Assembly (NCBI GenBank): GCA_038884455.1
Contig: JAWABU010000004.1
Span: 906 to 64,905 of the forward strand
Direction of reading: 5' to 3'
Origin: Thermoplasmatota archaeon
Lineage (GTDB): Archaea > Thermoplasmatota > E2 > DHVEG-1
DNA length: 64,000 nt
In this document: one piece after another, positions 1 through 64,000 of the stretch
Layout: each line of letters begins with the position of its first letter
Numbering within the stretch: the first letter of the stretch is position 1
Notes under the pieces: generated by a model
Told to the model about the DNA's origin: nothing
What the model saw: only the letters and a program-made list of their open reading frames with translations
Databases searched by the model: none
Translations under genes and position numbers: made by a program

Positions 1-291
1 ATGTTATTGGTAAAAAAGAATGATCTTATTGTTAGAGTTTTGAAGATAAGAGAAAGCGGATAATCATCCCGAGGATGAAAATAAAGCTTAACGTTGCAAG
101 GTAAAATAAAGTCATTTCCCATTTTTTTTGGAGAACCAAACCCATCCATCTCACCGTTACAAACAGCTATTTTTTATTCTTTTTTATACTTTTCTTTGTT
201 TTCTTTCGGCAAATGACGATGCATGTACTAGGAGGGGCAATATGACACCTTTTTATGCTCCTAGTGAATACTGAATTGCAATACCAGACCG

Positions 292-762
292 ATGTGGTTT
301 TCGTACAAGCGAGGTGTGTATGAGATGCAAGTAAGTGAAATCATGACAAAAAATGTGGTTACTATTGAATGTGATCAAACTGTTGTCAAAGCCTGTGAGC
401 GATATAAGCAGATGGGTGTAGGATGTCTCGTGGTTATGAAGGGGAATTTGATTGTTGGCATTCTCACTGAACGGGATATTATCGAGCGTGTCATCCTTGA
501 AGGAAGGGATCCGTATACCACTTCAGTTGATGCAATCATGACAAAAAATATCAAAACTATTCATGCGTCTGCACCTGTTGAAAAAGCAGCTGAGATGATG
601 AAGAAATATAGAATCAAAAAACTTCCCGTGGTTTTGAACAATGAGATTGTCGGTATTGTAACAGTCACTGATCTTGCAAATGCCCTTCCGAATGTGACCA
701 AGAACATGTTCCGAAAACAAGAACCATATAAATATATTCAGATCACATCAGAATCCTACTAA
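292..762 (+). CDS. CBS domain pair protein
   Basis: Two tandem CBS-like motifs (VMTKNVVTI...GCLVV.. / IMTKNIKTI...KKLPVV). The more likely start is the internal Met at MQVSEIM. Confidence 0.75.
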   Translation: MWFSYKRGVYEMQVSEIMTKNVVTIECDQTVVKACERYKQMGVGCLVVMKGNLIVGILTERDIIERVILEGRDPYTTSVDAIMTKNIKTIHASAPVEKAAEMMKKYRIKKLPVVLNNEIVGIVTVTDLANALPNVTKNMFRKQEPYKYIQITSESY

Positions 763-808
763 CGAGAACCTAAAATACTATATGTTCTAAAAAACAATCC
801 TCGTTATA

Positions 809-1387
809 TTATTTGTTGGCGAATGCTTGATTTTTAGTATATTCCCAATCTTTGTACAGGAGTTCTCGTTTTGATGATACTTGGTTTTCATCAGTGGTTT
901 CTGAAGAGAGTGCGTCAATGATGATTCCTTCTATGTCACGAAGGATGATCTCACTTTCATCCTCAGTATAATCGGTGGTGTAAATCTGACCGTTTTTGTA
1001 AATGATACCTTCTTCCGAGTTATACACTGGTTTTTTTCCAATGAGTAACTCAGGGTCGTAATCTTGAATGTCTTCAAGTTTTTTTAACTGATAAGCATCA
1101 TCAGCCATGCCAATCATGGTTCGGTAGATCTGTTGTTTTTTTAGATCATTTTCTCCTTTCATGGCATCTTGAAGAGCAGAGATAATTGCTGGGATATCTT
1201 GGGTTTCAGCTTCGAGTAATATTTTATGCCAAAACCAGTTGTACAGTTTGCTGCCACGAGCGTTGATATGTTCTGGTTTTTTTGCAGGGTAGAGAATGAT
1301 ACGGCCGTTGAGGGTTCGATGTTTTTTCCTCCACTCAGTTCTCTTTCGGTCAAGTTCTTGTTTCCGTGGGCTACTTTGGGTCATACC
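809..1387 (-). CDS. hypothetical protein (ORF extends to 1561)
   Basis: The first ~58 codons of the long ORF have odd composition and overlap the divergent ABC gene, so the start is taken at the internal Met (MTQSSPRK). No family recognised. Confidence 0.45.
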   Translation of the reverse strand, partial: GMTQSSPRKQELDRKRTEWRKKHRTLNGRIILYPAKKPEHINARGSKLYNWFWHKILLEAETQDIPAIISALQDAMKGENDLKKQQIYRTMIGMADDAYQLKKLEDIQDYDPELLIGKKPVYNSEEGIIYKNGQIYTTDYTEDESEIILRDIEGIIIDALSSETTDENQVSSKRELLYKDWEYTKNQAFANK

Positions 1388-1513
1388 ATAGAACTTATGA
1401 TGTTTATTTGATATAAACCTTGTGGCAGATGTTTTCTGACATATTTGAAAAAAAGTGTTAGTATCGAATGGTTTATATGAGTTTGAACGATTTCTTGGTC
1501 TGGGGAGGTCGAA

Positions 1514-2242
1514 GTGGTGGTTGAGGTTATCACCGTTGATCATCTGACAAAATATCATCATACAACGTGTGTTCTACATGACCTTAGTTTTTCGGTTCAA
1601 TCTGGTGAAGTTTTTGGACTTCTTGGGCCCGATGGTGCCGGGAAGACAACTCTTTTGCGAACGTTGCTTGGTTTTCTGAAACCAGATACCGGATGTATTC
1701 GGCTGTTCGATCTTCAGGTTCCTAACCATAGTTCAGTAATTAACACCGACATCGGCTACATTTCAAATCAGGTTTCATTTTATCGCTATGTCACTGGATA
1801 TCAGATGCTGTCGTATCTGTCGAAACTCCGTGGCAATGCTCTGTATGCATTTGATGAACTCGTACATCTATTTGAAATTCCACTGCATGAAAAGATACAT
1901 CGATATCATCCAGAACTGAAACAAAAACTGAATATCATCCAAGCATTCATGCATGAACCTGCAGTTGTTCTTATGGATGATCCAGTACGTCTGCTCAACG
2001 ATGAAGATCGAAAAATCTTTTTTTCACTACTAGCTGAGCAAAAAAAGAAAGGAGCAACCATGGTTTTTGCCTCTGGAGATTTTGACGAACTCGCGCTGAT
2101 CTGTGATCGAATTGGGTTGTTGCACAATGGTGTATTGCTTGTTGTTGATACTGTAGAGGGGTTGAGAAAAACCAAAGATACTCTGCTTGCTCCTGGCAAA
2201 AATGATGGGCAGACGTGTTTGTCTGCAGGGGAACACGTATGA
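1514..2242 (+). CDS. ABC transporter ATP-binding protein
   Basis: Walker A motif GPDGAGKTTLL with an ABC signature/Walker B region. GTG start. Confidence 0.85.
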   Translation: MVVEVITVDHLTKYHHTTCVLHDLSFSVQSGEVFGLLGPDGAGKTTLLRTLLGFLKPDTGCIRLFDLQVPNHSSVINTDIGYISNQVSFYRYVTGYQMLSYLSKLRGNALYAFDELVHLFEIPLHEKIHRYHPELKQKLNIIQAFMHEPAVVLMDDPVRLLNDEDRKIFFSLLAEQKKKGATMVFASGDFDELALICDRIGLLHNGVLLVVDTVEGLRKTKDTLLAPGKNDGQTCLSAGEHV

Positions 2243-3042
2243 ACCGAGGACTCGTGGTGATGATCCAAACACTTCGTGATCACGCAGCATTTGTTTTAGT
2301 TCTCATCGTTCTTTTCGTAGGAATTGCTGGTGTCGTGTTGACTGCATATCCAACGTTTTTTCCCGTTGAGAATACCGCGTTTTTTTTAGAGGATGAACAG
2401 TATTTTGAGACTTTTGATCAGAATCCTACGTTGAACCGTTCCTTTCTTCGTTTTAGCAGCCTGTTTTTTTATCAATGGTTTCTCATGCTCATCGGCGGAT
2501 GTATCATTGGATATGCGGCGTCTTTGTTGTTATCGCAAGAATTCCAGAAAAACACCTTGGATGTGTTACTGGCAACACCGTTATCTCGGAAAGAATTTGC
2601 GGTGGGAAAATTTCTCGGTTTTTGCTCTGCTCTTTTTATCATCAATATCGTTCTCATTGTGAGTGTCATAGTGATTATCCGTAGTCTTGGTGAAATAGTT
2701 GATATCAGTCGTTTGATGGTGATGCATGGTGTTCTTCTTCTCTATTTTTTTGCAGCGGCATCACTTGGTTTCTTGATTGCTTTATTTGCTGATACTGCGC
2801 AGAAATCAGGGATGATTACTGTTGGGATTCTGAGTGGTATGTTTTGTTGTGAACTTCTGAGTCGGAGTTTTTCTGACGTATCATGGCTTGGTTATCTTTC
2901 GCTACACCATTATTGTAATCCTGATCTTCTGTTACTTGACACTCATCTTGATCTGATCAGTCTTATCGTCTTACTTGTCTTCACCGCTGAATGTATTCTC
3001 CTGAGTCTCGTTGTTTTTATGAAAAAGGACATCTGGCATTGA
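2239..3042 (+). CDS. ABC-2 family transporter permease
   Basis: Polytopic hydrophobic protein. Its ATG at 2239 overlaps the ATPase TGA stop (ATGA coupling). Confidence 0.75.
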   Translation: MNRGLVVMIQTLRDHAAFVLVLIVLFVGIAGVVLTAYPTFFPVENTAFFLEDEQYFETFDQNPTLNRSFLRFSSLFFYQWFLMLIGGCIIGYAASLLLSQEFQKNTLDVLLATPLSRKEFAVGKFLGFCSALFIINIVLIVSVIVIIRSLGEIVDISRLMVMHGVLLLYFFAAASLGFLIALFADTAQKSGMITVGILSGMFCCELLSRSFSDVSWLGYLSLHHYCNPDLLLLDTHLDLISLIVLLVFTAECILLSLVVFMKKDIWH

Positions 3043-3143
3043 AAAACCTTCTAATTTTCATAGAAGCATCTCTGTTTCCTCAGGTTTTTTGACCAAAAAT
3101 TTATAATATATCTTAAATATCTATTCGGTGGGGGTATCTACTC

Positions 3144-5015
3144 ATGATGATAGTAAAAAAATGTTTATCCATGCTGGTTTGTCTTTTGTTATGTGTGATT
3201 GCATTGACTCCAGGTCAGGCTCACATTACTTCTGGTGAAAAACGAACGCAGGGTGATATTCATGGCAATGTTCGTGAGGAGACACCTGGATGCGGATGTC
3301 AGGATGAAGGTATATCGGACAGTATGAATCAGCAGTATTCAGAACATCATCAGTATCGAACTGGGCTTCTTGTAGGTGGTGAACCACTACCTGAAGGGGA
3401 GATAATCCTGGGGGACCCACCAGCAGCATGGGATTGGCGGTCTGCAACGTATGAAGGAGTCACAGGCGATTGGACAACTGATGTTCATAATCAGGGAAAT
3501 TGCGGGAGTTGTTATGCATTTGGGTCACTGGCTGCATTTGAATCAGTTATTAATATGAAAAAGAAAAATCCAAATTATGATATTGATCTGTCTGAGCAGT
3601 TTATGGTTTCCTGTGGTACGGAGTGGATGTCTGGCATTGAAGGATGTGATGGTGCCTATGCAACGCCGACGTATAATTTTTTAAAGACGTATGGTGCGAT
3701 CCCTGAGTCTTGTTTTCCGTATACGAGCAGCTCTGGTTCGGTTCCATCATGTTCTCAGAAATGTAGCAATTGGCAAAACCTCGTCATCAAAATTGATAGT
3801 TGGCATACCATTGCTGCTGATCAAACTTCAATTAAAAATGCTTTGATTCAGTACGGCCCGTTATCTGCAGGTATGGCTGTGTATTCAGATTTTTATGATT
3901 ACGATGGTGGTGTCTATGAACATCCAGGGAGTGATCCTGATCCAATTAATCATATGGTGTGTATTGTTGGGTATAATGATGCGCAGGGTTGTTGGATTGT
4001 GAAAAACAGCTGGGGATCTTGGTGGGGTGAGAATGGTTGGTTCCGGATAAAATATGGCGAATGTAAAATCGAACAAGCAGTTGTCTATTTTACGTATACT
4101 GATGTTTCTGGTCCACAGCTGAAAATACAAATGCATCGGATCAAAGCGTTGGGAAATATTGAAAACTGGTTTGAGGGTGGAGCTGATTGGTCGTATCAAA
4201 TATCGGTGAATGCTGGTCAGGGTTGGGTTGATCAGGTGAATGATGCGTATTCATCAAATGTCGATGATCAAACCCAAGATGTTGTTCATTCATTTAATGC
4301 TCGCGTTGTTGAACCTGAGATTCGCATTAAAGTCTGGGATCGCGACTCCTTGAGTGGGCATGATCTTGCAGATGTGAGCGGCTATGTTGGTGGAGGTGTT
4401 GATAACGATATCAGTGATGTTCGAGGTGCGATTTTTTATGGGAAATATAATATTGTGACGAACTCCTTTATTCCAATAGACACCATTCAAATTGATGGAG
4501 GTTTTATCACAACTTCAGGTACGTATGCCCCAGATAACAGTGCCAATAGCGATGCTGAGAATGATGCAATGGTTTGGTTTAAGGTATCTGATACGTATAC
4601 GCCGCCGGCTCCAAATCTCATGGTTGCAGGTTCGTTAAATGCCAGTGTCAAGTATGGGACAACCCATTTTTACCTTGGGTCGTTTACCGTGAAAAACATT
4701 GGTGTTGATCCTGAGGGTCTGAGTGATTCGTATCTCAACTGGGAGGTAGCTGCATATCCAAGCTGGGGTGCGAACTGGGAGTTTCAACCAGCAAATGGCG
4801 TGAATCTGAAATCAGGACAGACAGTTACCGTGAAAGTCTATGTCGATGTACCAACAGAAATGAATACTTTCACTGGTTCAATAAAAGTCTGGAACACTGC
4901 TGATCATAGTGATTACGGAATTATCTCTATAACTCTCAAAACACCACGACTATTAGATGGTTCAGGTTTTTCATTTCTTCGTTTCTTATTTCAGTACCGT
5001 TTGATGAAACAATGA
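3144..5015 (+). CDS. secreted papain-like cysteine peptidase (family C1A) with ~300-aa C-terminal beta-rich extension
   Basis: Signal peptide. Active-site motifs are QGNCGSCYAFGS (Cys), NHMVCIVGY (His) and KNSWGSWWGENGWFRI (Asn/Trp). TATA-like box and GGTGGGGG RBS upstream. Confidence 0.9.
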   Translation: MMIVKKCLSMLVCLLLCVIALTPGQAHITSGEKRTQGDIHGNVREETPGCGCQDEGISDSMNQQYSEHHQYRTGLLVGGEPLPEGEIILGDPPAAWDWRSATYEGVTGDWTTDVHNQGNCGSCYAFGSLAAFESVINMKKKNPNYDIDLSEQFMVSCGTEWMSGIEGCDGAYATPTYNFLKTYGAIPESCFPYTSSSGSVPSCSQKCSNWQNLVIKIDSWHTIAADQTSIKNALIQYGPLSAGMAVYSDFYDYDGGVYEHPGSDPDPINHMVCIVGYNDAQGCWIVKNSWGSWWGENGWFRIKYGECKIEQAVVYFTYTDVSGPQLKIQMHRIKALGNIENWFEGGADWSYQISVNAGQGWVDQVNDAYSSNVDDQTQDVVHSFNARVVEPEIRIKVWDRDSLSGHDLADVSGYVGGGVDNDISDVRGAIFYGKYNIVTNSFIPIDTIQIDGGFITTSGTYAPDNSANSDAENDAMVWFKVSDTYTPPAPNLMVAGSLNASVKYGTTHFYLGSFTVKNIGVDPEGLSDSYLNWEVAAYPSWGANWEFQPANGVNLKSGQTVTVKVYVDVPTEMNTFTGSIKVWNTADHSDYGIISITLKTPRLLDGSGFSFLRFLFQYRLMKQ

Positions 5016-5384
5016 ACTATCTATCTTAGATGATGGAAAAAGTTAGGTACAATTCATATTAAAAAAAGAAATCAAGAAATCTATAGAATTTATCGATCAG
5101 ATAAAAAGGAATAGGATACACGAGGTGTTGCGGCCATAAAACACAGGTACTTCTATTTTTTTTTCAGAGAAAAAAACCAAATTAGATAAAAAGAACGTCA
5201 TAGGTTTTTCAGACAAACCCCTAAATCCTGCGATATCTTTAAATACTGTTTTTTATAATTAGTACAGTATCTACGGGGGATCTGTCTGAAATATATACCT
5301 GGTCTGTTTGGCATAGGAGTAGTTCTTCTCAGTGCGATTGCATCTGCGGTACATACTCAGCAAACCGTACCGCCAATTGTTGAA

Positions 5385-6146
5385 ATGCTTAATGATGACG
5401 TACCGATTTGGTCAGTTGGTGATAGTTGGACGTATACAGTTTCTTCGTTTACCGTAGATTATGATGCAAATGGACAACGAGTGTATTGCACAGGTCGTAT
5501 CGATGAGGTCACGTTGACTGTTTCCAGTACGAGTGGAACAAACTACGTTGTTGACGTTACTGGTAAGATAACCTGCGGGTATTCTATCCATGTACGTTCA
5601 TCATCCTTGACTTTAGATATGGTCGGTTCTCTGAAACCATCGACAACGAAATTGGTCGGTTCGATGGTGTTTTCTAAATCAAATCTTCAGCCTGTTGATG
5701 GGACTGCTGTGATTAAGGGTATTTCAATGGCAAAGATTTTGCCGCTTCCTTTTGCAGTACCGCTGCCGATAAAGATATCGCTGGATGGCGACCTTTCACA
5801 ACCATTTCCGTTATTTCAATTTCCGCTGTATACTCATAAATTCTGGGAGATGCCAGATCTCCGGATTCAATCTAACATTAAAGCAGGTGGCATCTTTGGT
5901 TTGATCCAAATTCCGGTAACATTTACTACTCAGTATTCTTGGTTGCCACTTGCGTTCCACTGTGTAGATAAACAATCAATAAGTGTTCCTGCTGGAACGT
6001 ATACTGCTTGGCATATCACATCGACATTCTTTGATATGTTTGATTATTATTATGCACCAGCGGTTGGAAATCTAGTTAAAATTGATGCGGTTCTTCCTAA
6101 CGGAGAAGTTCATGCAGTGTTGAAATCAACGACATATTCAATATAA
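5385..6146 (+). CDS. hypothetical beta-rich secreted protein
   Basis: ORF downstream of the C1A peptidase. In-frame upstream sequence (from 5259) encodes a signal-peptide-like hydrophobic stretch but has no canonical start codon. Confidence 0.5.
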   Translation: MLNDDVPIWSVGDSWTYTVSSFTVDYDANGQRVYCTGRIDEVTLTVSSTSGTNYVVDVTGKITCGYSIHVRSSSLTLDMVGSLKPSTTKLVGSMVFSKSNLQPVDGTAVIKGISMAKILPLPFAVPLPIKISLDGDLSQPFPLFQFPLYTHKFWEMPDLRIQSNIKAGGIFGLIQIPVTFTTQYSWLPLAFHCVDKQSISVPAGTYTAWHITSTFFDMFDYYYAPAVGNLVKIDAVLPNGEVHAVLKSTTYSI

Positions 6147-6216
6147 AAAATAGACACATGAAGTGTTTGGCTATTGATATGAATATAATGAGGTAGAGTA
6201 AGGGGAAAAGAGAATT

Positions 6217-8079
6217 ATGAAAAAAATTGGAGCAATACTCTTAACAGGTTTAGTCCTTATGAGTGGACTTGGTGCTGCTGTATCATTTTCAAAACAACCA
6301 TCAAACATTGTTGAAAATGTCGTTTTTCAAAACATGGTGATTTCTGAAACCGAAACTAATACGATTGTTTCTTTGGATGTATCAAACAGCTGGGTGAAAA
6401 ACCCGGGAAAACCATTACTTCCTATGGTTCAGAAAACATATATTTTTCCGTTTGGTACACAGATTAATAGTGTTGATGTAATATTTGTCAACCCTCAAAT
6501 AATCCAGTTTTCAAAAGAGATTATTCCAGCACCCCTGGCTCAAACAGTGGTTCATGGAAAATTGATTTCTCAACAGCAAGATCAGACAACGAATACTGCT
6601 TTGTATCCTGAAACACCGTTCAGCTATTCTGTCTATGCTGGCATTAAGGGGACAACCCATGTTCTGTTTCTTGTCGTCTACCTGTATCCTATTCGATGTG
6701 ACATCCAAGATAAGATCTTATTTTTTTCAGATGAAGCTGCTCTTCGTATATCATATACGTTACCAGTGCAGCCAGTTTTTACTTCAGATGATTATGATCT
6801 TGTGATTATCGCACCTGAGGTTTTTTCAGAAGCATTGCAACCATTAGTTGAACATAAAAATAGTCATGGTGTTTCAGCGTTTTTGAAGACTGTTGAATCA
6901 ATCTATGCTGAGTATACTGGTGTTGATGAACCTGAACAAATCAAGTATTTTATCAAAGATGCTGTTGAAACCATGGGTGTTGATTATGTGTTGCTTGTCG
7001 GTGGCCAAAAGGGGCAACGGCGATCGTGGTATGTTCCGGTTCGGTATGCAAATCTTGACGATAACTCAGATTTTGAAACTAGTTATGTAAGCGATTTGTA
7101 TTATGCTGATATCTATGATGCCGGTGGTAATTTTTCAAGCTGGGATCCTAATGGGAATGGAATTTTTGCTGAATGGAAAGATGGAACAAAAGAAATCCTT
7201 GATCTTGTTCCTGATGTGTATCTTGGTAGGATTCCCTGTCGTAGTGTGTACTTCGTGAAAATCATGGTTGATAAAATTATCACCTATGAGACGAATGCTG
7301 CTGGAAAATCCTGGTTTAATGATATGGTGGTTGTTGGTGGTGATTCAGCACCTGGAGACCTGTATTATGAGGGTGAAGAGGAAAATAAAAAAGCATTGGA
7401 GTACATGGATTTTTTTAATGGTGTTTCCTGTTGGACATCTGATGAGACATTAACTGGACCGCAAAGTGTTATTGATGCGGTATCTCAGGGTTGTGGTTTT
7501 CTGTTTTTTGATGGTCATGGGAATCCATCAGTGTGGTCAACGCATCCACCTAATAATGAAAGTGTGTGGATTACTGGTTTGAGTAATCGTGATATGCGCA
7601 AGCTTCGAAATGGCGATAAACTCCCGGTTTGTGTTGTTGGCGGGTGTCATAATGCTCAGTTTAATACAAGTTTGATGCGTATCCTTGAAGGTATTAAAAG
7701 TGAGGGTTTTAATTTTTTCAAACGTTCGTTTTATTATAAAGACTGGGTTCCTGAATGTTGGGCTTGGAAAATGGTGCAGGTAAAACGAGGTGGTGCAATT
7801 GCGGTCATGGGATATACTGGTCTTGACTGGTTTGCTACAGGTGATTATACTAGTGATGGCATTCCTGATTGTACCCAGTTTTTTTCAGGGTATGCAAATA
7901 CTCATTTTTTCAAAAACTATGGAGTAAATGATATCACTGTTCTGGGGCAGACACATACACAGACACTTGTTGATTATATCATCGATAACCCGCCGATGAG
8001 TGAACCGCTTGATTGTAAAACAGTTCAAGAATTCGTACTGCTTGGTGATCCAAGTCTTCAGATCGGTGGGTATGTTTAA
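6217..8079 (+). CDS. secreted clan CD cysteine peptidase (gingipain/C25-like)
   Basis: Signal peptide. Putative catalytic dyad FDGHGNP (His) ~45 aa before VCVVGGCHNAQF (Cys), typical clan CD spacing. Paralog of 16731..18620. Confidence 0.65.
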   Translation: MKKIGAILLTGLVLMSGLGAAVSFSKQPSNIVENVVFQNMVISETETNTIVSLDVSNSWVKNPGKPLLPMVQKTYIFPFGTQINSVDVIFVNPQIIQFSKEIIPAPLAQTVVHGKLISQQQDQTTNTALYPETPFSYSVYAGIKGTTHVLFLVVYLYPIRCDIQDKILFFSDEAALRISYTLPVQPVFTSDDYDLVIIAPEVFSEALQPLVEHKNSHGVSAFLKTVESIYAEYTGVDEPEQIKYFIKDAVETMGVDYVLLVGGQKGQRRSWYVPVRYANLDDNSDFETSYVSDLYYADIYDAGGNFSSWDPNGNGIFAEWKDGTKEILDLVPDVYLGRIPCRSVYFVKIMVDKIITYETNAAGKSWFNDMVVVGGDSAPGDLYYEGEEENKKALEYMDFFNGVSCWTSDETLTGPQSVIDAVSQGCGFLFFDGHGNPSVWSTHPPNNESVWITGLSNRDMRKLRNGDKLPVCVVGGCHNAQFNTSLMRILEGIKSEGFNFFKRSFYYKDWVPECWAWKMVQVKRGGAIAVMGYTGLDWFATGDYTSDGIPDCTQFFSGYANTHFFKNYGVNDITVLGQTHTQTLVDYIIDNPPMSEPLDCKTVQEFVLLGDPSLQIGGYV

Positions 8080-8085
8080 AACAGG

Positions 8086-10359
8086 GTGATTGCAATGAAC
8101 AAGAAAATAGTTCCCTTTATTCTTTTCTTTTTGCTTCTTTTTAGTTCTTGTGTTGGTGCAGGTTTTTTTTCGTTGCAGTCGTCAGATCCAACGATGTTAG
8201 TTCGAGTTGATCTGAGCATGCAACAGGTTGTGTTACCTCGGGGTGTGGAAATAGCAAGCATGGTTCCTGAGAGTTATGTTGATATTTTTATCCAACAGAG
8301 CCGTCTTTCAGAACTTCGAGAAAAAACATCAGCATATCGTGTTCTGATTGAAGATGTTGATCTGTATAGTAGTCAGTTTATTGGTCAGTATCACACCCTT
8401 GCACAAATCGAACAAATCCTTGCTGACACGGCTGCAAGCTACCCGTCGATCACCAAATTAACAAGTATTGGATCAACCTATGAGGGTCGAAATATTTATT
8501 GTCTTGAAATTTCTGATAATCCTGGTGTTGATGAAGACGAACCAGGTGTACTCTTTATGGGTTTGCACCATGCACGCGAATGGCCGACGGTTGAGATATG
8601 TTTGTATATTCTCAGTCAGTTAACTTCACAGTATGGAAGTGATTCGATGTTGACAAACCTGGTAGATACTCGTCGTGTTTGGATTGTTCCTTGTGTGAAT
8701 CCTGATGGGTATTACTACTGTCATGATCAGGGTCATGACTGGCGGAAAAACCGGCAGTATTTCTCCCAGTTTGGAACCATAGGTGTTGATCTGAATAGGA
8801 ATTATGATGGTACGTGTAATGGTGAACCTATGGGTGCATGGGGATCTGTGATGAATGGAGCAGCAACGCATTCACCTAATCAAGAAACCTATTGCGGTCC
8901 AGCTGCTTTTTCCGAGTATGAAACCCAAGCTATTAAAAACATGTTTCTAACCAATGATATTTGCGCTTCGATTAGCTGGCATACCTATTCTGAATTGGTT
9001 CTCTGGCCGTGGGGGTATGCAACCAACGAACAGACACCAGATAATACGTATCTGAAACAAGTTGGTCAGGGTATTGCTGCTCGTATCACCAAGCAATCTG
9101 GTTCTGGTACGTATACCCCGCAGCAAAGCGCAGCGTTGTATCCAACCACCGGTGATACTGATGACTGGGCATATGGCTATGCACATTATATTCAGGGAAG
9201 AAATACGTTTGCATATACAATTGAAGCTTGTTCTCAGTTTCAACCACCAGCCTCCAAGCTTGATCAGATATGTGCTGAGAATTTTGATGGTGCACTGTTT
9301 CTTCTAAAGGAAGCTGCAAATATAAGTGCACTGATCCCACGACCATTGCCACCGGTTCTCACTGTACCTTCGAGTGATCCTGATGGGAACTATCTTGTTT
9401 CATGGACTGAGCAGAACCCTTCTGCTGGTGTTGATTGTTTTCAGCTTGATGAACTCAGTCGTTTTCATGTTTTAGTTGATGATGCAGAATCATCAGAGAT
9501 TCAATGGACTTTGATTGGTTTTACCAAAAGTTCAGATCAGATGCATTCCGGTACACAAAGCTACAAAGCCAAGAATCAGAATAATTATGTTTCTTCAATG
9601 ACCAGTAACTATGCAATGCCGGTTACGAGTGGTATGATTTTGTCGTTTTGGACATGGTATAGCATTGAGAATCAATGGGATTATGCGTTTGTTGAGGTGA
9701 GCCGTGATGGGCGGAAGTATGACGTCCTTGATGCGTATACTGGTTCCTCATCAGGTTGGGTGCAGAAACAATATGATCTCAGTAGTTATGCTGATAACTC
9801 GGTTTTTATCAGGTTGCGATATACGACTGATGATGAAACGCTCGGGTCTGGTTTTTATGTTGATGATATCAGCCCGGTTCCAGTGTTTGACCAGAGTGTG
9901 ACGCTTTCTGATACTATTGGGGATACATCATTTGAGGTTTCTGGCAAAGCAAATGGGACGTATTACTATCGTGTCCGAGCTCATAATACTGTTCGTGGGT
10001 GGGGTGACTATAGCATGCTTCAAAAAATACTGGTTGGTAGTGGTGAGGATACCCAGCCGCCCAGTGTTCAGATCATGGTTCCTGCTGAGAAAAAACTGTA
10101 TCTTGGATCAAGGATGTTTCCGTTTTTTGTAACCCTTGTGATTGGGCGTATCACCGTTGAGGTTAGTGCTGTGGATGCATCTGGGATTGATCAGGTTGAG
10201 TTTTATCTAGATGGTATATTTGTTGGAAATGATACCGAGGAACCATATACCTATGCATGGGTGCAGAAAAGCTTTGGGAAACATGTTGTAGCAGTGATTG
10301 CTGTTGATACGTATGCAAATCAGGCTTCACAGGAAATAGCCGTGTGGAAGTTTTTCTGA
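8086..10359 (+). CDS. secreted zinc carboxypeptidase (peptidase M14) with C-terminal Ig-like domains
   Basis: M14 zinc-binding motif GLHHAREWPTVEI (HxxE). Signal peptide with SSC lipobox-like site. Only 6 nt after the upstream clan CD gene. Confidence 0.8.
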   Translation: MIAMNKKIVPFILFFLLLFSSCVGAGFFSLQSSDPTMLVRVDLSMQQVVLPRGVEIASMVPESYVDIFIQQSRLSELREKTSAYRVLIEDVDLYSSQFIGQYHTLAQIEQILADTAASYPSITKLTSIGSTYEGRNIYCLEISDNPGVDEDEPGVLFMGLHHAREWPTVEICLYILSQLTSQYGSDSMLTNLVDTRRVWIVPCVNPDGYYYCHDQGHDWRKNRQYFSQFGTIGVDLNRNYDGTCNGEPMGAWGSVMNGAATHSPNQETYCGPAAFSEYETQAIKNMFLTNDICASISWHTYSELVLWPWGYATNEQTPDNTYLKQVGQGIAARITKQSGSGTYTPQQSAALYPTTGDTDDWAYGYAHYIQGRNTFAYTIEACSQFQPPASKLDQICAENFDGALFLLKEAANISALIPRPLPPVLTVPSSDPDGNYLVSWTEQNPSAGVDCFQLDELSRFHVLVDDAESSEIQWTLIGFTKSSDQMHSGTQSYKAKNQNNYVSSMTSNYAMPVTSGMILSFWTWYSIENQWDYAFVEVSRDGRKYDVLDAYTGSSSGWVQKQYDLSSYADNSVFIRLRYTTDDETLGSGFYVDDISPVPVFDQSVTLSDTIGDTSFEVSGKANGTYYYRVRAHNTVRGWGDYSMLQKILVGSGEDTQPPSVQIMVPAEKKLYLGSRMFPFFVTLVIGRITVEVSAVDASGIDQVEFYLDGIFVGNDTEEPYTYAWVQKSFGKHVVAVIAVDTYANQASQEIAVWKFF

Positions 10360-10444
10360 AACAATCCTTTTTTCTTTTCTTCCATGTTAGTTTTTTCATT
10401 TTATGGTGTTGCAGTTTTTTTGTCGAATGGAGTATTTTTACTGC

Positions 10445-10498
10445 TTTTTCCGTCAAAACGATAAAAAAAACACGTTTTTTGGAATTTTGACGGAAAAA
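10445..10498. promoter_or_regulatory. 14-bp perfect inverted repeat (TTTTTCCGTCAAAA...TTTTGACGGAAAAA) with A/T-tract spacer
   Basis: Read directly from the sequence. Lies between the M14 gene end and the wHTH regulator gene. Could be a terminator hairpin or an operator. Confidence 0.5.
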
Positions 10499-10582
10499 AC
10501 CGTAGTAGGGTTTTATGTTTCTCTGAAATAATATTGTTTTTTATGGGACTACATTTGAAAACGAAACCTTGGAGGAATACCT

Positions 10583-11137
10583 ATGGAAAAAACTGCATAT
10601 ACGCTCTGCAGGATTCAGCAGCAGATTTCTGATTTTTTACGTTGTAATCCTGGTGCGCATTGCCGGGAGGTGTCTCGTAGGTTGAATATTCCGTTTAGTA
10701 CGGTACGATATCATCTGGTACGTCTTGAAAAACAAAACATACTGTATTGTGTTCGTGTTGGGAAGTATGCTCGATATTATGTATCTGGGATGATCGGTGT
10801 TGATGAACGGAGTATTGTGAGTGTGCTTCGGAATGCAACACAAAAGCAGATTATAGAGGTGTTATTAGTGAATGTTGCTGTGTCAAAAGAGGAGGTAGGT
10901 AATTGTTTGCGGAGGCATCCGACGACAATTATGTTTCATTTGAACCAGCTGCTTGAACGTGATATTATAACAACCCAGGGTTGTTCTGATGCTTTGGTTG
11001 GATCAAAAGAAAACCTGGGTTGTAGTTGTCAGACGAGTTCGAGAGCAAAGTTTAAACGGTATCGGTTAAAAAAACCTGATCTGGTAGCTCAAGTTATGCA
11101 GAAATATGCAGCAGATACTTGCTTAGGAGCTAAATAG
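10583..11137 (+). CDS. transcriptional regulator with two winged-helix (ArsR/MarR-like) domains
   Basis: Two wHTH-like segments (REVSRRLNIPFSTVRYHLVRLEKQNILY...; QIIEVLL...EEVGNCLRRHPTTIMFHLNQLLERDII). Confidence 0.6.
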   Translation: MEKTAYTLCRIQQQISDFLRCNPGAHCREVSRRLNIPFSTVRYHLVRLEKQNILYCVRVGKYARYYVSGMIGVDERSIVSVLRNATQKQIIEVLLVNVAVSKEEVGNCLRRHPTTIMFHLNQLLERDIITTQGCSDALVGSKENLGCSCQTSSRAKFKRYRLKKPDLVAQVMQKYAADTCLGAK

Positions 11138-11386
11138 TATCATGGTTGAATCTGGTTAATCGTCTTTATCGAATCGTATTTGAAATAAACTACGTATCAC
11201 CTCCTCTTCGAACGATATCTAATTTTGATTTATGATATTTTATCCAAAAATAATAGCTTGTTACTTATTTTTTTATACACAAAAAACAGCTAAAAAAGGA
11301 TGATTGATCTATAAAGTATAAATATTTGGATGATACTATGTTTTTTAAAGGCTTGATAAACTCAAGCAGAGAATGGAGGAAAAGAT

Positions 11387-12811
11387 TTGATGAAGAAAAT
11401 GAAAGGAAAAGATTTTTGTATCGGGGCTGTTGTTCTTATGGTACTACTTGCAATAGCACCCTCGATAAATGCTCATGGAATAAGTAATAAACTACCTGAT
11501 GGTGGAAACGGACCTTTTACAAAATATACTCAACCTCAACCACAAGCGGATGATGACGATAATTCCGTTTACGAAGTAGTTTGGGAAGATACTTATTATG
11601 GTGCGGGGATGGTACTTGATGTTGCAAGCGATTTTGATAATAATTATATTGTTGTTGGTGTCACTCATTCATTTGAGGGAGCAGTTGTAAAATATAACGG
11701 CGTCACTGGTGAAGTCATTTGGGATAATATTATTTCTGATTCAGTGATGTTACCATTTTATGAAGGAGAAACCTATCAACCAACTTCAGATATCAGCAGA
11801 TTCTATTGTATACGAAATCTTATGTTAGATGTTCACCAGCAACGATATGATTTTTCTCTCGACCCGACTGGAGCTTATTTTATACTAATTACAGGGGTTG
11901 ACATCTTTTCGAATGGAGATGTAGTTATTGTAGCTACAGCAATTGACAATACGAATGATAATGATCCATCTGATGTATATATTGCAAAATATAGTGGATT
12001 AACAGGAGAAGTGATATGGGAGAGGCTACTTGATTTATATGTTTGGGATTTTGGATATTCGGTAGCTGTGACAAGTAATGATAATGTGATTGTTGTTGGT
12101 GTCAGTGGGGGTTATGAAACCCATAATGGTCAATTACTCCCAATCATGGATGGATGGGTATACAAACTTGATGGAGATAATGAAGGTTGTACTCTTGATC
12201 AGAGTCATATTTTTGGGATTACCCAACCACTACCATACTATTTTGATGTTGCACTCGATTCAAATAATAATGTTTTTGCCACCGGTGCTTGTCTTATTAT
12301 TGATTGGAGTAATTTTCCAGAGATCACCGATGTGCAGACGGTTGTTGTGAATAGATATAGTGGAACTACTCTTAATTTACAGAAGTCATATTACGGGAAT
12401 CCAGCAATTTTCACATGGCTATGCACGATTACTATTGACACAGAAAATAAAATCTACGTTGGAGGACATATTAACAACCCTACTACAAACCGATATATAA
12501 TGAAGTTCACAAATAATTTAAACACAAGTTTATGGACCTTGCAAAACGTTCCAGGGGAAGTTGTATGTCTTGCAGCATCAAAAAATCCCAATGTTGATGA
12601 AATAGCTGCACAAATAGGAGGTAATGGTTTTATCACTGATCGTTTCACCTTCGCCGGGGCGTTTATCGCACCTGAAATCATTGAGCATTTAAATGAGGGA
12701 TGTGGAATGGCAATTGTTTATGACGGAAATAATGATATGGTCGTAACAGGGTCCATTGAAGGAGGTTGGGATGTATACATGCATACGATGAAGTACCACA
12801 TTTTCCGGTAA
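11387..12811 (+). CDS. secreted repeat protein (beta-propeller-like repeats)
   Basis: Signal peptide with GGAGG RBS. Repeated VVGV...GEVIW blocks. Confidence 0.55.
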   Translation: MMKKMKGKDFCIGAVVLMVLLAIAPSINAHGISNKLPDGGNGPFTKYTQPQPQADDDDNSVYEVVWEDTYYGAGMVLDVASDFDNNYIVVGVTHSFEGAVVKYNGVTGEVIWDNIISDSVMLPFYEGETYQPTSDISRFYCIRNLMLDVHQQRYDFSLDPTGAYFILITGVDIFSNGDVVIVATAIDNTNDNDPSDVYIAKYSGLTGEVIWERLLDLYVWDFGYSVAVTSNDNVIVVGVSGGYETHNGQLLPIMDGWVYKLDGDNEGCTLDQSHIFGITQPLPYYFDVALDSNNNVFATGACLIIDWSNFPEITDVQTVVVNRYSGTTLNLQKSYYGNPAIFTWLCTITIDTENKIYVGGHINNPTTNRYIMKFTNNLNTSLWTLQNVPGEVVCLAASKNPNVDEIAAQIGGNGFITDRFTFAGAFIAPEIIEHLNEGCGMAIVYDGNNDMVVTGSIEGGWDVYMHTMKYHIFR

Positions 12812-12943
12812 TAAAAATCAGTAAGAAGTATATCTCCCAAGGGAATCTTTTGGGAGAATCTTCAGCTTTCATATAATTTGTTAAGTTAATAAGGATATTT
12901 AATAGAAAATTTAATATAATATAATAAATATAATAATAAAGTA

Positions 12944-14014
12944 TTGCGGGGAAATGAAAATATGTTTAAAAAAAATATTATACCTCTTTTAATGATTAGT
13001 TTCTTATTTTTAACAACAACTATTTTTTTTGCATCTACAGTTCAATCAATTATTAAAAATGAGAAAATAATATCTGAACCACGAACGATCTACGTTGACG
13101 ATGATAACCATGCAGGTCCTTGGGATGGTACTCCTGAGCATCCATATGAGACAATAACACAAGCATATAACGTTGCTATCTCGGGAGATACAATCTTTTG
13201 TTTCTCTGGTGTTTACGGAATCAGGGACCAGCGTGATTGTTATATGATAATAAATAAATCAATCAACCTTATCGGTGAGAATAGAAGTAATACATATCTT
13301 TTTAAGAGAATTGGACCGGAATTCTATTACCTAATCGTCATTGATAATGTCAATATTTCTGGCTTTCATTTTACTGTCCATAGCTCATGTCATGTTATGA
13401 CGAAAATTTTTGTGAATGCTTCTGATCATTGCACTGTGACGAATAATGATTTTCAAGATGATTTTACGATGGTTGGGGCAACAGCAATCATAAAAATAAT
13501 TGACTCGGAAGACATCATAATTTCAGACAATATCATAGGTCGACCGAATCCACCGGTGAACATTATTGGTACTCAAGGAATCATTCTAGAAAATTCAAGC
13601 AATATACAAATTTACAATAATTGTATCGATGAATATTTTTACGGAATTGTAGGCAAGCATCTTACCAAGAGCAATATTACAAACAATCAGTTGTACACGC
13701 TTGGTGGGCTGCAACTTGTTGCATCATCTCATAATATAATTTCAAATAATGTCATTGAAAATGGTATTAATGGATATGGAATATATTTACTTAGATCCTC
13801 TGATAATTCTATTATCCAAAACAATTTTATAACTAATAGAATCAGAATTAGAAAAGCATTATTTTCTGATTGTACGAATACCTGGGATCAGAATTACTGG
13901 GGTAGGGCACGATTGCTTCCAAAAATAATTTTTGGTGAAAAAACCGTGAACAACAAAATAGTACCTGCATTTCAGATTGACTATCATCCTGCAAGAGACC
14001 CCATCTCGCTTTAA
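12944..14014 (+). CDS. right-handed parallel beta-helix repeat protein (NosD/pectate-lyase-fold like), membrane anchored
   Basis: N-terminal TM/signal. Repeated I/V-x-N-N blocks (ISDNIIG, IYNNCID, ITNNQLY, ISNNVIEN). Very AT-rich relative to its neighbours. Confidence 0.6.
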   Translation: MRGNENMFKKNIIPLLMISFLFLTTTIFFASTVQSIIKNEKIISEPRTIYVDDDNHAGPWDGTPEHPYETITQAYNVAISGDTIFCFSGVYGIRDQRDCYMIINKSINLIGENRSNTYLFKRIGPEFYYLIVIDNVNISGFHFTVHSSCHVMTKIFVNASDHCTVTNNDFQDDFTMVGATAIIKIIDSEDIIISDNIIGRPNPPVNIIGTQGIILENSSNIQIYNNCIDEYFYGIVGKHLTKSNITNNQLYTLGGLQLVASSHNIISNNVIENGINGYGIYLLRSSDNSIIQNNFITNRIRIRKALFSDCTNTWDQNYWGRARLLPKIIFGEKTVNNKIVPAFQIDYHPARDPISL

Positions 14015-14104
14015 ATAACTATACAACAAAAACGGCTTTGGTTCATAATTAATATCTAAGAATCGCATATCCTCCTGCGCGAGGGATGGGTATGCGAAAA
14101 ACAA

Positions 14105-14760
14105 ATTGGAAAATCTACGAGAAAGCAGAGGAGGAAGAATTCCGACTCTTCCTTGAAATTGGCAAAAAATTATCTGGGATCAACAACCACCACAATACTG
14201 GAGAACAAAGAAAAAGAGACCAGGAAGACCACCGGCATACGATTGGAAAGGATTGGTGATCCTCCTGCTCTTGAAGATGTTTTACCGATTGAAATTCCGA
14301 GAGATCACTTCATTTGCTAAAGGGTTTCCTGGTCTTCGAGAACTCTTAGAACTCAAGAAAACACCAAGCAGATCAACCCTCAACGGACCATGAAGAAATT
14401 GGATAAAGCTTGGTTACGAACAGTGAACGATGCCATTATTGCTGAGTTTAAAAAAAGCGGAAACACATCGGTATTGATTACAGCGGAGAAACAGTTAATC
14501 ACTACTCACCGTGGTACTGCTTAAGAACTAAGAAGAAAACCAGAAAACGCGATTTCAAAAAGATCCATGTCGCAATGGAAATTAAAGGCCCTGAAAAACC
14601 TATCTACTCCATCGAAGTGACTAAAGCAACACGACATGATTCTTCTCTTCTGATTCCGTTACTTGACCGGATCACTGGAAAGATCGGGGATGTCTGCGGT
14701 GATAAAGGACTCTCATCACGACGCAATGCACAATACATCCCGAGTTTCGCACGTGAATAA
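14105..14760 (+). pseudogene. IS5-family transposase, N-terminal part, multiple frameshifts
   Basis: Conserved IS5 motifs are spread over three reading frames. Only a 61-codon ORF (14575..14760) is intact. Confidence 0.6.
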
Positions 14761-14802
14761 AAGTTAAGTGCCTTCAGTGTTTGTATTTTTATTGGTGCAA
14801 AA

Positions 14803-16311
14803 ATGCAAACTGTACTGAAGACACCAAACCACATAAAGCTCAACAAGAATAAGACCTTTCCGATAGGAACAATCCAAACCGTCAAAACCATTTTCGAAAA
14901 ACTTCATCTTTCCCAACTCCTTGATGATCTCAAACACTGCGGCTATAGGCTCAGCGGACTCTCTACTGGGCTGGTCTCCTACAAAATGACCGAGAATTTC
15001 TCAATCAGCAGATGTCATCAATGGATGACATCCAATCCAATGCTTCTGGAATACCTCCAATTGTCTGCTTTTGAGGATGATGCCTTGTACCGTGGCCTTG
15101 CAATCCTTGGAGAGAATAAACACGTGATCCTCAGTCACCTTTTACACGTCCTCAAAGAAGAATACGGTGTGGGACTGGATATGGTGTTCATGGATTGGAG
15201 CACCGTGTACTTCGAAGCCAAACCAACAGAGTACATCAAATATGGACATACTCGTGATCATCGACCTGACAGGCCGTAGGTCGCCATAGGACTGGCACAA
15301 GACCAAGGAACTCAACTCCCTGTTGGACTGACCATTCAACCTGGGAACATAAACGATCAAAAACACTTCAAAGTCACTTACCAAAAGATCAAACCAGGAC
15401 TCAGAACTGGGAGTGTCCTGGTTTTTGATGCCGGTGTCACTGGCATCCCAAACTTCGATCTCCTTGGTTCGGACAAAATGAGGTATCTCTCCCGGATGAA
15501 ACTCAACACAAGCGACATTAAACACCATCTGAACACATTCAACAAGGAGGAATGGACACCTGTTGTCACCGGCAACAGGGACGAAGAGGTCTATGGGAAA
15601 CAGCTGGTGTTCCCCAGCAGGACCAAATACCTGTACTTCTCCCAGAACCTCTACGATAACACCATGAAAAACAGGAGAAAGCACCTGGAACAAGAGTACG
15701 ACGAAGCGCTAGACCTGCGGAAAACCATACAACAAGGGAAACGACCACGGAAGAAATACCGCAACAGCAACCACTTCCTGCAAACACACCTGTCCTACAC
15801 CTTCCCCCTCACCGGCCTCTCTCGTGAGCAGGCGATAGAGCGTGCATTACAGCTTTCCATTACCGGGAAAGAAGGATTTTTTGCACTCGTATCAAGCAAA
15901 GATTTCTCACTTCACGAAGCACTCCAATACTACCGTGAAAAGGATGGTGTGGAGAAGCTGTTCAACAGCATCAAAAATGAGCTTCATGTGCGACCTACAC
16001 GCTGCTGGACACAGGAGGCGATCGACGGATCCATCCTCATCGTCTACCTTGCTCAACTCGTCATAAGTTTACTCCGCTACAAACATGACAAGCTGCGTCA
16101 TCTTTCAACAAAATTCATCATGCAAAGCCTGAGCAATTTCGCACTTACCATCGTTGTGGGTAAAAATGGGGTGAAAAACCGTGTTTTTTCCAATTTTGAC
16201 TGGATCAATACCCTGGTTTTTTTTGTGGAAAAACACCAGGATCGTAGGTTTTTCAGCCTGTTTGGCTGGCTGAAAACGAGAAAATTGTGTCATGTGCGAA
16301 ATGTGTTCTAA
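14803..16311 (+). pseudogene. IS1634/IS4-like DDE transposase interrupted by a single in-frame TAG at 15277
   Basis: ORFs 14803..15279 and 15478..16311 are in the same frame. The sequence reads through as ..GHTRDHRPDRP*VAIGLAQDQ.. and the DHRPD motif resembles the IS1634 signature. Confidence 0.6.
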
Positions 16312-16312
16312 T

Positions 16313-16623
16313 CAATAAAAGATCAATCACCTGCGAAAGTCAGGATACATCGCCAAACGAGGCGGTACACCCTCCTCATGATGAAAAAGAACAGCATCAG
16401 CAAAAGCAAAGGATGCCCCGCCTGGCACAAGATGCACAAATCCCGAGAAAAGGACGAAAAAGCTTGGGACAAACATTATCACAAACGCTCCAATAGCGAA
16501 GCAGGATTCGGCTCATTCAAACAACAAACCAACTCCTATCTTTCCAGTAGAAACCGGGAAATGTCAAACCAACGAAATATGGCTAAAAACAATAGGATAC
16601 AACATACGACAATTGATCCATAG
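16313..16623 (+). pseudogene. IS5-family transposase C-terminal fragment
   Basis: ..RIHRQTRRY..KGCPAWHKMH..YHKRSNSEAGFGSFKQ.. matches the IS5 C-terminal region that carries the catalytic Glu. Confidence 0.5.
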
Positions 16624-16730
16624 AAAAATACGACTGGAGGTCACAAGAGGTGAATTATGAACCAAGGCCAAAAGCTCAAAAACATTTATATAGTGCACAG
16701 CTATAAATTAATTACGGGGATAGTTTACGT

Positions 16731-18620
16731 ATGAAGAATACAAAAACGTTGATGATCGTCAGTATGCTTCTTTGGAGTGGTTTTGGAGCTAGTATCATCC
16801 AAGCAACAAATAATCAAACCTATGAAACAATGCAGGTTGTTGTATCGTTTTCTCAGCCGATAGTTACCAATGGAAACGATGGGCTGTCGGTTTCTCTTGC
16901 TGAGGCAACATCTGTCTTAAATACACCTGGCGGGTATATGCTTCCTCAGGTTACCAAAGTTTTTAGTTTTCCGTTTCGCACACAAATCATTGGTATAGAC
17001 GTGGTTTTTTCCGATATAACAACACAACTACTACCACAAGAACCTGCTCGTGCAACTCAACCAGTCTCTGATCTTGGTTTTTCAGCACATATTGAAGAAA
17101 TAGATCTCTCAACATATACACTGTATCCTGAAAATCAGTATAGTTATTCACTTGCAACAGGTCGTCAGGGTGACAGTATCGTACTTTTTATTGTTGTACG
17201 GTTAACTCCTGTTCAGTTCAACCAGAAAGACATGCTGCTTACAACTGCAAAAACCGCTGATATTACCATTACTTATAGAGTACCAGAACATCCAACCATA
17301 CTTGCTGATACCTATGATTTACTTATCATTACTCCTGATGATTTTGCTGCTGCAGTAGAACCCTTGGTTGTTCATAAGAATGCGATGGGGGTTCAGACAA
17401 AACTGGTTACCCGATCTGAGATCTGCGCTGGAACCTATTTCCCTGCGCAGGGTCGTGATTGTGCTGAGGAGATGAAATATTTCATTAAATCTGCATTGGA
17501 ATCCTGGGGAATAAAATATGTTCTTTTGGTTGGCGGCCGGAAAGGAGGCGTTATGCAGGAGAAATGGTGGATGCCGGTTCGCTATTCAAATCTTGATGAT
17601 TCCTCTGGTTTTGAGGCAAGTTATCTGTCTGATTTGTATTTCGCTGATATCTATGATGCCTATGGAAATTTCTCAAGCTGGGATACAAATGAAAACGGTG
17701 TTTTTGCTGAATGGAAAGGTGCTACCAGGGATATTCTTGATATGTATCCTGATGTGTTTGTCGGTCGTCTTGCGTGTTTGAATACCCGTGAGGTGAAGCT
17801 TATGGTTGATAAGATTATTACCTATGAGACTGAAACATATGGGTCTGCATGGTTTAAGCGTTTTATTGGCGTTGCTGGTGATACCTATCCTGGGCCAACA
17901 GATCCGTATTATGAAGGGGAACGTGCGAATGAAGCTGCGTTTAATCTGCTTGAAAGTTCTGGTTTTACCGCAACTATGGTATGGACATCCAATGGTATAT
18001 TTACTGGAAAAAAGCCGGTGATTGATGCGTATAGTAAGGGTGCTGGTTTTGTGCATTTTTCAGGGCATGGTAATCCGAATGCATGGGGTAATCACCCACC
18101 GCATAATGATACGTTTATTAACGGACCGACGTCCTTTGAGATGGGGAAATTAAAGAATAAAGAAATGCAGCCGATTGTGATTGTTGGCGGATGTCACAAT
18201 GCTCAGTTTAATACAAGTTTGTTGAATATTGTAAAAGGTGTACTTACTGATGGCCTTCAGTATTTTAGTACAAAGTCTCCACTGGGAAAATACTGGTATC
18301 GGGAATGGGTTCCCCGATGTTGGGCTTGGGCGATGGCTGCACAGAAAAACGGCGGGTGTATTGCGATTATGGCAAATACTGGTCTTGGGTATGGACAACC
18401 TGGTGAGAATTGCTTAACGATGCGTGGGCGGTTCCTTGAAGTCTTATTTTTCCGGAGTTACAGTGAGGGAAAAACAGTACTTGGTGAAACTCATGGGCAA
18501 GATATGATCTATTACATGCATGAATATCCTCCGATGAGCAATGTGATTGATTGTAAGATTGTTCAGCAGTGGGCATTGCTTGGTGATCCAAGTCTTCAGA
18601 TTGGAGGATATCCAAATTAG
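16731..18620 (+). CDS. secreted clan CD cysteine peptidase (gingipain/C25-like), paralog of 6217..8079
   Basis: Signal peptide. FSGHGNPNAWGNH (His) and IVIVGGCHNAQFNTSL (Cys). Long stretches near-identical to the 620-aa paralog (VLLVGG.KG...VPVRY.NLDD...). TATAAATTA box at ~16703. Confidence 0.65.
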   Translation: MKNTKTLMIVSMLLWSGFGASIIQATNNQTYETMQVVVSFSQPIVTNGNDGLSVSLAEATSVLNTPGGYMLPQVTKVFSFPFRTQIIGIDVVFSDITTQLLPQEPARATQPVSDLGFSAHIEEIDLSTYTLYPENQYSYSLATGRQGDSIVLFIVVRLTPVQFNQKDMLLTTAKTADITITYRVPEHPTILADTYDLLIITPDDFAAAVEPLVVHKNAMGVQTKLVTRSEICAGTYFPAQGRDCAEEMKYFIKSALESWGIKYVLLVGGRKGGVMQEKWWMPVRYSNLDDSSGFEASYLSDLYFADIYDAYGNFSSWDTNENGVFAEWKGATRDILDMYPDVFVGRLACLNTREVKLMVDKIITYETETYGSAWFKRFIGVAGDTYPGPTDPYYEGERANEAAFNLLESSGFTATMVWTSNGIFTGKKPVIDAYSKGAGFVHFSGHGNPNAWGNHPPHNDTFINGPTSFEMGKLKNKEMQPIVIVGGCHNAQFNTSLLNIVKGVLTDGLQYFSTKSPLGKYWYREWVPRCWAWAMAAQKNGGCIAIMANTGLGYGQPGENCLTMRGRFLEVLFFRSYSEGKTVLGETHGQDMIYYMHEYPPMSNVIDCKIVQQWALLGDPSLQIGGYPN

Positions 18621-18679
18621 TCGGTTTTTCGTTTATAGACAATTAGTCAGGTGATGCAATGATATTTTAAGGTGCCTCT

Positions 18680-19969
18680 ATGAACCATGGCGCATATTTT
18701 GGAGTGATGCTTTGTTGTTTTCTATGCATCGGTGTTATCCAACAGCCGTATTATGTTCAATCCGCTGGTGCAACTAGTTCTGATCAAACAGAAGATATTC
18801 TTGAGATGATCAGTCAGGTTGATGAAGGACTTGTGCAAAACTATGTTACAAAGCTTTGTGCGTTTCGACCACGGTATACTGGAACTACGCTGTGTACTCT
18901 TGCAGCTCAGTATCTATTTGATGAGTTGAGTTCTATGGGTCTTGAAACTAGTTTTCATGAGTGGTTCTATAAGGGTTTTAGAAGTAGGAATGTGGTTGCA
19001 ACACTTCCTGGTACTGATCCAGAGAGTACTGCTGTTTTTATTATCTGCGGGCATTATGATACTGTGGAAGTATCACCAGGTGCTGATGATGATGCGTCTG
19101 GTGTTGCATCGGTGCTTGCCTGTGCTCGTATTATGAGTCAGTATTCTTTTCCTCATACGATACGTTTTATTGCTTTTTCTGGTGAAGAGGTTGGAACACT
19201 GGGGAGTTTTTCGTATGCACGTGATGCGTATCGGCAGGAAGACAATATTGTTGCAGTATTAAATCTTGATATGGTTGGATATGCAAACAGTGCTGAGGGT
19301 GGAAGCACTCTTCGGTTTTTTCCAGCACCGCGAGCACGGTGGATAGCAGATTTTGCAGAAAGCATCAGTGAAAAATACAAGGATATCATTGATATGAATG
19401 TTGAGATTCTTCCATGTTATATTGGTTCTGATGCGCAGCCTTTTATTGATTATGGGTATGATGGTGTATGGATTGCGCATCATGATGGGTATTCCTGGGG
19501 CCATTCAGCAGATGATGTTCCTGAGCATTTGAATTACACGTATCATGCAAAAGCAACTCGTTTTATGCTTGCGGTGCTTGCTGAGTTTGCGATTAAACCC
19601 CTACCGGTTCAGGTGATTATTAAAACACCGTTGGAAGGGTATGGGTATTTTTTTGATCGACCTACGATAAAACTTGATCTTGGTAAACAGTGGTATAAAG
19701 GCCTCCGGGGGATCACGATTGCCATCGGTCGTCCTGTTGTTCGGGTTGATGTTCTGAGCAGTGAACCGATTAAGTATGTTGTTTTTTGTGTTGATGGGAA
19801 TTTTATGTATTGGGATAGTCAAGCGCCGTTTGAATGGAAACTAGGAGGTTTGCATTATCCACTGGTTGGTCGACATACACTTCAGGTCTATGCGTATACA
19901 ACTGAGGGAAACAGTGCTGTAGATGAGATGCAAATTATTATACTCACATTTTCATGTCAGTATTCATAA
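18680..19969 (+). CDS. secreted M28 family aminopeptidase with C-terminal Ig-like module
   Basis: Signal peptide. M28 metal-site motifs HYDTV...GADDDASGVA...FSGEEVG. AAGGTG RBS. Confidence 0.8.
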   Translation: MNHGAYFGVMLCCFLCIGVIQQPYYVQSAGATSSDQTEDILEMISQVDEGLVQNYVTKLCAFRPRYTGTTLCTLAAQYLFDELSSMGLETSFHEWFYKGFRSRNVVATLPGTDPESTAVFIICGHYDTVEVSPGADDDASGVASVLACARIMSQYSFPHTIRFIAFSGEEVGTLGSFSYARDAYRQEDNIVAVLNLDMVGYANSAEGGSTLRFFPAPRARWIADFAESISEKYKDIIDMNVEILPCYIGSDAQPFIDYGYDGVWIAHHDGYSWGHSADDVPEHLNYTYHAKATRFMLAVLAEFAIKPLPVQVIIKTPLEGYGYFFDRPTIKLDLGKQWYKGLRGITIAIGRPVVRVDVLSSEPIKYVVFCVDGNFMYWDSQAPFEWKLGGLHYPLVGRHTLQVYAYTTEGNSAVDEMQIIILTFSCQYS

Positions 19970-19976
19970 AAGAACA

Positions 19977-20687
19977 ATGATACGTATGGCAAAAAGTATT
20001 GGTTTCCTTGCTGTTTTTCTGGTGACTTGTTCGTTTGCTTCATCGTATCATGTGGTATGTACAAATGAACTGATTATTTTTCCCTCTTCACCGGTTGTGC
20101 TGGTTACCGGTTTTGAGCCTTTTGCTGATTTTGATATTAATCCGTCGCAGATAATCGTTGAGGAACTCCAGAATCAAACAGTTCATGGTCTGCAGGTTGT
20201 TGGGGTGGTATTGCCAGTTAATTTTACTTCTGCTGATATGATACTTGTTCAGGTACTCCAGCACTATCAACCGTTTCTCATGATCAGTCTTGGTTTGTCA
20301 CCCAAGGCAACTACTCTTGAAGTTGAGACATGGGCTGTGAATATGAAACGATATCCGCTTGATTCAGGAAGGTGGTCGTTTCCTCGAAAAATAGAGCAGG
20401 ATGGTCCTTTGCTTCGTTTATCATCCCTCAATACCCGTGCGGTTATTCGGGAGTTGAAAAATCATGATATCCCATCGGAGCAGAGTTTTTTTGCTGGTAC
20501 GTATCTCTGTAATTATGTATTTTACCGAGCACAAAGCATTGTGAAAACAATGGATCTTTCTACTCATGTTGGTTTTATACATGTCCCCCTCCTTGATGTG
20601 CAAAGTCAACACGGTATGAAACTTCAAACTATGGTTGATGGCGTGAAAGTAGTCATTGGTTTGTACTCTACTTCAAACAGCATATGA
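19977..20687 (+). CDS. pcp: pyroglutamyl peptidase I (C15) with N-terminal signal/anchor
   Basis: VLVTGFEPFADFDINPSQ core and a conserved C-terminal region. N-terminus MIRMAKSIGFLAVFLVTCSFASS is hydrophobic. Start chosen downstream of the M28 stop. Confidence 0.75.
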   Translation: MIRMAKSIGFLAVFLVTCSFASSYHVVCTNELIIFPSSPVVLVTGFEPFADFDINPSQIIVEELQNQTVHGLQVVGVVLPVNFTSADMILVQVLQHYQPFLMISLGLSPKATTLEVETWAVNMKRYPLDSGRWSFPRKIEQDGPLLRLSSLNTRAVIRELKNHDIPSEQSFFAGTYLCNYVFYRAQSIVKTMDLSTHVGFIHVPLLDVQSQHGMKLQTMVDGVKVVIGLYSTSNSI

Positions 20688-20722
20688 AAAAGTTTTATAA
20701 AGAAATGAGTGCTTGACTTAGT

Positions 20723-20989
20723 GTGATGAGAGAGTTAACGAAAGCACGGTTGACAGTTGGTTTGTTAGCTTTTTTTGCGTCAGTCTGGATTGTCATCCGG
20801 AAGATCTTTATCTCTTTTGATCAGCTGTTTATAACATTTGGTTTTATTGTTTTGCTGTTGTTTGTTATTCTGATCCTGTCGGTTGTTATCCTTGGGATTT
20901 TAGAATGGGTGCATATTTTTGATTTGAGAACCAACTCGATTCTGACGTTGATTGTTGTGATTGTTATCAGCGTTTCAACTGTGTTATAA
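20723..20989 (+). CDS. small membrane protein (2 TM)
   Basis: Two hydrophobic helices. No family recognised. Confidence 0.4.
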   Translation: MMRELTKARLTVGLLAFFASVWIVIRKIFISFDQLFITFGFIVLLLFVILILSVVILGILEWVHIFDLRTNSILTLIVVIVISVSTVL

Positions 20990-21032
20990 CGGTGATATCA
21001 AAGTGTATTCTTTTTCCTTATGGGTTTTTGTT

Positions 21033-21941
21033 TTATCTGTTGAGTTCTCGCATGATATGAACTGAGCCGGTTACGATTCCTTGATCATTGATAATAGGTG
21101 ATGCTGATATTTGGAGTTTTTTACCGAGATGCTCATCAAAGAATTCCACGGTGATTGGTTTTTTGAGTTGTTGTACTTGTTGGCAAGGACAAGGTTGATG
21201 AACGTGGTTTGTTCCATGGAGAAGTGTATAGCATTTTTTTCCAATGCATTGGTCTGGTGAGAGGTTGAAAAAATCGGCAAATGATTTGTTTGCGCGGATG
21301 ATGGTGTTTTCGGCGTCATGGATTGAGATCATTTCGTTGACTGAGTTAAAAGTTGTTTCCCATTCATGGATGACTTGTCTCAGTTTTTTTTCAGTGTTTT
21401 TTCGTTCGGTGATGTCTTCAATGATCAGTGTTACTCCAGGTTCTCCATCGTCGAAGGTTGTTGGGATGTATTTCATGTTGAGATAGAATTTTTGTTGATT
21501 GGTTGCAAATTCGATTTCTGTAGTTGTATCAGAGCCGTCGAGTGCTTTTTGGACGTTGGTGGTGAAGTCAGTAATTTGAAAGAGTGGTATGAGAAGTGTA
21601 TCGATGGTTTTCCCGATGATGTCGTTTCGTGATGTTTTGAGAAATTCGAGGAGGTTTTCATTGATTTGGATGATTCTGTGGTCTTTGTCAATGAGCAGGA
21701 CGTAGTCGAGGGTGAAATTGAGTACTGCTGAAAGTGGTACTCGTCTGCTCGGGAAAAATACTTTTGCTGGGCCGAACGTGACCATTTCTGCATGGCCTGA
21801 GATAAGGAGGATGTCGAGGTATTTGGCAACTGAGTTGCGGTTAATGTTGATTTCTCGAGCGATGTCGGTAACGGTCATTCCTCGAGGATTGCTTTTGAGA
21901 ATGGTCCGTATTTGGGTGAGCTCTTTTTGGTAACTTTCCAC
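21033..21941 (-). CDS. HTH plus PAS-domain transcriptional regulator
   Basis: N-terminal HTH (GMTVTDIAREININRNSVAKYLDIL) followed by PAS-like repeats. Confidence 0.65.
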   Translation of the reverse strand: MESYQKELTQIRTILKSNPRGMTVTDIAREININRNSVAKYLDILLISGHAEMVTFGPAKVFFPSRRVPLSAVLNFTLDYVLLIDKDHRIIQINENLLEFLKTSRNDIIGKTIDTLLIPLFQITDFTTNVQKALDGSDTTTEIEFATNQQKFYLNMKYIPTTFDDGEPGVTLIIEDITERKNTEKKLRQVIHEWETTFNSVNEMISIHDAENTIIRANKSFADFFNLSPDQCIGKKCYTLLHGTNHVHQPCPCQQVQQLKKPITVEFFDEHLGKKLQISASPIINDQGIVTGSVHIMRELNR

Positions 21942-21960
21942 AGAGGCACATGGGTTGTAC

Positions 21961-22056
21961 GATATTTATGCATTTCGCTTTTGCCATGCAATTAAAGAAA
22001 AGTTTATATACTATATTATGCATTATAGTATTGCCTTGCATAATCGCATGGCGAAA
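21961..22056. promoter_or_regulatory. imperfect inverted repeat with reiterated ATGCA(T/A) motifs upstream of the HTH-PAS regulator gene
   Basis: TATGCATTTCGC...GCCATGCAAT // ATTGCCTTGCATAATCGCATGGCGAAATG, read directly from the sequence. Confidence 0.35.
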
Positions 22057-22410
22057 TGGTGAAGGGAAAAGATATGAAGAATCGTAACTCAGAACAACGA
22101 GTTTCGTCATCTTCGCGTACACAACACATCTCATCTACACATAACCCACAATATCATCTTCAACAAACGGGGGAGGTTGCCCACCATCATCCATCGCATC
22201 CTACAGAAGTTTCACACTTCTGTCTTCTCCCACACCGCTTCATCCTCCTCCATTCTCGGTATCAAAATGGACTGCCACCATCGTTTCCATTCCTCCTCAT
22301 CGGAACAGTAGGTACCTCTCGAAGATTATTTTCACGCATCCCATCTCCTTTTTTTTTAACCATCTCTTAAGAGAGGTACCCATCCCATCCTTCTTTCAAC
22401 AAATGCATCT

Positions 22411-23448
22411 TCACCAAAAATGACAGTACTCCATGATCTGAGTCTCATTTACCGATTCTTGTTGATCGGCAATTGAAATCGTACCAGTAACCAACATATG
22501 AAACCGCCAATACCGAAGCATTCCAAGCATATGAAAATCAATTGATTGCACAGAAAAACGAACAGCAACATCGATATCATCCTCATGAATTTCAAACATA
22601 GATTCAAGAGGAATCAATTTTCCATGATGATACTGATACTGAATGTGAGTAAGCTTGATATTTTCACGGTGAATGCTGGTGTAATTCAGAGTATCGCGAT
22701 TAATCATAACAAGGAAAAAATCTTCGCACCATCTGTTTTTCATATTTTGTGAAAAAATAATTGAAAAATGTGTCGATGAGAATTTTCCCCAAAACCAACT
22801 CTTATGAAAACGACGAACGTCAAACCCACGTTCTTGGTACCCTACTCCTTTAACCATGAAAATTGTATCATCCCATTGAAGTGTCCCAACAACCACAGCT
22901 CGTGGTACAGGACACCCCCAAATACCATGACCGGTGTATCCTTTCCAGCCCTGTATTTGACTAATAAATATGAGATTTGCAGATACTGTTTTAATTGACA
23001 GGTTGAGAGATACACAGAGATGGTTCTCAGCATCATAAAAGGTGCTGAGCAGTTCTTTTCCCTGCAGTTGTAATCGAGGTTCTGCTGGTGAAAACTGCAT
23101 CATCCTGAGAGGAATAACACGATGCAATCGTGCTACAATCGTAGCATGATCATACAAACTAATTCTAAGGAGGAAAAATCCTGTTTTTCCTTGGGTTCCT
23201 ATAGAAAGGATTCCGACATGGATGCTGTAGTTGTTAGTGAACAACGCATCAAAGTACCACCATTGCAGTGACCAGTACGACGTAATGTTATATGCATTAT
23301 CGAGAAGTGTGATATCTGTTGGTTCGTACCATCTCGGATCGTTGCTTTTCACTGCCGGTATTTGAAAAAGGGCTACCCCTACAGTGAGAATCATGCATAT
23401 AGAACATATAGTTTTCTTCATGGGTTTTATTAATATATAAAACATCAA
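22411..23448 (-). CDS. hypothetical secreted/lipo-protein
   Basis: N-terminal signal-like segment. No confident family assignment. Confidence 0.5.
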   Translation of the reverse strand: MMFYILIKPMKKTICSICMILTVGVALFQIPAVKSNDPRWYEPTDITLLDNAYNITSYWSLQWWYFDALFTNNYSIHVGILSIGTQGKTGFFLLRISLYDHATIVARLHRVIPLRMMQFSPAEPRLQLQGKELLSTFYDAENHLCVSLNLSIKTVSANLIFISQIQGWKGYTGHGIWGCPVPRAVVVGTLQWDDTIFMVKGVGYQERGFDVRRFHKSWFWGKFSSTHFSIIFSQNMKNRWCEDFFLVMINRDTLNYTSIHRENIKLTHIQYQYHHGKLIPLESMFEIHEDDIDVAVRFSVQSIDFHMLGMLRYWRFHMLVTGTISIADQQESVNETQIMEYCHFW

Positions 23449-23538
23449 TATTTATATAACTTTAGTAATAAGCGAATCCAAAACCTTTATAGAGATACAT
23501 TTATAAAATTAGACTGCTTATTATATATCCATGAAACC

Positions 23539-24864
23539 ATGAAACATATTCAAAAAACACAGATAACATCAAGTATTATTGTCTTCTGCTTTTTCGTTTC
23601 AGTACTACCTGCTGTTTCCTCTTCTTTTATCGGCGCACCACAATCACCGGGTGTTTCTCAGGATTCTACTCATCTCTCAACGGATTTATATAACCCAAAA
23701 GTTGCTGCAGCACTCAGTCAAATCACTGAGGGTCGTCTTCGTGAGATTCTTACAGTGCTTGTTGGTTTTTCTCCACGGTTTACAGGAACCTATGGATGCG
23801 AACAAGCAGCAAACTATATCTATGATTTTTTTCAGAGTAACCATCTTCAAACGCGGTACCACAACTGGAGCTCATGGGGGAACGAGTATCATCGACGGTT
23901 TTTTTCCAGCAGAAACATCGAAGCAACCATCCCTGGAACAGACAAGAAGAATACTGTTCTTTTGTTCAGTGCACACTATGATGGTGTGAAAAGTGCTCCT
24001 GCAGCTAATGATGATGGCAGCGGTACGGCGGCAGTTCTTCTTTCAGCTGCAGTTTTGAATCAATTTAGTTTTAACCATACTTTGAAGTTTGTAGCTTTTT
24101 CTGGTGAAGAAATTGGTTTGCTAGGTAGTCACGCTTATGCAAAAGAATCCTATGAAAATCATGAGAACATTTTGTTGAATATCAATGCAGATATGATTGG
24201 TCATGCCGAAACCAGTGAAGGCGGGAGCAGAATGGGTATTTCTTCATCAGAAGATCTAGCTTGGCTTTTTGATATTGCTGATAGTCTTTGTAGTATCTAT
24301 GATATTGATTTGACGATAAGTCGTGGTAGTATCAATCGTGATGGTCGCGGCTGGAGCGATTATTTTTCTTTTATTGAATACGGCTATGAGGCATTTGCCT
24401 GTTGGGGCGGAGAACATGATCCAAATATGCATACTTCAAAGGATGACCTAAACAATGTAAATTTTTCCTATCTTGTAAAAACCACTCGTTTGATTACAGC
24501 ACTGCTTGGAACACTGGCTGATTACGAGGATTTTTACCCCCAAGTGACAATTGCATCACCTCGAATTGGAAAGCTCTACATTGAAGGAAGAGAAAAACGT
24601 AGCATCGGTGATCTCAAAACTATAGTTCTTAATGATATCTGGATTTGGGCTGATGTTCGCTATGCTTCAGTGCCGATTCTCCGCGCTGAGTTTTATCTCG
24701 ATGATCGTCTCATGTATACTGATACGCAGGTCCCGTTCTCTTGGCAGTTCAATAAATTTTCAGTGGGGACCCACCGAGTGACGATACTTGTGTATGATGA
24801 ACTGGGGAGAAAATCTTCTGAGTATCGAGATATTCGTTTCATTAATCTTTTACTTAAAAAATAG
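23539..24864 (+). CDS. secreted M28 family peptidase with C-terminal Ig-like module
   Basis: Signal peptide. M28 motifs HYDGV...ANDDGSGTAA...FSGEEIG. C-terminal ~100 aa homologous to the C-termini of 18680..19969 and 8086..10359. Confidence 0.8.
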   Translation: MKHIQKTQITSSIIVFCFFVSVLPAVSSSFIGAPQSPGVSQDSTHLSTDLYNPKVAAALSQITEGRLREILTVLVGFSPRFTGTYGCEQAANYIYDFFQSNHLQTRYHNWSSWGNEYHRRFFSSRNIEATIPGTDKKNTVLLFSAHYDGVKSAPAANDDGSGTAAVLLSAAVLNQFSFNHTLKFVAFSGEEIGLLGSHAYAKESYENHENILLNINADMIGHAETSEGGSRMGISSSEDLAWLFDIADSLCSIYDIDLTISRGSINRDGRGWSDYFSFIEYGYEAFACWGGEHDPNMHTSKDDLNNVNFSYLVKTTRLITALLGTLADYEDFYPQVTIASPRIGKLYIEGREKRSIGDLKTIVLNDIWIWADVRYASVPILRAEFYLDDRLMYTDTQVPFSWQFNKFSVGTHRVTILVYDELGRKSSEYRDIRFINLLLKK

Positions 24865-24952
24865 GTTTTTCTGGGAGGAATATTTAAAAACCGGTTTGAT
24901 TTCTCCATTTGTACACTGCATCCTATTTTTGATGAAGGGAGAAAAGAAGAGT

Positions 24953-25966
24953 ATGAACAAGAGCAGGAAGATACTATCATATATGGAGGTATTCGTCATT
25001 TTGTTTTCAATGGGTTCCATGGTTCTCATTTCGTTTGATAGCCATGCACTACAGATTGGACCCGAAATAACAATTACCACTGATCAGCTAGAATATTATC
25101 CTGGTGAGCAGGTTTCCATTTCTGGTCGTATACTCAATGATGGTCAAGGAGTCCCCTCATCTCCTCTCTGTGTACACGTGAACGATTCTGAAGAAAACAT
25201 GATTTTTGGTACCTGCGGACTGTCAAATAATTATGGAAATTATACATTTACTTTTTCATTAGACGAATATGCACTGCTTGGTACCTATCATGCAGAAGCA
25301 CACTCATATCAGTTTGATATTAAAACGACAACTTCCTTTGAGGTCGTATCAACTGTAGTGATAGTTGAGATATCAGGACCTTGTAACGGTGTCACAGGTG
25401 TTCCTGTATCGTTCTTCGGCTCGGCAACTGGTGGCAAAAAACCGTATAGCTGGCTGTGGAATTTTGGAGATCAGCAGATCTCCGCTGAACAAAACCCACA
25501 TCATATCTATTCAACTCCTGGAAATTACACGGTTGTTCTCACAGTTACCGATACAGATGGTCATACCGGTACCGATCTGCTACTAATCACAATTCTACCT
25601 GGTGAAAATCAGACACCAAATCAGCCTATGATCTCGGGTCCGTCATCCGGAAAAATAAAAACTGAATATACCTACAATCTTTCAGCAGTTGATCCCGACG
25701 GAGATCAAGTGTATTTTTGGATTGAATGGTGTGAAAATTGTGTTGAGCCACAGTGGATTGGGCCATATGATTCTGGCGAAATCGTACCGGTACAGCACGC
25801 CTGGGAAAAGAAAGGAATGTATACCATCAGGTTGAAGGCAAAAGATACCATGGGTGCTGAGAGTGCATGGACAACGTTTGAAGTGAGCATGCCGAAGGAA
25901 AACCGTATCTTCCGCAGTATGTTTTTCTGGTTCTTGAAAAGTCGTTTTCCTCGTTTTTTTGGGTGA
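24953..25966 (+). CDS. secreted PKD-domain protein
   Basis: Signal peptide. PKD motif WLWNFGDQQISAEQNPHHIYSTPGNYTVVLTVTDTDGHTG. Start set at the internal Met after the M28 stop. Confidence 0.7.
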   Translation: MNKSRKILSYMEVFVILFSMGSMVLISFDSHALQIGPEITITTDQLEYYPGEQVSISGRILNDGQGVPSSPLCVHVNDSEENMIFGTCGLSNNYGNYTFTFSLDEYALLGTYHAEAHSYQFDIKTTTSFEVVSTVVIVEISGPCNGVTGVPVSFFGSATGGKKPYSWLWNFGDQQISAEQNPHHIYSTPGNYTVVLTVTDTDGHTGTDLLLITILPGENQTPNQPMISGPSSGKIKTEYTYNLSAVDPDGDQVYFWIEWCENCVEPQWIGPYDSGEIVPVQHAWEKKGMYTIRLKAKDTMGAESAWTTFEVSMPKENRIFRSMFFWFLKSRFPRFFG

Positions 25967-26063
25967 TTATACACTTTGTTGGTCGTATGACATGCCTTTC
26001 AATGTGCGATTTGTAGACATCCTATTCTTTTTTATTCTTTAAACCTATCTCTGTGTTGGTAGT

Positions 26064-28058
26064 ATGCAACGTGGGCTCTCAGCATTTGACCTCATGGTCG
26101 TCGTTCATGATCTTCAAAATAGTATTGGTAGCTATATTGAAAATATCTATCAGATAAGCCGTGATGAGATTCTGATCAAGATCACAAATAAAAATACGCA
26201 TGAAAAAGAAATCATTTTCATTAGAAATGAAGAACTTATCTGCATCACACAACAGAAATTCAACGTTCCTGAAAAACCATCAGTATTTGCGATGACGCTT
26301 CGGAAATATCTACAAAATGGGCGCATCACCAACATAACGCAACATATGTTTGATCGGATCATTTTTATTTCCATTGGTCGTGCTGATGGGGAATACACCT
26401 TAGTTGTTGAGTTAATCCCTAAGGGGAACATTATTCTGCTCAATTCAGAGTCAGTTATTCTTGCCTCGTTGATTCGTCAGCAATGGGCCCATCGAACCAT
26501 AAAAATACATGAAAAATATGTACTGCCGCCCTCGCAGATAAACCCTTTCGAACTATCGTATCAAGTATTTGCAGATCTTCTTAAAAGAAGTACGAAGGAT
26601 CTTGTTCGTTTTTTTGCTGTGAATCTGAATTTCGGTGGAGCCTATGCTGAGGAGTTATTATCGCGTATCGGTATGGATAAAACCATAAAACCTCACAATC
26701 TTTCTGAAGTAGATATTCAAAAACTTTTTGACGCCATGCAACAATTTTTAGACATCTTCCGCCAGAAACAATTTGAACCATATCAAGTTCGGAGAGATTC
26801 TGCGATTGTCGATGTGATCCCAATATTGTTTAAAAGCTACGCTGCTGAAAATTTAGAACTCTGTGGATGTTTCATTTCAGGCCTTGAAGCGCTGATTAGT
26901 CAAAGAAAACAAACTAAAAAAACAATAGCGACTTCTCTAGTAAAAAGAGAGGCGCTCCATCGGCAATTGCGACAACAGCAAGAATCAATTCAAGAATTTC
27001 AAAAAAGGATGCTAGAAAAACAAAAAGAAGGAGAGCTAATCTATCATTATCAGCAAGCTCTTGATCAAATTCTTACTACAGCGGTTGATGTTCTTAAACA
27101 AAAAGATAAAACCGAAGGTCTTGGACTTCTTAAAAAACATCAGATGGTTTCTGATGTCAATTTTGAGAATCAAACGATAACCGTCCTTCTTCGTGATACT
27201 GATAATACTGAATATCAAGTGATTTTAGATATCTATAAAAGCGTATCTGAGAATGCGCAAAATGCGTATGCTGAACGTAAAAAACTCTCAGAAAAAATTA
27301 AAGGTGCACTTGAAGCTGTTGAACAAACAAAAGCTGAACTAGCCAATCTTGAAAAACACATGCAACAAGAGGAACGAGAACAACATCGAGCGATCAGCAC
27401 AGAGAAAAAATCTGAAAAAACGTATTGGTTTGAACAGTTCCGCTGGTTTATCACTTCTGAAGGCAATGTAGTTGTCGGTGGAAAAGATGCAAAATCTAAT
27501 GAACTTGTGGTTAAAAAATATCTTCGCGATGGTGATCGGTATGTTCATGCCGATGTTCATGGAGCGCCCAGTGTTATTGTAAAAACAAAAAATATCCATG
27601 ATGAACACCTATCAATTTCTGAGAAAAGCCTTGAGGAAGCATGTATATATGCTGCTTCATTCTCAAAAGCATGGAATCAGTTTGCTGAAGCACAAGCATA
27701 CTGGGTGCATCCTGAGCAGGTGAGTAAAACACCGCAGAGTGGTGAATATGTTCCGAAAGGTGGTTTTATTATCCGGGGGAAACGGAATTACCAGCGGTGT
27801 ACGCTTGAACTTGCCGTGGGAAAAATCAATCTCGATGGTATCGAAAAACTCATGTGTGGACCCGAGCGTGCTGTACAAGCATATACTGATCGGTATCTTG
27901 TTGTGGTTCCGGGTGGCATGAAAAAGGCGATTGTGGCAAAAATCATAGCACGGACGTTTGCTGTATCTGTGGAATCAGTTGAGCAGATTCTTCCTCCGGG
28001 TAATATGCAGATCAGTCGCAGCGTTGGTCTGACCGTTGAAGAAGGTGATTACCCGTGA
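26064..28058 (+). CDS. NFACT-family protein (archaeal Rqc2/FbpA homolog)
   Basis: N-terminal NFACT-N-like region, a long coiled coil and a C-terminal NFACT-R-like region (..DRYVHADVHGAPSVIVK..). Confidence 0.7.
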   Translation: MQRGLSAFDLMVVVHDLQNSIGSYIENIYQISRDEILIKITNKNTHEKEIIFIRNEELICITQQKFNVPEKPSVFAMTLRKYLQNGRITNITQHMFDRIIFISIGRADGEYTLVVELIPKGNIILLNSESVILASLIRQQWAHRTIKIHEKYVLPPSQINPFELSYQVFADLLKRSTKDLVRFFAVNLNFGGAYAEELLSRIGMDKTIKPHNLSEVDIQKLFDAMQQFLDIFRQKQFEPYQVRRDSAIVDVIPILFKSYAAENLELCGCFISGLEALISQRKQTKKTIATSLVKREALHRQLRQQQESIQEFQKRMLEKQKEGELIYHYQQALDQILTTAVDVLKQKDKTEGLGLLKKHQMVSDVNFENQTITVLLRDTDNTEYQVILDIYKSVSENAQNAYAERKKLSEKIKGALEAVEQTKAELANLEKHMQQEEREQHRAISTEKKSEKTYWFEQFRWFITSEGNVVVGGKDAKSNELVVKKYLRDGDRYVHADVHGAPSVIVKTKNIHDEHLSISEKSLEEACIYAASFSKAWNQFAEAQAYWVHPEQVSKTPQSGEYVPKGGFIIRGKRNYQRCTLELAVGKINLDGIEKLMCGPERAVQAYTDRYLVVVPGGMKKAIVAKIIARTFAVSVESVEQILPPGNMQISRSVGLTVEEGDYP

Positions 28059-29098
28059 AAATCGTTTTTCAGGATCATAAAACCGGTGAACTGAAAATAA
28101 TCGCTGAAAATCTTGATGATCTCTGGCATTTGTATCATATCATTGAGGAAGGAGATTTGGTTCGTGGAGTCACATTTCGTACTGATGAACAGCCGGGTGA
28201 TAAACTTCGATCGAAAAAACCTGAGAAAAAAAGAATGAAGCTCGGCATCCGGGTTGAAAAGGTTCAGTTCCATGAGTTTTCTGATCGGCTTCGAATCCAA
28301 GGAGTTATTGAGGAAGGACCGCAGGATATAGGTTCGTATCACACGTTCAATATTGATGCCGAGAGTATGGAAGCGTTTTCGATTGTGAAGGATCAATGGA
28401 AGGAGCATCAGCTGGAACGCATTAATGAGGCGGTGAAGCAGCGCATGCAGCCAGTTCTTGTTTTTGTAAGTCTTGATGAAGATACTGCAACCGTTGCGAT
28501 TCTTCGGCAGAGTGGCGTGCAGTGGATTGCTGATGTTGATTCGAAACGATCTGGGAAGATGTATGAAAGTAAGGAAACAAGCTATGAGTATTTTGGTGAC
28601 ATTGTTGGTATTCTGAAAACCTATGTGACTAAAGAAACACCTCTCGTGGTGATTGGTCCTGGTTTTACTCGCGAACATTTTATAGCATTTGGTAAATCCA
28701 AGTATGCTGAGTTGTTTTCAAATGTTCAGACACATGCAACAAGTCATCCTGGAATGAATGGTATTCATGAGGCGTTAAAACTTGGTGTAGTTGAGCAGAT
28801 CACTAAGGATAATCGGGTGTCACTTGAGACACGTCTGGTTGAGAAACTTTTTGAGGAGATTAAAAAAGATGGATGTGTAACATATGGTGCTGCGGAGGTT
28901 GAGGATGCCTTGCATCGAGGTGCAGTTGAGCGATTGTTAATTTCCGATGTTTTTGTTCGCAGTAAGAAAGGAGAACAACTGTTAGAGCTTGCTCGGCAGA
29001 CCCGGAGTGATTTCACCATTATCAATTCATTACATGAAGCTGGGAGAAAATTTGAACATCTCGGTGGTGTTGCAGCGTTACTAAGGTTTAAAATTTAA
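28055..29098 (+). CDS. pelA: Pelota/Dom34 ribosome rescue factor
   Basis: Typical Pelota N-terminus (KIVFQDHKTGELKIIAENLDDLWHLYHII) and an eRF1-like C-terminal domain. GTG start overlaps the upstream TGA stop (GTGA). Confidence 0.85.
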   Translation: MKIVFQDHKTGELKIIAENLDDLWHLYHIIEEGDLVRGVTFRTDEQPGDKLRSKKPEKKRMKLGIRVEKVQFHEFSDRLRIQGVIEEGPQDIGSYHTFNIDAESMEAFSIVKDQWKEHQLERINEAVKQRMQPVLVFVSLDEDTATVAILRQSGVQWIADVDSKRSGKMYESKETSYEYFGDIVGILKTYVTKETPLVVIGPGFTREHFIAFGKSKYAELFSNVQTHATSHPGMNGIHEALKLGVVEQITKDNRVSLETRLVEKLFEEIKKDGCVTYGAAEVEDALHRGAVERLLISDVFVRSKKGEQLLELARQTRSDFTIINSLHEAGRKFEHLGGVAALLRFKI

Positions 29099-29116
29099 AT
29101 AAAAAAGATTTCGTTT

Positions 29117-29857
29117 TTAGATGTATCTGCTGCAGCCTGTTTTGAGAATCATCGAAAGATACGGAGGTTCCCAAGTATCATCCGTGTTGTAGGTATTTTG
29201 ATGTGTGTTTTTTGTTTCTTCTTTCGTTTCGCTGATCAATGCGTTAAAGTAGGTGTAGGTTATTTTTACGTCGAAATCGTTTCCTTTATCTCTGAGGTAT
29301 TTGAAGAATCTGAAGATTTTTTCACCGGTTTGTACTTTGACGTTAATAGTGAATGTTTCATCAGCGGTTTTATAGTAGTCTGCTTTGATGGCATCTTCTG
29401 CATCTGAGAGCGTTGATGCTTGTATAGTTGTAATCGTTGGAAGTGTGTTCATTCGGAACGTCAGAGTCATGGTACCGTTACCGGTTTGTTTTTCGGTTTT
29501 GGTTTGACCTTTTCCGGTTACATCAACCGTGAGGGTATCTAATCCTTTTTTCCTGAGGAGTCCATAGGTGTGATCATCAGTCCAGGAAAGCTCAATTGTT
29601 ACTTCGAGGAGGTTGTCTTGGGTAAGTGTAATTTCTTTGGAGTATGGTTTGTTTTTGCTCGTATAGAGCTCGTCGTTGAGCTGGTATGTCCCTGAAGAAG
29701 TCTGCCAGGCGACCTGGTATGTGGTTTCACCAGGTGGTGTATGTTCATTGTTTGTTTTCTCTGGTGGGACGTACACAGCGATACCGACACCGGCAATAAC
29801 AAGAACCAATACGCCGATAATAATAACTATTTTATCGTTTTTCTTTAAACTGACCAT
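29117..29857 (-). CDS. membrane-anchored hypothetical protein
   Basis: N-terminal TM segment (IVIIIGVLVLVIAGVGIAVYV) followed by a Thr-rich extracellular region. Confidence 0.5.
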   Translation of the reverse strand: MVSLKKNDKIVIIIGVLVLVIAGVGIAVYVPPEKTNNEHTPPGETTYQVAWQTSSGTYQLNDELYTSKNKPYSKEITLTQDNLLEVTIELSWTDDHTYGLLRKKGLDTLTVDVTGKGQTKTEKQTGNGTMTLTFRMNTLPTITTIQASTLSDAEDAIKADYYKTADETFTINVKVQTGEKIFRFFKYLRDKGNDFDVKITYTYFNALISETKEETKNTHQNTYNTDDTWEPPYLSMILKTGCSRYI

Positions 29858-30014
29858 AGTGATGTCACCTTACACGTTTGTTCAGAATGCAAGATATTTA
29901 TATATTTCTGCAGTATATTAGTATGCTTCCTGGTTTATTAAATTTTTCCATTATTTATATATTTTTATCTTTTTAATAATTATCCTGAGGGAGATGTTCC
30001 CACGGCTCTTGGTT

Positions 30015-31025
30015 TTAGTCAGAGATTATCGGAAGAATCGTCCCGCAATACATACATCGTTTATTGTTTACTCCTGTAAGTTGTATTGAGAACCCATGGC
30101 GTTCGATAACGGTTTTGTGGCAGATGGGGCATCTGGTGTTTTCGTAGGAACCATGAGCGATATTTCCAAGATATGCGTAGAGTAATCCTTGGTTTTGTGC
30201 ATGTGAATAAATAGTAATCATAGTTTCTTTCGGGGTTGCCGGTAGGTTTGTCATCTGGTGGTCTGGATGGAATCTGGTAAAATGAACCGGTGTTTCTCGA
30301 CCAAGTTTTTCAAGAACCCATCGGCAAAACTTGTTAATTTCATCTAACGTGTCATTGTATCCTGGGATTACAAGATATGTTAATTCGACATGAATTCCAA
30401 GATTTTTTGCAAGCTCACAAGTGTTTAGAACAGGTTCAAGTCGTGCGGTACAGATTTTGTGATAAAATGATTCCGTGAATGCTTTCGCATCAATATTCAT
30501 TGCATCTAAATACTGGGAGAGTTCCCTGAGCGGGTCTTCATTGATATATCCATTGGTTACATAGACGGTAGCAAGTCCTTGTCTTTTTGCATATTTCATT
30601 GTGTCATAGGCGTATTCATGCCAAATTGTTGGTTCGTTGTACGTCCATGCGATACCTCTACAGTTATGTTCTTGGGCGATTGCAACTGTTTGTTCAGGAG
30701 TAAGTTCTCGAAAAGGAAAATGATAGGGTTGTGCTGTTGAAATACTTGCATTCTGACAGTGAGCGCATTTCATGGTACAACCTACAGATCCGATCGATAA
30801 TACCAATGATCCTGGATAGAAATGATACAATGGTTTTTTTTCAATGGGGTCATCAGCAATCGATGAACAAGACCCATAAATCAGAGAAATCAGTTTTCCT
30901 TGCTTGTTTTCACGGACACCACAAATTCCGCGTCTTCCTGAAGGAATCGTACATTGATGTGGACATAATAAACATTGGACCTGTTGATTATCCAGGGGCC
31001 GCCAGAATTTTGCTTCATGATGCAT
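30015..31025 (-). CDS. AmmeMemoRadiSam-system radical SAM enzyme
   Basis: CxxxCxxC motif (GCTMKCAHCQN) with N- and C-terminal Cys clusters typical of the pyruvate-formate-lyase-activase-like AmmeMemoRadiSam family. Confidence 0.7.
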   Translation of the reverse strand: MHHEAKFWRPLDNQQVQCLLCPHQCTIPSGRRGICGVRENKQGKLISLIYGSCSSIADDPIEKKPLYHFYPGSLVLSIGSVGCTMKCAHCQNASISTAQPYHFPFRELTPEQTVAIAQEHNCRGIAWTYNEPTIWHEYAYDTMKYAKRQGLATVYVTNGYINEDPLRELSQYLDAMNIDAKAFTESFYHKICTARLEPVLNTCELAKNLGIHVELTYLVIPGYNDTLDEINKFCRWVLEKLGRETPVHFTRFHPDHQMTNLPATPKETMITIYSHAQNQGLLYAYLGNIAHGSYENTRCPICHKTVIERHGFSIQLTGVNNKRCMYCGTILPIISD

Positions 31026-31053
31026 TGCTGTTTTTCATACAAAAACAGTTTAT

Positions 31054-32364
31054 TTATGTTTCGCCAAGAATAAGCCCTTTTCGGTTTGTTACTCGATACG
31101 GATATTTGTCGTTGATTTGGGGCTCCATGGTTTTATATTCGGCAAACGCCTTATCGGTTCGTAGCATATATTTAGCATAATAAAATGCTTCTTCGACCGA
31201 TACTTTTCCATCTTTGAAGAGGTGTAACCGAGAAGGTACTCCTCGTTTGAGAAAACCTGGTTTGAAGCCATCAGCATCTCCTGTTTTGATACCCTCAAAC
31301 CAGAGTAAGGTAAACAGAGGGCCCTGAGTGGTGCTGGCGTATCCTTGTCTGAATTTACTGGTGCTTGAAATGACAATACGACCTGAACGTGGTATCCCTG
31401 ATTTGAACAGAAGTGATGTTGAAAAATCATAAATGGTTTTATCTGCAAAACCTCCACTATAGCAAGCGTCAACGATCAGTGTTGTTTTTTTAGATCGAAG
31501 TCCAAATAGCATTTTTCCCAAGTCACGATCACTCAGTAGTCCATCCCAGAGAAAGATCTGACTTCGTTCGAATAGTTTTCCACCGGTTGCTGAGTTGCTT
31601 GCATCTCCATATCCATGGTTGAAAATCCAGATGAACACTTCGCTATCGCGGTAGGAGTTTGCTTGGTTCACGAGATGGGTAACAACCTGGATGAACGTAT
31701 CTTTGGTTGCTGCTCCATAGGTAACCGCATAGCTATGCTTGCGTTGCTGCAAGGTTTCTATTCTTTCACCATAGCCGTTGTCTTTTCGAATCCATCCATC
31801 GTCAAAAAGAATCACAATGTTTTCTGTGGCATAGTTGTAGTGGGTGATGAAATATGCTGCCATTTCTTCAGCAAGGTATAATCCACCGTTGCCAAGTTTA
31901 CTTTCATTCTCTTTGGGAAAGTTTGCGGCTGCGACAAAGAGAGCCCATTTGTGGCCATCTGAAGAAACATTTTTCGGATTTTCTAAGGTAACGTTAATCG
32001 AAGAGATTTTTGAATACTGTTTACCATCATATGCTCGTACACTAATCATGTAGTCTGCATTTTTCTCAGAATATGCAATCCAGGTGTAGCTCCACTGGGT
32101 TAGACCACTTACATTGGTCCATGTTGTGTTGCCGATTTTAATTTCAACACTAACCAGCTCCTGATCTCCATCCGGGTCAGATGCAGTTCCACTGATCATA
32201 ACTAGTTGGGAGACCACAGCATGATCTGACGGATACACTATGGTGACAATTGGTTTTTTGTTAGCATGGTAGGGATCCCGGGTGCCTAGTGTAAAGTAGT
32301 ACACAATTCCTATAAGTATCAGAACTACGAGTACTGTGCATACAGTGATCAGCTTTTTGTTCAT
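31054..32364 (-). CDS. membrane-anchored clan CD cysteine peptidase (legumain/C13-like)
   Basis: N-terminal TM segment. Putative His in IFNHGYGD and Cys in LIVDACYSGGF (Ala-Cys motif), ~57 aa apart. Confidence 0.6.
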   Translation of the reverse strand: MNKKLITVCTVLVVLILIGIVYYFTLGTRDPYHANKKPIVTIVYPSDHAVVSQLVMISGTASDPDGDQELVSVEIKIGNTTWTNVSGLTQWSYTWIAYSEKNADYMISVRAYDGKQYSKISSINVTLENPKNVSSDGHKWALFVAAANFPKENESKLGNGGLYLAEEMAAYFITHYNYATENIVILFDDGWIRKDNGYGERIETLQQRKHSYAVTYGAATKDTFIQVVTHLVNQANSYRDSEVFIWIFNHGYGDASNSATGGKLFERSQIFLWDGLLSDRDLGKMLFGLRSKKTTLIVDACYSGGFADKTIYDFSTSLLFKSGIPRSGRIVISSTSKFRQGYASTTQGPLFTLLWFEGIKTGDADGFKPGFLKRGVPSRLHLFKDGKVSVEEAFYYAKYMLRTDKAFAEYKTMEPQINDKYPYRVTNRKGLILGET

Positions 32365-32452
32365 TCTTTCTCTAATAAAAAAAGTACTCTTGGTCCTTTA
32401 ATATCTTTATGGAACAATTGGTACCGGATTCTGAAGGAAGAATCGTGTTGTT

Positions 32453-33490
32453 TTACCACGTAATGTTTTTTTTAAAATGTTCATACCCTTTGTTCTCAAG
32501 AACTGTGGTATCACTCCCAGTATATAATAGAATTTTTTTTGTTTTTGTTACAGTTCCAATCGGATAGAGAGATACACCTTTTTTTCCTACGGCTTTTTTT
32601 GTTTTTTCAAACACAGTTGGCGGAATTGTAACAAGGAGTTCATAGTCACCACCGAAATGCAAAGAAACAGCAGGAACATCAAGGTTTTTTATTTTCTTTG
32701 CTACTGATCTGAGTTCTGGTGAAATCGGAAGTTTTTCTTGATCTATTTCAACCCCAATCTGGTTCATTTCTTGGAGTTGATACAGCGATGACGATAAACC
32801 ATCGGAAAGATCCATACAACTGGTAACATGATGCGTCTGAGCTAGTATTCTCCCTTCGTTGAGTCGAGGCCATGGTTCAAACAAGAATCGGCAGATTTTT
32901 CTGTCAGTAATGTTATGGCGGAGTGCATAGTATCCAGCTCCAGCTTTTCCGAGCGTTCCAGTGACTGCAACCACATCGCCAATCTGTGCTCCTCGACGTG
33001 CCATGAACTCATTTTTATTCACCCTGCCAAATGCAGTCCCTGAAAGTGTTATTTCTCGTGTTTCTTTGGTATCACCGCCAACGATTGTTGTTCCAAAACG
33101 AGTTGCACAGGTGTTTAAACCACGACTTACTTCTTTGAGAAATTGTTCTGAGGTTTCCGTAGGCAACCCCAGAGATACAACTAATCCAAGTGGTGTTCCT
33201 CCTTTTGCTGCAAGGTCACTGAGGTTGATTGCGCAGAGAAACCAACCAATCTGAAATGGTCTCATCTCCTGTGGTATGTGGGTTTTTTCAGAAATCATGT
33301 CGGTTGTTATGAGCAGATAGTCTTTTCCAAGATCAATCGCGGCGCAATCGTCGCCAAGACCAACCAGGCTAGTATCCTGAGTGAGTATCGATGTGATGAG
33401 TTGTATCGCTTTTCGTTCTCCGAGGTCTGAGAGTTTTTTCACAAATTGTTCAACACGTGGGGTATTCAAAAGGTTTATGATAAAAAACAT
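32453..33490 (-). CDS. thiL: thiamine-monophosphate kinase-like PurM-superfamily protein
   Basis: GLGDDCAAID motif and the general PurM/ThiL fold pattern. HypE-like proteins are not fully excluded. Confidence 0.6.
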   Translation of the reverse strand: MFFIINLLNTPRVEQFVKKLSDLGERKAIQLITSILTQDTSLVGLGDDCAAIDLGKDYLLITTDMISEKTHIPQEMRPFQIGWFLCAINLSDLAAKGGTPLGLVVSLGLPTETSEQFLKEVSRGLNTCATRFGTTIVGGDTKETREITLSGTAFGRVNKNEFMARRGAQIGDVVAVTGTLGKAGAGYYALRHNITDRKICRFLFEPWPRLNEGRILAQTHHVTSCMDLSDGLSSSLYQLQEMNQIGVEIDQEKLPISPELRSVAKKIKNLDVPAVSLHFGGDYELLVTIPPTVFEKTKKAVGKKGVSLYPIGTVTKTKKILLYTGSDTTVLENKGYEHFKKNITW

Positions 33491-33523
33491 GTTTTTCCCC
33501 TTGATGTATGCTGTAGGGAGTGA

Positions 33524-34561
33524 TTGATTTTGAAAAAAATGACGTATGCAGATAGCGGTGTTGATATTTATCAGAAAGAAGAAGCAATTACCTCGCTACT
33601 TTCAAGTATTACAACAAAAAGAACCGGGTTTGGCAAACCCTTAGGGGGGCACTATGCAGGTCTTATCGATTTTGGACCATATGCATTAGTCCTTTGTACT
33701 GATGGTGTTGGAACGAAAATCAAAATCGCTGAAGCATTGAACAAGTGGGATACTATTGGTATCGATTGTATCGCAATGAATGTCAATGATGCGATCTGTG
33801 TTGGTGCAGAACCGCTTGCATTTGTTGATTATCTAGCGGTAAACAACCCAGATGCTGAAATAACAAAGGAAATCGGTAAGGGGTTAAACAAGGGAGCAGA
33901 ACTTGCTCGAATATCAATTATTGGTGGTGAAACTGCTGATCTGCCTGAAATCATCAATGGTCTTGATCTTGCAGGAACGTGTCTAGCCTATGTGAAAAAA
34001 ACTGATATCGTGATGGGTGATCGTATTCGTCCTGGTGATATCATCATTGGCCTTTCAAGCACTGGAGTTCATTCTAATGGCTACACGCTTGCACGAAAAG
34101 TAGTTACTGAATCTGGTTTTGCATACACTGATCGATTTCCTGAGGGCTGGTATCCCGGGAAAACCATTGGTGAAATCATGCTTGAACCAACAAGAATCTA
34201 CGTTCGAGAAATCTTGCAGCTTCTTAAAAAAATCAAAGTCCATGGATTAGCTCATATCACCGGAAGCGGCCTTCGGAATCTCCCTCGATTAAAGAAACAG
34301 GTGAAATATGTACTTACCGATCCCTTTGCACCTCAGCCTATTTTTCAGTTTTTACAAACGTATGGAAACATCGAAGACGCAGAGATGTATCATACATTTA
34401 ACATGGGCATGGGATTTGCAGTAATCGTTGCAGAGCAAGATGCCGAAGAAACCGTCAAAATTCTTACAAAATATTCAGATGCAGAGGTACAGATCGTCGG
34501 AATGATCACGAAAGGATCTGGTGTTGAAGTCCCAAGTTTGAATATAGCGTTCCAACCATAG
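33524..34561 (+). CDS. purM: phosphoribosylformylglycinamidine cyclo-ligase (AIR synthetase)
   Basis: MTYADSGVDI N-terminus and conserved PurM blocks. Confidence 0.85.
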   Translation: MILKKMTYADSGVDIYQKEEAITSLLSSITTKRTGFGKPLGGHYAGLIDFGPYALVLCTDGVGTKIKIAEALNKWDTIGIDCIAMNVNDAICVGAEPLAFVDYLAVNNPDAEITKEIGKGLNKGAELARISIIGGETADLPEIINGLDLAGTCLAYVKKTDIVMGDRIRPGDIIIGLSSTGVHSNGYTLARKVVTESGFAYTDRFPEGWYPGKTIGEIMLEPTRIYVREILQLLKKIKVHGLAHITGSGLRNLPRLKKQVKYVLTDPFAPQPIFQFLQTYGNIEDAEMYHTFNMGMGFAVIVAEQDAEETVKILTKYSDAEVQIVGMITKGSGVEVPSLNIAFQP

Positions 34562-34590
34562 GTTTTTTTCTGAGTACGTATGTAGGGTAT

Positions 34591-35508
34591 ATGAAAATCG
34601 GAAATGTTGAAATCAAGAATCCTTTTGTTCTTGCTCCACTTGCAGGAGTGAGTTGTACCGCGTTTCGTTTGCTCTGCAAAGAGAACGGCGCAGGGCTTAT
34701 TTATACGCAGATGATTGATGCAGAACGTATCTCTGAGAAAAAACCTGAGGAGGTACAATCGTTTCTGAATATTCTGCCGCAGGAACGACCAGTAACCGTC
34801 CAACTTATTGGCAGTACCAAACAAACATTACTTCGTGCAGTACACGTAGTTGAACCATTTGCTGATATTATTGATTTGAATGTTGGCTGTATTGAGGAGG
34901 ATTATCTTTCGAAAGGATGCGGTGCAGCATTGCTTAAACATCTTGATCATCTTGAGACGCTCGTCAACGCGATGGTGAGTGCAACTGCAAAACCTATCAC
35001 GGCGAAAATACGGATTGGGTGGGACAACCAGCATATCAATGGTGTAGCAGTAGCACAACGTTTGGAAAACAACGGTCTTGCTGCTCTCTGCGTTCATGGG
35101 AGAACTGCTGATCAAAAATATGCGGGTAAGGTCAACTGGACGATCATGAAGCAAATTAAACAAAAACTTCACATCCCAGTTATTGCAAATGGAGATGTTA
35201 AAAGTTATACTGATGGTCTTGCAATGTTGGAAAAAACAGGATGTGACTTGGTGATGATCGGCAGAGAAGCTATGCACTGCCCGTGGGTATTCAGTCAAAA
35301 ACCAGTTGATATCAAGCAGCAGATTCTCCGATTTATTGATCTGTATCAACGTTATGAACAGCGCCAGTCAGTTGTAGAGATTAGTGATCATGTGTTTTGG
35401 ATGCTTCGTGATTTTCAAACAACTCAGGATACGAAGAAGGTTCATCTGTTATCTACGGTTGGTCAGATTCAGCGTTTTGTTGCTCGGTTAGATTCTCGTC
35501 TTGAGTAG
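34591..35508 (+). CDS. dus: tRNA-dihydrouridine synthase
   Basis: LAPLAGVSCTAFRLLC...GAGLIYTQMI Dus family N-terminus. TIM-barrel FMN enzyme pattern. Confidence 0.75.
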   Translation: MKIGNVEIKNPFVLAPLAGVSCTAFRLLCKENGAGLIYTQMIDAERISEKKPEEVQSFLNILPQERPVTVQLIGSTKQTLLRAVHVVEPFADIIDLNVGCIEEDYLSKGCGAALLKHLDHLETLVNAMVSATAKPITAKIRIGWDNQHINGVAVAQRLENNGLAALCVHGRTADQKYAGKVNWTIMKQIKQKLHIPVIANGDVKSYTDGLAMLEKTGCDLVMIGREAMHCPWVFSQKPVDIKQQILRFIDLYQRYEQRQSVVEISDHVFWMLRDFQTTQDTKKVHLLSTVGQIQRFVARLDSRLE

Positions 35509-37597
35509 ATTTCTTTTTTAATGACGATGGACGTTCTGTTTGTTTCGATGAGGTTGTAGTTCCATTGTTTTTTTTCTTAGGGCAAGCTGGGTTTAGACAG
35601 AGATCCCAATGTCGTTTACCTTTGAATTTCACCCGGATAATTGGTGTTTTACATTCAGGGCAGAGTTTATCGGTGAGGATCAAACCACCCTGCTGAGGAA
35701 GAGAATACGTGTTTTTACAGTCAGGATACCCGGTGCAACCAACAAATCGTTTCCCTTTTTTTGATGTGCGAACCATGAGATCTTTTCCGCATTGAGGACA
35801 TGAACCAATGTTATGCTGCTGACGGACTGCTTTGGTGATACTTTGTTTAATCTCCTCTTTTAGTGGTTCAAGATCTCTCATAACTTCTGTGAGCATCTGA
35901 CGAGATTCTGTGACCACTTCGATGAGTGTTTTCTTTCCTTCAGCGATGGCATCCATATCTTCTTCGAGACGAGCCGTCATAACTGGTTTGACGACATCGC
36001 AATGTCCAAGTGCTTCAACCACGGCGATTGCAGTTGCTGTGGGAACAGGGGGTGAACCATGGATATACTTCCTGCTGTACAGTTTACTAATGATTTCATG
36101 ACGGGTTGATTTTGTTCCAAGTTTTAGTTCCTCCATTTTTGCGATCAAAGATCCTTGAGAGTATCGCTGGGGAGGTTTCGTCGCATCTTCTTTTATCTCG
36201 ATATTCTCAACCTGGATTGATTCTCCTTGCGTAAGCTCAGGAAGTACTGTATGTTTTTCTTTGTAGTATGGATATACGTCACGCCAGTTTGATTCAAGAA
36301 GTTTGTAACCTTCTGCGTTGAATAGTTCGCCACCGATGTCAAGCTGTATTTTTGTTCGTTCTGCTACAGCGTTTTTTGTCAGGGTTGCAAGAAAACGGCG
36401 GCAGATTAATTCATAGATTTTTTTCTGTTCTGCTGAGAGTTTTTTGCTTGGTGCATCGACAGGATGTATTGGTGGATGATCGGTTGCTTGTTGTTTTCCC
36501 CGTGTTGGGTAGTCTCTGCTGTGCGTAAGGACGTAGTCAACTTCTTTTGAGAATTGAGATGTTTTCAGTTTTTCAAGAATACCTCGGATATTGAGTGAAT
36601 TTGGATACACGGTATTATCTGTTCGCGGGTATGAGGTTAATCCCATCATATAGAGTTCTTCAGCGATGTTCATTGCTTTGGCTGCTGAAAAACCAAGATA
36701 CGATGCTGCCTGAAGAAACGTTGTCGTGTTGAAAGGAGATGGCGGTGTTTCTTCTTCAATCTTTTTTATTATTTCTTTTACCGTTGCTTGGTGTACCTCT
36801 TTTATTTTTTCATAGATCTGTGTTGCATGTTGTTTTTCCCAGAAAAATTCTTCACTGTGATCTGCATCAAATGTGGTATTTTTTATCAGATGAGCAATAA
36901 TTTTCCAATATGGTGTTGGAATGAATTTTTTAATTTCTTTTTCTCGTTCAACAAGAAGCGCCATGGTTGGTGATTGCACTCTGCCGATAGAGAGAAAGTC
37001 TCGTCCAAGACGCCGTGAGGTCAATGAAATAAATCTCGTGAGAACAGCACCCCAGACAAGGTCAATGATCTGACGCGCCTCAGCAGCATTTGCTAAATTA
37101 TAATCAACCTCGACAAGATCAGAAAACGCTTTCGTAATTTCATATGGGGTTATGGCACTATACTTTGCTCGTTTGATTTGAACAATATTTTTATTATACT
37201 CTTTTAGGAGATCAACAACTTCAACACCGATCAGTTCTCCTTCACGATCATAGTCAGTTGCAACAATTAAAAATGGGTTTTTGTCAACAAGTGATTTCAA
37301 TGCTGCAGCAATACCTTTTTCATGAATTTTTTTAATTGGTTGTACCTCAATGAGTTCATGTGGTTGGATTTTCTGCCATTGGTTAAAATCAGTTGGATAA
37401 TCAAGGGTGATGATATGACCTTTTAAACCAATAACATCCCACGGTTCACCATCTTTTTCAAACTGATAGACAGGGATTTTTCCGATATGAGTACTTTTTG
37501 CAGTACCATTAGACAAAATATAGGCAATTCGTCGTGCAGCTATGTTTTTTTCGCAAATAACCAGTTTCATCGGGTGTTCACTATTTTTATTGTGCAA
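35453..37597 (-). CDS. topA: DNA topoisomerase I (type IA) with C-terminal zinc ribbons
   Basis: Toprim N-terminus (MKLVICEKNIAARRIAYIL), a type IA core and two C4 zinc ribbons followed by a low-complexity basic tail. Start may be the Met at 37570. Confidence 0.85.
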   Translation of the reverse strand: MHNKNSEHPMKLVICEKNIAARRIAYILSNGTAKSTHIGKIPVYQFEKDGEPWDVIGLKGHIITLDYPTDFNQWQKIQPHELIEVQPIKKIHEKGIAAALKSLVDKNPFLIVATDYDREGELIGVEVVDLLKEYNKNIVQIKRAKYSAITPYEITKAFSDLVEVDYNLANAAEARQIIDLVWGAVLTRFISLTSRRLGRDFLSIGRVQSPTMALLVEREKEIKKFIPTPYWKIIAHLIKNTTFDADHSEEFFWEKQHATQIYEKIKEVHQATVKEIIKKIEEETPPSPFNTTTFLQAASYLGFSAAKAMNIAEELYMMGLTSYPRTDNTVYPNSLNIRGILEKLKTSQFSKEVDYVLTHSRDYPTRGKQQATDHPPIHPVDAPSKKLSAEQKKIYELICRRFLATLTKNAVAERTKIQLDIGGELFNAEGYKLLESNWRDVYPYYKEKHTVLPELTQGESIQVENIEIKEDATKPPQRYSQGSLIAKMEELKLGTKSTRHEIISKLYSRKYIHGSPPVPTATAIAVVEALGHCDVVKPVMTARLEEDMDAIAEGKKTLIEVVTESRQMLTEVMRDLEPLKEEIKQSITKAVRQQHNIGSCPQCGKDLMVRTSKKGKRFVGCTGYPDCKNTYSLPQQGGLILTDKLCPECKTPIIRVKFKGKRHWDLCLNPACPKKKNNGTTTSSKQTERPSSLKKKSTQDENLTEQQNAESDQP

Positions 37598-37693
37598 TCA
37601 CGTCATTAACAACTCCTATAACTAGTTTGCGATACTCTAAAAAAGTTAGTTGAAACTATTTATATGAAGAGCATAATATCCTGGTGAGGTACT

Positions 37694-38140
37694 ATGAAAG
37701 TTCAAATTGTTATGGGATCAAAATCAGATATGCCGGTAGCAGAAAAAGCAAAAGAGATACTTACTGAGTTTGATGTTGAACATACGATTACTGTTGCTTC
37801 AGCGCATCGGACACCTGATGTCGTAAAAAATCTTGTCGAAAAAAGTGACGCTGATGTTTTTATTGGGATAGCTGGTCTTTCAGCAGCACTCCCTGGAGTC
37901 ATCGCTTCCCATACAACAAAACCAGTCATTGGAGTTCCAGTGAGCGGTAAAATCAATCTTGACGCGATTCTTTCGATTGTCCAAATGCCTCCAGGTGTTC
38001 CGGTTGGAGCAGTTGGTCTTGATCGGGGAGAAAATGCAGCGTTGCTTGCTGTTGAAATTCTTGCAGTTCATGATGAAAAATTAGAAAAAAAACTGGTTGA
38101 TTATCGGAAAAAAATGCGGGAAAAAGCACTTGCGCAATAG
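37694..38140 (+). CDS. purE: N5-carboxyaminoimidazole ribonucleotide mutase
   Basis: [19 protein letters not shown] with the PurE fold pattern. Confidence 0.85.
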
Positions 38141-38157
38141 AACCAAAGGTTGCTTTT

Positions 38158-39105
38158 ATGTTTCGTGCTGAAACCTTTATAAAAAAAACTGTTGAACAGC
38201 TCAAAGCAGACATTCGTGGAAAAGCTTTAATTGCGTTTTCAGGTGGTGTTGATAGTACCGTATGTGCTGCACTCGTCAACAAAGCAATCGGTGATCACCT
38301 CGTCGCGGTACATGTTGACACAGGATATATGCGAAAAAATGAATCAGCAACCGTCAAACAAATGATGGATTCGATGGCATTGAACAATCGATTTATTAAT
38401 GCAAGTCATGAGTTCTATTATGCATTGAAAAATGTTGAAGATCCTGAACAAAAACGAAAAATCATTGGGGAAAAATTTATCAGAATTTTTGAACGAGTCG
38501 CACGTGAGGAATGTATTCAATATTTGGTTCAAGGAACTATCGCCCCTGATTGGATTGAATCAGGTGGTGGTCTTCGTGATACGATTAAATCACATCATAA
38601 TGTCGGTGGCCTCCCAAAGGATATGAACCTAACCTTGGTTGAACCACTCCGTGATTTATACAAAGATGAGGTTCGTCAGGTAGCTCGTGCGTTACATCTG
38701 AACGTTTCAGAACGTCAGCCGTTTCCTGGTCCTGGTCTTGCAATTAGAATTATCGGAGAAGCATCCCCTGAGAGAACTGAAATAGTTCGTGAGGCGTGTT
38801 ATATTGTTGAGACAGAAATCGATGCAGCAGTCGCAAAAGGACGTATGGAACGCCCATGGCAGTATTTTGCAGTACTTATACCTATTAAAACTGTTGGTGT
38901 TCATGGTGATAAACGTGCTTATGGGAATACAATCGCGATTCGTGCAGTCCAGAGTGTAGATGCAATGACTTGTCAGTATAGTTCGATACCCCATGAGGTT
39001 TTGGATCAGATTTCAACAAAAATTACCAATACATTGAAAGATAGGGTGAATAGGGTTGTCTATGATATAACAAATAAACCTCCTGGGACTGTGGAGTGGG
39101 AATAA
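38158..39105 (+). CDS. guaAb: GMP synthase subunit B (PP-loop ATP pyrophosphatase)
   Basis: PP-loop motif AFSGGVDSTV and a conserved C-terminal GMP synthase dimerisation region. Confidence 0.85.
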   Translation: MFRAETFIKKTVEQLKADIRGKALIAFSGGVDSTVCAALVNKAIGDHLVAVHVDTGYMRKNESATVKQMMDSMALNNRFINASHEFYYALKNVEDPEQKRKIIGEKFIRIFERVAREECIQYLVQGTIAPDWIESGGGLRDTIKSHHNVGGLPKDMNLTLVEPLRDLYKDEVRQVARALHLNVSERQPFPGPGLAIRIIGEASPERTEIVREACYIVETEIDAAVAKGRMERPWQYFAVLIPIKTVGVHGDKRAYGNTIAIRAVQSVDAMTCQYSSIPHEVLDQISTKITNTLKDRVNRVVYDITNKPPGTVEWE

Positions 39106-39111
39106 TATACT

Positions 39112-39690
39112 ATGGTTAAAATCTATGTTGTTGACAATGGTGGTCAGTGGACGCATCGTGAATGGAGGACCCTTCGTGATCTTGATGTTGAAACAAAAAT
39201 AGTACCAAACACGATTTCCTTTGATGAGCTTCAACAGGAAGAAGTTGATGGCTTAGTTTTGTCTGGTGGCGCACCTCGGATCGGGTTGGAGTCAACGCTT
39301 GGCAATTGTGATGAATATCTGAAAAAAGCTTCCTTTCCGATTCTTGGTATTTGTGCGGGTCACCAGTATATGGCACGGTTTTTTGGTGGAGATGCTCAGC
39401 CGTCAAAAATTCCTGAGTTCGGGAAGATAGAACTTCATCTTCTCAGGGATAATGAAGAGTTGTTTCAACATGTTCCTCAGAAGTCGATTGTATGGGAATC
39501 CCATAACGATGAAGTAACCAAACTTCCAAAAGATTTTGTGCATCTCGCTGAGAGTGAATATTGTAAAATCCAGGCAATGCGACATACGAAAAAACCTTTC
39601 TTTGGTCTTCAATTTCATCCTGAGGTCGAACACACTGAATATGGTGAACAAATCTTTCAAAATTTTGTCGCTCTTTGTAAACAATACTAA
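39112..39690 (+). CDS. guaAa: GMP synthase subunit A (glutamine amidotransferase)
   Basis: Class I GATase catalytic motif GICAGHQ and an HPE triad region. Confidence 0.85.
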   Translation: MVKIYVVDNGGQWTHREWRTLRDLDVETKIVPNTISFDELQQEEVDGLVLSGGAPRIGLESTLGNCDEYLKKASFPILGICAGHQYMARFFGGDAQPSKIPEFGKIELHLLRDNEELFQHVPQKSIVWESHNDEVTKLPKDFVHLAESEYCKIQAMRHTKKPFFGLQFHPEVEHTEYGEQIFQNFVALCKQY

Positions 39691-39691
39691 A

Positions 39692-40207
39692 CTATGGTAT
39701 CAACATTTTTTTGATTTTTTTGAGGAAATATTCAAAGATAACAATGACAAACAGAATTGCAATACTCGTTACAACAAACAAAAGGAAACTATACAGAATT
39801 GCTCCTTCAACACCATACGAGGTTACCAGAGTTGATATACTTAGGATAATCCAGATGCCGGCAAGGATCATGGAAAGTATAATTTCAGCACCCCATCCTT
39901 TTTTTGCCGTAAACGTTTCCTCAATGTGGTTTATCTCTTCTTCAGTATCTTTGATGATTTTTTTAACTTCGTCAGAATCGTCTTCAGGGCCGAATGGCTC
40001 TGCTTTTTCATCCTGTTCGTTTTTTTTCTTCAGAGTATCAAGAAAATTTTTATAACAATCCTCAGAATCGAAAAGGAGCGGCTCACCTTGATATCCACAG
40101 TCTTTGCAGATGCTTTTCCATGAGGTGATACCAAAAAGTATGCCTGCATTCATGGTCCCTGCATCAATGCGTCTACTTCCGCAGTTTGGGCATGCCTGAA
40201 TATCCAT
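39692..40207 (-). CDS. zinc-ribbon protein fused to C-terminal 2-TM domain
   Basis: CPNCGS...CKDCGYQG zinc ribbon, an acidic linker and two TM helices. The ribbon is paralogous to ORF 60407..60610. Confidence 0.55.
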   Translation of the reverse strand: MDIQACPNCGSRRIDAGTMNAGILFGITSWKSICKDCGYQGEPLLFDSEDCYKNFLDTLKKKNEQDEKAEPFGPEDDSDEVKKIIKDTEEEINHIEETFTAKKGWGAEIILSMILAGIWIILSISTLVTSYGVEGAILYSFLLFVVTSIAILFVIVIFEYFLKKIKKMLIP

Positions 40208-40260
40208 AATATGATACCAGCTAATTTTTTGTTATGATCATCCGATGTTTTTAGGTGGTA

Positions 40261-40827
40261 CTACTCCCAACGGCGAAACAAGGTATGACGTATGCTGAGT
40301 TGGTCAAGGATTTTTCCAACAATAAAATTAACTAAATCATCAATCGTTTCCGGTTTCTGATAAAACGCTGGCATTGCCGGGAGAATAACTGCTCCTGCTT
40401 CTCGTGCTGCCACCATGTTTCGTAAACCAGGGAGATCCAAAGGAGTTTCTCTGATGACCAGAACCAATTTTCGTCCTTCCTTCAGACAGCAACTTGCCGC
40501 CCGAGCTGTGAGTGTGGTGCTGTACCCTTGTGCGATTGCAGACAGCGTTTTCATACTGCAGGGGACAATAATCATACCGTCGAGATGAAATGAACCACTG
40601 GCAGGACCTGCAGCAAGATCATTATTGTCGTAATATGTGTCTGCAAGTTTCTGAAGATTCTTTGCAGAATATCCTGTTTCATGCTCGAGGATTTTTTTTC
40701 CACCATTGCTAATAATTAAATGAATTTCATGCTTTGTTTTTTTTAATTCTTCAAGAAGACGGATGCCGTAGATACTTCCTGAAGCACCAGTCATACTCAC
40801 CAAATATTTCATACAGTACACCTTCAA
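40261..40827 (-). CDS. ubiX: UbiX-family flavin prenyltransferase
   Basis: SMTGASGSIYGIRLLEEL N-terminus. Flavoprotein fold pattern. Confidence 0.8.
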   Translation of the reverse strand: MKVYCMKYLVSMTGASGSIYGIRLLEELKKTKHEIHLIISNGGKKILEHETGYSAKNLQKLADTYYDNNDLAAGPASGSFHLDGMIIVPCSMKTLSAIAQGYSTTLTARAASCCLKEGRKLVLVIRETPLDLPGLRNMVAAREAGAVILPAMPAFYQKPETIDDLVNFIVGKILDQLSIRHTLFRRWE

Positions 40828-41561
40828 CTCTCTAAAGAAGCAATTAGATCAGTTAATGTTTGTTTCAAATTTTTTTCTTGTTCAAGAGCTGTACCCGTGA
40901 TAAGTATGTTTGCCCCTGCCATTGCTTTTTGCCGTGCTGTTGCCGCATCTCTGATTCCACCGCCGACAAGCAAGGTGATCTTAGTGTTTTTTTTCACACC
41001 AGTGATCAACGCATCTGATACAGGATAGGGTGCACCTGAACCTGCTTCGAGATAAAAAAACTGCATGCCGAGATACTGAGCTGCAAGAGCATAGTTCACG
41101 GCTTGTTGAACATCATCTTTACCGATGAGATCAGCTTCACCGACACGGCCAACAGTCATTCCCGGCTCAACAATAACATATCCCATAGAGAGCGGTTCTA
41201 ATCCTGATTGTTGAACAAACGGTGCCCCTCGGACGTGCTCTCTGATGACGAAATTTAGATTTCGAGAATTGAGTAAACTCATGAAAAAAACCGCATCAGC
41301 GTATTTACTGAGGTATTGTGCACCTGATGGAAAGAGAATGACCGGAAGATCTGAGTTTTTTTTAATTGCAAGTACCGTTTCATCAACTTGCTGGTGTGAA
41401 AGAATGGTTGATCCGCCAACCATGATTGCACTGCTCCCAGCATTGGTGACTATTTGAGCGATTTTTCCTGCGGTTTCTGGTTTCTGTTTATCTGGATCAA
41501 GTAGTGAAAAATGGAGTGTTTTCTTTTTTGACTTTCTGATAAATTGCTGCGCAAGCGTCAT
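40824..41561 (-). CDS. geranylgeranylglyceryl phosphate synthase (PcrB family)
   Basis: LHFSLLDPDK motif. TIM-barrel GGGPS pattern with a C-terminal GGGIR motif. Confidence 0.75.
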   Translation of the reverse strand: MTLAQQFIRKSKKKTLHFSLLDPDKQKPETAGKIAQIVTNAGSSAIMVGGSTILSHQQVDETVLAIKKNSDLPVILFPSGAQYLSKYADAVFFMSLLNSRNLNFVIREHVRGAPFVQQSGLEPLSMGYVIVEPGMTVGRVGEADLIGKDDVQQAVNYALAAQYLGMQFFYLEAGSGAPYPVSDALITGVKKNTKITLLVGGGIRDAATARQKAMAGANILITGTALEQEKNLKQTLTDLIASLES

Positions 41562-41606
41562 TATTTCTCACATCCTCTTGTGTCCTATTTAAAATTTTTG
41601 TACATA

Positions 41607-42386
41607 TTATTGCAACAGATCATGGATGATTTTTTCTGAGCCTGCAACAAGAATATTTGTTCGTTCTTGAAGTGAAAACTCCATATCTAAAATATCTCCT
41701 GCAAGATTGTACACAAAACCTCCTGCTTCACGAACAACAAGTGTTGCTGCCGCAATATCGGTAACTCGAAGGTAGTTACGTTCAACCATATAATAGTCAA
41801 AACCACCTGTTGCGACATAGCACATTTCAAGCGACGAACAGCCAAATGCTCGAACATAGTTTTGAGTTCCAAGATGTGTAGTTTTGATATCGGCGTGTTT
41901 TCCTAAAGCTAAGCAGGAGAGAAGTTCGTTTGCCGGGATTTCTGGAACCATGATACGATGCTTGTTCAGGTAGGCTCCTTTTCCTTTTTCAGCGATAAAA
42001 ACATCTCCTGTTGGAATATGTTGTACAATGCCATATTCAACATCAGAGATTGTTTTTTGTCCAACAGCAAGTGACACTGCATAAAACGGTATTCCCCGAA
42101 CTGCGTTCCGTGTACCATCAACAGGATCAAGAACAAAGGTATATGGTGCATGATGATCGATGAATCCTGCTTCTTCAGAGAGAACATTTATCTTCATTCC
42201 AGATTTTTTAATACAGCGAAGTGCAGCGTCCTCAGCGATTTTGTCAAGATATTTTGTTGGGGTGCCATCTGCACCGATACCAATGTTTTTTCCCATTGCA
42301 TGAAACTCATGAGTTAGGGCTTTTTTGACGGTTCGATGAATGGTTTCAACAGTTTTTAATGCAAGTTGTTTTATTTCTTCATGCAT
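41607..42386 (-). CDS. inositol monophosphatase / fructose-1,6-bisphosphatase family protein
   Basis: DPVDGT motif and a WVLDPIDGT-like region. Confidence 0.8.
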   Translation of the reverse strand: MHEEIKQLALKTVETIHRTVKKALTHEFHAMGKNIGIGADGTPTKYLDKIAEDAALRCIKKSGMKINVLSEEAGFIDHHAPYTFVLDPVDGTRNAVRGIPFYAVSLAVGQKTISDVEYGIVQHIPTGDVFIAEKGKGAYLNKHRIMVPEIPANELLSCLALGKHADIKTTHLGTQNYVRAFGCSSLEMCYVATGGFDYYMVERNYLRVTDIAAATLVVREAGGFVYNLAGDILDMEFSLQERTNILVAGSEKIIHDLLQ

Positions 42387-42401
42387 ATTTATATCACGGT
42401 G

Positions 42402-42890
42402 TTAAATGTTTACTCCAAAGTAGATCAACAAGGATCGGATGTAGACCGTCATTACAATCATACAAAGAGAAGCAAGAACAATGCCACAAAAAATGGTGAT
42501 TAATGATTTTATATTGTTCAGCTGAAAGAGGTATGCGATCAGGGCGCCAGTCCACGCACCGGTAAATGGAATCGGGATTGCAACAAAAATAAAAAGACCA
42601 ACATATTGATACTTGCTGATATGACGATCTGCTTTTCGTCGTGTACGAGCAAATAACCAATCCATGAGTTTACACCAAAAGGAATAGTTTCGCAGGAATT
42701 TTTCAACTCGGTGAAAAAATACCAGGATGAACGGTATCGGAAGAAAATTCCCAAGAACTGCAAGTGGAAACGCCTGCCACCACATCCATTCTAGTTGAAT
42801 CATTGCATAAGGGATAGTATATCGTGCTTCAACCCACGGAAACATGGAAAAAAGAAAGATCTGGGCCCATTCAGGAATGTTTGAAATCAT
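42402..42890 (-). CDS. membrane protein, unknown function
   Basis: 4-5 TM helices. 4-nt overlap with the upstream dihydroorotase-like gene. Confidence 0.5.
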   Translation of the reverse strand: MISNIPEWAQIFLFSMFPWVEARYTIPYAMIQLEWMWWQAFPLAVLGNFLPIPFILVFFHRVEKFLRNYSFWCKLMDWLFARTRRKADRHISKYQYVGLFIFVAIPIPFTGAWTGALIAYLFQLNNIKSLITIFCGIVLASLCMIVMTVYIRSLLIYFGVNI

Positions 42891-44179
42891 CGTTGAGGTT
42901 CACCTATACATGTTCCATAGCCTGGTTTTCCAACCAAGGTGTAGTCATCGATAATCTGTTCTCCTCTGACAAAGACATGTAGGGGAAAGAGAGCAGGCAT
43001 TCCTTCAAATGGAGTCCAACCGCATTTCGAATGAAGAGCGTCCGCATGTATTGTTTGCAGTTTTTTAAAGTCAATGACAATAAAATCTGCGTCTCTGCCG
43101 ATTTCAATTTTACCTTTCGGAATGCCAAGAATCTGTGCCGGCCGTTCACAGAGAAGTGATATCATCTGCCGAAATGAAAGAGCATCTTTTTTAACCTCGG
43201 CAAGCAGTAACGGATACATGGTTTCAACACCAGGGATTCCTGAAGGTGCTTTGTCAAACTCAGTTTCTTTTTCAGTAAGCGTATGTGGTGCATGATCTGA
43301 TTCAAGAACATCGATACTATTATTTTTTATGCCATACCAGAGCGTTTCTCGATCGAATCCTGATCGAAGCGGCGGATTCACTTTATACCACGTTTCATTA
43401 CCCGAGATAGTATCGCAGTCAAAGTAGAGATGATGGGGTGTTACGCCAACGGTGATATGTGCAGGTCGTCTGCGGAGAAGTTCAAATCCTTCAAGAGATG
43501 ATAAATGGCAGATATGAACCGGTGTTGTGATCTGTTTTGCATGCGTGAGGATATTTTTTATCGCCGTAACTTCGCATTCTGAAGGGCGCGCCTGTACATG
43601 ATCCTTTAAATTTCGTTCTACAATCGTATGTTGTTGCAAGCAGGTTTCTGATTCTGCGTGGATCAGGGTTACTTTTTTAGTATGCATAATTTCTTCAAAT
43701 GCGACCTGGAGATTACGTTCATTGAGGTGTAGCGTATTTGTACTCGCTCCTAAAAATATTTTAAAACCATTGCAAACCGAACCAAGTTCTTGTGCCTGGT
43801 TGATGTTCGTATCAGTTATTGCTGCATAGAGGCCAAAATCAACATAGCTTTTTTTCTCAGCAAGTTTTTTCTTCTCACGTATTGCTTCAACAGTGATTGT
43901 CTGAGGATTCGTGTTTGGCATATCATACACACACGATATTCCTCCGTAAGCTGCTGCTTTTGATCCTGAAGAAAAATCTTCTTTTTTTGGAAATCCTGGG
44001 TCGCGGAAATGAACATGCAGGTCGATACCAGCGGGAAGAATAAGTTTTGAGCCGAAGCTGATATGATCATCTGATTTCAAGGTTTTTTTAATCTCACTGA
44101 TCTTTCCCTGTGTAATGCCAAGGCAGCATGATTCAAACGTGCCGTTGATGTAGATTTTTCCTTCAATTGTGCGATCCAT
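42887..44179 (-). CDS. pyrC: dihydroorotase-like cyclic amidohydrolase
   Basis: DLHVHFRDPG metal-binding motif and an amidohydrolase fold. Start set at the internal Met (MDRTIEGKIYINGTF) to avoid overlap with AMMECR1. Confidence 0.75.
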   Translation of the reverse strand: MDRTIEGKIYINGTFESCCLGITQGKISEIKKTLKSDDHISFGSKLILPAGIDLHVHFRDPGFPKKEDFSSGSKAAAYGGISCVYDMPNTNPQTITVEAIREKKKLAEKKSYVDFGLYAAITDTNINQAQELGSVCNGFKIFLGASTNTLHLNERNLQVAFEEIMHTKKVTLIHAESETCLQQHTIVERNLKDHVQARPSECEVTAIKNILTHAKQITTPVHICHLSSLEGFELLRRRPAHITVGVTPHHLYFDCDTISGNETWYKVNPPLRSGFDRETLWYGIKNNSIDVLESDHAPHTLTEKETEFDKAPSGIPGVETMYPLLLAEVKKDALSFRQMISLLCERPAQILGIPKGKIEIGRDADFIVIDFKKLQTIHADALHSKCGWTPFEGMPALFPLHVFVRGEQIIDDYTLVGKPGYGTCIGEPQR

Positions 44180-44786
44180 CGAGTTTTTTCTCCTGTATTG
44201 TTCCTTTCGGTGTTTGTTCAGCAAAAATCTGACCGGTGAATTTTGAAATTCGTATGTCTTTATCAAACCAAGCATCTGGGAGAAGTCCCGCTTTCATGCA
44301 GGTTTGTGAAAGGAATTCTTCGGTATCCCAGCCTTGTTCGACGGGAACCTGCGGGAGGAGCAGACCTGCAAAGAACCCTTGTTCAACAATAAGACCGTCT
44401 CGTCCGATTTTGATATGTTGAGGATATTCTGATGGTTTTGAGACAGTAATGAGTTCTGGTTTTGTCAGAATAGTTACTTCGACAACAATGCTGTCGAGTT
44501 CTTCTTTTCTGAGTGGGGGAAAGCGTGGATCATGGGTTGCTGAGACCGCTGCATCGGTGATCGCGTGTTTGAGTTGCTTGACCGGGAGAGGTATCCCGAT
44601 GCATCCTCTCAGTTGATATTCTGGGTAGGTGTGAATAGTAACGAAAACTCCATGTTTTTCAGAAAATGTTGCTGGAAGGTTTTGTACTTCAAGTTTTTGA
44701 TGTTGAACGTGTTGTTCGATGGTTGTTCGTGCAAGACGAACTGCTTGAATTCCATCTTCTTGTGATAGCATCATAGCAAGAACCAC
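44163..44786 (-). CDS. AMMECR1-domain protein
   Basis: Conserved AMMECR1 block ..LRGCIGIP... Confidence 0.75.
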   Translation of the reverse strand: MVLAMMLSQEDGIQAVRLARTTIEQHVQHQKLEVQNLPATFSEKHGVFVTIHTYPEYQLRGCIGIPLPVKQLKHAITDAAVSATHDPRFPPLRKEELDSIVVEVTILTKPELITVSKPSEYPQHIKIGRDGLIVEQGFFAGLLLPQVPVEQGWDTEEFLSQTCMKAGLLPDAWFDKDIRISKFTGQIFAEQTPKGTIQEKKLDGSHN

Positions 44787-44852
44787 CTCATCTTTTTCTG
44801 CTGTGCACTTTTGTAGAAAGAAATAAACAAGAAGAATAAAAACAATATTTTT

Positions 44853-47800
44853 TTATCCTTCTATCTCTCGGAGTAGGATAATATCGTAAGTTCTGGCGAT
44901 GTCAACTTCGTCTTCTCGTAGGTCGAGATATCCAGCAAAACGATACGTTACGTTTTGACCGAGTTCTTGTCTAGTTTCTTCAACGGTCACATTGTAGCGT
45001 CCTGGTTTAAGTTCAACGGTATATCGACCATGTTCATCTGATCTTTTTGATGCATATTGTGCGGTGTTATTTTCGTCAGAATAATCAGGTATAAAGTCGA
45101 TTGAGATGTTAGCTGTTGGTAAACCGTTGTACAGCGTTTTACCTTGGATGGTTACTGATTTTTTAAGAAGTGCAATATTATAGGTTGCAACACCTTGGCC
45201 GATTGGTATATCCAGAGCTCCAGTAAAGCTGTAGAATCCTTGTTCACCATCGTAATTCACCGTGACGTTGTATGAACCTGGTTGGAGTTGTACAGAATAC
45301 ATACCAGTTTCATCAGTAGTTGCAGATGTGCTCTGAGCAGTATTATTCTTCACAGATCTGTTCGCAGTAAATTGTATAGGTATGTTACCAAGAGGTGTCG
45401 TTCTATGTTGAGTTGATCCTGTGACCGTAATTGGTGCGTAGGTGATTGAGATATTTTGAACCTTTGTTTTGTTTGCCTCAAGGTTGATGGTTTGTTCTTT
45501 TGCATAATCAAGATATTTTGTGGTACTGTTGCGTTTGGTGACATTGAGGACATAATTCCCAGGTATAATAGAGCTAAATGAGTATGAACCATCAGCACCG
45601 GTAATCATCGTGTTGACGACTTTTCGATCAGTTTCTGTATAAATCAGTTCAACAGTGACATCAGGCATTTCTTCTCCATGGTCAACTTTGTTGTTTTTGT
45701 TTGCATCAAAGTAGACGATACCGTTGACTGCAGCTGGTTGTGGTTTTGACATGTTATACGTGTTGTTCCCCGGGTAGATAAACACATAGTTTTCATGGAT
45801 TCTGAAATCGTCATATACTGCTTGGATTAGATAGATACCAGGCATGAGATCTGATGCCTGGTAGTATCCATGTTCATCAGTGGTGAGTTGTCGTAGATTT
45901 TCATAACCATATTCTTTTGGCTGACCAGGACGTGTTGGGTCATTGAGGGGGTAGAATTCTTTGATTTCTATGAGCGTAATTGAAGCATTATGAAGCGGTG
46001 TATCGATCGATGTATTATAGGATTCATCATAGTCGTTGTTTGCATATACGTAGCCTTGGATAACTCCGGGTATAACTTCGATGTTGAGCGTCCGTTCGTA
46101 GTTTGTTCCTTGTTTTCGCATTGCTTCATCATCGGTAATGGGTGCTTGTTCTGGATCAGTTTCACTGTTGAAATGAACGGCTTTTATGGGAAATGCATTC
46201 ATCCCGAGCTCTGGATTTCGCCGTAACTCAAGAGTTATGTTTCCTGCAGGTGCAATGACTTGGAACATGCCGTTAGCTGCTTTTGTAGTATCATGATCAA
46301 TTCCAAGAGATGTTCCATATAATGAAATGTTTTTCCGTACAACTACTTGGACGTCCAATGGTTCACCTTTGTACGTTATTGTTCCGTTGATTTTTGCTCC
46401 TTCATAATATTTTGCAATTACGACCGAAACAAATCCTTGAGTTCCCGGGTAGGGTAATGTTGAAACGTAATCTGCGGTGAAATGTTTTAGACCCCAACAG
46501 GGGACTTGAAGGAGCTGATTTTTTACAGTTTCTAAAACTGTACTCTCCCCAAGATAGGTTCGATAGAACATCGTATTGTTATACGCAGGTTTTGATACAA
46601 CTGCAGTATCGGTGATTGAAATACTTCTTCGTTCAGATGCGGACATGGCGTTGAGTTGTGCAGCAGTCCAGGTTTGTTCAGATCCGATCTGCTGGCCGGT
46701 TTGAGGATTGACTTTATAGCCTTTGTATCGTACCTGGATGAAATCATCTTCGGCATTGTGAAACCGTTCACTACTTGCGGTTCGTAATGCATGTAACACT
46801 AGGCTTTTATCACCAAGGAAACCAAAGATGTTGAAAATGTCACGGTCATATCCTTCGGCGCCATAATATCGAATACTTCGTCCGGTTGCTTCTTGGAGAT
46901 CATGGTATAACCAGGTTACTTGCTCTTCAGTTAATGTATGGTTTAAAACCGCGGTGATATCATGATAATACACATTTTCGATAAATTGTTCACCGACAAC
47001 AAGATCTTTACTTAATTCTTTATCATATTCTGATCCGATTGGTTTTAAATATGATGGTGCTTTTTGTGGTTTTTCAATCCAGGAAAGGAGATCAGAATAG
47101 GTAATATTTACATAGGTTACGTTTTTCACGGTAAATGGATCATGGGTGATATTGCTGAGATGTTTTTGAAGCACTGCTACAGTTGTCGGTGAAAATGATT
47201 TTTCATGCTGTTGGAAATCGCCTTCAAGGAGGCGAATGATGAAGACGATGACTGCTTCTTTTTCACTAGTTGCCGTATGGAGGTTAGCTGCAGGTGGTAT
47301 ACCATCTTGGAAGTTGTCAGCAACGGTTGGATGATCACCAACTGCTACTTCATAAAACCCGTAATCCCACCATGAGATGAACGCAGGTCGATCAACTGGA
47401 TTTTCGATATGTGTGTCTTGTTGTTTGAGCCATGAGAAAGCATCAACCCAGTATTGTTCTTTATATGAACTTGAGCCAAATGCTCCTGAAAAGTTTTTTC
47501 CGAAGTAATCGATTTTAAAATTACTCGTTTTATTTTTAGATGCTGCGTAGGGTACTGCTGCATCAAGTGATAAGAAGACATTTGGCATCATAATTAAAAA
47601 GAAGATAAATAAAACGCCAAGAACCTGATACATTTTGATTCCTTTTCTGAGACTTCGGAGTCCACCACCAGCATGTCGAATGTTTTTAATCATGCTGCTG
47701 TAGTTTACTTTTTCAATGAGATACCAGATGACAAAACCTGCAAGGAGTGCAACAACCGGGACAACATCATTGAGGAAACGACCTGCGGTCCCCGCAAGCC

Positions 47801-49136
47801 AGATATTGATTAAGAAGAGCATAATGATGAATAAGTGTTCTCGTTTTTTCTGCCGGTAGAATCTGATGAGTACAAGAATAAATCCAATCCAGGCAAGCGC
47901 AAGCAGTGCAGGACCATAGGACATCCATGATCTGCTGATATTGTAGGTTCCTGCTTCTGCGATAGTCAGATCAACTTTCGATCCGTAGATACCAGCGGTT
48001 CCATAGAGAATTCCTGAGATTCGACCAAGTGGTTTTAGAAAAGGATACGTTTCTGTTAAATCAGGAACGAAAAACAGAAAGATTGCGAAAGCTGCTGCGG
48101 TGATAGCAAGTAATGAAAATGAAAGAACCCAAGGTATTTTCTTCTTGTCAATTATGTAACAGAAAACTCCCAGTGCAGCAATGAGTATACAGATCATGAG
48201 TTGGTTTTCAAAATAGAATTGTTCCATTCTCGTTATTCGTACTGGCAGGGATATGAAATATCCGACAAAAAGAATGATTGCCATATTTTGTGCAAATCCT
48301 TGATTGATTTTTTTCGTGAAGATGTCAATGAGGATTTGAGCAATCACATAAATTCCGATGATGACAAAGAGGAATTGTGCTTCGACCCATACAAGTGAAA
48401 GACCTGCAACGCAAAGACCAGCAAGAAATGCATAGACCATCGAGTTGATTCTGTCTTTCTCAGTAATACTTTTCACCAGAAACATAAAGGTGAGGAAGAA
48501 GAGTAGCAAGTTTAATGAGTCATGATCGAACAGGCCATATGCTGAACCGTGACCAGATGCGATATGGATTGGGATGATTGCGATAAGTAGGGCAGCAATG
48601 ATTCCTTCTTTTCGTCCAAATAATGTTTTTCCTATATAATAGATGGGGATAATGAGTAACGCGCCGAATAATGCTGGGACAAATTGCATAGAATACCCAA
48701 GTGCATCAGATTGGCTCATAAACGGTGTGAGGAGGTTACTAAATCCAATTGCAAGCATGTTGAGGAGTGGTGCTCGACCTCCGCTTCTACCGATAGGGTA
48801 ATTTAATAATGGGTCGTTTTCAGAATAGTAGGGATATCGTCCTGTTTGTACGGTTTCTTCAACAAGACGCATGTTGTAATACGGGTCAGGACCAGAGAGA
48901 TAAAATTTTTCATCAAGTGTTGTTCCTTCTGGATTGAGATTAACATCAGAGATGAAGTTAAAATAGGTATTCATCAGTAAAACAAGACAAAAAATACCGA
49001 TTAGCGTAACTGTAGTCCATGAGTTTTTTTTCAATTTAATGAAATGTCGTTCTGGTTTGACTTCTTTTGTTGTTGATTCACTAGATGGTGATGATGAGGT
49101 GGTTGTTTCCATTTTAAATTGGGCTCGTTTCCGCAT
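44853..49136 (-). CDS. aglB: archaeal oligosaccharyltransferase AglB (STT3 family) with long C-terminal extension
   Basis: WWDYG motif (ISWWDYGFYE) and a 13-TM N-terminal domain. About 600 aa C-terminal with four CarboxypepD_reg-like repeats (..DEHGYYQ..PGIYL.., ..ADGSYSF..PGNYVL.., ..DETGMYS..PGSYNV.., ..DEHGRYT..PGRYNV..). Confidence 0.9.
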   Translation of the reverse strand: MRKRAQFKMETTTSSSPSSESTTKEVKPERHFIKLKKNSWTTVTLIGIFCLVLLMNTYFNFISDVNLNPEGTTLDEKFYLSGPDPYYNMRLVEETVQTGRYPYYSENDPLLNYPIGRSGGRAPLLNMLAIGFSNLLTPFMSQSDALGYSMQFVPALFGALLIIPIYYIGKTLFGRKEGIIAALLIAIIPIHIASGHGSAYGLFDHDSLNLLLFFLTFMFLVKSITEKDRINSMVYAFLAGLCVAGLSLVWVEAQFLFVIIGIYVIAQILIDIFTKKINQGFAQNMAIILFVGYFISLPVRITRMEQFYFENQLMICILIAALGVFCYIIDKKKIPWVLSFSLLAITAAAFAIFLFFVPDLTETYPFLKPLGRISGILYGTAGIYGSKVDLTIAEAGTYNISRSWMSYGPALLALAWIGFILVLIRFYRQKKREHLFIIMLFLINIWLAGTAGRFLNDVVPVVALLAGFVIWYLIEKVNYSSMIKNIRHAGGGLRSLRKGIKMYQVLGVLFIFFLIMMPNVFLSLDAAVPYAASKNKTSNFKIDYFGKNFSGAFGSSSYKEQYWVDAFSWLKQQDTHIENPVDRPAFISWWDYGFYEVAVGDHPTVADNFQDGIPPAANLHTATSEKEAVIVFIIRLLEGDFQQHEKSFSPTTVAVLQKHLSNITHDPFTVKNVTYVNITYSDLLSWIEKPQKAPSYLKPIGSEYDKELSKDLVVGEQFIENVYYHDITAVLNHTLTEEQVTWLYHDLQEATGRSIRYYGAEGYDRDIFNIFGFLGDKSLVLHALRTASSERFHNAEDDFIQVRYKGYKVNPQTGQQIGSEQTWTAAQLNAMSASERRSISITDTAVVSKPAYNNTMFYRTYLGESTVLETVKNQLLQVPCWGLKHFTADYVSTLPYPGTQGFVSVVIAKYYEGAKINGTITYKGEPLDVQVVVRKNISLYGTSLGIDHDTTKAANGMFQVIAPAGNITLELRRNPELGMNAFPIKAVHFNSETDPEQAPITDDEAMRKQGTNYERTLNIEVIPGVIQGYVYANNDYDESYNTSIDTPLHNASITLIEIKEFYPLNDPTRPGQPKEYGYENLRQLTTDEHGYYQASDLMPGIYLIQAVYDDFRIHENYVFIYPGNNTYNMSKPQPAAVNGIVYFDANKNNKVDHGEEMPDVTVELIYTETDRKVVNTMITGADGSYSFSSIIPGNYVLNVTKRNSTTKYLDYAKEQTINLEANKTKVQNISITYAPITVTGSTQHRTTPLGNIPIQFTANRSVKNNTAQSTSATTDETGMYSVQLQPGSYNVTVNYDGEQGFYSFTGALDIPIGQGVATYNIALLKKSVTIQGKTLYNGLPTANISIDFIPDYSDENNTAQYASKRSDEHGRYTVELKPGRYNVTVEETRQELGQNVTYRFAGYLDLREDEVDIARTYDIILLREIEG

Positions 49137-49222
49137 AGATATTCACCTAAAGAATAACGAGAACCGTAAATCTGTGGTCTTATAAATATCTATCTCATAG
49201 CAGGGTTTGTTTTTTCTCGATA

Positions 49223-50095
49223 TTACATGACCTGTTTTTTGAGCAGCTCAGCAATACATGGTGCAACTGATACCGTACTATAGTTACTCTGTATTGTATC
49301 GGTTGCGATAATTTCGTCGCATCCTGCTGTTGTAAGTTTTTGTTGTGCATCACCGATAAACAGCCCATGGGTACAGGCTACAGTTACTCTGTTTGCTTTT
49401 TGTCGTTTGAGTTCTCGTATTGATTGCGCCATGGTGCCCCCAGTTGATATGATATCATCGATAATTGCAACGTTTTTTCCTTTTGCATCGAGATGTTTTG
49501 GTTTCATGGTGACGGTTGTTCCATCGATTCTGGTTTTTTCGATATAATCATAGTCACATCCAATGATTTTCGCTGCATGTTTCGCTCGGTTTTTCGCTCC
49601 TTTGTCTGGCGCTAAGATAAAATCAATATCTTTCTTTTTGAGATATGTGGCTATTTCTGCAACAGCACTACATCCATACGCGGGAACCGTAAAAAATTGC
49701 AAGAGGTGATCTTTATGGGGATCAACTGTTATAATTGTTGACGCGTTGATGCTGATGAGCTGTGCAAGTGCTTGTGCACTGATCGGTTCTCCTGGTTCAA
49801 ATTTTTTGTCTTGTCGGTTATACCCAAAATACGGTATGACAACTGTTATTTTTTTCCCGCCAGCTTCATGGACAGCATTTTGCATAATGAACAGTTCGAC
49901 AAGGTTTGGATCTGGATAGGTTGTTTGCACGATGATGATGTGTTCATTGGTGATATCATCGTGGATCCGGATGTAAAATTCAGTATCTGGAAAACGTTTT
50001 GTTGTTCTAGTAAGTAATGGTTCGTGGAGAATTTCTGCGATTTTTTGTGCAAGGGGTTCAGATGCAGTTCCTGCAAGTATTGGCATGTTAATCAA
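49223..50095 (-). CDS. prs: ribose-phosphate pyrophosphokinase
   Basis: PRPP synthetase pattern, including the PRPP-binding loop (DDIISTGGT). Confidence 0.85.
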   Translation of the reverse strand: MINMPILAGTASEPLAQKIAEILHEPLLTRTTKRFPDTEFYIRIHDDITNEHIIIVQTTYPDPNLVELFIMQNAVHEAGGKKITVVIPYFGYNRQDKKFEPGEPISAQALAQLISINASTIITVDPHKDHLLQFFTVPAYGCSAVAEIATYLKKKDIDFILAPDKGAKNRAKHAAKIIGCDYDYIEKTRIDGTTVTMKPKHLDAKGKNVAIIDDIISTGGTMAQSIRELKRQKANRVTVACTHGLFIGDAQQKLTTAGCDEIIATDTIQSNYSTVSVAPCIAELLKKQVM

Positions 50096-50180
50096 AGACC
50101 CGTTATCCTTGATGATGTTTTTAGGGGTTTCGTAAGAAAGTTTTTATAAGTGTTTTTCGCTTCGTATTTTTATAACGGAT

Positions 50181-52445
50181 GTGGATGGTATGCGTATCAG
50201 GAATCAACGGAAGACTTCTTTTTTCATAGTTATGATAAGTATTTTTTTTGTAGGTTCATATATGCAGGTTTCAACGGTTTCTGCGCAGCAGGATCAAAAA
50301 AATGTTATTTCTGCCCAGTTCGACATTCGTATGGTTTCAGGGACTGTATTTCATGTGAATGTGTCGATGGATGTTGAGAAGATTATTTTGACGTCAAGTA
50401 TTAGTTATACAAAAAGTGATATACAACTCTTAATTGCAAGTACTGAACGTGCAGATATTGAGATGGTTGGTGCATTGAAATTAAAGCTTCGAGATCTCCT
50501 CGAAGATCAGATACGGAACTCATTTTCTCAAGCGCGCATTACCGAGAACCGAGTGTTACCAATATATCAGAATGCTGTTTTTTATGATGAGTATACGGTT
50601 ACTTTGACACCCGAATTTTTTACCATGTCATCATCGTATGAAATTGCACCGTTAGTTGATGGTATTCTTGATATGGGTGGTGTTGTTACCTATTCTTTTT
50701 TACTGCACGCGGCATATGGTTGGAATAATACGTATACCTTTATCCTTCCAGAGTATCTTGGTTTGAAATTTTCAAACACTGCAAATGTGAACACCCAACA
50801 GAACCGTATCACGTGGATGGTATTGAACTGGAACAGTCAGCTGAAAACAGAGCAAGCGCAATTATCAATTACTGAAAAAAAACCAACAACATCTGCATCA
50901 TCTGAAGATATTGCTCTTGCGTTCTCATTAGATACCACACCCATAGTGACAAATCGGTTGCAGCTTGCAGTTGATATAAACGTTTTAAATATTCGAGACT
51001 ATGCAATTCTTCCCTCTTTTGTTAGTGATTTATCTGCTATTCCTGCTGATGGCGTTCGTCTTTTTGTAAAATATGGGTTGATGTCGTGGGATGCTCTTTA
51101 TGAAAAAACCGTGAAAGCGGTTGCACAAAGTACTATAGCTATGATTGAGATTTCACGGTTAAATCAAAGTCTTAATATGAGTTTTTCCTGGGATGATACG
51201 TCAGCTGCTAACTGTTCAACGCCGTTTAATAGTTCTCAGATGGATTCAAATCCTCCGGTTCGAGCAGAGTTTGTTGATGATGATGTTGATCTTCGTTTTT
51301 GCGGTATGTCGTCTCGCGCGTTCTTTGGGTTAATTAATGCCGGTGCTCGCGCGCAGGTCTCTGCCGATGATATTAATTTTGGTGATAAACTTAACAAACT
51401 TGATTATCGGTATGATGTCTACGTATATTTACCTGAGAAAATCTTTTTGAATGGATTCAATGTGTTTCATTGGAACAGCAGCAATCCGTTTTCAGGAAAA
51501 TTTACCTCTGAATATCAACCAAAATCATCTTATTCGCAAGAACAGATCTCTACGTATGTTGAGGTTGATATCAAAAAAATGGAACTGAATTTATTTAGCT
51601 TTTTCTCCGGGAAAACAGAGCTTACTGCAACTGCGCATATCAAAGAAGTTGAAAATATCTATGTCGGTAAACTTCCGAAAGAATTTTCACTGTCGAAAAA
51701 ATTGAATCTATCGTTTTTGAATTCAGATGCATATAGAATCTGTATCGAGGAAGGTGTTTTTACGCAGGATCAGATTGAATCATATCTTACGAATAAAACA
51801 GTGATGTTCCAGCGTCATCTCGCAAAAGTTCTTCGTGGATTATCGGTCGTTGGTATTGTTGATCGAACTGCTTTTCTTGATTCGTTACGTTGGGATAAAG
51901 ACATTATGGTTATGGATGCTCATGATCCTGTGGTTTTTTCTGCATATGCGGATCAGATTCTGCCGGTGAACATTACATTATCTATTGCACCACCAAGTAT
52001 TTCAATTTCTGAACAAACATTTTTGTTGTCGAGTCTAGGAAATCAAAATGTGACGTATCGTTTTATCTTTCCGCAGGGTATTGCTATTAAAACTGCAAAT
52101 AGCAGTCTTGTTTCAGCGGTTAAAGATCGATTGAGTACTGGTCAAGAATTTGTCGAGGTTTTTTTTATTGGCAGTAGTAGTGGAGATATTTCAGATGTTC
52201 TCAGCTGTGTTTTAGATCCTTCGCCGATTTTTGTACTCAGTCTTTTCTTACCTTGTATTTTAAGCTTTGTGCTGCTGATTATTCTTATTATTATTGTATA
52301 TTTAATCCGTCGGAAGCGGCGATTTGGTGCTGGCCCAACGATAAAAAAACCAAAAAAGAGTAAGAGAAAAGAGGCTGAGGAGGAAGCTACTGGATACGAA
52401 GGTGAGGATTTTTATATTCCACCCCCACCGCCCTCTTCTCGGTAA
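50181..52445 (+). CDS. large secreted surface protein with C-terminal TM anchor and basic/Pro-rich tail
   Basis: Signal peptide and a long extracellular region with many N-x-S/T sites. C-terminal TM (FVLSLFLPCILSFVLLIILIIIVYLI) followed by RRKRR...PPPPPSSR. Confidence 0.6.
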   Translation: MDGMRIRNQRKTSFFIVMISIFFVGSYMQVSTVSAQQDQKNVISAQFDIRMVSGTVFHVNVSMDVEKIILTSSISYTKSDIQLLIASTERADIEMVGALKLKLRDLLEDQIRNSFSQARITENRVLPIYQNAVFYDEYTVTLTPEFFTMSSSYEIAPLVDGILDMGGVVTYSFLLHAAYGWNNTYTFILPEYLGLKFSNTANVNTQQNRITWMVLNWNSQLKTEQAQLSITEKKPTTSASSEDIALAFSLDTTPIVTNRLQLAVDINVLNIRDYAILPSFVSDLSAIPADGVRLFVKYGLMSWDALYEKTVKAVAQSTIAMIEISRLNQSLNMSFSWDDTSAANCSTPFNSSQMDSNPPVRAEFVDDDVDLRFCGMSSRAFFGLINAGARAQVSADDINFGDKLNKLDYRYDVYVYLPEKIFLNGFNVFHWNSSNPFSGKFTSEYQPKSSYSQEQISTYVEVDIKKMELNLFSFFSGKTELTATAHIKEVENIYVGKLPKEFSLSKKLNLSFLNSDAYRICIEEGVFTQDQIESYLTNKTVMFQRHLAKVLRGLSVVGIVDRTAFLDSLRWDKDIMVMDAHDPVVFSAYADQILPVNITLSIAPPSISISEQTFLLSSLGNQNVTYRFIFPQGIAIKTANSSLVSAVKDRLSTGQEFVEVFFIGSSSGDISDVLSCVLDPSPIFVLSLFLPCILSFVLLIILIIIVYLIRRKRRFGAGPTIKKPKKSKRKEAEEEATGYEGEDFYIPPPPPSSR

Positions 52446-53642
52446 TCATTCTTTTTTCTTTGTGATGAGTGCGTGAGGAATATATTTCAAGAAGGTAGGT
52501 ATTTTTTTGAGCAGCGGAAGTGCTAGTTTTGAGGGATAATCAATATCTCCAAATTGATTGATGATCTCAATACTTTTTTGTGAAGATAGTTTTTGGCAGA
52601 TATTGTTGAGTTGCTGGTCGTTGAGTTTTTTGTAGATGTTTCGAAATCGCATGCCGATTGCTAATTCCTTTCCGATGTCGCGGGTCCATGTAGTGTGATA
52701 TTTTTTCAGAAATGCATCTGTGAAATCTTGGGTTTCGAGTGCCTCAGCTGCAACAGTTGCACATTGTGTAGCACAGAGCAATGCAGGGTAGATTCCTCCA
52801 CCTGATGTCGGTTTGACGTGACCTGCCGCATCTCCAACAAGCATGACGTTATCTGTTGTTGTTTTCGTGAGCGGGCCAAGTGGTATGATACCACCGATGC
52901 GATGTTCGATGTCTATGTCTTTGAGTTCTTGTTGTTTGAGGAGTTGATTGAAATAATAGGTGAGTGGTTGTGTTGTTGTTCTGGTGGTACACAGGCCGAT
53001 CCGTGCTTTTGTTCCGTCTTTGTTTATAGGTATAATCCAGGCAAAGAAACCTGGTGCAATGTGTTGTCCGATGAAGATATGAACAAAAGTAGGATCAAGT
53101 GATGTATTAGTTATCTCAGCGCCAACAGCATTGAGGGTTTCTTTTGGTTGAGGAAAAGAGAACATTGTTCGAACAAGTGACTGTGGTCCATCGGCACCGA
53201 TCAGTAGTTTTGTTGTAAACGTTCTTCGTTTTTTTTTATAACGTGTTGTTATAGTTAGTTGGCCATTTTTCTTTTCTATATTTGTGACCTTGTTTTCTAA
53301 AATAAGAGATGCACCATTTTTTTCTGCTGATGCTGCAAGGTATTCATCAAACACCGGGCGATTGATAACGAGTGCATGGCTGGTGTCGCCACCGATGGTA
53401 AAGGTTTCTCCTGATGGTGAATGGATGATCGCTCCGGAGATACTGTTTTGAATGATAGATGCTGGCAGGAGTGTTGTGTAGTTGAAAATGCGTGAGCTGA
53501 CCAGTCCTGCACAGCTGAGCGGGAGTCCAATTTTTTTGTGTTCTTCTAAAACAGCAATAGTATATCCTTTTTTTGCAAGGTTGTCTGCAACAGTTGCACC
53601 TGCTGGTCCACACCCGACAATAACTGCATCGTACGAGGTCAT
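52446..53642 (-). CDS. geranylgeranyl reductase family FAD-dependent oxidoreductase
   Basis: FAD-binding motif YDAVIVGCGPAGATVA. GGR/ChlP-like length. Confidence 0.8.
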   Translation of the reverse strand: MTSYDAVIVGCGPAGATVADNLAKKGYTIAVLEEHKKIGLPLSCAGLVSSRIFNYTTLLPASIIQNSISGAIIHSPSGETFTIGGDTSHALVINRPVFDEYLAASAEKNGASLILENKVTNIEKKNGQLTITTRYKKKRRTFTTKLLIGADGPQSLVRTMFSFPQPKETLNAVGAEITNTSLDPTFVHIFIGQHIAPGFFAWIIPINKDGTKARIGLCTTRTTTQPLTYYFNQLLKQQELKDIDIEHRIGGIIPLGPLTKTTTDNVMLVGDAAGHVKPTSGGGIYPALLCATQCATVAAEALETQDFTDAFLKKYHTTWTRDIGKELAIGMRFRNIYKKLNDQQLNNICQKLSSQKSIEIINQFGDIDYPSKLALPLLKKIPTFLKYIPHALITKKKE

Positions 53643-53698
53643 ACGAAACGTTGTATGTCACCAAAGATTTATAATAAAACCGGTGATACGGATGTCCT

Positions 53699-54040
53699 AT
53701 GATGTTGAGTATTTGGTTCTTGCAGTTCTGTCAGTTTTTTGGCAATTTTTTTTCATTTTCTAAAAAAGATAAAAAAGACCAACAGCAAATAAAAGTATCT
53801 GACAAGAAAAATCTGTTATGTCGTTTTGTCCTTGATAGTTCTGGGAAAAAAGTTGGGGAGACGGTTGCGGTTGTTGATGAAGATATTCTTATTATTAAAT
53901 CAGGTTGTCAGTTTCTTGGTGTTCCTTTGAAACATGTTGAGGAAAATGGAAAAACTATTTTAGTTAAAGGTTTGATTGATTATACGAAAGCCTGTGAGCT
54001 TGGGGAGACCTGGCGGGAAACCGCTACTCGTGATGCATGA
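53699..54040 (+). CDS. PRC-barrel-like small protein
   Basis: Pattern G..VG.V.D...d...lvvk..g, plus an N-terminal hydrophobic segment. Confidence 0.45.
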   Translation: MMLSIWFLQFCQFFGNFFSFSKKDKKDQQQIKVSDKKNLLCRFVLDSSGKKVGETVAVVDEDILIIKSGCQFLGVPLKHVEENGKTILVKGLIDYTKACELGETWRETATRDA

Positions 54041-54426
54041 AGGTTTGTATGAGCAAGGAAAACAGTATCGATTTTGAATATAAGATGGTTCTCATCTCTC
54101 GAAAAGATCTACCACTTTCACCGGGAAAGTTAGCTGTTCAGGTTGCTCATGCTGCTGTTGAATGTACGCTTCTTACAAAACAACATAAATCAGTATGGTT
54201 TTCAAAGTGGCATCGTGAAGGTGGAAAAAAAGTCGTTGTAAAAGTTGATTGTTTAGATGATTTTTTTAAATTAAAAAATGATGCAGAAAAATTAGGGATT
54301 GCAGCAGTGATTATTACTGATGCAGGGCTCACTGAAATCCCTGAGGGTACACAGACTGTTCTTGGTCTTGGTCCCGCTCCTGCGGCGTTACTCGACCGAA
54401 TTACAGGTTCGCTTTCGTTGTTATGA
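54037..54426 (+). CDS. pth2: peptidyl-tRNA hydrolase PTH2
   Basis: KMVLISRKDLPLSPGKLAVQVAHAAV matches the PTH2 N-terminal signature. The ATG overlaps the upstream stop (ATGA). The true start may be the Met at 54085. Confidence 0.8.
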   Translation: MKVCMSKENSIDFEYKMVLISRKDLPLSPGKLAVQVAHAAVECTLLTKQHKSVWFSKWHREGGKKVVVKVDCLDDFFKLKNDAEKLGIAAVIITDAGLTEIPEGTQTVLGLGPAPAALLDRITGSLSLL

Positions 54427-54491
54427 ATCGGCAGTGTATATCTTTTCTTTGTGGAAAAAAACATTAACTACGACGCTGTTTATGGCGTGGA

Positions 54492-55850
54492 GTGTTGTTT
54501 ATGGAAAATCCTGTGTGTCCTCTTGAATATCGGTATGGTCGGAAAGAAGTAAAAGATATTTTTGGTGAGACAAGTAAACTTCAGTTTTATCTTGATGTGG
54601 AGGCCGCTCTTGCTCGTGCTCATGCTGCTGTTGGGAATATTCCGAAAAAAGCTGCTGATGAGATTTCGAGAAAAGCATCAGTAAAGTTTGTTACTGTTGA
54701 TCGAGTAAAACAAATTGAACAGGAAACCAGGCATGATTTGATGGCGGTTACAAAAGCACTCAGCGAGGTTTGTGAAGGGGACGCCGGGAATTATGTGCAT
54801 CTTGGAGCAACAAGTTATGATATTGTTGATACAGCAAATGCTCTTCAATTTTCCTTAGCGGCAGACTACCTCTCCAAAGAAGTAAAAGAACTGCGGCAAA
54901 CACTCGTCGGGCTTGCTCAGAAATATAAGAAGACGATTATGCTTGGTCGAACCCATGGTCAGTTTTCTATTCCTATTACGTTTGGTTTGAAGATGGCAGT
55001 CTATGCCATGGAAGTTGATCGTCATCTTGAACGTCTCCATGAATGTAAATCTCGGGTTTTAGTTGGTAAGATGTCTGGTGCGGTTGGTACTGGTGCAGCG
55101 ATGGGACCACATGTGTTAAAAATCCAGGAACTAGTCATGAAGGATTTGCGACTTGGGATTGAAGAAGCAGCAACGCAAATCGTTGGTAGAGATCGATATA
55201 TCGAACTGATCTCAGTTCTTGCAAATATCGCAGCAAGTATTGAAAAATTTGCCACAGAGATCAGGAATCTACAGCGGAGTGAGATTGGCGAGGTTTCAGA
55301 AGCATTTGAGTCAAAAAAGCAGGTTGGCTCCTCGACGATGCCGCAGAAACGTAATCCAATTGTTTGTGAGCAAATATGCGGTCTTGCTCGGGTAATTCGA
55401 AGTTTGATTATTCCTACCTATGAAAACGCACTGCAATGGCATGAACGTGATTTATGTAATTCATCCTCTGAGCGTTTTATTTTACCCCATGCATTGATAT
55501 TGACTGATTGGATTGTTTTTCAGATGAATAAAGTGTTTTCTGGTCTTCAGGTGTATCCTGAAAACATGGAGCGGAATATACAGCGATCTCTTGGTTTGCC
55601 GATGGCTGAAGCAGTGATGACAAAACTTGTTGAGAAAGGGCTTGGTCGAGGGCAGGCTCATGAAATCGTCCGTATGTGTTCACATAGAGCTTTTGAACAG
55701 CATCGTTCACTTCAAGAAATTTTATCGAAGGATCAGCAGGTTTCAACATTGTTGACTGACCGAGAGCTTGCAGAGGTACTTGATCCACAGCAGTATCTTG
55801 GTGTTAGTGAAGAGATTGTGGATCGTGTGGTGAAAAAACTTACCCGGTAA
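54492..55850 (+). CDS. purB: adenylosuccinate lyase
   Basis: Fumarate-lyase signature GSSTMPQKRNP. Confidence 0.9.
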   Translation: MLFMENPVCPLEYRYGRKEVKDIFGETSKLQFYLDVEAALARAHAAVGNIPKKAADEISRKASVKFVTVDRVKQIEQETRHDLMAVTKALSEVCEGDAGNYVHLGATSYDIVDTANALQFSLAADYLSKEVKELRQTLVGLAQKYKKTIMLGRTHGQFSIPITFGLKMAVYAMEVDRHLERLHECKSRVLVGKMSGAVGTGAAMGPHVLKIQELVMKDLRLGIEEAATQIVGRDRYIELISVLANIAASIEKFATEIRNLQRSEIGEVSEAFESKKQVGSSTMPQKRNPIVCEQICGLARVIRSLIIPTYENALQWHERDLCNSSSERFILPHALILTDWIVFQMNKVFSGLQVYPENMERNIQRSLGLPMAEAVMTKLVEKGLGRGQAHEIVRMCSHRAFEQHRSLQEILSKDQQVSTLLTDRELAEVLDPQQYLGVSEEIVDRVVKKLTR

Positions 55851-55868
55851 CAAAAGGAGATAGAAGAT

Positions 55869-56909
55869 ATGGATTCCTATGAATTGATTGTACGCAATGC
55901 TGTTGAGGTTGTTACCCATGATGAACTGCGTGGAGTATTGCAAAAAGATAGTCCAAAGATGTATATTGGTTTTGAACCGTCAGGTTCAGTTCATCTTGGT
56001 TGGATGATTTGCATTCAAAAAATGAAAGATTTTCTAAGCGCTGGATTTGAATGTATCATTTTGCTTGCTGATTGGCATGCGTATATTAATGATAAACTCG
56101 GTGGCAATCTTGAGAAAATTCAGCTCTGTGGAACGTATATGGAGCATTGTTTTGCTGCACTTGGTCTTGATACGTCAAAGATTCGTTTTGTATATGCTCA
56201 TGAGTATGTTGGTGATTCGAAATACTGGGAGTTAGTTTTGAAAACCGCGAAGGCAACGTCGGTTGCTCGGGTGAAGCGTGCGATGGATATCATGGGTCGA
56301 AAAGAGGAGGATATGGAGAAAGATTTGAGTAAGTTGTTGTATCCGGTTATGCAGGTTTCTGATATTTTTTATCTTGATGTCGATGTTGCATTTGGAGGTA
56401 TGGATCAACGTCATGCACACATGCTTGCTCGTGATGTTGCACGAAAGTTGAATCGAAAATCCCCGGTTGCTGTTCATACACCGCTTCTGAGTGGTTTGCA
56501 GGCTGGTAGTCGGATGGATCCTATTGAGTCGAAGATGAGTAAAAGTAAGCCTGATTCTATGATTTCGATTCATGATTCATCGGAGACTGTAAAACGAAAA
56601 TTAGGTAAAGCGTTTTGTCCGGAGAAGCAGGTTGAGGGTAACCCGGTTTTGGAGCTCTGCAAGTATGTTATTTTTCCTTGGTTAGATGGTGCTGTTTTTG
56701 TGATCGAACGTCCTGAGAAGTTTGGCGGTAATCTTGAGTTTGACAGGTATGATGCTTTAGAAAATGCGTTTCTGCAGGGGATTCATCCGTTGGATTTGAA
56801 AAATGCTGTTGCGACGTATATAACTCAGATGCTTGAACCGGTTCATAGGTATTTTCAACAGCATCAAGAGGTTCTTGAAAAGATGAGAAGTATTGGTATT
56901 ATTCAGTGA
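55869..56909 (+). CDS. tyrS: tyrosyl-tRNA synthetase (archaeal type)
   Basis: KMSKS motif (KMSKSKP) and a class I HIGH-like region GFEPSGSVHLG. Confidence 0.85.
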   Translation: MDSYELIVRNAVEVVTHDELRGVLQKDSPKMYIGFEPSGSVHLGWMICIQKMKDFLSAGFECIILLADWHAYINDKLGGNLEKIQLCGTYMEHCFAALGLDTSKIRFVYAHEYVGDSKYWELVLKTAKATSVARVKRAMDIMGRKEEDMEKDLSKLLYPVMQVSDIFYLDVDVAFGGMDQRHAHMLARDVARKLNRKSPVAVHTPLLSGLQAGSRMDPIESKMSKSKPDSMISIHDSSETVKRKLGKAFCPEKQVEGNPVLELCKYVIFPWLDGAVFVIERPEKFGGNLEFDRYDALENAFLQGIHPLDLKNAVATYITQMLEPVHRYFQQHQEVLEKMRSIGIIQ

Positions 56910-57211
56910 ACCTCTTTGTTTGCCTGCGTTGTTTTTGGTGATTGTTCAACGATGTGGTCAATTATTTTTTTGGTTTGTCTGCGGATTTCTGCGATTTCTT
57001 TTGGGACGAATTGGTATTGTTTCATGACAACTTCTGAAGTGAAGATGAGTGTATGAAGAAAGATGGCTGGATTCCATTGTTCTTGTTCTGCTAGTTTGAA
57101 GACTTTATTGACGTTGTTGAGAACGTCCTGGGTTGTATAGCTTTGTGGTTGTTGGTTTTGATGTTCTGGGTTTTGGTTCATAGAATCACGCAGACCAGAG
57201 CAATCAACCAT
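56903..57211 (-). CDS. hypothetical protein
   Basis: No family recognised. 7-nt convergent overlap with the tyrS stop. Confidence 0.4.
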   Translation of the reverse strand: MVDCSGLRDSMNQNPEHQNQQPQSYTTQDVLNNVNKVFKLAEQEQWNPAIFLHTLIFTSEVVMKQYQFVPKEIAEIRRQTKKIIDHIVEQSPKTTQANKEVH

Positions 57212-57352
57212 ATTTAGGTCTTTCTGTGGAATAAAAGATTCTGAATGGTCGAACCATTTTTCACGTTATTTTTCTTCTAAATTTATATCACATATGATAC
57301 AATTTTTTGGTTTGTATTCTGCTCTGTGACCGAGTTTATATGATGGGTTGTG

Positions 57353-57832
57353 TTATCGGCGCTGGAATGTATTTTTCTTCAATATCAAGTTATCAATATC
57401 TTTATGAATATCTGGCGTCTGATCAATAATTTTTGGCATGGGAAGTTGCCGTGTCTGTTCGAGTGTCGAAAAGCGATAAATTTGTCCATGGAGGCGGGTC
57501 ATCTCACGATCAATTTGCTCTTGGAGTCTGAGATTTTGCTCTCTGAGTTCTTTGATCTCTTCTTTTAAATGAAGGATATAATCTTGGATAATAGGGTTTA
57601 CGTCTTCCTCCTGAACCATTTGGTTTACTTGCAGGTTTCCCTCTAACGACTGCTGGTTTACCCTGGTTGAGTGTACCTCTTGGTTTCCCACAGGGCATTT
57701 TATATCTTCAAGGTAATGCCAGAGTGCCTCTCTGAGAATTTCACTGTTGCTTTTTCCTTGTTTGTGAAGCTGGTCTATGATTCCTTCCTCTTGATGGGTT
57801 AGTTTCATCGCAATTGTTCTACCCATATGCAT
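57353..57832 (-). CDS. ribbon-helix-helix (CopG-like) protein with coiled-coil C-terminus
   Basis: RHH motif MKLTHQEEGIIDQLHKQGKSNSEILREALWHYLE and a heptad-rich C-terminal region. Confidence 0.6.
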   Translation of the reverse strand: MHMGRTIAMKLTHQEEGIIDQLHKQGKSNSEILREALWHYLEDIKCPVGNQEVHSTRVNQQSLEGNLQVNQMVQEEDVNPIIQDYILHLKEEIKELREQNLRLQEQIDREMTRLHGQIYRFSTLEQTRQLPMPKIIDQTPDIHKDIDNLILKKNTFQRR

Positions 57833-57964
57833 TCCATCCTAGTTACAAAAGGTAAACATATTTCCGGCATATAAATGTTGATGTCTTGATTAGTTTTTGA
57901 TGTATTGATCACAATGATTTGACGAGTGTTAGGCTAAAAAGATCTTGCAGTATTCGTTTGTTTT

Positions 57965-58807
57965 CTACATACGATACATCTTGAATACCCACCCCTTTTT
58001 TGGTTTCTTTTGCTGATCTTTTGGTCCGGGGATGTTTGGTATGGTTGTTTCAACATGGGATTCAAGAGAGTGGTGTATCTGATGGTCGTGGATGCTTGGT
58101 TTTCGTGTTTCTTCAAGATAAAACATAATACGATCGAATTTATCATCGAGTCGTTTAATGGAATCTTTGACTTGTGTATAATACTCGGTCTGGAATGTAG
58201 TGTAGGTATCTCTGAGATATTGCTCTTGGGCAGTGTATCTCTTTTTCCACTCTTGAAGTTCTTCTTCGAGTTGTTTGGTGCGAAGTGATAATTCATTGAT
58301 ATATTGATTGAGATAGTCATGCGGTACGTTTATTGGTTGTTGGCCTGTGTGGTATACCGGTTTCTCCTCCTGTTGGTATACCACTTTCTCCTGATTTTGG
58401 TATACCGGTATACCAGGTTGGTATACCGTTTTCTCCTGATTTTGGTATACCGCTGTATCATTTTGGTATACCTTTTTCTCATTTTTCTCCTGTTGTTTTT
58501 GGTATACCGGTTGGTATACCGTTTTCTCCTGATTTTGGTATACCGGTATACCAGGTTGGTATACCGCTTCACCGATTTTCTCCTGTTGTTTTTGGTATAC
58601 CGGTTGGTATACCGAGCTAAAATAATTTATGAGTGCTTCGCGCATAAGTGTAGTCGGTGAAATGCCTTGTTTTAAAATGCGATTTACGATTTCTTCTTCT
58701 TCAGCAGTAAGTTTTAATGAGAGAACTTTTTTCATATTCTTTTTCCCTCGCGATTTTGGAAAGTACATGCAGAGAATTGACTCTGCAATCATCTGGTTTT
58801 TCGTCAA
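57965..58807 (-). CDS. ribbon-helix-helix protein with VYQ tandem-repeat region and coiled-coil C-terminus
   Basis: RHH motif LSLKLTAEEEEIVNRILKQGISPTTLMREALINYF. Repeats VYQP/VYQN/VYQK about 14x. Likely start is the Met at 58735. Confidence 0.6.
   Translation of the reverse strand: MTKNQMIAESILCMYFPKSRGKKNMKKVLSLKLTAEEEEIVNRILKQGISPTTLMREALINYFSSVYQPVYQKQQEKIGEAVYQPGIPVYQNQEKTVYQPVYQKQQEKNEKKVYQNDTAVYQNQEKTVYQPGIPVYQNQEKVVYQQEEKPVYHTGQQPINVPHDYLNQYINELSLRTKQLEEELQEWKKRYTAQEQYLRDTYTTFQTEYYTQVKDSIKRLDDKFDRIMFYLEETRKPSIHDHQIHHSLESHVETTIPNIPGPKDQQKKPKKGWVFKMYRM
58330..58620. repeat. array of about 14-15 copies of the palindromic octamer GGTATACC (higher-order ~135-bp duplication) inside the RHH gene
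   Basis: Direct reading: GGTATACC occurs every 12-30 bp. It encodes the VYQ repeats on the minus strand. Confidence 0.85.
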
Positions 58808-58925
58808 AATTCTTATTTTTTGAATTCTGAAGGTCTTACTTATAGTTTATTCCCTGTTGTCGGTACTTTTTTGATCACTTTCCGAGTACTCGAGAGGACC
58901 TAGAATAGAACAAGGAGTGAGATTT

Positions 58926-59138
58926 TTACTGCTGAACCATAAATATGAAGAGAGTTCCTAGGATCATAAGGAGAACGAAACATAGGGTAAATGGAATCTT
59001 GATAGTATATGTACAAAATGATCCAATAATTCCTGTAGTTATACCTCCAATCCAAAATAATGCTGCTGTTGGTTGTTGAGGATATATGATAACTGCTAAA
59101 AAAATGATGATGCCGATCCCAAACAGCACCTCATACAT
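58926..59138 (-). CDS. small membrane protein (2 TM)
   Basis: Two hydrophobic helices. Confidence 0.45.
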   Translation of the reverse strand: MYEVLFGIGIIIFLAVIIYPQQPTAALFWIGGITTGIIGSFCTYTIKIPFTLCFVLLMILGTLFIFMVQQ

Positions 59139-59437
59139 ATGTTGTCATCATCCTTGGTTGATATCTCCTCATGGTATATCTTTCTTATTTATTGTATTTA
59201 TACATTTTGAAGCAAAATGTCACAAAGATATGTAAAATTTTTAAAGGAAAAATTGTACGTTTTTAGTTCGTCTTTACTTTGGTACTCGAGCTGAGGAGAT
59301 TGTTTATGAAGAGCAACGAGGTTCCCTGTTTCACCAACGCAGAAGTGCCGGGGGAAGTCGTATTCCAATATATTTATATATGAAATCAGTATATACGCAT
59401 ATAAACACGTTTTAATACGTGTTGATAGGTGAAAGAT

Positions 59438-59680
59438 ATGAAAAAAGCGCAAATCCTAGGTTTGATACTTCTTATAGCGGGGATACTCCTTGTAGCACTC
59501 TCTTCAATGTTTGAAAGTTTACAAAAACTGGATCTTTTGACGATACCCGTACTTATGCTCTTCGCAGGCACAATCATCATTATCGGAGTTATTGTACTAC
59601 TTTTATCAATTATTTTTGAACAAACACGTGATATGAACAAAAGAAAACAAGAGATCAAAAAGGAGGATTTTGAACCATGA
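59438..59680 (+). CDS. small membrane protein (2 TM), first gene of YbjQ operon
   Basis: GGTGA RBS 6 nt upstream of the ATG. Two TM helices. The stop overlaps the next gene's start (ATGA). Confidence 0.55.
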   Translation: MKKAQILGLILLIAGILLVALSSMFESLQKLDLLTIPVLMLFAGTIIIIGVIVLLLSIIFEQTRDMNKRKQEIKKEDFEP

Positions 59681-59979
59681 TACTCTCAAACACTGATTTT
59701 ATCCCTGGGAAAGAAGTAGCTGAAGTTCTTGGCTTAGTCCGGGGAAACACCGTCCAGGCAAAAGTATTCTATAAAGACATTGCAGCTGGTTTTAGAAACT
59801 TTGTCGGCGGCGAAATCAAAGAATACACCGAGATGCTCTCAGAGGCACGTGAAATTGCATTAAAACGCATGGAGCAGAAAGCAGAAAAACTTGGTGCTGA
59901 TGCCATCATCAATGTTCGTTTTATGACCTCTGCAATCATGGCAAGTGCTGCAGAAATTTTGCCTATGGAACCGCAGTGA
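59677..59979 (+). CDS. YbjQ/UPF0145 family protein
   Basis: Matches along its full length (ILSNTDFIPGKEV..VLGLVRGN.V......KDI.AG.RN.VGGE...Y.....AR..A..RM...A..LGADAII..R). Confidence 0.8.
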   Translation: MILSNTDFIPGKEVAEVLGLVRGNTVQAKVFYKDIAAGFRNFVGGEIKEYTEMLSEAREIALKRMEQKAEKLGADAIINVRFMTSAIMASAAEILPMEPQ

Positions 59980-59997
59980 AACTCAAATAGGATACGT

Positions 59998-60189
59998 ATG
60001 GGGATCACGAATCTTATCATTTTCATCTCAGGACTTCTAGTGACTCTCATCGGTCTTGGTGCGTTTATCAATCCAAATCTTGCTCGTTGGATCAATGCAC
60101 CAGGAGCTCCAATCATCAAAGCAATCATTGCACTGATCATTGGTATCATCATGATTGCACTGAGCGTCTTCATCCAATTCCCAGGATAA
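59998..60189 (+). CDS. small membrane protein (2 TM)
   Basis: Two hydrophobic helices. Confidence 0.5.
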   Translation: MGITNLIIFISGLLVTLIGLGAFINPNLARWINAPGAPIIKAIIALIIGIIMIALSVFIQFPG

Positions 60190-60204
60190 AGGAGTGCAAA
60201 AAAC

Positions 60205-60420
60205 ATGCCGAAAGTTACCATAACATTAAGCGATGACATTTGGACTTGGTGGAAAAAAAATCCATGGATTAATCTTTCACAGCTTGCAGAACGAGAACTT
60301 CACAGAATTAGAATGCTTGAAGAACGCGTGCTTGGGAATTGTCCAAGCTGTGGAAATACAAAGCTGCGTTTTGATGGAAAAACATATTGTTGCTCAAAGT
60401 GCGGATATGTCTATGAATAG
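60205..60420 (+). CDS. zinc-ribbon protein
   Basis: CPSCG...(17)...CSKCGY C4 ribbon. Confidence 0.55.
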   Translation: MPKVTITLSDDIWTWWKKNPWINLSQLAERELHRIRMLEERVLGNCPSCGNTKLRFDGKTYCCSKCGYVYE

Positions 60421-60610
60421 AAAGTCACAACGATTCTGTCCTGAATGCGGATCAACTAATATCGACTGGGTGTTACCACAGCTCTGGTCAAAATGGCAAT
60501 GTAAAGATTGTGGGTATCAGGGTGCACTCATCGTTGAAGATGGAAAGATCGGTGATGAAATCAGAAGAGAATATCTTAAAAAGAACAAATTCAATACTAC
60601 TGGAAGGTAA
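60407..60610 (+). CDS. zinc-ribbon protein
   Basis: CPECGS...CKDCGYQG ribbon. The ATG at 60407 overlaps the previous stop by 14 nt. The six-frame ORF 60233..60610 was trimmed to this internal Met. Confidence 0.5.
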   Translation: MSMNRKSQRFCPECGSTNIDWVLPQLWSKWQCKDCGYQGALIVEDGKIGDEIRREYLKKNKFNTTGR

Positions 60611-60930
60611 TGCGTATGCTTGTTACAACAACTGATTCGATTCCTGGTAGAGACGTCAAAGAGGTTCTTGGGGTTGTATTTGGATCATGTGTTCAAACTA
60701 AACATATCGGGAAAGACATCAGAGCAGGACTGCGAAATGTTATTGGTGGGGAGGCTAAGAGTTATACTGAACTTCTTGAGGAGGCACGGCGAACCGCGAT
60801 GCAACGGATGATTGATGATGCAAAAAAACTTGGTGCTGATGCAATTATTGGTATGCGATACGCAACGGCGCAGACTATGGTTGGCGCTGCAGAACTTATC
60901 GCATTTGGTACCGCTGTAAAAACATATTAA
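60610..60930 (+). CDS. YbjQ/UPF0145 family protein (second copy)
   Basis: Same family pattern as 59677..59979. The ATG overlaps the upstream TAA (TAATG). Confidence 0.8.
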   Translation: MRMLVTTTDSIPGRDVKEVLGVVFGSCVQTKHIGKDIRAGLRNVIGGEAKSYTELLEEARRTAMQRMIDDAKKLGADAIIGMRYATAQTMVGAAELIAFGTAVKTY

Positions 60931-60971
60931 AACAATAATGAATGTTGACCACAAGAAAGAGAGGATGGCTT

Positions 60972-61688
60972 ATGTCTGTTATTGAGGTAAAAAATCTGAA
61001 AAAAAATTACGGACGCATTACAGCAGTTAGAGGAGTTTCTTTTTCAGTGAATCAAGGAGAGATTTTTGGTTTGATCGGACCGAATGGTGCCGGGAAAACA
61101 ACGATTCTTCGAATTATTGCAACACTTCTAAAAATTAGTGAAGGATCTGTCTCGATCATGGGTTTTGATTGCACTCGAGAGGCAGATGAGATCCGAAAAA
61201 TCATTAGTTATCTTCCTGAGGATGCTGGCGCGTATAAGAACCTCTCAGGAATTCAGTATCTCCGCTTCATTAGTAACTTTTTTGATACGCAAAATAAACA
61301 AGCCATGATCCAGCGAGGAGTTGAAATCGCAGATCTTGGTGATCGGATCAATGATCGAGTTGATACGTATAGTAAAGGAATGATGCGTAGACTTCTTGTT
61401 GGTCGAGCGTTGATGATTAATCCAAAACTAGCGATTCTTGATGAACCTACCTCAGGTCTTGATGTGATCAATGCACAACAGATCAGAAAAATCATTCAAA
61501 CCACTGCAAAAAATGGTACAACCATTCTTCTCTCAAGTCATAATATGCTCGAAGTTGAATTTCTCTGTGATCGTATCGCGTTGATAACCGATGGTCGGAT
61601 TGTTGAGGAAGGAACGCCAAAATCGTTACTGCAGAAATATGCTGCGAACAACATTGAGGATGTGTTTGTTAAGGTGGTGAAACCATGA
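60972..61688 (+). CDS. ABC transporter ATP-binding protein
   Basis: Walker A motif GPNGAGKTT, a signature/Walker B region (ILDEPTSGLD) and an H-loop. Confidence 0.85.
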   Translation: MSVIEVKNLKKNYGRITAVRGVSFSVNQGEIFGLIGPNGAGKTTILRIIATLLKISEGSVSIMGFDCTREADEIRKIISYLPEDAGAYKNLSGIQYLRFISNFFDTQNKQAMIQRGVEIADLGDRINDRVDTYSKGMMRRLLVGRALMINPKLAILDEPTSGLDVINAQQIRKIIQTTAKNGTTILLSSHNMLEVEFLCDRIALITDGRIVEEGTPKSLLQKYAANNIEDVFVKVVKP

Positions 61689-62974
61689 CTGCTTTGGGAA
61701 ATATTTTGAAAAAGGAGATCAGAGAGCTTCTCACGCCTGCAACATTTCTTCCTATCATCATCGTCGCGTTCTTGTTTGGAACGATGGGGAGTTCACTCCA
61801 GGGTATCCAGGAGGAAGCAAAGCAACCACCGATTATTGGTGTCATCACTGCTGATTCTGGCGTGTTTGCACAGACAGCAACAGCGATTTTTTCCCAATAT
61901 GCAAATGTTACATTTACTGGGTCTTCCCTTGCTGAGAAAGAAATCGGTTTTACGGTCCTTAAAGAAAATCATGGTGCTGCTCTAATTTATATCCCTGAAA
62001 ATTTCACGAGCAATATTCTCTTAGGACAACCAGGGTATGTTGAGATTTTCTGGGTGATGCAGGGTACGGGCATCATGGATGCCATTCCATCAGCAGCTGT
62101 TGGTTTTCTCATCCAAAAGATCGATATGAATATTTCTCAAACACTCATTCAACAGAACAGTTCGATGAATGCTTCAGTTGTTCTTGCGCCAACACAGCGT
62201 TTTGAAACCACATATTTTAAAGGGAAAGAATTCACCGGTATTTCTCCGGATACGATCATTAGTTTACTTTCCTCACAATCAATGTTGATCCCGATTGTTA
62301 TTATGATGATTATTATCATGGCAGGGGGTATTGTTATTACCTCGATGGCGTTAGAAAAAGAAAACAAAACCCTTGAAACATTACTTACGTTGCCGGTTAA
62401 ACGTACGAGTATTGTTACGGGAAAACTGATCGCAAGTGCAGTCATCGGTCTTCTCTTGTCAATTATTTATATGATTGGGATGAGTTATTATTTTCAAGGT
62501 TTTTCAATGTCTCAAGAGGGTAATCTTGCGATGTTCGGATTGACGCTTTCAATACCTGATTTTCTCTTGATTGGTGTATCGATGTTTGTGGCATTAATTG
62601 CTGGACTTGCGTTATGCATGTTGCTTGGCACCTTTGCAAAAAACTACAAGAGTGCACAGACGTTGACATTCCCGATAACCATGTTTGCTATGATTCCAAT
62701 GTTTATTGCGATGTTTGCTGATTTTGACACACTTCCGTTACTGCTGAAGGTTTTTGTTTTTGCGATACCTTTTTCTCATCCTATGCTTGCACCACGAGCA
62801 CTGCTTTTTGATGACTATCTATTGGTTGTTGGTGGGATCGTCTATGTTCTCATTTTTGCTCTTATTACGATTGGCATTGTTGTCTGGATTTTTAAAACTG
62901 ATCGACTTTTAACTGGAAGTTTACGGAAAAAAAAGACCAAGGGTTTTATGTTTGTGAACCGGCGTAGCTTCTAA
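61685..62974 (+). CDS. ABC-2 family transporter permease
   Basis: N-terminal TM, a large extracytoplasmic loop and 5 C-terminal TM helices. ATGA overlap with the ATPase gene. Confidence 0.75.
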   Translation: MTALGNILKKEIRELLTPATFLPIIIVAFLFGTMGSSLQGIQEEAKQPPIIGVITADSGVFAQTATAIFSQYANVTFTGSSLAEKEIGFTVLKENHGAALIYIPENFTSNILLGQPGYVEIFWVMQGTGIMDAIPSAAVGFLIQKIDMNISQTLIQQNSSMNASVVLAPTQRFETTYFKGKEFTGISPDTIISLLSSQSMLIPIVIMMIIIMAGGIVITSMALEKENKTLETLLTLPVKRTSIVTGKLIASAVIGLLLSIIYMIGMSYYFQGFSMSQEGNLAMFGLTLSIPDFLLIGVSMFVALIAGLALCMLLGTFAKNYKSAQTLTFPITMFAMIPMFIAMFADFDTLPLLLKVFVFAIPFSHPMLAPRALLFDDYLLVVGGIVYVLIFALITIGIVVWIFKTDRLLTGSLRKKKTKGFMFVNRRSF

Positions 62975-62984
62975 TTTTTTTCTC

Positions 62985-64000
62985 TTATTTTTTTACCCTA
63001 AGATACATAAAGAATAGATGTCCTTCAGCTTTCTTTGATACGGTTTGTACGCCGTCAACCGTGATTGTTATCGTAATGGTAACCGGGCCGATACCACGGA
63101 TTGAGGTCATTGCGATGTGCTGTGTTGCTCCGGCTTTAAGACAGGAGATACTTCCACTCTTTTTCATATGAATTGAATCAAAGAGACCGCCGGTGACCGT
63201 AATGCTCCATTCAATATTAAATGCGTCATCACCGAGGTTTTTCAGCTCAGCTGAGACTTTTCCTTGTTTCAACAATCCACCCCATCCACCGGTGATCTTC
63301 CCAATGACGACCTGTGGATCTATGATACGGATCGTGAGTGGTTCAGACCAAGTGCTCTTTTTGTGGAGGATATCTACAGCGTAGATTCTGATACTGTAGG
63401 TTCCTACGGTATCCCATGAATGATTGACGATGACTTGCTCTCCTGAATTCAGTGGTCCAACCCAAGTCCATGTATCATCTCCCCAATCCCAATAATACAA
63501 TATGTTGTGTCCTTCAGGATCAGAGGAAACTGTAGAGAACGTATAGTTAACATCTGGTAATCCAACGGTTGGTCCATTTGGCTGATCTGGCTGCTCAGGT
63601 GGTAGATTTGCTCCAAAACAGAAAATCATACCTTCGCTGTTCATAACGTAGAGATCACCGTCGGCGAGAGCTGGTGCGCAAGAAAAACCAAACGTGAATT
63701 CTTTTGACCATTGCTGTTCTCCTGTAGATGCATTGAGGCAGTACACATTTCCTTTGAGATCAACGAAATAGACAAAACCATTTCCGGAGAGTACTGGTGG
63801 AGCAACCACTCCATCTTGCGTTTGATAACTCCAAACCAAATCATAGGTGGCGCTACTTGGATCATCGATGCCTTCATCAATTCCATCGGATGGGTCTGCA
63901 TCAAAACAATACATCTCTCCAGTGATAGGAGGAACATATCCATTGTATGCTCTGTAGGAACCGATGTAGATTCGGTCATTGAAGACCGCAGGGGAAGATA
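62985..64000 (-). CDS. secreted PQQ-like beta-propeller plus PKD-like domain protein (5' end beyond window)
   Basis: PQQ-type repeats (..DGDLYVMNSEGMIFCF.., ..GNVYCLNASTGEQQW..) and a PKD-like segment (YYWDWGDDTWTWVGP...HSWDTVGTYSIRIYAVD). The reading frame stays open to the window edge. Confidence 0.6.
   Translation of the reverse strand, partial: SSPAVFNDRIYIGSYRAYNGYVPPITGEMYCFDADPSDGIDEGIDDPSSATYDLVWSYQTQDGVVAPPVLSGNGFVYFVDLKGNVYCLNASTGEQQWSKEFTFGFSCAPALADGDLYVMNSEGMIFCFGANLPPEQPDQPNGPTVGLPDVNYTFSTVSSDPEGHNILYYWDWGDDTWTWVGPLNSGEQVIVNHSWDTVGTYSIRIYAVDILHKKSTWSEPLTIRIIDPQVVIGKITGGWGGLLKQGKVSAELKNLGDDAFNIEWSITVTGGLFDSIHMKKSGSISCLKAGATQHIAMTSIRGIGPVTITITITVDGVQTVSKKAEGHLFFMYLRVKK

Follow-up and report, generated by a model that had tools for sequence, protein, structure and literature searches.

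Background

Small ribbon-helix-helix (RHH) proteins such as ParR, omega and ParG bind as dimers to many short direct or inverted repeats at their own gene or promoter; in parC of plasmid R1, ten iterons of 11 bp flank the promoter. In the case of MetJ, one RHH dimer occupies each metbox and neighboring dimers cooperate. The repeats recognized by the lambda O protein fall in the stretch that links the parts for its two domains. SegB is an RHH-containing protein, and Noc is a ParB-like protein with an N-terminal helix. For omega and ParG, a single array serves as both operator and centromere (PMC5016525), and the binding repeats of lambda O lie within gene O itself, at ori-lambda (PMC5043065).

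In this work we analysed a window of 64 kb (the whole stretch of 64,000 nucleotides presented here) from a Thermoplasmatota archaeon, which contains two adjacent RHH genes, here called big and small, and an array of the octamer GGTATACC inside the big gene. The locus shares with ParR/parC (type II; R1, pSK41), omega (pSM19035) and ParG (TP228; type Ib) the combination of an RHH protein and a short-repeat array at its own gene, and some orthologous loci (L013, L179, L182 and those of the L009 clade) have fields of repeats phased at 10-11 bp upstream of the gene, like the sites of those proteins. However, it differs from them in having no linked ParM, ParA or delta-type NTPase, in its chromosomal location with housekeeping synteny, in a predicted long coiled coil and MinD-like tail in place of a motor-interacting tail, in the position of the main-clade array within the coding sequence, and in the lack of detectable sequence homology past the RHH fold. 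The tandem 8-bp palindromic box, with two abutting GGTATACC pairs in the window, recalls MetJ and its metbox, but here most spacings are 9-12 bp or multiples, the 14 boxes lie within the gene and nothing indicates a co-repressor. Lambda O offers the parallel of candidate own-protein binding repeats inside the coding sequence; it is, however, a replication initiator of a different fold with 19-bp repeats, and neither the GC skew nor the adjacent genes here point to an origin. SegB (SegAB) is similar as an archaeal protein that binds DNA at specific sites and works with a segregation machine, but it is encoded beside the ParA-like SegA and no such partner was found here. The RHH structural prototype, CopG of pMV158, gives the best profile match, end-to-end over 39 columns; CopG itself has 45 aa and one operator, without linker, coiled coil or tail. 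Among 1.84 billion proteins, the family accounts for 28 clusters at 50% identity. No description of it was found in the literature.

The gene pair and its neighborhood

The features of the locus are given in Table 1. The ORF and start of the big gene match the ortholog alignment, and the domain layout is that of the AF2 model. An earlier note on this DNA had described two adjoining minus-strand paralogs with RHH N-termini, which is borne out by the present data: the first 46 residues of the two proteins are 39% identical (E 1e-9), and the small gene lies directly 3' of the big one in essentially all loci of sufficient length. The start given in that note, 56903, also takes in a third ORF of 102 aa that is unrelated to the pair. 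Neither the two proteins nor the third ORF could be assigned to a family with NCBIfam, PHROGs or Pfam.

Table 1. Positions of the features described in the text, in window coordinates
Feature	Position	Strand	Evidence or remarks
Big gene, 256 aa, QXL17_01485	57965..58735	-	RHH, disordered linker, long helix, basic/aromatic C-terminal tail (predicted)
N-terminal RHH coding part, aa 1-40, MKKVLSLKLTAEEEEIVNRILKQGISPTTLMREALINYFS	58616..58735	-	hhalign to CopG, Pfam, AF2
Array of 14 GGTATACC boxes	58351..58613	.	Encodes disordered linker (V-Y-Q repeats); enrichment, internal repeats, DNA-level conservation in orthologs
Single long helix, aa 137-211 (75 residues), presumed coiled coil	58103..58327	-	AF2 pLDDT 91-98
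C-terminal tail KKPKKGWVFKMYRM, putative amphipathic membrane-targeting or partner-binding peptide	57968..58009	-	Family conservation
Small paralog, 157 aa, QXL17_01480	57353..57826	-	RHH, short linker, coiled coil (predicted); without C-terminal tail
Weaker array in small-gene linker	57595..57689	.	GGGAAACC, GGTAAACC, GGGAAACC, AGTAAACC, CGTAAACC
TGTTTACC, reverse-orientation box with one mismatch	57851..57858	.	25-32 bp upstream of small-gene ATG; single site, weak
AAACTATAAGTAAG	58835..58848	-	Counterpart of the promoter-like box AAAAAATATAAGTAC
10-bp palindrome CGAGTACTCG	58883..58892	.	Present; 9-mer CTCGAGTAC recurs at 59282-59290; no sign of belonging to the system

The neighbors of the pair in the window encode TyrRS, adenylosuccinate lyase and Pth2, and synteny to TyrRS is found in L001, L002 and L178. 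No partition NTPase (ParA/ParM, actin-like or Walker-type) was found beside the pair in the window or in the loci with neighbors that were inspected; the only ATPases near it are ABC-transporter subunits, accompanied by permeases. Homologs of the protein were not found in viral contigs, and scanning these contigs for paired boxes gave scattered single matches only, as expected by chance. The plasmid or viral partition origin suggested previously is thus not supported, given the absence of viral homologs, the conserved chromosomal neighborhood and the lack of a linked ParA/ParM in the loci examined. Unlike partition loci carried by mobile elements such as plasmids and viruses, the pair lies on the chromosome among housekeeping genes.

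The N-termini are supported as members of the RHH (CopG/MetJ/Arc) superfamily by profile comparison and structure prediction. An hhalign comparison of the N-terminal profile A3 with CopG, whose sequence was confirmed as PDB 1b01, gave a probability of 87.6% (E 3.5e-6) over 39 of 41 columns, and a CopG-like repressor in PHROG was matched at E 5e-4. Of 21 members searched against Pfam, 18 matched DUF6290 (best E 2.5e-5), 13 RHH_1 and 6 NikA-like, all of them sub-threshold; the gathering scores of RHH_1 and related families were reached by none, the domain having just 40 aa. Searching the PDB with a profile of this alignment returned nothing significant, and only hhalign to CopG succeeded. The AF2 model has residues 1-10 extended and helices at 11-22 and 27-40 (pLDDT ~92), with an invariant G24 in the turn between the helices, in agreement with the CopG-like fold proposed for both proteins; the strand of an RHH protein pairs only in the dimer. 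Foldseek on 41 aa was uninformative.

The octamer array in the linker

GGTATACC occurs 15 times in the window, against 0.38 copies expected per 64 kb and a number reached by none of 100 shuffles. Fourteen copies are packed into 263 bp, the sole cluster in the 64 kb, so that the dense palindromic array reported in the larger gene is real and far above background; the fifteenth is at 47296, within an STT3/AglB glycosyltransferase gene. The centre-to-centre spacings are 8, 12, 13, 21, 24 and 36 bp. Twelve boxes are translated as xxG GTA TAC Cxx, giving V-Y-Q/H, and the other two (58407-58414 and 58545-58552) as GGT ATA CCg, giving G-I-P; both of the latter directly abut the next box. The array is internally duplicated as the earlier note had seen, although not as a simple unit of ~135 bp: a 93-nt unit is repeated (58416-58508 and 58509-58601, 87% identity) and further segments recur at an offset of 138 bp.

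For comparison we used about 50 orthologous loci from uncultured Thermoplasmatota. All orthologs with a strand of the KTIS[LM]KL type have an array in the same linker, with 7-16 boxes (7 in L001, 14 in the window), copy numbers that may be affected by mis-assembly since all sequences are metagenome assemblies. Palindromy, emphasized at first as the property of the octamer, is not conserved: orthologs carry GGTAAACC, GGTAGACC and TGTAAACC, and the GGT..ACC frame alone is common to all. In all, 33 kb of big genes contain GGTNNACC 403 times and 233 kb of flanking DNA 140 times; many of the latter copies make up a second cluster immediately upstream of the gene.

Codon usage in the linker follows the box. 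At 424 V-[N/D/Y] dipeptides, Val is encoded by GTA in 88% (background 15-22%) and followed by an NAC codon in 94% (26-38%), the preceding codon ends in G in 84% (18%) and the following one starts with C in 95% (17-20%). The residue after the dipeptide is Q, H, R, L or P, which covers all CNN codon boxes, whereas K and E hardly ever occur there. Full boxes are present at 347 of 460 linker dipeptides, as compared with 2 of 379 in unrelated ORFs. Copies in reverse complement have the matching Val codon (GTT-TAC for GTAAAC, GTC-TAC for GTAGAC), and off-frame copies exist as the G-I-P reading in the window. Moreover, footprinting of 16 close orthologs found variable sites at 5/56 positions in boxes and 50/154 elsewhere in the linker (p 4e-4). 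The boxes are ~10 times more conserved than the surrounding linker, and the information profile drops sharply at the ends of the 8-mer, with adjacent bases varying.

These data strongly support a DNA word, GGT-A-N-ACC, as the conserved unit rather than a peptide. It could be argued that V-Y-Q/V-N-Q is a functional peptide and that its DNA is uniform due to recent duplication or gene conversion, as the 93-nt duplications in the window, at 87% identity, are a sign of recent expansion and copy number differs between L001 and the window. This is extremely unlikely, since conservation ends at the 8-mer and the third residue is any that CNN can encode, and boxes also occur in the G-I-P frame, as reverse complements encoding V-Y-H and as non-coding copies. 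The linker is also predicted to be disordered (AF2 pLDDT < 50). Divergent members, whose RHH strand is unrelated, point the same way: they have no intragenic boxes or peptide repeats, and carry about 16-20 non-coding upstream iterons of 11 bp with a different sequence (TGTAGTGGA in L013, TGTATCACA in L179). The V-Y-Q peptide is, judging from these comparisons, a by-product of the DNA word.

Helical phasing was considered as a further argument and set aside as non-decisive, because the coding spacings of 9/12, 21/24 and 33/36 also fit decay of a 12-bp repeat unit; only the non-coding spacings of 10-11 bp can be used for this purpose.

Non-coding copies and RNA structure

In the L004/L009 clade, 4-6 non-coding copies of GGTTTACC with 10-11-bp spacing precede the ATG, and L182 has five upstream boxes in mixed orientation. 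Together with the fixed synonymous bases and the reverse and off-frame copies, they lend strong comparative support to the earlier suggestion that the array acts at the DNA level besides coding, and the repeats are indeed present in orthologs with nucleotide constraint.

Such constraint could also come from the mRNA, if the boxes formed structures controlling translation or stability. GGUAUACC is self-complementary, a leader GGUUUACC can pair with a coding-region GGUAAACC, and this leader-CDS pairing is contained in the MFE structure of L009. In the L009 clade, the upstream copies are all in the complementary orientation and 3' of the conserved promoter-like box. Predicted RNA folds are much more stable than those of shuffles, with z = -9.4 for the window array and z = -5.1 for the L009 leader plus CDS. 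However, any GGT..ACC array folds better than its shuffles, and the all-forward array of L008 has z -4.4; because arrays of one orientation are also strongly negative, folding z-scores cannot separate an RNA from a DNA role. In L002, L008, L026, L028, L032 and L034, boxes of one orientation with no complementary partner are equally conserved, the upstream boxes of L182 mix GGTTTACC and GGTAGACC, which are mutually non-complementary, and RNA pairing does not explain the co-variation with RHH beta-strand residues described below. A role in the mRNA is thus very unlikely.

Co-variation with the RHH strand

The sequence of the box co-varies with beta-strand residues 4 and 8, in what amounts to a handful of evolutionary events. 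A KTISLKL strand goes with GGTA[A/G]ACC, and KVLSLKL, found in the window and in L001, with GGTATACC. In the L006 group, K8->R8 is accompanied by TGTAAAC; the same pairing arose independently in L177, whose protein shares 89% identity with the K8 protein of L002, and in L177 E->D and K->N replacements turn the flanking G into T. In these K8->R8 lineages the box change is clean at one end only, since the other is constrained by coding. The box centre appears to be tied to strand residue 4 and the box edge to residue 8; these two residues align with Arg4 and Thr8 of CopG, which contact bases. The boxes in the small-gene linker are of the AA-centre type, which pairs with a Thr4 beta-strand, as in the small protein.

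The comparison of orthologs shows constraint on the nucleotides of the boxes, copies in either orientation and outside coding DNA, and co-variation of the boxes with the RHH beta-strand, a combination that leads us to read the array as candidate sites for the RHH domain. We consider it probable that these are double-stranded DNA sites acting in cis for the protein of the very gene that contains them, operator- or centromere-like and possibly part of a membrane tether; the binding itself, its stoichiometry, the membrane attachment and the physiological role are what we infer from it.

The sites might instead serve something other than the encoded RHH proteins, for example as iterons of a replication origin or for another chromosomal DNA-binding factor, in which case lambda O and ori-lambda would be the true analogue. 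Iteron arrays within an initiator gene are known from ori-lambda in gene O (PMC5043065), the array here is unique in 64 kb, and the 11-bp iteron fields of L013 and L179 look like plasmid iterons. Against it, the box follows the beta-strand of the adjacent protein, the cumulative GC skew has no inflection near 58 kb (a signal that is weak in archaea), and replication genes were not seen next to the pair, the loci inspected having neither Orc1/Cdc6 nor a Rep-like gene there, which makes another factor highly improbable.

If, as we prefer, the protein binds its own gene, swaps V4T/L5I and K8R should shift its preference toward GGTAAACC and TGTAAACA, and the family, with two independent K->R switches, would be a natural specificity table for RHH-DNA recognition. 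It would also be an exceptionally clear example from nature of a single piece of DNA with two codes, in which the array of binding sites dictates the residues of its own linker (V-N-Q, V-D-Q, V-Y-Q) family-wide.

Long helix, C-terminal tail and proposed mechanism

Within the family, conservation is highest in the long helix (..VKDSIKRLDDKFDRIMFYLEE..), with invariant columns in alignments A1 and A4, and the tail is kept to the final residue throughout the family. Similarity to MinD is found at the extreme C-terminus, where basic residues are followed by G-aromatic-x-x-R-L-F-G. The pattern match is closest in distant members, ending in KKKGFFGRLFS or ERKGFWGRLFG (KKGFLKRLFGG in MinD; ..EEKKGFLKRLFGG in E. 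coli), while the main-clade tail, KKGWVFQMYRM, is less alike and, unlike MinD, the protein has no ATPase domain. The hydrophobic moment of the tail, 0.41-0.80 versus 0.48 for MinD, is compatible with a membrane helix and not distinctive, the 90th percentile of the protein's own background being 0.55. The tail is a putative membrane anchor.

We propose that RHH dimers occupy the 14 boxes, probably one per 8-bp box with neighbors cooperating, as known from other RHH arrays, and that the long coiled coil would keep the subunits together. The many basic/aromatic tails gathered on the array could then bind a surface, most likely the membrane, in the manner of the MinD tail. One MinD helix alone is too weak a binder and depends on multimerisation (PMC8155659), and the array of dimers would supply this. 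Noc may be named as an analogue for such a DNA-to-membrane tether. Two consequences are likely: negative autoregulation, through an operator or roadblock within and upstream of the gene, and a single large nucleoprotein complex marking or tethering this chromosomal locus. The small paralog, lacking the tail, would bind related boxes or heterodimerise, modulating the complex.

A partition function is speculative, because no motor ATPase is linked. A bolder idea, which we hold to be doubtful, is a motor-less device for chromosome anchoring or segregation, where the protein would sit on a centromere-like array within its own gene with tails to the membrane and the small paralog would release or regulate it; the dual-use coding might be kept because the nascent N-terminal domain acts in cis. 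Such a device would give the replicon model's idea of membrane attachment a present-day example. This is an uncharacterised, rare, chromosomal family that seems to combine a head like that of a centromere protein with a MinD-like tail.

Upstream elements and divergent members

No exact box precedes the big gene in the window, which therefore shows no clear sign of a classical promoter operator. Most ortholog loci have the conserved element AAAAAATATAAGTAC at 55-200 bp before the big gene; it and its counterpart AAACTATAAGTAAG are promoter-like, and their function as promoter is putative. The palindrome CGAGTACTCG and the 9-mer CTCGAGTAC, which the earlier note took as possible operators (GTACTCGAG), are present as described, but their operator role did not hold up. 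With one mismatch allowed, CGAGTACTCG was found 7 times against 6.0 expected, which is chance level; L001, the closest ortholog, lacks it in its upstream region, and the elements are neither conserved nor related to the box.

In the most distant relatives, L180 and L181, TRF detected no tandem arrays. P0070 and P0069 have a common C-domain and differ in the type of RHH and in the presence of V-D-Q/H repeats, and a possible GCAATA repeat was noticed, by eye only, upstream of P0069.

Sequence constraint on the boxes

The octamer GGTATACC occurs 15 times in the 64-kb window against 0.38 expected per whole 64 kb, and 14 of these copies form an array inside the larger of two neighbouring genes (see table), as the earlier note had counted; the fifteenth lies within an STT3/AglB gene. 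Twelve array boxes are read xxG GTA TAC Cxx, encoding V-Y-Q/H, and the other two, each directly adjoining the next box, are read GGT ATA CCg (G-I-P). The higher-order duplication described in that note does exist, but as a 93-nt unit (87% identity) and further segments at a 138-bp offset rather than as repeats of about 135 bp.

Features of the window and of homologous loci
Feature	Position	Strand	Remarks
Larger gene	57965-58735	-	256 aa
GGTATACC array	58351-58613		inside the larger gene
Small gene	57353-57826	-	157 aa; neighbour of the larger gene
AA-centre near-boxes	57595-57689		in the small gene's own linker
102-aa ORF	56903-57211	-	no family match
Homolog of 102-aa ORF	L007 6294-6569
Probable homologs of 102-aa ORF	L001 8899-9165; L178 2666-2929
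Counterpart of promoter-like box	58835-58848		box present in upstream regions of most ortholog loci compared
ORF of about 100 aa	59677-59979	+	matches YbjQ_1 (putative heavy-metal-binding), E 8e-34
Its paralog	60610-60930	+	likeness recognised by eye only
71-aa ORF	60205-60420	+	overlaps second zinc-ribbon ORF
Second zinc-ribbon ORF	60233-60610	+
Larger-gene homolog, split	L052 835-1686		16 boxes
Small RHH-like ORFs	L181 3-143; 180-350		..KITISLSNEAEKALRERAKK..; ..KLCNFRLEEDLIEELNKITDNKTKFV..
Small-gene homolog	L008 4808-5257		N-terminus starts at L or V

In orthologs, the linker peptides carry V-N-Q or V-D-Q in place of V-Y-Q, while the DNA is always G|GTA|NAC|C; what is conserved is a word of DNA rather than a peptide. 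Among 424 V-[N/D/Y] dipeptides from the linkers of 45 distinct genes, Val is encoded by GTA in 88% (background 15-22%). C is the last base of the second codon in 94% (26-38%), G is that of the preceding codon in 84%, regardless of the residue encoded (18%), and C is the first base of the following codon in 95% (17-20%). The following residue is Q, H, R, L or P, representing all five CNN codon boxes, and almost never K or E, though these are plentiful elsewhere in the linker. Full boxes were found at 347 of 460 linker dipeptides versus 2 of 379 in unrelated ORFs, and information content falls sharply outside the 8-mer. Reverse-complement boxes use the matching Val codon, GGTTTACC (V-Y-H, GTT) being found where forward boxes are GGTAAACC, and GGTCTACC (GTC) where they are GGTAGACC. 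In 16 closely related genes, 5/56 sites vary in boxes versus 50/154 elsewhere in the linker (p 4e-4), and 4/21 versus 87/190 third-codon positions (p 0.02). These alignments show that the boxes are under DNA-level constraint.

Boxes also lie outside coding sequence. In the clade of loci L004 and L009, four to six GGTTTACC copies spaced 10-11 bp apart are present within 125 bp 5' of the ATG; at L018, L023 and L036 there are one to three, placed 25-35 bp upstream, and L182 has five of mixed type and orientation ahead of the gene and four more in the linker. Overall, GGTNNACC occurs 403 times in 33 kb of larger genes, whereas 233 kb of flanking DNA contain 140 copies, many of these in upstream clusters. 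A pure peptide repeat is extremely improbable and conflicts with the copies found off-frame, in reverse orientation and in non-coding DNA. The suggestion of the earlier note that the array could act on the DNA level besides coding is strongly supported by the fixed synonymous bases and the reverse and non-coding copies in orthologs, but its candidate operators, CGAGTACTCG and CTCGAGTAC, occur in the sequence without conservation or relation to the box.

A promoter-like box, AAAAAATATAAGTAC, is strongly conserved across clades 55-200 bp 5' of the larger gene, a position that implies either an extended leader or some further function, and a TATA-like TTATAAGAT lies about 25 bp from the ATG in some clades. 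In L052, which has the largest array, a break at the array divides the gene into two ORFs; it reflects either a frameshift (or pseudogene) or mis-assembly over the repeats.

The probable protein partner of the boxes

The ribbon-helix-helix (RHH) N-termini predicted earlier are well supported: the alignment of the first 40 residues with CopG (PDB 1b01, as verified from its sequence) runs end to end with 87.6% probability and E 3.5e-6, AF2 predicts with high confidence an extended stretch and then two helices, and RHH-clan Pfam families give sub-threshold matches in most members. The proposed pairing of the genes also stands, their first 46 residues being 39% identical, but the range assigned to the pair takes in the unrelated 102-aa ORF. 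The small protein in the window retains Thr4. In several small genes (L008, L053, L025 and L040) the conserved N-terminus starts at L or V (LGKVIALKL, VGKTIGLKL), which suggests TTG or GTG starts that ATG-only gene calling would truncate.

Comparison of orthologs shows co-variation between the box and the beta-strand of the larger protein. Strand KTIS[LM]KL pairs with GGTA[A/G]ACC, KVLSLKL (window and L001) with GGTATACC, and KTISLRL (L006 group and L178) with TGTAAACC and its reverse complement GGTTTACA. For homolog P0022 (locus L177), which has R8 and a C-domain 89% identical to that of the K8 protein of L002, a box change was predicted before its DNA was fetched, and the prediction held: the flanking base is T at 6/10 sites versus G at 9/9 in L002. 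These changes arise via E to D and K to N replacements, and several 3' flanks are now A. Homologs P0069 and P0070 have a common C-domain, with boxes only in the one carrying the KTISMKL strand. Members with unrelated strands lack intragenic boxes and have large upstream iteron fields of exact 11-bp period, such as about 16 copies of TGTAGTGGA in L013 and about 20 of TGTATCACA in L179. Positions 4 and 8 line up with CopG Arg4 and Thr8, which we take to be base contacts.

A role of the boxes in RNA would agree with strong predicted folds and with leader-CDS complementarity in one clade; however, it fails in L182 and in lineages with one-orientation arrays and leaves the protein co-variation unexplained, so that we consider it unlikely. 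Equally doubtful is that the boxes serve a foreign factor or a replication origin, which is without positive support.

AF2 predicts residues 47-135 of the larger protein, exactly the array-encoded part, as disordered, followed by a single helix (137-211, pLDDT above 90) and a flexible C-terminus. The family ending is K-K-G-W-V-F-Q-M-Y-R-M, and the tails of distant members read KKKGFFGRLFS or ERKGFWGRLFG, close to the membrane-targeting helix EEKKGFLKRLFGG of E. coli MinD. The hydrophobic moment of the tail is compatible with a membrane helix, but not distinctive; the tail may bind the membrane. A lone MinD helix binds too weakly and requires multimerisation (PMC8155659), which a box array loaded with coiled-coil dimers would provide.

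Proposed mechanism and relation to known systems

From these patterns we infer RHH binding to the boxes, its stoichiometry, membrane attachment and a physiological role. RHH dimers of the larger protein would load on boxes in or near their own gene to form one large complex, which would gather many tails and may keep the locus attached to the membrane, while the tail-less small paralog would compete or heterodimerise. The complex probably represses or roadblocks transcription. ParR is a repressor at its iteron-promoter. Omega and ParG likewise repress at their own iteron-promoters (PMC5016525).

The family would work like the RHH-iteron modules ParR/parC, omega, ParG and MetJ/metbox, and it has sites inside its own gene in common with lambda O and ori-lambda (PMC5043065). 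It does not qualify as a plasmid partition cassette, since no NTPase is linked to it in the loci inspected and it does not reside on a mobile element; the plasmid or viral likeness drawn earlier finds no support either in an adjoining partition ATPase or in homologs on the viral contigs searched. The most fitting description is an uncharacterised chromosomal family of RHH-coiled-coil-tail proteins, a new variant of the known modules, with a putative binding array usually written into linker-coding sequence.

Distribution and neighbourhood

The window matches a Candidatus Thermoplasmatota MAG, and each protein has only a few dozen homologs, which come without exception from uncultured Thermoplasmatota or metagenomes and carry no Pfam domain. 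When 1.84 billion proteins were searched exhaustively with a profile of the C-terminal domain, only 28 cluster representatives came up. Among about 60 loci fetched, an HMM scan found the larger gene followed by the small one in essentially all that were long enough to tell; the surroundings vary, TyrRS often being close by. The 102-aa ORF usually lies between the pair and the TyrRS gene, and may be a third neighbourhood member or merely syntenic with TyrRS. Several clades (L002, L177, L178 and the L006-clade loci), unlike the window, have a radical-SAM + HhH gene (PF04055/PF14716) directly 5' of the pair. In L181, two small RHH-like ORFs lie directly 5' of the divergent P0069, which has a possible GCAATA repeat in the 90 bp ahead of its start.

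Between the pair and an ABC transporter in the window, the two paralogous ORFs of about 100 aa flank small membrane ORFs. The 71-aa ORF starts with MPKVTITLSDD.., which resembles the strand of an RHH domain, and has a C-terminal CxxC..CxxC zinc ribbon that Pfam zinc-ribbon families match weakly; at 1.5 kb from the gene pair, it may encode a further small RHH regulator.

Follow-up and report, generated by a model that had tools for sequence, protein, structure and literature searches.

A conserved Thermoplasmatota operon linking YbjQ paralogs and a putative zinc-ribbon autorepressor to an ABC-2 exporter

The eight-gene locus described here lies in a 64,000-nt stretch of DNA from a Thermoplasmatota archaeon (the whole stretch is referred to as the window) and is almost certainly a conserved co-transcribed unit. 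With a probability of roughly 0.5, we read it as a self-repressed operon in which an RHH-like/zinc-ribbon repressor (RHH-ZnR) and YbjQ pentamers, one of them membrane-anchored, would control membrane or envelope export. The operon would consist of three modules: a regulatory core, a membrane module and an output module. No function of YbjQ proteins is reported in the literature searched, and the operon offers the first usable clue to one. Its features are the following.

59373..59380, plus strand: inferred TATA-like box (tttatata), followed by the operator boxes at a distance of about 15-35 nt
59395..59420, no strand assigned: operator-like array of ACGT boxes between the TATA-like box and the first gene
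59395-59398, no strand assigned: box 1, degenerate (ACGC), displaced by 2 nt
59407-59410, no strand assigned: box 2 (ACGT), part of a hairpin noted earlier
59417-59420, no strand assigned: box 3 (ACGT), part of the same hairpin
59438..59680, plus strand: TM80, 80 aa, 2-TM protein ending in a charged cytoplasmic tail (…IKKEDFEP); ATGA overlap with the start of YbjQ#1
59677..59990, plus strand: YbjQ#1, YbjQ1 type, UPF0145 (Pfam YbjQ_1, E=8e-34)
59998..60189, plus strand: TM63, 63 aa, two TM helices, FINPN loop
60205..60420, plus strand: RHH-ZnR, 71 aa, strand-helix-helix N-terminus and C-terminal C4 zinc ribbon
60407..60610, plus strand: ZnR2, 65-67 aa, C4 zinc ribbon and C-terminal helix
60616..60930, plus strand: YbjQ#2, YbjQ2 type, 104 aa, ATG at 60616 (Pfam YbjQ_1, E=6e-38)
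60972..61688, plus strand: ABC transporter ATPase, DrrA/NatA-like (Pfam ABC_tran, 5e-28)
61685..62974, plus strand: ABC-2 permease, 429 aa, large extracytoplasmic loop (Pfam ABC2_membrane_3, 1e-31)
62975..62994, plus strand: two T7 runs directly 3' of the permease stop, likely transcription-unit end

The first-pass annotation had described eight plus-strand ORFs with mostly overlapping or abutting junctions. All eight are present where it placed them, its family assignments agree with Pfam (YbjQ_1 twice, ABC_tran and ABC2_membrane_3), and the junctions are as it reported: ATGA between TM80 and YbjQ#1 (59677-59680), a 14-nt overlap between RHH-ZnR and ZnR2 (8 nt if ZnR2 starts at its second ATG, 60413), TAATG between ZnR2 and YbjQ#2 (60608-60612), and ATGA between ATPase and permease (61685-61688). 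The public annotation places the ZnR2 start at 60413. The remaining intergenic gaps are 18, 15, and 41 nt, every internal gene is preceded by an SD motif, and the start codons that best fit orthologs and SD motifs are 60616 for YbjQ#2 and 60972 for the ATPase. Oligo-T is an archaeal termination signal, and between 59300 and 63050 the only T runs of at least 7 nt are the two after the permease stop. They agree with one 3.6-kb transcription unit, whose end they likely mark.

The order TM80-YbjQ1-TM63-(variable slot)-RHH-ZnR-(ZnR2)-YbjQ2-ABC-ABC2, for which a search in other archaea had been suggested, recurs in 43 species-level Thermoplasmatota genomes and 24 metagenome loci, with flanks that differ among the genomes carrying it. 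The small ORFs are conserved across the 43 species, with identities to orthologs of about 70-89% for the small proteins versus 54-66% for the ABC permease, and the YbjQ, ribbon, and ABC genes repeatedly co-occur. The picture of one eight-gene system thus stands as regards conservation and tight packing; the locus is modular, however, and its ABC pair and YbjQ clusters are separable. The ABC pair is missing from the YbjQ clusters of L016, L018, L033, L044, L047, L057-63, and L139, and in 18 of 42 informative metagenome loci it stands by itself or is accompanied by ZnR2 alone. What stays invariant is a core of the 71-aa RHH-ZnR and, after it, a YbjQ2-type gene. These two are adjacent in 42 of the 43 genome loci, also form a stand-alone two-gene unit (L061/62), and are found elsewhere with other membrane proteins and without ABC genes. 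Of all signals at the locus, the strongest is this partnership between YbjQ and the first ribbon protein, which is kept in the 42 genome loci and in all divergent versions examined. As for loss, a YbjQ pseudogene remains in the closest relative (L002) and the cluster is degraded in L053, so it is dispensable.

The cluster is headed by a conserved array of palindromic boxes, which very probably serve as a protein-binding operator. Cluster-head arrays contain two to four (AT)ACGT(AT) boxes at an exact 10-bp phase (consensus atACGTatTaAtACGTaTTaA.ACGTaT), and orthologous loci have tttaaata at the relative position of the TATA-like box. The regular expression ACGT-N6-ACGT-N6-ACGT, with one degenerate box tolerated, gives 26 matches in 733 kb, all of them at cluster heads, and the two-box pattern gives 65, about 59 of them at cluster heads. 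The three-box pattern stays at the operon head where another gene is first (L025, L039, L045, and L051). In the metagenome set, cluster loci that include upstream DNA have the boxes and ABC-only loci lack them; boxes are also absent ahead of ZnR2-ABC in the rearranged loci L006-9, so the ABC pair is not always under the operator.

The 7-bp-arm hairpin at 59404-59423 highlighted by the first-pass annotation exists as an inverted repeat but is better read as operator DNA, comprising boxes 2 and 3 plus the flanking bases. By itself such a repeat is not unusual (83 in the window versus 32-57 in shuffled sequences); it is meaningful because it is conserved. One alternative regards the boxes as unlinked transcription factor sites or an RNA leader hairpin and the small proteins as subunits of the ABC-2 exporter, with YbjQ rings and ribbons docking on the ATPase or permease. 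The hairpin of boxes 2 and 3 (−8.3 kcal/mol) agrees with an RNA leader. Since every box is itself palindromic, however, hairpin potential arises automatically, and the exact 10-bp phasing together with covariation with a protein residue argues for DNA recognition. Regarding the proteins, at most loci the small genes immediately precede the ABC genes within a single unit, ZnR2 remains beside the ATPase gene after rearrangement, and the second ABC ATPase found in the variable slot has a fused N-terminal zinc ribbon. Against this, RHH-ZnR/YbjQ modules lack nearby ABC genes at the loci listed above and the ABC pair is commonly found without the small proteins, which leaves the exporter-subunit explanation quite unlikely.

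The boxes are probably bound by RHH-ZnR itself. The label of a zinc-ribbon protein given to it earlier is correct for its C4 ribbon but incomplete, because a strand-helix-helix domain (KVTITL…WxWWKxNxWINLSQL) is conserved at its N-terminus. Its identity is 70-86% across the 43 genomes, and the two CxxC pairs in each of RHH-ZnR and ZnR2 are invariant or nearly so, with below-threshold matches only to Pfam ribbon families for both proteins. The AF2 model (pLDDT 83.5) has residues 1-9 extended, helices at 10-17 and 24-43, and the ribbon after them; Foldseek aligns the ribbon part alone. No match to RHH families in Pfam or PDB exceeds the threshold, 17 of 47 members have weak matches to the RHH antitoxin CcdA, and hhalign against RHH sequences gives 61% probability over 16 columns only. 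The family is tiny and confined to one lineage. Strand residue 5 covaries with the box over only three strand classes, and hence few independent events: T with ACGT, S with ACGC, and N with ACTCCT. Thus, T5 accompanies ATACGTAT in the main group and the divergent L139, S5 accompanies ATACGCAT in L063, and N5 accompanies ACTCCT repeats, whose pattern has 6 matches in 1.24 Mb, every one of them at the head of an N5 cluster. RHH-ZnR is likely a DNA-binding zinc-ribbon regulator, with an RHH-like fold as a candidate. It would sit on the 10-bp-phased boxes, probably as cooperating dimers on one DNA face, and, given the location of the boxes downstream of the TATA box and ahead of the first gene, its binding would repress the whole unit.

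Two known repressors resemble this arrangement. MetJ met boxes (AGACGTCT) are also tandem short palindromes with an ACGT core, and MetJ reads them by a K-x-T-x-S strand, similar to K-x-T-x-T in RHH-ZnR. However, the period is 10 bp here versus 8 bp, RHH-ZnR, the predicted box binder, has no SAM-binding body, and no sequence homology to MetJ was found in it. NikR likewise has a small N-terminal strand-helix-helix DNA-reading head and a sensing part, represses a transporter operon, and carries a strand, RVTITLDDD, similar to KVTITLDDD of RHH-ZnR. In contrast to NikR, the RHH-ZnR head joins a zinc ribbon, sensing would fall to a second polypeptide, YbjQ2, and the operators differ; neither Pfam/PDB nor any other search detects NikR homology.

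Both YbjQ genes are clear full-length members of YbjQ/UPF0145 (PF01906), whose solved relatives 1VR4, 2GTC, and 1Y2I have five chains each. Known members are solitary and functionally unexplained, whereas here two diverged paralogs are kept together, one tied to the RHH-like/ribbon protein and the other tied or fused to membrane segments. The two are about 55% identical to each other and 70-89% to their own orthologs (69-84% for YbjQ#1 and 72-89% for YbjQ#2), as expected of anciently diverged types. The YbjQ1 consensus is LVrGNTiQaK…INvRFMTS…AAEILaYgTAV. YbjQ2, always downstream of RHH-ZnR, has the motif GvVFGsCVQtKH with an invariant Cys, missing from YbjQ1, and a conserved His. Alignment to L001 shows that YbjQ#1 of the window lacks 1 nt near 59958 relative to the public record GCA_038740275.1 (98.6% identical), so that its ORF ends at 59979, with PMEPQ in place of the conserved C-terminal strand AYGTAVKLK; the intact protein of the public strain has 104 aa.

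Within the regulatory core, YbjQ#2 would, as a soluble pentamer that carries an invariant Cys, dock on the zinc ribbon of RHH-ZnR, and as a ligand-sensing partner it would tune repression, comparable to the metal-binding domain of NikR or the toxin of an RHH antitoxin. That YbjQ2 works via the ribbon is put forward tentatively. The same pair could be viewed as toxin-antitoxin-like, an addiction pair of an RHH antitoxin and a toxin of about 100 aa under an autoregulatory operator, embedded beside a housekeeping ABC transporter. Its gene order, sizes, and palindromic upstream operator match type II systems with RHH antitoxins (CcdA, ParD, and RelB type), where the downstream protein is a plausible co-regulator, and the stand-alone two-gene unit, the weak CcdA matches, and the patchy presence with decay in two genomes point the same way. 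A PemK/antitoxin pair also lies near the cluster in the same genome. Unlike mobile toxin-antitoxin loci, however, the pair is very highly conserved and syntenic across species, set among membrane proteins and exporters, and consistently accompanied by envelope enzymes and by another YbjQ paralog that is anchored in the membrane. Moreover, members of the widespread YbjQ family are solitary and none is on record as a toxin, the tiny RHH-ZnR family is restricted to one lineage, and PADLOC gives no matches, which makes an addiction pair improbable.

The first-pass annotation had suggested small-molecule or metal handling and export, and in its fuller form the metal explanation has YbjQ pentamers binding metal or Se/S species via Cys/His, RHH-ZnR and YbjQ2 acting as a metal-responsive repressor (a two-protein NikR), and the ABC-2 pump exporting the ion or a chelate. 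The Cys and His of FGSCVQTKH, the NikR-like N-terminus, and the Pfam label "putative heavy-metal-binding" agree with it, as does a weak match to NCBIfam sel_bind_Methan. The Methanococcus Se-binding protein (PMC4092069) has the same fold as YbjQ and is likewise pentameric. Gene lists and homology matches for about 140 loci, however, contain no adjoining P-type ATPase, CDF transporter, ArsR/CopY-type regulator, or metallochaperone, and the variable slot holds proteases and hydrolases. The Pfam label is a guess and YbjQ1 lacks the Cys. This type of ABC-2 exporter is not among the known metal pumps. Metal or chalcogen homeostasis is therefore unlikely.

As for the membrane module, an ortholog of TM80 with the ATGA overlap is present at all 34 loci with a readable upstream ORF (window included); no Pfam family exceeds the threshold for it. 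In distant versions YbjQ is also fused to TM segments, N-terminally in the second YbjQ of L057 (2 TM) and C-terminally in L139 (4 TM). The conserved tail KKEDLEP is encoded by AAGGAGGAT, which doubles as the SD of YbjQ1, so its conservation may be at the nucleotide level. TM63 has tblastn orthologs in most loci (41-74%) and no family match in Pfam or NCBIfam. TM80, being co-translated, would tether YbjQ#1 to the membrane, perhaps together with TM63, to form a membrane-side YbjQ assembly.

The output module would comprise ZnR2 and the ABC-2 ATPase and permease. ZnR2 (homologs 65-74% identical; AF2 model poor, pLDDT 61) is directly 5' of the ATPase in rearranged and ZnR2-plus-ABC loci and is an accessory travelling with the ABC pair; between RHH-ZnR and YbjQ2, tblastn misses it in 13 of 43 genome loci, 12 of which have too short a gap. 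The ATPase (orthologs 66-76% identical; top NCBIfam match drrA subfamily, below cutoff) and the 6-TM permease with its large external loop are ordinary members of the NatAB, DrrAB, and CPBP-fused ABC-2 exporters. The permease has 2864 relatives, its loop matches PDB 3CNI (6e-16), and in NCBIfam it best matches the permease portion of a permease/CPBP-protease fusion. To our knowledge, no ABC-2 system has been reported to have YbjQ, RHH-ribbon, and ribbon genes as accessories. Like the known fusions, the variable slot in relatives brings in CPBP/Rce1-like or YhfC proteases; it also carries a DUF3887/alpha-beta hydrolase lipoprotein or a second ABC-2 exporter (Zn-ribbon-fused ATPase and permease), and would thus add envelope hydrolases, intramembrane proteases, or further export. 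Given these genes and the output module, the most likely role of the operon is to tune how a membrane- or envelope-associated substrate is exported or turned over in response to a signal that the YbjQ proteins would read; an envelope or peptide substrate rather than a metal is a somewhat doubtful suggestion. The same ribbon type also occurs C-terminally on membrane proteins encoded beside YbjQ, namely P0263 (L063) and P0266 (DUF805).

All eight plus-strand ORFs that the first-pass annotation placed at 59404-62974 are present as described, and the junctions listed there (ATGA, a 14-nt overlap, TAATG, and a second ATGA) were all found. Genes that do not overlap are separated by 18, 15, and 41 nt, and in the cluster region T7 runs occur solely directly 3′ of the permease stop codon. 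The window had no matches in Rfam or tRNA scans.

Features of the cluster and of the boxes upstream of its first gene
59395-59398, box 1, ACGC, degenerate and offset by 2 nt
59407-59410, box 2, perfect
59417-59420, box 3, perfect
59438-59680, + strand, TM80, small protein with two transmembrane (TM) segments
59677-59979 (59677-59990 without the frameshift), + strand, YbjQ#1, UPF0145 paralog of YbjQ1 type
59998-60189, + strand, TM63, small two-TM protein
60205-60420, + strand, RHH-ZnR, 71-aa ribbon protein
60407-60610, + strand, ZnR2, 65-67-aa ribbon protein
60610/60616-60930, + strand, YbjQ#2, UPF0145 paralog of YbjQ2 type
60972-61688, + strand, ABC ATPase
61685-62974, + strand, ABC-2 permease

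According to Pfam, both YbjQ proteins, the ATPase, and the permease score far over threshold. YbjQ#1 and YbjQ#2 reach 116.8 and 130 bits against PF01906 (cutoff 23), with alignments that span positions 1-95 and 1-102, respectively, of the 103-position profile, and the exporter proteins reach 98.9 bits for ABC_tran (cutoff 25) and 110.7 bits for ABC2_membrane_3 (cutoff 31.6). The two exporter genes overlap (ATGA at 61685), as in an ABC-2 exporter. Cutoffs of named ABC-2 subfamilies are not reached: the best match of the ATPase is the drrA subfamily (226.7 vs 312 bits), and the permease has 84.5 bits against ABC_perm_CPBP (cutoff 435). For RHH-ZnR, ZnR2, TM80, and TM63, the Pfam/NCBIfam search reported no above-threshold family. 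Both ribbon proteins carry two CxxC motifs, with RHH-ZnR forming a C4 two-knuckle ribbon (C46/C49 and C63/C66, all of them invariant or close to it) that superposes at 1.2-1.3 Å on those of TFIIB and TFS4, and ZnR2 having invariant C11/C14 and C32/C35; Pfam ribbon families match the two below threshold only. For ZnR2, the AF2 model had a pLDDT of 61 and was set aside because of its poor quality. Ribbons of the RHH-ZnR type (GNCPxCG…L.F.DG..Y.C..CG) were also seen at the C-termini of the membrane proteins P0263 (L063:7213-7839, within a YbjQ cluster), P0255, P0269, and P0266, the last a DUF805 protein equal in length to a 347-aa DUF805 protein of locus L059.

As for conservation, the search for the gene order in other genomes that had been proposed along with the annotation (tblastn with the window proteins) recovers TM80-YbjQ1-TM63-(slot)-RHH-ZnR-(ZnR2)-YbjQ2-ATPase-permease almost everywhere, with flanking genes that often vary between genomes. 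A scan of one genome per species with the 71-aa protein as query finds RHH-ZnR orthologs, 70-86% identical, in 43 genomes of Thermoplasmatota. Among 1.84 billion, just 13 representatives have E<1e-10, which makes this a very small family, and one limited to Thermoplasmatota-like sequences. Orthologs of YbjQ1 and YbjQ2 are 69-84% and 72-89% identical, whereas the two paralogs share just ~55%, which indicates an old duplication with both copies kept. Permease orthologs have only 54-66% identity, so constraint is stronger on the small proteins. The C-terminus of TM80 is invariably …IKKEDLEP, and the TM80 stop codon overlaps the YbjQ1 start in every case, although conservation of this tail has to be read with the caveat that its codons AAGGAGGAT also serve as the Shine-Dalgarno sequence of YbjQ1.

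In gene content the cluster is modular. RHH-ZnR and YbjQ2 are an invariant pair, adjoining each other in 42 of the 43 genomes. Divergent members (55-67% identical) retain the pair in other settings, such as a bare two-gene unit (L061/62), a pair with a 4-TM protein whose C-terminus is a ribbon of this type (L063), and a pair with membrane proteins of the DUF805 and DUF4234 families (L057-60). The pair can also be accompanied by a second YbjQ fused to TM segments, which are N-terminal in L057 and C-terminal in L139; these fusions serve as Rosetta stones for TM80 and YbjQ1, which are separate proteins in the window. ZnR2 travels with the ABC pair: in the rearranged loci L006-9 it still lies immediately 5′ of the ATPase, with the YbjQ genes 3′ of the permease. 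Between RHH-ZnR and YbjQ2, tblastn did not find ZnR2 in 13 of the 43 genomes, and in 12 of these 13 the gap is too short for the gene to fit. The ABC pair itself is a module independent of the cluster, being widely kept without it (2864 relatives; L003-5). Upstream DNA was available for 42 metagenome loci: the cluster immediately precedes the pair in 24, the unit is ZnR2-ATPase-permease only in 9, and the pair stands alone in the other 9. A pure ABC-accessory role of the small proteins fits ZnR2 but does not fit RHH-ZnR and YbjQ2. The architecture of these last two is also that expected of a core pair of toxin-antitoxin-like origin, an explanation with which their conservation and synteny do not agree; PADLOC reports no match for the small proteins, CcdA matches stay below threshold, and YbjQ belongs to no toxin family that we know of. 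A defence-system reading was dropped, the only PADLOC matches being generic ATPase ones.

TM63 and RHH-ZnR are direct neighbours in the window, but the position between them is a variable slot that in other loci is filled by a CPBP/Rce1-like protease, a YhfC protease, a DUF3887/alpha-beta-hydrolase lipoprotein, or a small ABC-2 permease together with an ABC ATPase fused to a zinc ribbon. This second exporter occupies L011:845-2586, L028:2626-4379, L034:6222-7975, and L051:6233-7980; its ATPase has an N-terminal double-CxxC zinc ribbon, which parallels the separate ZnR2 before the main ATPase, and its permease has only ~220 aa. One or two extra membrane proteins lead the operon in L025:4358-5732, L039:196-1486, L045:282-938, and L078, namely a multi-TM protein of 214 aa and a TM protein of 208-236 aa with an extracellular domain that, by eye, resembles a carbohydrate-binding module; ACGT boxes precede these added genes.

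Regarding the operon promoter, a hairpin with 7-bp arms had been described there. The inverted repeat (59404-59423) exists, but alone it is unremarkable, since the window has 83 such repeats. What sets the site apart is its conservation: wherever upstream sequence is available, clusters carry two to four (AT)ACGT(AT) cores at exact 10-bp spacing, 3′ of a tttaaata TATA-like box and immediately 5′ of the Shine-Dalgarno sequence and start codon. A pattern match over 733 kb gave 26 occurrences of the three-box pattern, all at cluster heads, and 65 of the two-box pattern, ~59 of them at cluster heads. Where the operon has gained a new first gene (L025, L039, L045, L078, and L051), the boxes have moved with the head of the operon. 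Because each box is itself palindromic, any two can pair and the hairpin potential is a by-product; for this reason, and given the 10-bp phasing, an RNA hairpin was rejected as the primary explanation of the repeat. The strict helical phasing points instead to a protein that would bind the boxes on one face of the DNA, and the three phased ATACGTAT boxes form a compact putative archaeal regulatory element.

Within the cluster, the candidate box binder is RHH-ZnR. Its AF2 model (pLDDT 83.5) has extended residues 1-9, helices at 10-17 and 24-43, and the C-terminal ribbon, so that the monomer presents an N-terminal strand followed by two helices, the element order of ribbon-helix-helix (RHH) proteins. 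Pfam gives no RHH family at E≤0.1 for the window protein, weak matches to the RHH antitoxin CcdA appear in 17 of 47 homologs (best E=0.014), and PDB profiles yield no RHH for the N-terminal domain, chance matches only. PDB sequence and fold searches match in the ribbon only, and hhalign against seven RHH sequences gives a weak 60.6% probability over 16 columns, limited to the strand and the first helix turn. Taken together, these results leave the RHH assignment of the N-terminal domain plausible but provisional. RHH proteins such as Arc, MetJ, and CopG read bases by alternate strand residues, and the K-x-T-x-S strand of MetJ reads met boxes with an ACGT core. A K-V-T-I-T strand goes with ATACGTAT boxes, both in the main group and in the divergent, higher-GC L139, the K-V-S-I-T strand of the L063 protein goes with ATACGCAT boxes, and K-V-N-I-T, found in three different cluster types, goes with 10-bp-phased ACTCCT/AGGAGT repeats. 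The last pattern has just 6 matches in 1.24 Mb, all at K-V-N-I-T operon heads. Box sequence thus covaries with strand residue 5, independent support for RHH-ZnR as the putative binder.

YbjQ/UPF0145 proteins are present throughout bacteria and archaea, with pentamer crystal structures roughly two decades old, and to our knowledge no function has been assigned to them; our literature search found no functional study of the family. The thiamin-phosphate-synthase activity claimed for ‘YbjQ’ belongs to YjbQ/UPF0047, a different family, and a role as thiamin-phosphate synthase analog was set aside on that basis. The statement crediting this ThiE-like activity to ‘YbjQ’ (PMC7084401) should not be used for annotating UPF0145 proteins. 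The window proteins match PDB 1VR4/2GTC (phmmer 7e-15), and the solved relatives 1VR4, 2GTC, and 1Y2I, each with five chains per entry, are described as pentamers (PMC4092069). In the YbjQ2 type, the FGSCVQTKH motif contains a Cys that never varies (Cys27) and a conserved His (His32), both absent from YbjQ1. Since the RHH-ZnR-type ribbon is found both on RHH-ZnR and at the C-terminus of membrane proteins encoded beside YbjQ2-type genes, the most economical interpretation suggests that it is a YbjQ2-docking element, a module common to the two.

In the working model that these observations suggest, which we consider about as likely as not, repressor activity would be set by a YbjQ pentamer, a second YbjQ ring would sit at the membrane, and the regulated output would be exporters and envelope enzymes. 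A bolder reading, with a probability that we put at roughly one in five, is that YbjQ proteins are signalling subunits of an unrecognised membrane-to-DNA relay. A YbjQ ring anchored at the membrane (YbjQ1 with TM80, or a TM-fused YbjQ) and a soluble YbjQ2 ring would swap a ligand or partner, and YbjQ2 would dock on the ribbon of the RHH-like repressor or of the membrane proteins, thereby switching the repressor on or off its ATACGTAT operator. If true, this would give the widespread UPF0145 family its first function, as sensor or co-regulator. A split-NikR-like metal or chalcogen system is a less likely alternative, in line with the Cys/His of YbjQ2 and a Se-binding-protein fold, but the slot genes are of envelope or peptide kind and permease-CPBP fusions are known, both of which make a substrate from the membrane or envelope somewhat more plausible than a metal. 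Autoregulated transporter operons of RHH type are familiar in both components and logic. The YbjQ/ribbon/membrane-anchor module is the unfamiliar part, and no description of the cluster was found in the literature, Pfam, or NCBIfam (YbjQ, UPF0145, DUF7837/7838, PF01906). It supplies YbjQ with candidate partners, namely a DNA-binding-like protein with a predicted operator and specificity-determining residue, membrane anchors, and an exporter as output, which makes UPF0145 function experimentally approachable. It also shows a housekeeping ABC-2 pump captured by a lineage-specific regulatory module.

The cluster is dispensable, as it can be lost (L002) or degraded (L053). Over 12.3 kb, the window is 98.6% identical to contig JAVYLX010000003.1 of GCA_038740275.1, a Candidatus Thermoplasmatota MAG of which it represents a strain variant. 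In comparison with that record, YbjQ#1 of the window has a 1-nt deletion at ~59958 that truncates the protein and changes its family-invariant C-terminal …AYGTAVKLK to …PMEPQ. YbjQ#1 of the public strain (L001) is intact with 104 aa, and the C-terminal strand (…AxGTAV) missing from the window copy is present in L001, in all orthologs, and in YbjQ#2. The deletion may be genuine and inactivate the gene by frameshift, or it may be an error of assembly. In the sister species L002, the closest relative by permease (75% identical), the cluster is reduced to a decayed YbjQ1 remnant before the ATPase, and because it has already been lost there, the lineage of the window may be shedding it as well. This pseudogene (L002:8984-9301, GCA_053492495.1), 51% identical over 78 aa and directly upstream of the conserved ABC ATPase, stands without TM80, ribbon genes, or boxes and is a fossil of the cluster.

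Upstream of the operon, window 57965-58807 (−) and 57353-57832 (−) encode two paralogs, each with an RHH-like N-terminus and a coiled-coil tail, for which a single weak RHH_1 match was obtained (E=0.014). The larger has tandem VYQ(P/N)… peptide repeats, which at the DNA level (58344-58614) show periods of 24, 45, and 93 bp. Homologs of the two lie near ABC genes in L002, L006-9, L068, L071, and L113. The neighbouring RHH-like proteins RHH159 and the VYQ-repeat protein were rejected as alternative operator binders, as they are missing from most cluster loci. Immediately upstream of the operon promoter, the divergent gene at 58926-59138 (−) encodes a 70-aa two-TM protein with no family match, 67% conserved in L002. 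On the other side, a PQQ-like beta-propeller/PKD-domain protein (647 aa in the public record) is encoded convergently (62985-64000, −) by a gene that runs past the window end and is outside the operon; weak relatives of its product are encoded near the cluster in several loci.
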